The notes under the pieces are model-generated. The model was not told the DNA's origin. It worked only from the letters and a program-made list of their open reading frames with translations, and searched no databases. Positions 1 through 13,934 of a stretch of DNA of 13,934 nucleotides are shown piece by piece. The stretch is from positions 265,204 to 279,137 of the forward strand of contig NW_022258259.1 in the NCBI RefSeq assembly GCF_009602425.1, read 5' to 3'. The stretch is from Actinia tenebrosa (Eukaryota). Both the position numbers and the translations under genes were made by a program. Position 1 is the stretch's first letter. Each line of letters begins with the position of its first letter.

Positions 1-115
1 GGGGGGGGATGTGAGGATGGGGTGGAGGACGAGATGATGGGGGTGGGGGAGGAGATGATGGGGTGGAGGATAAGAGGATGGGTCGTGGGATGAGAGGGTG
101 TAGGATGTGAGGAAC
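1..115 (+). repeat. G-rich minisatellite, about five 20-bp units of the form GATGGGGTGGAGGAYRAGAG, with many GGG/GGGG runs
   Basis: Direct reading shows repeated gatgatgggg and tggaggat motifs. The G runs on the plus strand can form G-quadruplexes. Confidence 0.7.
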
Positions 116-1072
116 AAATACCCTCAAGAGCACAAGCACAAGAAAATGACCAAACAGTTTCTGGTCATGATTACAGGCCGAATTAGTTTTAGCTCATTAA
201 CTAGTCACATCTCATTTCTGGCTAAACGTTATTGGTTAAAATGACCCTGGCAATGCAAAGATTTGACCGGACAAGTCCCAGTTCTGGCTTGACATTGTCT
301 GAGGTCATTTTAAAGTGCCACTATGATGAAATTTTAATGTCTCCAATTTGTAATATTTAAACACTGTTTACTGTTTACTGTAAGTATTAAGTTTGTGCTA
401 ATTAGGAGTTTGATGACATCATATTCTCAACTTGCAGTTTACTTCAACATAGATCTCTGACAGAGAGTATTTGATAAATGTCATTTAAACTTTCCATTTT
501 GCTTGAATTCAATATTTGGAACATGAAAATGCACAAACTATTGTTGCTATGGTAACAGACTAGTTTCCAGTCTGGTGTCCAGCTTTTCACACTCTTCTGA
601 GAGACCTTGAGCCAATTACAATCTAAAGAGTCCATTTATATTGTCATAGTAACAATATATTTTATTATTTTAATATATAGCAATCTTAATAATATTTTTT
701 ATTATATAACACTTAAATATTTTGTATTAGTATTTTTCAAATTCATTGACAAGAGTACTGTCTCTTATTATGATTATTTTATTGCCTGTAATGCGCATTC
801 GATCATTTTCATGTATTTTGCACAATATAAGCTATTAAATTATGACTAATTATTACAAAATCCAAATACACAATACTTTTGACATTCATCTTTTGGTTCT
901 TCATGTTAGGGGGCATGGCCAAAGGCTTTCTCCATTAATTCTCACTGGCTATTTTTACTCCCTCCACAATACTTTACATGCTAAATTTCAATTTGTAATA
1001 TTATATGCTGCTGTAAGTTAGTTGAGTGTATAAACATTTCATGATCTATACACATTCTTTGTTTATTTGAAG

Positions 1073-1243
1073 CGTAATGACAAAGATGACCATATCTTCA
1101 AGGAATGCTACTACTCTTATACTGCTGAGGAGGCCATGGGGATATATATGGCTTTACATGACAAAATCAGCAGCCCCCCCTACAGCTTTGAAAGGGAGTG
1201 GTCACGCTTGTCCTACAAAATTGGTTCAGACAAGATGAAGGAA
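1073..1243 (+). CDS. PARP4: PARP4-like exon (first in window; acceptor AG at 1071-1072 is the only AG in the open frame, so start is tentative; donor GTAAGT at 1244). Encodes RNDKDDHIFKECYYSYTAEEAMGIYMALHDKISSPPYSFEREWSRLSYKIGSDKMKE
   Basis: Open frame 1034-1243 ends at a consensus donor (GAA|GTAAGT). Phase 0 joins exactly onto the next exon. The product runs straight into the PARP helical domain encoded downstream. Confidence 0.6.
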
Positions 1244-1302
1244 GTAAGTATAAACTCTTTCATGTACTATTTAACAAATCGCTCATAGATTTCCATTGTC
1301 TG

Positions 1303-1605
1303 GGTTTGTTTCCCACCAAGGGCATTTGATATTTTTCTCTTATTCTCTCTATTTCATTACACATACTGAATGCATCATTTATTACTATTATACTATCCTT
1401 TGTGTACATATTTACGGTGTTCAACTTACCTATAGAGAAAAAATATCGCTCTGGGATCCTCACGAGTACCCTACATTTCATATTCTGGCCGTATTACCAG
1501 AGTGGTTGGTCCTTGTTGTATAGTGGTTAACACTTCAGACTAGAATACCAAAGACATGGGTTCGATTCCCGCCAAGGGCATTTGATATTTTTCTCTTATT
1601 CTCTC
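1303..1605 (+). mobile_element. tRNA-derived SINE (family A). A 5'-truncated copy at about 1303-1393 is followed directly by a second copy at about 1394-1605, forming a tandem dimer
   Basis: A-box-like tatAGTGGTTAAcac and B-box GGGTTCGATTCCC are followed by the body aagggcatttgatatttttctcttattctctctatttcatt. The same about 250-bp sequence recurs at 13085-13315. Confidence 0.75.
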
Positions 1606-1694
1606 AATAAACTGATAGCCATGGATTTATTGTACCAGGAAGACAGTTGCTATGATCTTAATGTGTTCAGCAATATTGCTTTATATATTTACAG

Positions 1695-2012
1695 CAATGC
1701 ATAGAGGTACAGGAAACCAATGATGGTGTTCCACCAATCCTAGAGGTGACCAGTTTAGTTGACTACCTCTGGAAAGAGGCTGTAGGGTGTCTATCAGAAA
1801 CTTTGGCTGTACCTGTTGAAAGCTTGAAACTACAGACAGTACAAGAAGCAGAAGCAGTGCTGGTGTCAATGAAGGAATGTTTGGATAGGAATAATCATGA
1901 TGGACAAGAAATGAGGGAACTGTGGAAGGAGTTTTGTCATCTCATACCACATGAAGAGGAAGAGGTTGTCTTTGAGAAAAGCTTGATTGCTGAAAAACAG
2001 AACCTGTGTCAG
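1695..2012 (+). CDS. PARP4: PARP4-like exon, PARP helical (regulatory) subdomain: QCIEVQETNDGVPPILEVTSLVDYLWKEAVGCLSETLAVPVESLKLQTVQEAEAVLVSMKECLDRNNHDGQEMRELWKEFCHLIPHEEEEVVFEKSLIAEKQNLCQ
   Basis: Acceptor tttatatatttacAG|caa at 1693-1694 and donor CAG|GTATGG at 2013. In-frame stop at 1659-1661 upstream. The motif EFCHLIPHEEE corresponds to the PARP1 helical-domain motif RFYTLIPHDFG. Confidence 0.85.
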
Positions 2013-2081
2013 GTATGGATGATTGGGCGGTAGATGGATGAGTGGATGAATGGAAACATGTATATATGAATGAATGGGTAA

Positions 2082-2112
2082 TATATAAATAGATGGATGG
2101 ATGGATGGATTT
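2082..2112. repeat. (GGAT)n microsatellite, in GATG/GAATG-rich surroundings from 2020 to 2115
   Basis: tagatggatggatggatggatgga. Confidence 0.85.
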
Positions 2113-2426
2113 GATTTTGCAGGTACTTGTTGTATGACAATGTGAGACTTTCACAGGCTCTAGCTAAGTGAAATTCTAAAATTGAATTTGAAAAGAAAGA
2201 AAGAAAGAATGAAATACTGATAAATAAAAATTGTAAATTAGTATTTAAAAAAATTGAAATTCAAAATTAAGGCATCTAACCTGGTGAAAGTCCAGAAATT
2301 ATATTTAAGATGGATTATATCATACATTGAAAATGAAGTGAGAAAAAATATAATTGTTAAATTGCATACCAGGCAATAACAAAAATAATTCTTATTAATA
2401 TTTATTTTTGATCTCTGTATATATAG

Positions 2427-2590
2427 CTGATAAGAGATATTGTGACAGTCAGTGAATCAACCAACATGTCTAAAATCAGCAGCCAGATTGCTAAGTACAG
2501 AGCCTTACGGTGCCATATTGAACACTTGGATGAGGGAGAGGAGGAGTTTGTGAAGATTAAAGAGTCTGTGATGTCAAGCCTGACTGATGG
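2427..2590 (+). CDS. PARP4: PARP4-like exon, helical domain continued: LIRDIVTVSESTNMSKISSQIAKYRALRCHIEHLDEGEEEFVKIKESVMSSLTD(G)
   Basis: Acceptor ctctgtatatatAG at 2425-2426 and donor GG|GTAAGG at 2591. Ends in phase 2, and the carried GG plus the C of the next exon gives Gly. Too short for the 60-aa ORF track but open in frame. Confidence 0.8.
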
Positions 2591-2765
2591 GTAAGGTTTG
2601 AAAGATGAAATATAAAAAGGAGTAATTTATGAATTTATGAGACTTCATAAGAGTGGGAAAGGATACTAAACTATAGGTACATATGGTATTCATGTCAGTA
2701 TCCAGTCAAACACCCAAAGTCAACTAACATGAATGAGTTGATAATTGGACAAGTGGACTGTAAAC

Positions 2766-3035
2766 TGCAGGCCCGTAGCTAGGGTGGGTGCAGGGGGTGT
2801 GTTCGCACCCCCCCCCCCCCCCCCCCCCCTAAACGGCCTCTTTTTAAGCAAGTGAGATTTTGGCTGGTATGATATTTTCACGTAAAACCAAGTAAAAAAA
2901 ATCAATTTTACTTTAATAATTTATCTATACCTATGCATCCTATGGGACTTTTAAAAAATAAAGTAATACATGGTTGGTCCACTTTTTGTAAATTAGCACC
3001 CCCCCAACAAAAATCCTAGCTACGGGCCTGAAACC
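2766..3035. mobile_element. MITE-like element with 16-bp perfect terminal inverted repeats (caggcccgtagctagg / cctagctacgggcctg) and an internal 22-nt poly-C tract
   Basis: The TIRs lie at 2768-2783 and 3017-3032. Imperfect sub-terminal inverted similarity extends about 35 bp. Poly-C runs 2808-2829. Confidence 0.6.
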
Positions 3036-3368
3036 AGTATGATATTCATCTTTTATGAGATAGCAAACATAGTAAGCATGGCTAAGGAAAGACATTTTAG
3101 CTATCCTTTTAAAACCAAATGGGATCTTTGTTATTGCAATAACCCAGTGCAGTGTCAGATGTGAGTATGATGGGTCAAAATTGCAGCTTCACATTATTGT
3201 CTAGCTTTTGATGTGGAAACCTGAACATAATCGCGATACTTTTAACCAACATCAATATAAATAAATGTTTTTAAATCCAACTTTACCACTTTGAGGTGGG
3301 TGGAAAGCCTTACAGGTCTGCAGCCCAATTACAAGGCAACCAATAGATCAAATTAGAATGTGGAAGCT

Positions 3369-3540
3369 GATTTTTGTTGAGGGAGAAAAACAAGAGAACC
3401 TGGAGAAAAACCCTTGAAGGAATCCTGAGAGAACCAACAAACCACTCAAGTCACATACTACACCGAGCCAGGTGGGGCTCCAACCCAGGTCTCATTGGCG
3501 AGAGGCGTGCAAACTTACCATTACAGCACCAGTGCTTCCC
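3369..3540 (-). mobile_element. tRNA-derived SINE (family B), minus orientation, copy 1
   Basis: Reverse complement reads as a tRNA-like head followed by a conserved central block (gagaacctggagaaaaaccc..gagagaaccaacaaac on the plus strand). Shared with copies at 6014-6158 and 7955-8110. Confidence 0.65.
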
Positions 3541-3719
3541 ATAGATTATGCCTGTATTTACCAATTTAGTAGTTTACCAATTTTTTGATGAGTAGACTAA
3601 TGCTTGCTGCCCATGAAATGTTTCCTTGGACAATATTATCAATATTAGTTGCAGTGCAAGTGAATCTGTTTCATCTGTGGAAAAAACAAACTTTATTAAC
3701 TTTTTAAATTTTTTTCCAG

Positions 3720-3822
3720 CTCAATCAGAGTTTTGAATATTTTTTCCCTTGATCGCCCAGTGGAAGAAAGTAACTTCACCCATCACCTTGACAACAAGAA
3801 ACTTCTTTATCATGCATCAAGA
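3720..3822 (+). CDS. PARP4: PARP4-like exon, start of ART catalytic fold with the H of the H-Y-E triad: (G)SIRVLNIFSLDRPVEESNFTHHLDNKKLLYHASR
   Basis: Acceptor tttttccAG|c at 3718-3719 and donor AGA|GTAAGG at 3823. VLNIFSLDR and LLYHASR match PARP1 VIDIFKIER and LLWHGSR. The phase joins exactly to exon 3. Confidence 0.85.
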
Positions 3823-3989
3823 GTAAGGAATTGAATTGAGAGATTATGCATTCATTAATGTAATTGTCTTCTGGCTGTCCCACTATTTTTGACATATATT
3901 AGTTATTATGTATATGTATAAGAAGATGTAACTAGCTAAAAACTAGTGTGAGCTGCGTCAGTGTTTTTAATAAAACAGTAATGATGAAA

Positions 3990-4136
3990 AGGTAAATTAT
4001 ACACCGTGAAAAAGATGAAAAAACTTACTGACATTTCGGACACTAGTCCTTCGTCGGAGTAAAAGAGGGATATGAGCGCTCTGAGGAATTAGTGGATTTA
4101 GCGCTATATAAATAAATATTATTATTATTATTATAT
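3990..4136 (+). mobile_element. Candidate retroposon or SINE 3' end terminating in an (ATT)n tail
   Basis: A non-AT-rich block (ttcggacactagtccttcgtcggagtaaaagagggatatgagcgctctgaggaattagtggatttagcgctatataaataaat) is followed immediately by attattattattattat. No second copy in the window to confirm it. Confidence 0.3.
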
Positions 4137-4411
4137 GTAAACTATACTCGTTCCCAATATGGCACACTCTCACTCACACACACTACCACTACATTCATTA
4201 TTTTTATGGCTACAACTCTCAACTCACTTGCTGATTTTCATTGAGTAAGGAGAATCTGGAGAAACCCCTTGTGGGAAGAAGAGAACTTTTTGCATTCACA
4301 GTCAAACAACTATTTTATCACTACACCATTTCCCTTTTGACCAATTATGTTCATAAGTTGTTATACAGTTGACCCTCAGTTGACTTTAAACATAAAAATT
4401 ATGTTTTTCAG

Positions 4412-4440
4412 GTCAGTAATTTTGTGGGAATCCTTTCAAG
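4412..4440 (+). CDS. PARP4: PARP4-like micro-exon: VSNFVGILS(R), corresponding to PARP1 TTNFAGILSQG
   Basis: Acceptor atgtttttcAG at 4410-4411 and donor AAG|GTAAGT at 4441. 29 nt, ends in phase 2. Confidence 0.8.
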
Positions 4441-4519
4441 GTAAGTAGCTTCTGTTCTAGTTCTTTAAAGTGTTGTTTTGAATGTATAATATCATGAGAC
4501 TGTGTTTTTTTTCTCATAG

Positions 4520-4618
4520 AGGTCTTCTCCTTCCCAAGATTGTTGTAGATGATTTTGGTGGCAAAAGATCAGATCCAGGAATGCTTGGGAGTGGTATCTA
4601 CTTTGGAAGTTCAGCAAG
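4520..4618 (+). CDS. PARP4: PARP4-like exon with the GIYF motif (Y of the triad): (R)GLLLPKIVVDDFGGKRSDPGMLGSGIYFGSSA(S)
   Basis: Acceptor tttttttctcatAG at 4518-4519 and donor CAAG|GTACCA at 4619. GSGIYFGSS corresponds to PARP1 GKGIYFADM. Confidence 0.85.
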
Positions 4619-4636
4619 GTACCATTTTATGCTTAA

Positions 4637-4800
4637 ATACCACTGTAATTGTTGATGATGATGATGAAACTGAAAAGATTGAAAATAATGGGGGTGATGA
4701 TGATGGTGATTGTGGTAATTGATGATAGTAAAGATGATGATGATAGTAATGATGGTGATGATGATAGTGTTCAGGATTATTTAATGATGATGGTGGTGGT
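4637..4800. repeat. GAT/GGT-rich imperfect trinucleotide minisatellite, (GATGAT/GGTGAT)n
   Basis: gatgatgatgatga..ggtgatgatgatggtgat..gatgatgatagtaatgatggtgatgatgat. Lies 20 bp after the exon 6 donor. Confidence 0.8.
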
Positions 4801-4878
4801 AATGCTGTATTTATGAAAGTATTTGATGAGTTATACAAAAATTATTATATAATGATATGACCATTGATAATCTGATCA

Positions 4879-5036
4879 ATAGAGGCTTTGCACCGTGATG
4901 GCAGCCATGACAGGGGGCACAACAATGGAGTCGTACTCCCCTGGGAAACAGAATTCTTTCTGATGTAAATTTGATTAGACCAGATTCAATTGTTCCTGCC
5001 TCCTGTCATGGCTGTGCTATCACATGATTGGTGCAA
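4879..5036. mobile_element. Palindromic MITE, family P, copy 1
   Basis: Long TIRs (gcaccgtgatggcagccatgacagg ... cctgtcatggctgtgctatcacatgattggtgc). The internal 80 bp is about 90% identical to the copy at 9578-9745. Confidence 0.7.
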
Positions 5037-5270
5037 ATTAGCTTCTATAAGTATTCAGTCAAGACTTTCAGGTTAAGACTTTCAGATATATATAAGCACC
5101 ATGATGACATTTGCTTAAACACCTTTAACAGCATTAGAGAAGAGGATAAGCGTAAACTCAGAAAGCTTTTGCCGCCAGCGTTTGACTCGTGTTACAAGCT
5201 GAGACATGCCCCCCTGGGGGGGGGGTACTCTTGCCCGTTTAGGGCAGGGATGTGCCGCTGAGCCTTCTGA

Positions 5271-5448
5271 ACCCTGACCTTGTTCCAGAGTAAAATCGCT
5301 GAAATTCATACCCTGTTCCAGAGCAAGACTGCTGAAAATCATACCCTGTTCCGGTATTGCGAAAATAGATACCCTGTTCCAGAGCGAGTGCCATTTTATA
5401 TACCTTGTTCCAGAGTAGAATCCCTGAAAACCATACCCTGTTTGGCCG
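5271..5448. repeat. Minisatellite of about six units of 28-33 bp (ATACCCTGTTCCAGAG-N8-10-CTGAAAATC)
   Basis: Directly visible periodic recurrence of ataccctgttccagag. It accounts for the repetitive minus-strand ORFs at 5115-5466. Confidence 0.8.
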
Positions 5449-5532
5449 CATGTACCCATATAGCAATGTATTTTAGTAGGCTATCTATCTAGTTCATAAA
5501 GGTCTTATGGCTTTATATATGGTATCTTTCAG

Positions 5533-5614
5533 CACCAGTGCAAAGTACTCAGCACGTGGTTCCATGGGCTCCAGATTCATGCTCATTAATGAAGTAGCTT
5601 TAGGTAGAACCAAG
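5533..5614 (+). CDS. PARP4: PARP4-like exon: (S)TSAKYSARGSMGSRFMLINEVALGRTK, corresponding to PARP1 SKSANYCHTS...LILLGEVALG
   Basis: Acceptor ggtatctttcAG at 5531-5532 and donor AAG|GTAGGT at 5615. The phase is consistent with exon 6. Confidence 0.85.
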
Positions 5615-5740
5615 GTAGGTTACTATATCCCTCACTAACCCACACAAGTTGTCACTCGGTGTAAATATAACACAGTTGCAAATACTTTGATAAAGGGCTA
5701 CCTTTCTTCATAATTATATTTCATATGTTTTTGTTGGTAG

Positions 5741-5839
5741 AGATACAGATACTTCGAAAAAGGACTAACAGCTGCTCCAGAAGGTTATCATAGTACTCAT
5801 GGTGTTGCAGAATCCAACCAAGAGACATCAGATTTCAAG
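5741..5839 (+). CDS. PARP4: PARP4-like exon: RYRYFEKGLTAAPEGYHSTHGVAESNQETSDFK
   Basis: Acceptor tttttgttggtAG at 5739-5740 and donor AAG|GTATAA at 5840. 33 codons in phase 0. Corresponds to the PARP1 region LPKGKHSVKGLGKTTPDP. Confidence 0.8.
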
Positions 5840-6013
5840 GTATAACTTAAAGTGAGAAGCTTTATTTCAATAACCCATGTCGCATGGCTCTCAACCTTTA
5901 AAACCAGTTAGAAAGTGCATTTAAAAAAATGAAAATATAATATGAAATAAATGGGAATTAACAGTGGTTCTAGAGTGGCTCTTCCATTGGATTCCAGTTG
6001 GAATTTAGAAGTT

Positions 6014-6158
6014 AATTTTTATGGAGGGAGAACCTAGAGAAAAACCTTTGAAGTACAGGAGAGACCCAACAAGCTACTTTACTTACATAGGAGGCTGAAT
6101 TCAGGAATGGACATAGGTCGGCTTGGTGAGAGGCGAGCCCTCACAACCTGTAGTTCCC
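6014..6158 (-). mobile_element. tRNA-derived SINE (family B), copy 2, more diverged
   Basis: Shares ggagggagaacctagagaaaaacctttgaag..gagagacccaacaag..ggtgagaggcgagc with the other two copies. Confidence 0.55.
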
Positions 6159-6191
6159 TAAATTAATTAATGTTGTCTGTAATGTTGACAG

Positions 6192-6235
6192 GATGATGAA
6201 TTTGTTATCTACAACACTAACCAGCAAAGAATGAG
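6192..6235 (+). CDS. PARP4: PARP4-like exon with the catalytic Glu: DDEFVIYNTNQQRM(R), corresponding to PARP1 YNEYIVYDIAQVNLK
   Basis: Acceptor aatgttgacAG at 6190-6191 and donor GAG|GTAAGT at 6236. 44 nt, ends in phase 2. Confidence 0.8.
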
Positions 6236-6505
6236 GTAAGTATTAAGGCAGGTTATAATTAGTTTAATATCTTAAGGGGGTCTTGCCTATAACAGACTCG
6301 GTTGCTATGGATGGATTTAAATGTTCAAAAAGGGTTTCTTACATTTTAAAACCTCAATCATTATATAAAACCAAATGCTGACGGATCATTTTCAAAGTGC
6401 AATGATGTCATCACTAGTACTTAACCTATGACATCATTATTTTGTCTCAGTTTAAACCCAAAATATATCTGGGCTGATCTAAGTCAAAACATGAATAACT
6501 CACAA

Positions 6506-6546
<41 letters not shown>

Positions 6547-6560
6547 TAGATAGATAGATA
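6506..6560. repeat. (CAGA)n(TAGA)n microsatellite; on the minus strand this is a (CTAT)n(CTGT)n tail abutting the LINE 3' end
   Basis: Directly visible as agacagacagaca...gatagatagatag. Confidence 0.9.
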
Positions 6561-7415
6561 GATAGATTCCTTTATTTAAACACGGACGTCTCATCAGTAA
6601 AAATACATAAATATAAAAATGCAAACAAAATTAAATACAATGAATTACAAAAACAAATTTAAATAACTGCTTTCCATGAGTGCCGTGTGAAGCTTAGTCC
6701 TGGTTCGTAGAAGAAATACTTTTTGCAACCAGACTTGAAGGCCTTTAGGGACTTGGCCGTTCTTAATTCGGTCGGCAATTTAAACCATTCCATAAGGAGG
6801 CTCCTGAATAGCTAAAACTTTTTTTCAAAGAATTTGTTTGTGGCAACGGGAGGGCAAGCTTTCCAACAGTGTCCCTCAGAGAATAACTATTAATGCTAGA
6901 ACTATTTACAATTTTCGCATAAAGATAACCAGGAGCTAAGTTATGTACTGATTTATAGACCATACCAGTAGCTAAACGCATTTGTCATTCGGTCTCGAGT
7001 TTAGGCCTTCAAAATGCTAGAGTACAAACACTATAAGTGTGTAACATAAATACCACTAAATACTGCTAAATTATGCTAATCCTGTTGTTTTCTATTGTTT
7101 AATTTTTAGTGTTTGCACTCTATCACCATCAGAATCATAACTTGAATGTTTAACGATACGAGCAGCACGATTCTGAAGCTTTTGAAGCTTGGTGGCCGAA
7201 GACTTGCCATAGTTTCCCCAAACCTCATTACAATAATCAAAATTAGGTTGAATCAGGGAATTCTAAATAATTATTAATTTTCGAAAGGAACAAAACAACA
7301 AGGAAAGCTTTAAAGCCCCAATACTGGAAGCAATTTTTTTGTAAAGCTTGTCAATTTGTTCCTTCCAAGAAAGGTTTTGATCAATGATCACACCTAAGGC
7401 CTTAGTAGAAGGTAC
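6561..7415 (-). mobile_element. 5'-truncated non-LTR retrotransposon fragment (CR1/L2/RTE-type reverse transcriptase C-terminal region plus 3' UTR)
   Basis: Minus-strand translation gives LGVIIDQNLSWKEQIDKLYKKIASSIGALK, then IQPNFDYCNEVWGN..KLQKLQNRAARIV, then RDTVGKLALPLPQTNSLKKSFSYSGASLWNGLN. These fit the conserved CR1/L2-type C-terminal motifs (L.YC..VW, VQ.RA.R.I, SF..R....WNSLP). Stops and frameshifts interrupt it. It ends in a microsatellite tail. Confidence 0.75.
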
Positions 7416-7575
7416 CTATTTGAAAGACGAGCCATTGATCACTGAAAGAATATCTGGGCTAATCAAAGTCGGGGCAGGCTAACTCAGATCAAATTGGATT
7501 AATTAACAATTATAATTAACAACTTTTAAATCCTAATAAGGCTTTTGCCTGATTTTTTTTGTTTTCTTTTATTAG

Positions 7576-7694
7576 GTACCTTGTGGAATTTAGCCTGGAT
7601 GGAGAGTATGTACGCAAGCGTCATATTGATTTTGCTCTTATGTCCAACCTTGAACAAGAAGATGAACCATTAGCACTGACACAACCTGATGAAG
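7576..7694 (+). CDS. PARP4: PARP4-like exon, end of the catalytic domain plus linker: (R)YLVEFSLDGEYVRKRHIDFALMSNLEQEDEPLALTQPDE(D)
   Basis: Acceptor ttttgttttcttttattAG at 7574-7575. RMRYLVEFSL corresponds to PARP1 LKYLLKLKF. The donor is placed at GAAG|GTACTA (7695) because only this phase-1 end joins in frame to the next, VIT-encoding exon. The frame also stays open to a TAA at 7874-7876, a possible read-through. Confidence 0.65.
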
Positions 7695-7954
7695 GTACTA
7701 CAGATGAAAATTTCCTTCGTGCGTTTTACTGCTTTGAAAGATTTTCACTTTTATTGCCTGTACTTTTGCCACAACCTGTTACATTAACCAATGGTTATAA
7801 TGGTTATACTCCTCATGGTTATAAATTGCGCGGCAGGATTATTGCTGCCATTCTGAATTTCAATTTATCACTATAAAAAATACCAAAACTCTGATTTTTC
7901 ACCCCTAAGAGGTATGTCGAGCATACCCGATACTTTTAGCCTGGGGTATCTTCC

Positions 7955-8110
7955 CATTTGTGGAGGAAGGAAAACCGGAGAACCTGGAAAAAAAACCTCG
8001 AAGCACAGGAGAGAACCAACAAACAACTTTACTCACATATGACCCCGAGCTTGGTGGGGATCGAACGCGGGTCGCATGATGAGAGGCGAGCGAACTTACC
8101 GCTACACCGC
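7955..8110 (-). mobile_element. tRNA-derived SINE (family B), copy 3, best-preserved head
   Basis: Reverse complement GCGGTGTAGCGGTAAGTTCGCTCGCC...GCGACCCGCGTTCGATCCCCACC carries an A box (TAGCGGTAAG) and a B box (GTTCGATCC). The central block matches copies 1 and 2. Confidence 0.7.
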
Positions 8111-8272
8111 TTTAGTAAATATTATGCTTATACTTCAAATCTAGATATGTCAGTCATCTTTCGTTTTCTTTTCTCACCTTCCTATTTGTTTGTTTGTTTG
8201 TTTGACTATCGCTTTCAACTGTTTGTTTTTTGTTCATTTATCATTCATTAATTCATTCCATTTTTCAAACAG

Positions 8273-8409
8273 ACATAGATCTGTCTGATGTGACATCAAT
8301 AGTAGACCCTCTGTCTAAAGTAAAGGCAGGTCTTAAGGGCAGTGGTGATCAACCAGTACCTCTACAAGCTGTCCATGTTAGAGCAAAACTACTGGATCTT
8401 GTTGCACAG
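8273..8409 (+). CDS. PARP4: PARP4-like exon, start of VIT domain: (D)IDLSDVTSIVDPLSKVKAGLKGSGDQPVPLQAVHVRAKLLDLVAQ
   Basis: Acceptor ccatttttcaaacAG at 8271-8272 and donor CAG|GTAACA at 8410. The last 30 nt of this exon and its donor are copied three times in tandem in the downstream intron. Confidence 0.75.
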
Positions 8410-8650
8410 GTAACAATCTAACTATCCCTTGTGGGGGAGTGAGGGGTGTGTGCACATTAGAGCAAAACTACTGGATCTTGTTGCACAGGTAACAATCTAA
8501 CTATCCCTTGTGGGGGAGGGAGGGGTTTGTGCACATTAGAGCAAAACAACTGGATCTTGTTGCACAGGTAACAATCTAACTATCCCTTGTGGGGGAGGGA
8601 GGGGTTTGTGCACATTAGAGCAAAACTACGATCTTGTGGTTCCGGTAACA
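8380..8650 (+). repeat. Tandem array of a 79-bp unit (about 3.4 copies) that duplicates the last 30 nt of exon 11 plus its GTAACA donor and about 49 nt of intron
   Basis: Units at 8380-8458, 8459-8537, 8538-8616 and a partial one from 8617 are each agagcaaaactactggatcttgttgcacaggtaacaatctaactatcccttgtgggggag[tg]gaggggt[gt]tgtgcacatt, differing by only a few substitutions. Confidence 0.9.
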
Positions 8651-8746
8651 AATTATAACCATTTGATTCACCGAAAGTGGATATCCTGTCTGACAACTTA
8701 ATTTCACTTTTTCATCATCTTTCTCACAATTCTTTTGCTATCCAAG

Positions 8747-8831
8747 GTGGTTGTATTACAATCCTACAAGAACAACAGTACTCTTTCTATTGAAGCAAAA
8801 TATGTCTTCCCCTTGGACGATAAGGCTGCAG
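8747..8831 (+). CDS. PARP4: PARP4-like exon, VIT domain: VVVLQSYKNNSTLSIEAKYVFPLDDKAA(V)
   Basis: Acceptor ttcttttgctatccaAG at 8745-8746 and donor GCAG|GTATTT at 8832. EAKYVFPLD is the conserved VIT-domain signature shared with the VIT domains of PARP4 and ITIH proteins. Confidence 0.85.
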
Positions 8832-9152
8832 GTATTTCAACTACTCTAGCAATGCAGAATGAATGAACGATTCGCATTTGATGAATACATTTTGTTCTCT
8901 TTAATGTGATAATGTGACGTGTTTTTTTTCTACTATCTTGCACTTTATTAACTTTACTACTGTTTTGTCTTTTACTCCAACGAAGGACTAACTTCCAGAA
9001 CGTTAGTCCCGTTTCCTTTTCCAAACTTTTTACACAGGGTTTAAGTTTGCTTCTTATCAATTTGTGACAATCCCAACTATGAACCCCTAGTCATTATCCG
9101 TTTTGCTTCATAATTGATTGACAAAAACTTTTCCTTTCTGCCTTTTCATCAG

Positions 9153-9286
9153 TATGCGGTTTTGAGGCCTTTATTAATGGTAAACACATTATTGGTGAAG
9201 TCAAAGAAAAAGAACAGGCCCGCAAGGAATACCGGGAAGCCATCAGCCAGGGTCATGGGGCCTACTTGATGGACGAAGAAACACCG
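9153..9286 (+). CDS. PARP4: PARP4-like exon, VIT domain: (V)CGFEAFINGKHIIGEVKEKEQARKEYREAISQGHGAYLMDEETP
   Basis: Acceptor ccttttcatcAG at 9151-9152 and donor CCG|GTGAGG at 9287. Very strong resemblance to the vertebrate PARP4 VIT segment AVCGFEAFINGKHIVGE...QGHGAYLM, recalled from memory. Confidence 0.85.
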
Positions 9287-9577
9287 GTGAGGAGACTGAA
9301 TTGTACCCAATGACATTTTGACACTAGAACCCCTTTGCCTAGACGTGCAATTTATCATGTTTACTAAGAAAGTAAATGTTTGTTTTCTGCGAACATATAG
9401 CAATATTTCGTGAATACACTTTTGGAAGACTAGCAGACACTGTATTAAGGACGTTCATGTGCATTGTTCGCGCGCATCCTGTCTACGCATGAATGAGTGA
9501 GCGCGCGCTCATCGTAATGACGTCATTCCAATGTTTTGATAAGCAAAATAACATGAAAACGTCTTTAATCCCTTAAA

Positions 9578-9745
9578 GAGGCTTTACAACATCACGTGAT
9601 GGCAGCCATGACAGGAGGCACAACAATGGAGTCGTACTCCCCTGTGAAACAGAATTCTTTCTCATGTAAATCAGATTAGACCAGATTCAATTGTTTCTAC
9701 CTCCTGTCATGGCTGCCATCACGTGATGGTGCAGAGCCTCTATAG
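9578..9745. mobile_element. Palindromic MITE, family P, copy 2, better-preserved 40-bp TIRs
   Basis: Left TIR agaggctttacaacatcacgtgatggcagccatgacaggagg and right TIR cctcctgtcatggctgccatcacgtgatggtgcagagcctct. Same internal sequence as copy 1. Confidence 0.75.
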
Positions 9746-9858
9746 CTCTAAAACTAAGTCGGGGACCTCCCTTTTTCATTTCATTTTTTGAAAGAACTTT
9801 ATAATACCCAACCTTAGAGGGAAGATGAAAATAATCTGGCGATACACATTTTATGCAT

Positions 9859-10048
9859 AATAAGCCTGAAGCGAGATAACGGTTAACCCCCGACTCTATA
9901 CCATAATAGTTTTTGAAATTCTTTCATATTAAAATTTTTGATTCCTTAGAGAATACAGGAACAATAGTCATAATTAAAGAACAAAAGCAATGTGAAAAGG
10001 ATTATGGTCTAGAGATGGGGGTAAAACGTCATCTCGCTTCAGGCTTAT
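9859..10048. mobile_element. Second MITE in intron 13, with about 33-bp TIRs (aataagcctgaagcgagataacggttaaccccc / gggggtaaaacgtcatctcgcttcaggcttatt)
   Basis: The inverted repeat is visible in sequence, with about 120 bp of AT-rich internal sequence. It sits 114 bp downstream of family-P copy 2. Confidence 0.6.
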
Positions 10049-10340
10049 TGGAATAGAAGTTCATGTAACGTGAAGGCTCCAAGTCCACTTTTGTTGTAAT
10101 ATCATTTTATATTTCTAACTTTTTAACACAAATTTTAAAAGCGAACTAACTATTTCATTATTTTCTAAAATTCTGAAATTATTTTATCAGTAAAATATGG
10201 CTTGTTTTTGACAGCTTTCCATGCATGTCTACGTTGTTCGCGCGTCAGTTTTTACCGTAAAAAGGACGAACTTCCACGCATTCTGACGGCTTAACAAAAT
10301 ATGATGATGGAAACTTTAGTCTTCTACGCAGCTGCTATTA

Positions 10341-10398
10341 GTGTCGTCACGCAACGCTTTTTCCCCTGTGTTGGAGAGTGAGCGTTGTGTGACGACAC
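10341..10398. repeat. Hairpin-forming inverted repeat, 18-bp arms (agtgtcgtcacgcaacgct / agcgttgtgtgacgacac) with a 22-nt spacer
   Basis: Direct reading, one mismatch between the arms. Confidence 0.6.
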
Positions 10399-10711
10399 AT
10401 GAACCTCAAGCATAATGACATTTCATACCTACACTACCACAATCCCTTTCGGTAGCTTTGTTGGTATTCTCAAATTAGTTTGAATTCATTGAATATAAAC
10501 AAATTTTGAAAAGGATTGTGTTGTTTTTGGTATAAAGTGTTGTTTCGTTGTGTTGTTGTGTTGTGTTGTTTTTGGTATAAAGTGTCTTAGATAGGGTAGA
10601 ATCTATTGAGAGAATATTAGCCGCTTAAGTTTCAAGAACTTGTACGTTTTGTCATTTCGTAAAACACATTTGGTCTGGCAAGTTTAAAAGTCAAATTTGC
10701 ATTGAATTTTA

Positions 10712-10925
10712 CCAAGAGAGCATAAATAAGAGAGGGAAACTTCTTAATAACGCGCGCGCCATGTATATTCCCGCTTAGGCTATTTTTAGTAACCGGATGC
10801 AGTTACAATTTCGCCTTTCCCTATTCTCGTGCGTCATCAACTTGCGCGCGTGTGCTCTTTCCGTTCCGTGTTTAGTGATCAAAACAATAAATAGAAGTTT
10901 CCCTCTCTCATTTATGCTCTCTTGG
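10712..10925. mobile_element. MITE with 32-bp TIRs (ccaagagagcataaataagagagggaaacttc / gaagtttccctctctcatttatgctctcttgg), flanked on both sides by TTTTA
   Basis: One mismatch between the TIRs. The interior is CpG-rich (cgcgcgcgcc, cttgcgcgcgtgtgc). The possible 3-5 bp target-site duplication is TTTTA or TTA. Confidence 0.7.
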
Positions 10926-11205
10926 TTTTACTAGAAGAGGTTTTGGACTGCTTTGCATACGCACTTATAGCCTACGCTAACGTTTTTCATCACAATCGTG
11001 TCGAAAATAGCATCTCGTGTTTGCAGTCATGTGCGCAACATCTTTTGAAGGGGTTTTCAGTGACGCAGTTCGTTTCTGTGGGCAACGACATCCAGAGCGG
11101 ATTCATTCATTTTATTTCATTTGGGTATTTCATTTTATTATTTTATTTTATTTCGATGCCCCATTCCGATACCTTTATTAATTCATCCATCCTTTTCGCT
11201 GCAAG

Positions 11206-11370
11206 GACGTGTTTACCGTCAGTGTTGGCAATCTCCCTCCCAATGCAAGTGTCCTGATCAAAATCACCCACATAGTAGAGCTGGCCGTGGAGGGTGAAAA
11301 CGTCTCCTTCAGTCTACCAGGCAGCGTGGCACCATGGAAACGGAGTCAGGCTCTTGATAGCATCACACAG
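11206..11370 (+). CDS. PARP4: PARP4-like exon, VIT domain: DVFTVSVGNLPPNASVLIKITHIVELAVEGENVSFSLPGSVAPWKRSQALDSITQ
   Basis: Acceptor ccttttcgctgcaAG at 11204-11205 and donor CAG|GTACCT at 11371. 55 codons in phase 0. PDVFTVSVGNLPP...VLIKIT is a hallmark VIT stretch of PARP4. Confidence 0.85.
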
Positions 11371-11449
11371 GTACCTTACACTCAACTCTAGTTCCCTTAT
11401 TAACTTCGAAATATTCATTGGGCTTTTGGCTTCCATCAATCAATAGTTC

Positions 11450-11885
11450 TCTAAGGCCTATGTCGGACTGATGTCTTAGCGAATCTATTAAACATGGCAC
11501 TTTGTTAGGCCTAACCCAAACGTGGAACTGACCATGAATGAATTTAGTCCTGTCGAAAACTATTAATTTGGAAATAGGCTTATGATTAGTACGACGTTTG
11601 CCGCAATTAAGTTCGACCATAGGTTAGAGTCACAACTCAAAGCAAACATTTTCAACAAAATAATTTGTGGAGTATTTTTTGTTGCCCAGTACTTTGTAAA
11701 AATGTTATTGTTACTTCTTATCATAGTTAATGGAGTGGAATGGTTTGGAAACTTGCGCGAGTGAATTAAGATCTAAATTGGTTCGACGCTTGCCGCCACG
11801 TGGGCCCTTAGTCGCCCTATCGACGAACCTATGTTGAATAGATTCGGTGCGAAGTTAGTCCGACGCTTGCCATAGGCCTAACTCA
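11450..11885. repeat. Cluster of at least four degenerate direct and inverted copies of an about 35-bp motif (GTYCGACGYTTGCC...ATAGGCCTAAC) in intron 14
   Basis: The motif appears as ggcctatgtcggact at 11455, ttaggcctaacccaaacg at 11505, agtacgacgtttgccgcaattaagttcgaccatagg at 11589, ggttcgacgcttgccgcc at 11781 and agtccgacgcttgccataggcctaactcagactg at 11857. Confidence 0.45.
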
Positions 11886-12121
11886 GACTGTTGGAAATTT
11901 GATGGACAGAAGGCTGAACGCGAGATAGCGTGCTGCATCTGGTATTGATTTCTAGGTCTCAGTAACATGAAAGGAGCTCTAAACGGTATTACATTGAAAA
12001 AATAATTGCATGTCGTACCGTCTACGTGTGCTGTAAGTCAGTTCTGTAGGTTTCCCACTCATAGGCTATCCATTGTTATGGGAAGCCATTTCAGTGATGT
12101 ATTGATTGTGTTCTTCTGCAG

Positions 12122-12156
12122 ACAGATGTTCATACTGTTAGAGTCGAGGAGGAGAC
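12122..12156 (+). CDS. PARP4: PARP4-like micro-exon: TDVHTVRVEEE(T)
   Basis: Acceptor gtgttcttctgcAG at 12120-12121 and donor GAC|GTAAGT at 12157. 35 nt in phase 0 to 2. Needed to keep the frame between the flanking exons. Confidence 0.7.
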
Positions 12157-12425
12157 GTAAGTTATGTAACGCCCACTAACGTTATTGTCTCATGAGATTT
12201 TCCAAGGTTTTTAGCCTATTGAATACAGTGTAGTCCATACACCAAAAATGATTTCTGAACATTGTGGCCTATTCTATTGCTAACTACCTACCATACAAGG
12301 CTAGATATTTGCGCTCGTAATTCAGTGTCGTGCACCTATTTCAAAAACGTTGTCATCGCCAAAGGCAGAAATGATTTCTTCGACTTCAAACGACGTTGAA
12401 TTATAGTCTCAACGCTAAAGGCGCG

Positions 12426-12651
12426 ATTACACGGAGCAATTTTCTCTGCAACTAGTCTCGCAACGGCGTTGCGGCACAAGTTACATGGAGTATTGCAGCG
12501 TGTAACCTACAGCGTAATTTGAAAACTGTTGCGAGACAAGTTGCAGCAATCGTTGCAATCGTTGCGTCTCCGTTTCACCGCGTAAACACTCTTTCAACTT
12601 GTGTCGCAACCCTGTTGCTAGACGAGTTGCAAAGAAAATTATTCCGCGTAA
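12426..12651. mobile_element. Foldback or MITE-like element with about 55-bp imperfect inverted arms rich in GTTGCR motifs
   Basis: Left arm attacacggagcaattttctctgcaactagtctcgcaacggcgttgcggcacaag. The reverse complement of the right arm is attacgcggaataattttctttgcaactcgtctagcaacagggttgcgacacaag. The centre holds further partial copies (gttgcgagacaagttgcagcaatcgttgcaatcgttgcg). Confidence 0.6.
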
Positions 12652-12996
12652 TGGAAGGTCCATGTTCCGCCGTAAGGTCTATGTTCTTGACAAGAATAAG
12701 TAAGAAGAAACACAAGTCATTCCAGCTATTCCTGGGTCTTGAAATGGCCTATCTCTTATTGCTTTTCGCCTATCGTCTTTGGCGATGACAGCGTGTATAC
12801 GGTTTGTCACAGCTCACCTTACAAAGCTGAGACCGCTAAGGATCATGAGGAACATTTTTTATCCAAGTAAACGGTCTAAGAGTAGTAAAGAGACTACAGT
12901 TCATATAGTATGCGCAACACTCATTGGACTAAAGTTTTTTGGTAAACATGTTTCTGAAGGTTTCGGTTGTTATTAAAGTTGTTTGTACGTTTGTAG

Positions 12997-13078
12997 GAAT
13001 ACTACTATACAGGTTGCCATAGAGATGCCATTTGACATACGATCCATTCAGTCTCCAACACATCCAATTAGAATAAAG
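12997..13078 (+). CDS. PARP4: PARP4-like exon: (T)NTTIQVAIEMPFDIRSIQSPTHPIRIK
   Basis: Acceptor ttgtttgtacgtttgtAG at 12995-12996 and donor AAG|GTAATG at 13079. IEMPF corresponds to the PARP4 motif SIEMPYVIEF. Confidence 0.8.
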
Positions 13079-13084
13079 GTAATG

Positions 13085-13315
13085 TTTCTATCATCTTTAT
13101 TTGTACAACTGTTCCCCGATGGAAGGCATGAGTACCCTACATTTCATATTCCGGCTTGGTTACCAGCGTGGTTGGTCCTTGTGGTGTTGTAGTTAACACA
13201 TCGGACTAGAATACCGAAGACGTGGGTTTGATTCCCGCCAAGGGCATTTGATATTTTTCTCTTATTCTCTCTATTTCATTGCACACACCGAACGCATAAT
13301 TTATTACTACTATAA
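13085..13315 (+). mobile_element. tRNA-derived SINE (family A), full-length-like copy
   Basis: About 90% identical to the 1303-1605 element across the leader, the tRNA-like region (gggtttgattcccgcc) and the body through atttattactactata. Starts within about 10 bp of the exon 16 donor. Confidence 0.75.
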
Positions 13316-13530
13316 CATATTACATTGCATTGTATTGCTGGTTTTCACAACTGCCATCTTGGATTTGTTACTAGATTTTGTTATATCAATCAACCTAGTT
13401 GCCATGTCTTTTGTTATTTCATTCTCCTGAGAATGATTGACAAACAGCAACATGCAAAACATTGCACCATCCCTTATGAGGTTGCAGCACATTTTAAAAC
13501 TTTGTTGTGTTTTTATTTTTACTATGTTAG

Positions 13531-13668
13531 CGAACGGCGACCAAAGCTGTCGTTGAACTGGAACCAGGTCACGTGATGGGCGATGGTTTTCAACTCATCA
13601 TTGGATTGGCTGAAATTCACGTCCCAAGAATGTGGGTGGAGAGTCACGAGACAAAGCATGATAGCGAG
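13531..13668 (+). CDS. PARP4: PARP4-like exon: RTATKAVVELEPGHVMGDGFQLIIGLAEIHVPRMWVESHETKHDSE
   Basis: Acceptor ttttatttttactatgttAG at 13529-13530 and donor GAG|GTCAGT at 13669. 46 codons. VPRMWVE corresponds to vertebrate PARP4 LPRMWVEKHPEKESE. Confidence 0.8.
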
Positions 13669-13934
13669 GTCAGTACGGACATGACCCTTGGTCATTATTA
13701 ATATGCATAAATTAGCATTAAATTTTTTTTTTTTTTGATTGCTGTAGTTGTATTGCTGGGTTTTAATCAGCTGATAAAATTGAGTCTTCTTATCTCATTA
13801 TCTGCTACAAATAGTGGTCAAACACTGAACACCGTTGATTTGACGGCTGATGAACATACCGCAAGGGACAGGAAGTGAAATTAAGGGAATCGTGCAATTA
13901 AATTTTATTATATATCTTATTATATATTTTATTA

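Follow-up and report, generated by a model that had tools for sequence, protein, structure and literature searches.

Human PARP4 (vault PARP) is among the described systems closest to the locus presented here. Structures are available for the full-length protein (9BW6, 9BW7, 11JF), for the helical domain together with the ART fold (8SX1) and for the ART fold (8SWY). Its catalytic triad consists of H438, Y477 and E547, and a degenerate WGR domain separates BRCT from the helical domain (PMC10711553). Although it has an H-Y-E triad, human PARP4 is a mono-ADP-ribosyltransferase, which is accounted for by T484, D545 and a short loop; the same work describes the acceptor-site roles of Lys903, His826 and Met890 in PARP1 (PMC10711553). 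Vault PARP has been reported across Metazoa and Amoebozoa, and MVP occurs in cnidarians (PMC3762200). Sea urchin vaults show bands of about 200 kDa that 'may be' VPARP (PMC550661), and the MVP residues that bind PARP4 are conserved only in vertebrates; a late recruitment of PARP4 into vaults has been proposed (PMC12280208). Residency of PARP4 in vaults has been shown only in vertebrates, and the evidence from invertebrates is only suggestive.

The window, i.e. the whole stretch of 13,934 nucleotides that was analysed, very probably represents the interior of a protein-coding PARP4 orthologue from an animal. All 17 plus-strand exons claimed in the preliminary description were located, with the first base at 1073 and the last at 13668 (Table 1). 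The predicted junctions are canonical throughout, with 17 AG acceptors and 17 GT donors, and the splice phases agree. At the two ends, the first acceptor and the last donor pair with exons lying outside the window. Joined together, the exons comprise 2004 nt or 668 codons with zero stops, which replaces the length of about 900 residues given before. The probability of such a stop-free stretch by chance is (61/64)^668, or about 1e-14. The G+C content is 43.9 % in the exons vs 37.2 % in the introns. Using three homologues as tblastn queries, 16 of the 17 exons were found independently; the exception is exon 15, which at 35 nt is too short to be detected by tblastn and matches the coral homologues residue for residue in the alignment. 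The motifs quoted in the preliminary description were all recovered (EFCHLIPHEEE, LLYHASR, GSGIYFGSS, DDEFVIYN, EAKYVFPLD, CGFEAFINGKHIIGE, PDVFTVSVGNLPP and VLIKIT).

Table 1. Exons of the PARP4-like gene in the window, with the encoded residues (aa), their content and the supporting evidence.
Feature	Position	Strand	Residues	Content	Evidence
Exon 1	1073..1243	+	1-57	Phase 0; C-terminal end of BRCT-to-helical-domain region	tblastn, coral P0001 aa 201-272: match at 1046-1261, E 2e-13
Exon 2	1695..2012	+	58-163	N-terminal helix, most of PARP_reg domain; EFCHLIPHEEE	tblastn, Pfam
Exon 3	2427..2590	+	164-218	Helical domain end, ART fold start	Pfam, tblastn; junction same as in Acropora gene
Exon 4	3720..3822	+	218-252	Triad His H249 (codon 3811-3813) in LLYHASR	
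Exon 5 (29-nt micro-exon)	4412..4440	+	253-262	VSNFVGILS	tblastn, coral P0001: match at 4409-4441; NFVGILSRG kept across homologues
Exon 6	4520..4618	+	262-295	Triad Tyr Y289 (codon 4599-4601) in GSGIYF; M283	tblastn, coral P0001: 91% identity
Exon 7	5533..5614	+	295-322	Nicotinamide-pocket T296, S297, Y300	
Exon 8	5741..5839	+	323-355	ART fold	Alignment, tblastn
Exon 9	6192..6235	+	356-370	Catalytic Glu E358 (codon 6198-6200) in DDEFVIYN	
Exon 10	7576..7694	+	370-409	ART fold end and variable acidic linker	Alignments
Exon 11	8273..8409	+	410-455	Linker and VIT domain start	Pfam, tblastn
Exon 12	8747..8831	+	456-484	VIT domain; EAKYVFPLD	Pfam, tblastn
Exon 13	9153..9286	+	484-528	VIT domain; CGFEAFINGKHIIGE	Pfam; tblastn, coral P0001: 86% identity
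Exon 14	11206..11370	+	529-583	VIT domain end; DVFTVSVGNLPP, VLIKIT	Pfam, tblastn
Exon 15 (35-nt micro-exon)	12122..12156	+	584-595	TDVHTVRVEEE; corals have TDVQTVKMQDE	
Exon 16	12997..13078	+	595-622	VIT-to-vWA region	Alignment, tblastn
Exon 17	13531..13668	+	623-668	Directly precedes vWA domain; LIIGLAEIHVPRMWVE	tblastn, coral P0001: 72% identity

The domain search returned the order PARP_reg, PARP catalytic and VIT. PARP_reg (PF02877) covers aa 96-179 with 31.1 bits (cut-off 26.8), directly ahead of the ART fold, and the PARP catalytic domain (PF00644) covers aa 202-376 with an E-value of 4e-32. VIT (PF08487) was detected at aa 440-549 with an E-value of 1e-38, 63 residues past the PARP domain and in phase over exons 10-14. 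The homology search gave one collinear match of residues 47-665 to residues 237-852 of human PARP4 (E 2.4e-160, 538 bits). The structures 8SWY and 8SX1 of its ART fold were matched at E-values of 2e-54 and 1e-75, and the helical domain of 8SX1 aligns with the window product. The resemblance to PARP1, PARP2 and PARP3 is limited to about 255 residues of the helical domain and the ART fold with its H-Y-E triad; these proteins have no VIT domain and score far lower than PARP4 (PARP2 with 82 bits and E 2e-22, PARP1 with 63 bits and E 2e-16, PARP3 with 60 bits and E 1e-15). The top matches listed are named PARP4 or PARP4-like, and the matches listed carry PARP and VIT domains wherever they are long enough to show both. 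Both searches thus agree with the earlier reading, in which the gene is PARP4-like, has many exons and encodes VIT behind the catalytic domain. A WGR domain, which this reading had treated as an argument against PARP4, is an unsuitable criterion, because human PARP4 itself has a degenerate one (PMC10711553), and a WGR fold would therefore not count against PARP4 here.

The domain order in invertebrate homologues is BRCT, PARP_reg, PARP, VIT and vWA. The 17 exons encode the putative tail of the WGR-like region, the helical domain, the ART fold, the linker, the VIT domain and a stretch leading toward vWA. Exon 1 aligns with coral and mollusc homologues only at the end of the inter-domain region, and it may correspond to the WGR-like region of human PARP4. 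The BRCT domain found in coral and mollusc homologues would sit upstream of the window, while vWA and any C-terminal MVP-interaction (MINT) domain, which serves in vault docking, would be located downstream. Within the window, tblastn with three full homologues revealed no upstream BRCT or WGR exons before 1046 and no downstream vWA exons after 13668. The vWA domain was found in the homologues P0004, P0005 and P0014, and the window stops at their pre-vWA sequence. The gene runs on past the window, which covers about 40 % of a PARP4-sized protein and leaves the C-terminal third of the gene outside.

The locus is the middle part of an ordinary, intact animal PARP4 gene that is closest to those of reef corals, belongs to an already known family and shows nothing unexpected. 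Among the matches listed, PARP4-like proteins of corals come closest, with E-values from 7e-248 to 8e-170, including Oculina patagonica ACROYT_G021872 (59 % identity), the 'mono-ADP-ribosyltransferase parp4' of Desmophyllum pertusum (58 %) and the 'PARP 4-like' protein of Acropora digitifera (63 %). Since the overall identity is 58-63 %, the corals are different and fairly distant species. In a neighbour-joining tree, the window product is sister to Scleractinia with 99 % bootstrap support, and the identity to corals reaches about 70 % over 385 conserved columns. The animal is thus most likely a cnidarian that falls outside the Scleractinia sampled. The coral PARP4-like proteins also have Met283 and Thr296. 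The PARP4-like gene of Acropora has at least ten intron positions in common with the window, where the introns of the same segment are about twice as long (11.2 kb vs 5.4 kb). The Acropora homologue aligns to residues 342-1239 of human PARP4; at its locus, which was inspected for a MINT domain (residues 1562-1724 in human PARP4), the annotated gene could be traced to human-equivalent residue 1239, and two downstream products are Pro/Ala-rich and of low complexity. PARP4 from mammals and other vertebrates shares about 45-48 % identity with the window product. The human protein resembles it in the order of helical domain, ART fold, linker and VIT, in the triad, in the threonine at the position of PARP1 Lys903, in the aspartate before the glutamate and in the short loop, and differs in having H-G-S for H-A-S, Asn471 for Met283 and Glu544 for Lys355.

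The intact triad had also been described before, and the alignment to human PARP4 confirms it, with H249, Y289 and E358 aligning to H438, Y477 and E547. Among the aligned homologues, the histidine is conserved in 102 of 105, the tyrosine in 108 of 109 and the glutamate in 105 of 112. The NAD+ pocket is intact (H249, S251, Y289, S297, Y300 and E358). T296 is common to 89 aligned homologues and D356 to 100; some gastropod homologues have a lysine at the position of Lys903. The motif around the triad histidine reads H-A-S and not H-G-S, and the middle position across the family is S in 54, A in 29 and G in 20 sequences. In PARP1, the middle position of H-G-S touches NAD+ via the backbone. Judging from these residues, the ART fold would bind NAD+ via H249 and Y289, the nicotinamide pocket would be lined by S297 and Y300, and E358 would activate ADP-ribose transfer to an acceptor protein. 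VIT and vWA would serve as protein-interaction modules. The claim of catalytic competence is supported by the intact triad, but polymerase activity cannot be assumed for a PARP4-type acceptor site.

PARP1 and PARP2 carry Lys903/Lys469 and His826/His394 for chain elongation, and the window protein has neither, with a threonine for Lys903 and no added loop length for His826. Of the PARP1/2-type acceptor site, the methionine alone is present: M283 corresponds to Met890/Met456 and not to Asn471 of human PARP4, so that the acceptor site differs from the human one. Most limiting features of the PARP4 type are kept, i.e. the threonine at the position of Lys903, D356 and the short loop. Here, T296 would replace the chain-elongation lysine of PARP1, and D356 would be the aspartate that clashes with acceptor-site phosphates. 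Because human PARP4 mono-modifies despite its H-Y-E triad and the window keeps most of these features, a polymerase should not be assumed. The predicted enzyme is therefore probably a mono-ADP-ribosyltransferase like human PARP4. A true chain-elongating poly(ADP-ribose) polymerase would be in line with the intact H-Y-E triad, with a PARP1/2-type methionine in place of the asparagine that vertebrate PARP4 carries at the adenine position of the acceptor site, and with the title of the 1999 description of VPARP, which names a poly(ADP-ribose) polymerase (PMC2169495). However, the triad is insufficient for chain elongation, as PARP3 and PARP4 show, and T296 stands for the lysine whose loss turns PARP1/2 mono-ADP-ribosylating (PMC10711553). 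The retention of D356 (human D545) and the lack of added length at the His826 loop in the alignment also make a polymerase unlikely.

The preliminary description went further and concluded that the organism keeps the vault-particle system. The window does not support this, as MINT would be located downstream and the PARP4-binding residues of MVP are conserved only in vertebrates (PMC12280208). That the protein resides in vault particles of this animal is about as likely as not. A different and rather doubtful possibility is that the cnidarian type of PARP4 represents a pre-vault state, in which an enzyme of the BRCT-ART-VIT-vWA type, free in the cytoplasm or nucleus, might be capable of short chain elongation and docking to vaults was added later in vertebrates. 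Such a later addition is a speculation raised in PMC12280208. If the pre-vault reading were true, the partly PARP1-like acceptor site, with Met283 and, in some gastropod homologues, a lysine at the position of Lys903, could permit short chains.

A decaying or non-functional PARP4 copy is very improbable. In this case, the locus would be a pseudogene or a redundant paralogue whose sampled part looks intact by chance. Only part of the gene is seen in the window, two PARP4-like entries are listed for Acropora digitifera (P0004, P0008), so that paralogues may exist in this lineage, and the introns are filled with repeats. Nevertheless, the 668 codons over 17 exons contain neither stops nor frameshifts, the splice dinucleotides are canonical at every exon, all catalytic and pocket residues are conserved, and the best-conserved blocks are 86-91 % identical to corals. 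The tandem duplication of the exon 11 donor, another feature that could point to decay, consists of a 79-bp tandem array at 8378-8651 in which the last 32 nt of exon 11 and the donor recur. Use of the duplicated donors was rejected: read-through of the first donor runs into a TAA stop (8419-8421), and a unit of 79 nt would shift the frame. The abundance of repeats in the introns was seen in blastn self-comparisons with sub-queries. Two intronic tRNA hits were discarded as genes, as both lie at the same position in a repeat, about 150-190 nt long, that introns 1 and 16 share; the 'tRNA-Ser' call also has no long variable arm.

An artefactual frame fusing a neighbouring PARP1-3-type gene with an ITIH-like VIT/vWA gene, to which the weak match of the VIT domain to ITIH4 (E 3e-4) could point, is hardly credible, since human PARP4 aligns collinearly in one stretch through catalytic domain, linker and VIT, the splice phases agree over the catalytic/VIT boundary, the score is 538 bits for PARP4 vs 82 bits for PARP2, and, of the 120 homologues listed, every one long enough to show both domains has them fused in this way. 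ITIH1-4 resemble the window product in the VIT domain and its homologues also in vWA; they are secreted proteins without a PARP domain, and the resemblance of the window product to them is confined to VIT.

The intact PARP4 orthologue described here adds one more invertebrate member with intact catalytic residues to the family, which is of little import beyond annotation. It fits the earlier reports of vault PARP across Metazoa and Amoebozoa (PMC3762200). In addition, it provides a data point on the timing of the vault residency of PARP4, and another on the acceptor-site change between invertebrate and vertebrate PARP4 that bears on mono- vs poly-ADP-ribosylation.

The plus-strand open stretches of the whole window were listed and then joined at AG/GT borders, giving 17 predicted exons, all of them with AG directly before and GT directly after, and with consistent phases. 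The preliminary description had placed the first and last base of the span exactly (1073 and 13668), and all motifs it quoted are present in the joined product. However, its length of about 900 residues was wrong, as the joined exons comprise 2004 nt, a stop-free frame of 668 codons. Coding sequence makes up 16 % of the span, and the G+C content is 43.9 % in exons versus 37.2 % in introns. Using tblastn with coral, snail and mammalian homologues, 16 of the 17 exons were recovered with unchanged coordinates; the remaining one, the 35-nt exon 15, aligns residue for residue with the coral TDVQTVKMQDE. The same three homologues gave no match in the window 5' of 1046 or 3' of 13668, and no other genes were found on either of its strands.

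Features of the window; residues are numbered in the joined product
Feature	Position	Strand	Remarks
Exons 1-6	1073-1243, 1695-2012, 2427-2590, 3720-3822, 4412-4440, 4520-4618	+	AG/GT borders
Exons 7-12	5533-5614, 5741-5839, 6192-6235, 7576-7694, 8273-8409, 8747-8831	+	AG/GT borders
Exons 13-17	9153-9286, 11206-11370, 12122-12156, 12997-13078, 13531-13668	+	AG/GT borders
H249	codon 3811-3813		triad His; human H438
Y289	codon 4599-4601		triad Tyr; human Y477
E358	codon 6198-6200		triad (catalytic) Glu; human E547
S297, Y300	exon 7		human S485, Y488; PARP1 S904 and Y907 positions
79-bp tandem array	8378-8651		3.5 repeats, 94 % identity
tRNA-derived SINE-like repeat	1461-1608 (intron 1), 13127-13274 (intron 16)	+	two copies, 89-91 % identical
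SINE-like repeat tails	1301-1392, 13223-13314
Second short interspersed repeat family	3380-3525, 7964-8106, 6028-6089	+	introns 3, 10, 8
MITE-like element	4881-5028, 9577-9727		two copies, 88 % identical

The annotated PARP4-like gene of Acropora digitifera (contig DF972100.1, 652-20346) has tblastn segment borders at the exon borders of the window for at least 10 junctions, so that intron positions are conserved between the two genes. The Acropora gene is far more compact, with 5.4 kb for a coding segment that takes up 11.2 kb in the window. Downstream of its annotated end, the called products at 26303-26746 and 28380-29240 are Pro/Ala-rich and of low complexity; they might be an unannotated continuation of this gene.

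The identification as a PARP4-like gene was correct. Pfam searches placed PARP_reg at residues 96-179 with 31.1 bits (cut-off 26.8), the catalytic PARP domain at residues 202-376 (E 4e-32) and VIT at residues 440-549 (E 1e-38). Human PARP4 was the top match among all PDB sequences (E 2.4e-160, 538 bits), with residues 47-665 of the query collinear with 237-852, followed by PARP2 (2e-22), PARP1 (2e-16) and PARP3 (1e-15); the match to ITIH4 was confined to the VIT domain (E 3e-4). A search of 5.8 billion proteins listed 120 matches, all carrying VIT and almost all a PARP domain as well; those that have names are PARP4 or PARP4-like. The best listed matches came from Oculina patagonica (59 %, E 7e-248), Desmophyllum pertusum (58 %) and, with 76 % of the query covered, Acropora digitifera (63 %). 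Since the closest identity among the matches listed is at most 69 %, the exact protein of the window is absent from this collection. Invertebrate homologues have the full domain order BRCT, PARP_reg, PARP, VIT and vWA, and the alignment of the Acropora protein covers residues 342-1239 of human PARP4. Over 385 well-aligned columns, identity to the window product is about 70 % for corals, 58-62 % for molluscs, 56 % for Trichoplax and 49-54 % for vertebrates; in a neighbour-joining tree it forms the sister branch of the stony corals (99 % bootstrap support). The window thus most probably comes from a cnidarian that falls outside the Scleractinia sampled. The proposal that a WGR domain would argue against PARP4 is not valid because human PARP4 itself has a degenerate one (PMC10711553). 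The gene is a further member of the well-known PARP4 family.

The H-Y-E triad is intact, as originally described: H249, Y289 and E358 align with H438, Y477 and E547 of human PARP4, and the published numbering of this triad (PMC10711553) is consistent with that in our alignment. Among the aligned residues of the 120 listed homologues, the triad is conserved in 102 of 105 (H), 108 of 109 (Y) and 105 of 112 (E). The residue following the triad His is Ala in the window and varies across the family (S 54, A 29, G 20), so H-A-S is ordinary for PARP4. S297 and Y300 presumably have the nicotinamide-pocket role of their PARP1 counterparts. A pseudogene is unlikely, given the stop-free frame, the canonical splice dinucleotides flanking all 17 exons and the conserved catalytic residues. 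Chimeric joining of two adjacent genes can be ruled out, since one collinear alignment spans the catalytic domain, linker and VIT.

The repeats in the introns are ordinary. The unit of the 79-bp array combines the terminal 32 nt of exon 11 with its GT donor and 47 nt of intron; the donor site of exon 11 is thereby present three times, and the copies show up as weak protein matches (8450-8497 and 8529-8576). Of the three donors, the first alone preserves the frame, as read-through meets a TAA at 8419-8421 and 79 is not divisible by 3. Rfam called tRNAs in both SINE-like copies (1509-1580, 30.6 bits; 13175-13246, 53.3 bits), and ARAGORN reported the latter as tRNA-Ser(AGA). At 72 nt and without a long variable arm, it probably represents the head of a SINE rather than a tRNA gene. 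The long copies of the second short interspersed family are 77 % identical, and the third is a 64-nt fragment. The MITE-like element has terminal inverted repeats of about 50 nt (9574-9623/9695-9744) and is adjoined by a separate hairpin (9859-9924/9984-10049, 80 % complementary). Minus-strand open stretches in intron 9 (6766-6984 and 7095-7262) read NSLIQPNFDYCNEVWG...LQKLQNRAARIV, ...MVYKSVHNLAPGYL...SFSYSGASLWNGL, which we take to resemble the decayed C-terminal tail of a non-LTR retrotransposon ORF2, likely an antisense remnant. Further observations are a G-rich minisatellite with a 20-21-nt unit at the window start (1-102), an (AGAC)15 microsatellite (6508-6566) and, by eye, a run of 22 C (2808-2829) between 16-nt inverted repeats (2767-2782/3015-3030).

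The suggestion that the gene implies a vault-particle system was over-reaching. PARP4 docks on the major vault protein (MVP) via its C-terminal MINT domain, the PARP4-binding MVP residues are conserved in vertebrates only, and a late evolutionary start of PARP4 vault occupancy has been suggested (PMC12280208). Any MINT-encoding part of this gene would lie beyond the window. Cnidarians are reported to have MVP, and vault PARP is reported from across Metazoa and Amoebozoa (PMC3762200). For sea urchin, vault bands near 200 kDa have been described that 'may be' VPARP and TEP1 (PMC550661). It is therefore plausible that the organism has a vault system, but its PARP4-like gene does not imply one.

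Human PARP4 has the H-Y-E residues yet no working acceptor site, owing to T484 at the position of PARP1 K903, a clash of E544/D545 with the phosphates, a short loop that lacks PARP1 H826, N471 replacing Met890, and K516 (PMC10711553). The window product resembles it in T296 (also in 89 homologues) and D356 (also in 100), and its alignment shows no loop insertion of the PARP1 H826 type. It differs in K355 and in M283 (codon 4581-4583), where 15 homologues have Met and 75 have Asn. Based on T296, D356 and the uninserted loop, and despite M283 and K355, we infer with modest uncertainty that the protein would be a mono-ADP-ribosyltransferase; a true polymerase appears improbable. Met at the acceptor-site adenine position is found in PARP1/2 and likewise in the window, corals and some molluscs, whereas vertebrate PARP4 has Asn. 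Two gastropod homologues (Lottia and Candidula) have Lys at the PARP1 K903 position, in contrast to Thr in nearly all other PARP4s. These residues hint that the acceptor site varies among invertebrate PARP4s.

Follow-up and report, generated by a model that had tools for sequence, protein, structure and literature searches.

Where the end of an exon is tandemly repeated together with its 5' splice site, several identical donors come to compete for one acceptor, and the question is which of them is used. Two experimental rules give conflicting answers for identical 5' splice sites. In natural minisatellites the most upstream site is chosen, while in engineered duplications it is the site nearest the 3' splice site. 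The locus described here, within a 13.9-kb stretch of DNA (the window) from a non-mammalian metazoan, poses this question at an exon-intron boundary of a gene resembling PARP4. An earlier note, made from the letters of the window, had proposed that the repeat creates two extra decoy donors and is an uncommon route to alternative or aberrant splicing.

The word uncommon was an overstatement. In several genes the first monomer of a minisatellite spans the exon-intron boundary, and the donor is reiterated within the intron (PMC1557585). IVS7 of F7 holds 5-9 copies of a 37-bp unit; the 4-8 identical pseudo-donors are functional yet remain silent, and splicing is confined to the most upstream donor. 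Only the authentic donor is used in LMNB2 (a 100-bp unit, 10-15 repeats) and in PDGF intron 4 (81 bp, 16-18 repeats). In intron 2 of IFI6 (6-16), which has 25 pseudo-sites, the two nearest the exon are constitutively used besides the authentic site, and in CBS IVS13, with 15-20 repeats, the two exon-nearest pseudo-sites are in constitutive use as well (all PMC1557585). Moreover, a genome-wide survey of human paralogues found boundary-straddling tandem repeats that are able to change splicing (De Grassi and Ciccarelli, 2009, PMC2812944). The opposite behavior is known from model substrates. When two identical strong 5' splice sites are at least 45 nt apart, the downstream, intron-proximal site takes almost all of the splicing (Hodson et al., 2012, PMC3413131).

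The PARP4-like gene and its exon junction

Based on homology and domain order, the gene on the + strand of the window is PARP4-like, that is, a vault PARP. A protein search with the concatenated open exon-like segments returned PARP4 from many animals as the top named matches, with best identities of 58-67%. In the spliced product, Pfam recognizes PARP_reg, PARP, VIT and VIT_2 (PF02877, PF00644, PF08487, PF13757). The PARP regulatory and catalytic domains are followed by the VIT domain, which is the order that marks PARP4; the assignment is made from the domains encoded in the window, and the N-terminal BRCT, the vWA and the C-terminal MVP-interaction domains fall outside its 13.9 kb.

The exons were placed by tblastn of homologues and include those at 7576-7694, 8273-8409, 8747-8831, 9153-9286 and 11206-11370, among others. 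The exon at 8273-8409 (+ strand) encodes DIDLSDVTSIVDPLSKVKAGLKGSGDQPVPLQAVHVRAKLLDLVAQ and was delimited by tblastn of the homologues P0001, P0002 and P0003, by its splice-site context and by Pfam. Among the exons that homology supports in the window it is the ninth; since the gene's 5' end lies outside, the number 11 given to it in the earlier note is provisional. The linker that follows the PARP catalytic domain and the first part of the VIT domain are both encoded in it. The next exon, at 8747-8831 (+ strand), encodes VVVLQSYKNNSTLSIEAKYVFPLDDKAA of the VIT domain, as judged by tblastn, splice context and Pfam. Between the two lies a phase 0 intron (8410-8746, + strand) that ends in an AG at 8745-8746, preceded by a pyrimidine-rich tract. 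The acceptor at 8746 that had been read from the letters is therefore correct, the following exon beginning at 8747.

Joining 8409 to 8747 gives LDLVAQ|VVVLQSY (the bar marks the junction), as in homologues, which read LDLAAQ|V(V/I)V(L/F)Q(A/S)Y (LDLAAQVVVLQAY) and have no insertion at the junction. Because the homologues lack an insertion here, the 8409 to 8747 join is considered productive, and the first copy of the repeat holds the true exon end and donor (D1; the donors of the following copies are D2 to D4). The product spliced from D1 is fully open. In addition, the downstream VIT exons in the window are all open and are 58-86% identical to P0001 and P0002. With its VIT exons open and conserved, the gene looks functional, and this requires the use of D1.

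The intron itself is, judging by its position, ancient. An orthologous intron with identical position and phase is found in Solemya velum (L003, donor GAG|GTATGT) and Trichoplax adhaerens (L004, GAG|GTTTGA) and is common to placozoan and mollusc. Each of these junctions has one donor and no repeat. Gain of the intron by tandem duplication of an exon segment containing AGGT was considered and rejected, since its position and phase are ancient and the acceptor at 8746 lies outside the repeat.

The searches also brought up many PARP4-like VIT loci from one metagenome organism (L006-L017, on WLWD01000565.1, WLWD01000407.1, WLWD01000815.1 and WLWD01001269.1), with two loci per contig on several of the contigs. 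None of them has an intron at the LDLAAR|VVV position. These observations suggest a tandemly amplified, intron-poor family.

Structure and age of the repeat array

Tandem Repeats Finder (TRF) reports a tandem repeat at 8378-8651 (+ strand) with a period of 79, 3.5 copies, 94% matches and a score of 485. In 40 dinucleotide-preserving shuffles of the window, the maximum score for any repeat with a period of at least 20 was 60. This result bears out the claim of a 79-bp tandem unit that includes the end of an exon along with its 5' splice site. Within the unit, 30-32 nt derive from the exon and 47-49 nt from the intron. Copy 1 (8378-8456, + strand), delimited by TRF and the in-register copies, spans the exon-intron boundary: the authentic donor is preceded by the final 32 nt of the exon, and the copy reaches 47 nt into the intron. 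Copies 2 (8457-8535) and 3 (8536-8614), on the same strand, are wholly intronic. Their donors are D2 (motif 8486-8494, GT 8489) and D3 (motif 8565-8573, GT 8568), respectively. Pairwise alignment extends the array by a partial copy 4 (8615 to about 8665, + strand), which is older and decayed and has the donor D4 (CCG|GTAACA, GT 8645).

Copies 1 and 2 differ by two substitutions (97.5% identity), copies 2 and 3 by one (98.7%) and copies 1 and 3 by three (96.2%). The three substitutions are distinct, and homopolymer-type indels are absent from copies 1-3. In the former exon part of copy 3, one substitution changes CTA to CAA and is non-synonymous (Leu to Gln). The earlier description of 3.4 copies with at least 95% identity holds for copies 1-3, at 96-99%, but not for the last 0.5 copy or so. 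Copy 4 has lost 2 nt, which shifts the frame, and carries GGTTCC in place of TGCACA; its intronic part is rich in indels, and the exact blocks that it has in common with the unit are 15, 8 and 8 nt long.

Because copy 4 is decayed while copies 1-3 retain 96-99% identity, the array is, on this evidence, of at least two ages, an old duplication having been followed by one or two recent re-duplications. The term recent, which had been applied to the whole duplication, is appropriate for copies 2 and 3 only; copy 4 is older and had been overlooked. In the mechanism proposed here, the 79-bp piece that was copied comprises about 32 nt of the VIT-domain exon end, the 5' splice site and about 47 nt of intron. 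Slippage or unequal exchange would have added head-to-tail copies of it to the intron in two or more stages. The first would be the old duplication that left the decayed copy 4, and one or two later re-duplications would have given rise to copies 2 and 3. Copy 1 would have remained the real exon end with its productive donor, and the remaining units would be intronic.

The 8 nt directly 5' of the repeat (8370-8377, TGTCCATG) resemble the final 8 nt of each unit (TGTGCACA, 8449-8456 in copy 1) at 5 of the 8 positions. As a result of this likeness, copies 2 and 3 translate as VHIRAKLLDLVAQ, compared with VHVRAKLLDLVAQ in the exon. The similarity may be the remnant of a longer original duplicated segment, or it may be microhomology. 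No further copies of the unit were found elsewhere in the 13.9-kb window. A satellite borne by a transposable element was ruled out as the source, since the unit opens with 32 nt of the gene's own conserved coding sequence (RAKLLDLVAQ) and the window holds no other copy.

The differences among the copies also bear on the possibility, mentioned in the earlier note, that the array is an assembly artefact. The triplication would then have been made or miscounted by the assembler, and the true copy number would be fewer or more. Short tandem arrays are prone to copy-number error, and no assembly or reads of the same species were found in the searches made, namely a search of proteins with the translated splice product (58-67% identity at best), a search for exact matches to three ORFs of the window next to the repeat and a 25-nt exact scan of metagenome contigs. 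However, the copies are not identical. They differ by three distinct substitutions and not by indels of the homopolymer type, and the much more diverged copy 4 shows that one duplication or more must be genuine and old, and points to a stepwise history of the array. The array, at 274 nt, is also short compared with long reads. Finally, independent duplicates of the exon end in two contigs of another lineage (L019 and L021, described below) indicate that this type of event is real at this junction. An assembly error is on these grounds quite improbable.

The window contains several other repeats. Dispersed + strand repeats at 1461-1648 and 13127-13314 (also 1301-1392) have tRNA-like heads and are 89-91% identical. 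An Rfam scan of the window gave only two tRNA-like matches, at 1509-1580 (30.6 bits) and 13175-13246 (53.3 bits), and the latter is called tRNA-Ser(AGA) by ARAGORN. These tRNA-headed repeats are probably tRNA-derived SINEs in introns and not tRNA genes. A second dispersed family, with 80% identity, is found at 3427-3495 and 8009-8077; the copy at about 7914-8110, in the intron that directly precedes the exon at 8273-8409, looks tRNA-related by eye, on the minus strand. A 121-nt repeat with 94% identity (4894-5014 and 9595-9715) overlaps 50-nt inverted arms (9574-9623 and 9695-9744), and short inverted-repeat pairs that are up to 97% complementary occur at 10711-10744/10893-10926 and 9859-9924/9984-10049. 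Both the 121-nt repeat and the inverted pairs look like MITE-type elements in introns. The remaining repeats are a G-rich tandem repeat of 20-21 nt at the edge of the window (1-102), a run of 22 C between inverted arms (2808-2829), a family of 33-nt repeats in a catalytic-domain intron (5277-5452) and (AGAC)15 at 6508-6566.

Donor choice and the fate of alternative transcripts

The motif CAGGTAACA starts at 8407, 8486 and 8565, with its GT at 8410, 8489 and 8568, and the three donors have equal scores. The authentic, productive donor D1 (CAG|GTAACA, 8407-8415, + strand) is the first of these. The two extra intact donors described previously are present as D2 and D3; the enhancer sequences that the earlier note placed in the 30 nt of exonic context before them are an assumption. 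D1 agrees with the consensus at 7 of its 9 positions and can form 7 contiguous pairs with U1, with a duplex energy of -9.3 kcal/mol. This is mid-range for the gene, as the ten other homology-supported donors in the window range from -5.6 to -10.3 kcal/mol. D4 is weaker, with a U1 duplex of -5.7 kcal/mol and a log-odds score of 5.4 compared with 7.6 for D1, both scores being approximate, like the position weights behind them. The weakest donor is thus that of copy 4, the oldest in the window's array. With a divergence of about 1.3% per site and copy, 18 donor positions would be expected to escape change in about 80% of cases, so that the intactness of D2 and D3 says nothing about selection.

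The intron is 337 nt long when measured from D1 and would be 258, 179 or 102 nt long from D2, D3 or D4. Use of D2, D3 or D4 would add 79, 158 or 235 nt, respectively, to the exon. The earlier note predicted that splicing from the extra donors would include an in-frame TAA, and this stop is found at 8419-8421 (+ strand), at the end of an ORF at 8230-8421. It is met upon intron retention or upon use of D2-D4; in translation, the alternative products all read GTA ACA ATC TAA and end in ...LDLVAQVTI. Pfam agrees with the predicted truncation after the catalytic domain: the stop falls beyond that PARP domain, where the VIT domain has only just begun, about 20 residues in. In the extra-donor products the new junction lies at least 67 nt past the stop, with many others after it. 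By an established rule, a stop well upstream of later exon junctions leads to nonsense-mediated decay (NMD). Given the distance of at least 67 nt and the many later junctions, NMD is expected for the extra-donor products.

Two coding interpretations of the copies were rejected. If copies 2-4 contributed coding sequence or pseudo-exons, splicing from TTAG|AG to CAG|GT would insert 26 or 28 nt and shift the frame, and a coding role is also opposed by the Leu-to-Gln change of copy 3 and the 2-nt deletion of copy 4. Tandem alternative donors of the GYNGYN type are 3 nt apart and in-frame, whereas the spacing of 79 nt here is not divisible by 3, and all alternatives run into the stop.

RNA structure was likewise rejected as a means of concealing the extra donors. 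A hairpin is predicted at each of the donors in copies 1-3 (8394-8424, 8473-8503 and 8552-8582, + strand), with 7 bp formed by UUGUUGC and GUAACAA, the loop ACAG and an energy of -6.5 kcal/mol. It would pair intron positions +1 to +7 and is lost in the decayed copy 4 (-1.2 kcal/mol). Since the hairpin is identical in copies 1-3, it cannot discriminate among them, and the RNA fold of 8340-8760 has no excess structure relative to shuffles (z = 0.32).

The sequences between the donors may be more informative. A listing of G-runs on the + strand identified tracts at 8433-8446 in copy 1 (GGGGGAGTGAGGGG) and at 8512-8525 and 8591-8604 in copies 2 and 3 (GGGGGAGGGAGGGG). These tracts sit between successive donors, about 23-37 nt past each donor, and the middle run is broken in copy 1. 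G triplets are known as intronic elements that help to define splice sites (PMC1779574). Sites for hnRNP H/F enhance splicing when they are intronic and silence it when they are exonic (PMC4176321). All of the tracts are downstream of D1, and one or two of them would fall inside the extended exon if D2 or D3 were used. Based on this vertebrate work, the G-run tracts probably reinforce the choice of D1 because they are intronic for D1, yet exonic if D2 or D3 is used. They would enhance splicing downstream of D1 and would silence it within an exon extended to D2 or D3.

By its architecture, the locus belongs to the class of boundary-spanning repeats that has already been described. As in F7 exon 7/IVS7, a head-to-tail unit of roughly 10-100 bp is present (period 79, 3.5 copies, a number that is low for a minisatellite), and the first monomer contains the 3' end of the exon and the authentic 5' splice site, with 8409 fixed by homology. 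Both arrays have copy 1 over the boundary, identical pseudo-donors at fixed spacing, a monomer with G-rich sequence and a premature stop from most pseudo-sites (Borensztajn et al., 2006, PMC1557585). The dimensions differ: the F7 unit has 37 bp with 4 nt of exon and occurs in 5-9 copies, compared with 79 bp, 32 nt of exon and three intact copies plus one decayed copy here. In F7, moreover, the copy number varies and the silence of the pseudo-sites is experimental, whereas at this locus their silence is argued by analogy. In IFI6, CBS, LMNB2 and PDGF the donor is also reiterated by an array that starts in the exon. The 79-bp unit is similar in size to those of PDGF (81 bp) and LMNB2 (100 bp), but these four arrays contain 10-26 copies as opposed to 3.5.

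Other systems are less close. In human segmental-duplication genes, tandem repeats also straddle exon-intron boundaries (PMC2812944; Zhuo et al., 2007, cited there). Those cases concern young paralogues, with newly formed introns or coding repeats that vary, unlike the ancient intron with intronic copies only at this locus. The engineered globin and adenovirus substrates share identical 5' splice sites more than 45 nt apart and one 3' splice site (PMC3413131). These substrates are artificial, carry consensus-strength CAG|GUAAGU sites and splice downstream, and they provide a competing prediction instead of a family to which the locus could belong.

Starting from the observed repeat, exon boundary, donor identity, stop and lineage-specific origin, it seems fairly likely that this is a young, stepwise-grown repeat at the 5' end of an ancient intron, in which splicing starts from D1 and the other copies, silent or minor sites that lead to NMD, are on their way to the decay already seen in copy 4 and in the L019 and L021 duplicates. 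The choice of D1 and the role of the G-runs are, by precedent, the most likely arrangement. For the acceptor at 8746, the spliceosome would choose the donor that comes first downstream of the exon's own 3' splice site. Little or no splicing would start from the identical donors at 8489 and 8568, and NMD would remove the resulting products with the TAA at 8419-8421. Since the downstream copies are silent or minor in the precedents, aberrant splicing is not the default expectation. Alternative or aberrant splicing from D2 or D3, as the earlier note proposed, would be a possible outcome but less than the most likely one. The precedents are all mammalian, while the locus is from a non-mammalian metazoan, and this counts against the explanation.

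Alternatively, the extra donors may be substantially used. U1 would then bind all of the copies, and the site nearest the 3' splice site would win. The result would be a hypomorphic and possibly polymorphic allele, with much of the transcript output carrying the stop and either being lost to NMD or giving a protein with the BRCT and PARP domains only. In line with this reading, loss of PARP4 is tolerated in mice, where the gene is non-essential. In addition, D2 and D3 are identical to D1 over the 79-nt context and have the same mid-range strength (-9.3 kcal/mol), and the first two pseudo-sites are used in IFI6 and CBS (PMC1557585). The model substrates with duplicated sites splice downstream (PMC3413131) and for donors 79 nt apart make the prediction opposite to use of D1. 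However, those substrates carry CAG|GUAAGU (PMC3413131), and the donors here are below consensus strength. Natural repeats with this architecture use the upstream site wholly or mainly. Furthermore, the downstream exons are without decay, and the gene has evidently stayed intact alongside the older extra donor of copy 4. Substantial use of the extra donors consequently appears unlikely, although it deserves some weight.

Comparison with relatives and implications

The comparison with relatives that the earlier note recommended indicates that the array is lineage-specific. A scan of metagenome contigs provided two closer relatives, L025 and L022, whose exons match those of the window at about 80% of nucleotides. 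Their junctions have the single donors CAG|GTACAG and CAG|GTAAAA, respectively, and the internal duplicate is absent. With a single donor in both, the array is specific to the lineage of the window, and Solemya and Trichoplax also have a single donor. A conserved unproductive-splicing (AS-NMD) element was rejected for the same reason, as one donor and no repeat are present in L025, L022, L003 and L004.

Two contigs of another lineage carry duplicates of the exon end in the same intron, L021 representing the sister lineage of L019. In L019 (JAAUYA010223746.1; 93-192, 266-303, 453-516), the last 93 nt of the exon and 7 nt of the intron were copied 173 nt downstream. This duplicate was later split by a 151-nt insertion, and its donor GT has become GA. 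In L021 (JAAUXW010234380.1; 153-208, 298-353), a 56-nt copy of the exon end with 73% identity lies 145 nt downstream, and its donor part is missing. The duplicates carry the exon states of their own species (alignment A1) and would represent either separate duplications or copies that have been converted. Judging from these alignments, the exon end has been duplicated at this junction in at least two lineages, and the older duplicates have no working donor.

When the L019 exon is compared with its duplicate, 10 of the 11 differing codons are synonymous (GCC to GCT was counted by eye). This bias is not expected of a freely decaying, neutral intronic copy.

The near-absence of non-synonymous differences in L019, together with duplication of the exon end into the intron in at least two lineages (that of the window and that of L019 and L021), would be consistent with a selected regulatory element. 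It might serve as an unproductive-splicing switch or as a U1-recruiting platform that tunes PARP4 or gives a catalytic isoform independent of the vault. Set against this, the repeat is absent from L025, L022, Solemya and Trichoplax, donors have been lost in the older duplicates, copy 3 has a non-synonymous change and copy 4 a frameshift, and RNA structure is not in excess (z = 0.32). Selection for such an element is very improbable indeed. A related proposal is that the extra donors are used and act as a copy-number-dependent dial on PARP4 output, and that duplication recurs at this junction (in the window, L019 and L021) because it is favoured. This is improbable as well. If it were true, each added unit would divert more transcripts to the NMD-sensitive stop form, or to a PARP-only protein without the vault-binding half.

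In conclusion, the locus provides a natural, non-mammalian test case for the conflict between the two rules for identical 5' splice sites. Its donors are of moderate strength and 79 nt apart, and the in-frame stop is a built-in read-out. Otherwise, it is a small intronic structural variant whose significance is mainly that of a caution for gene annotation and for splice-site predictors.
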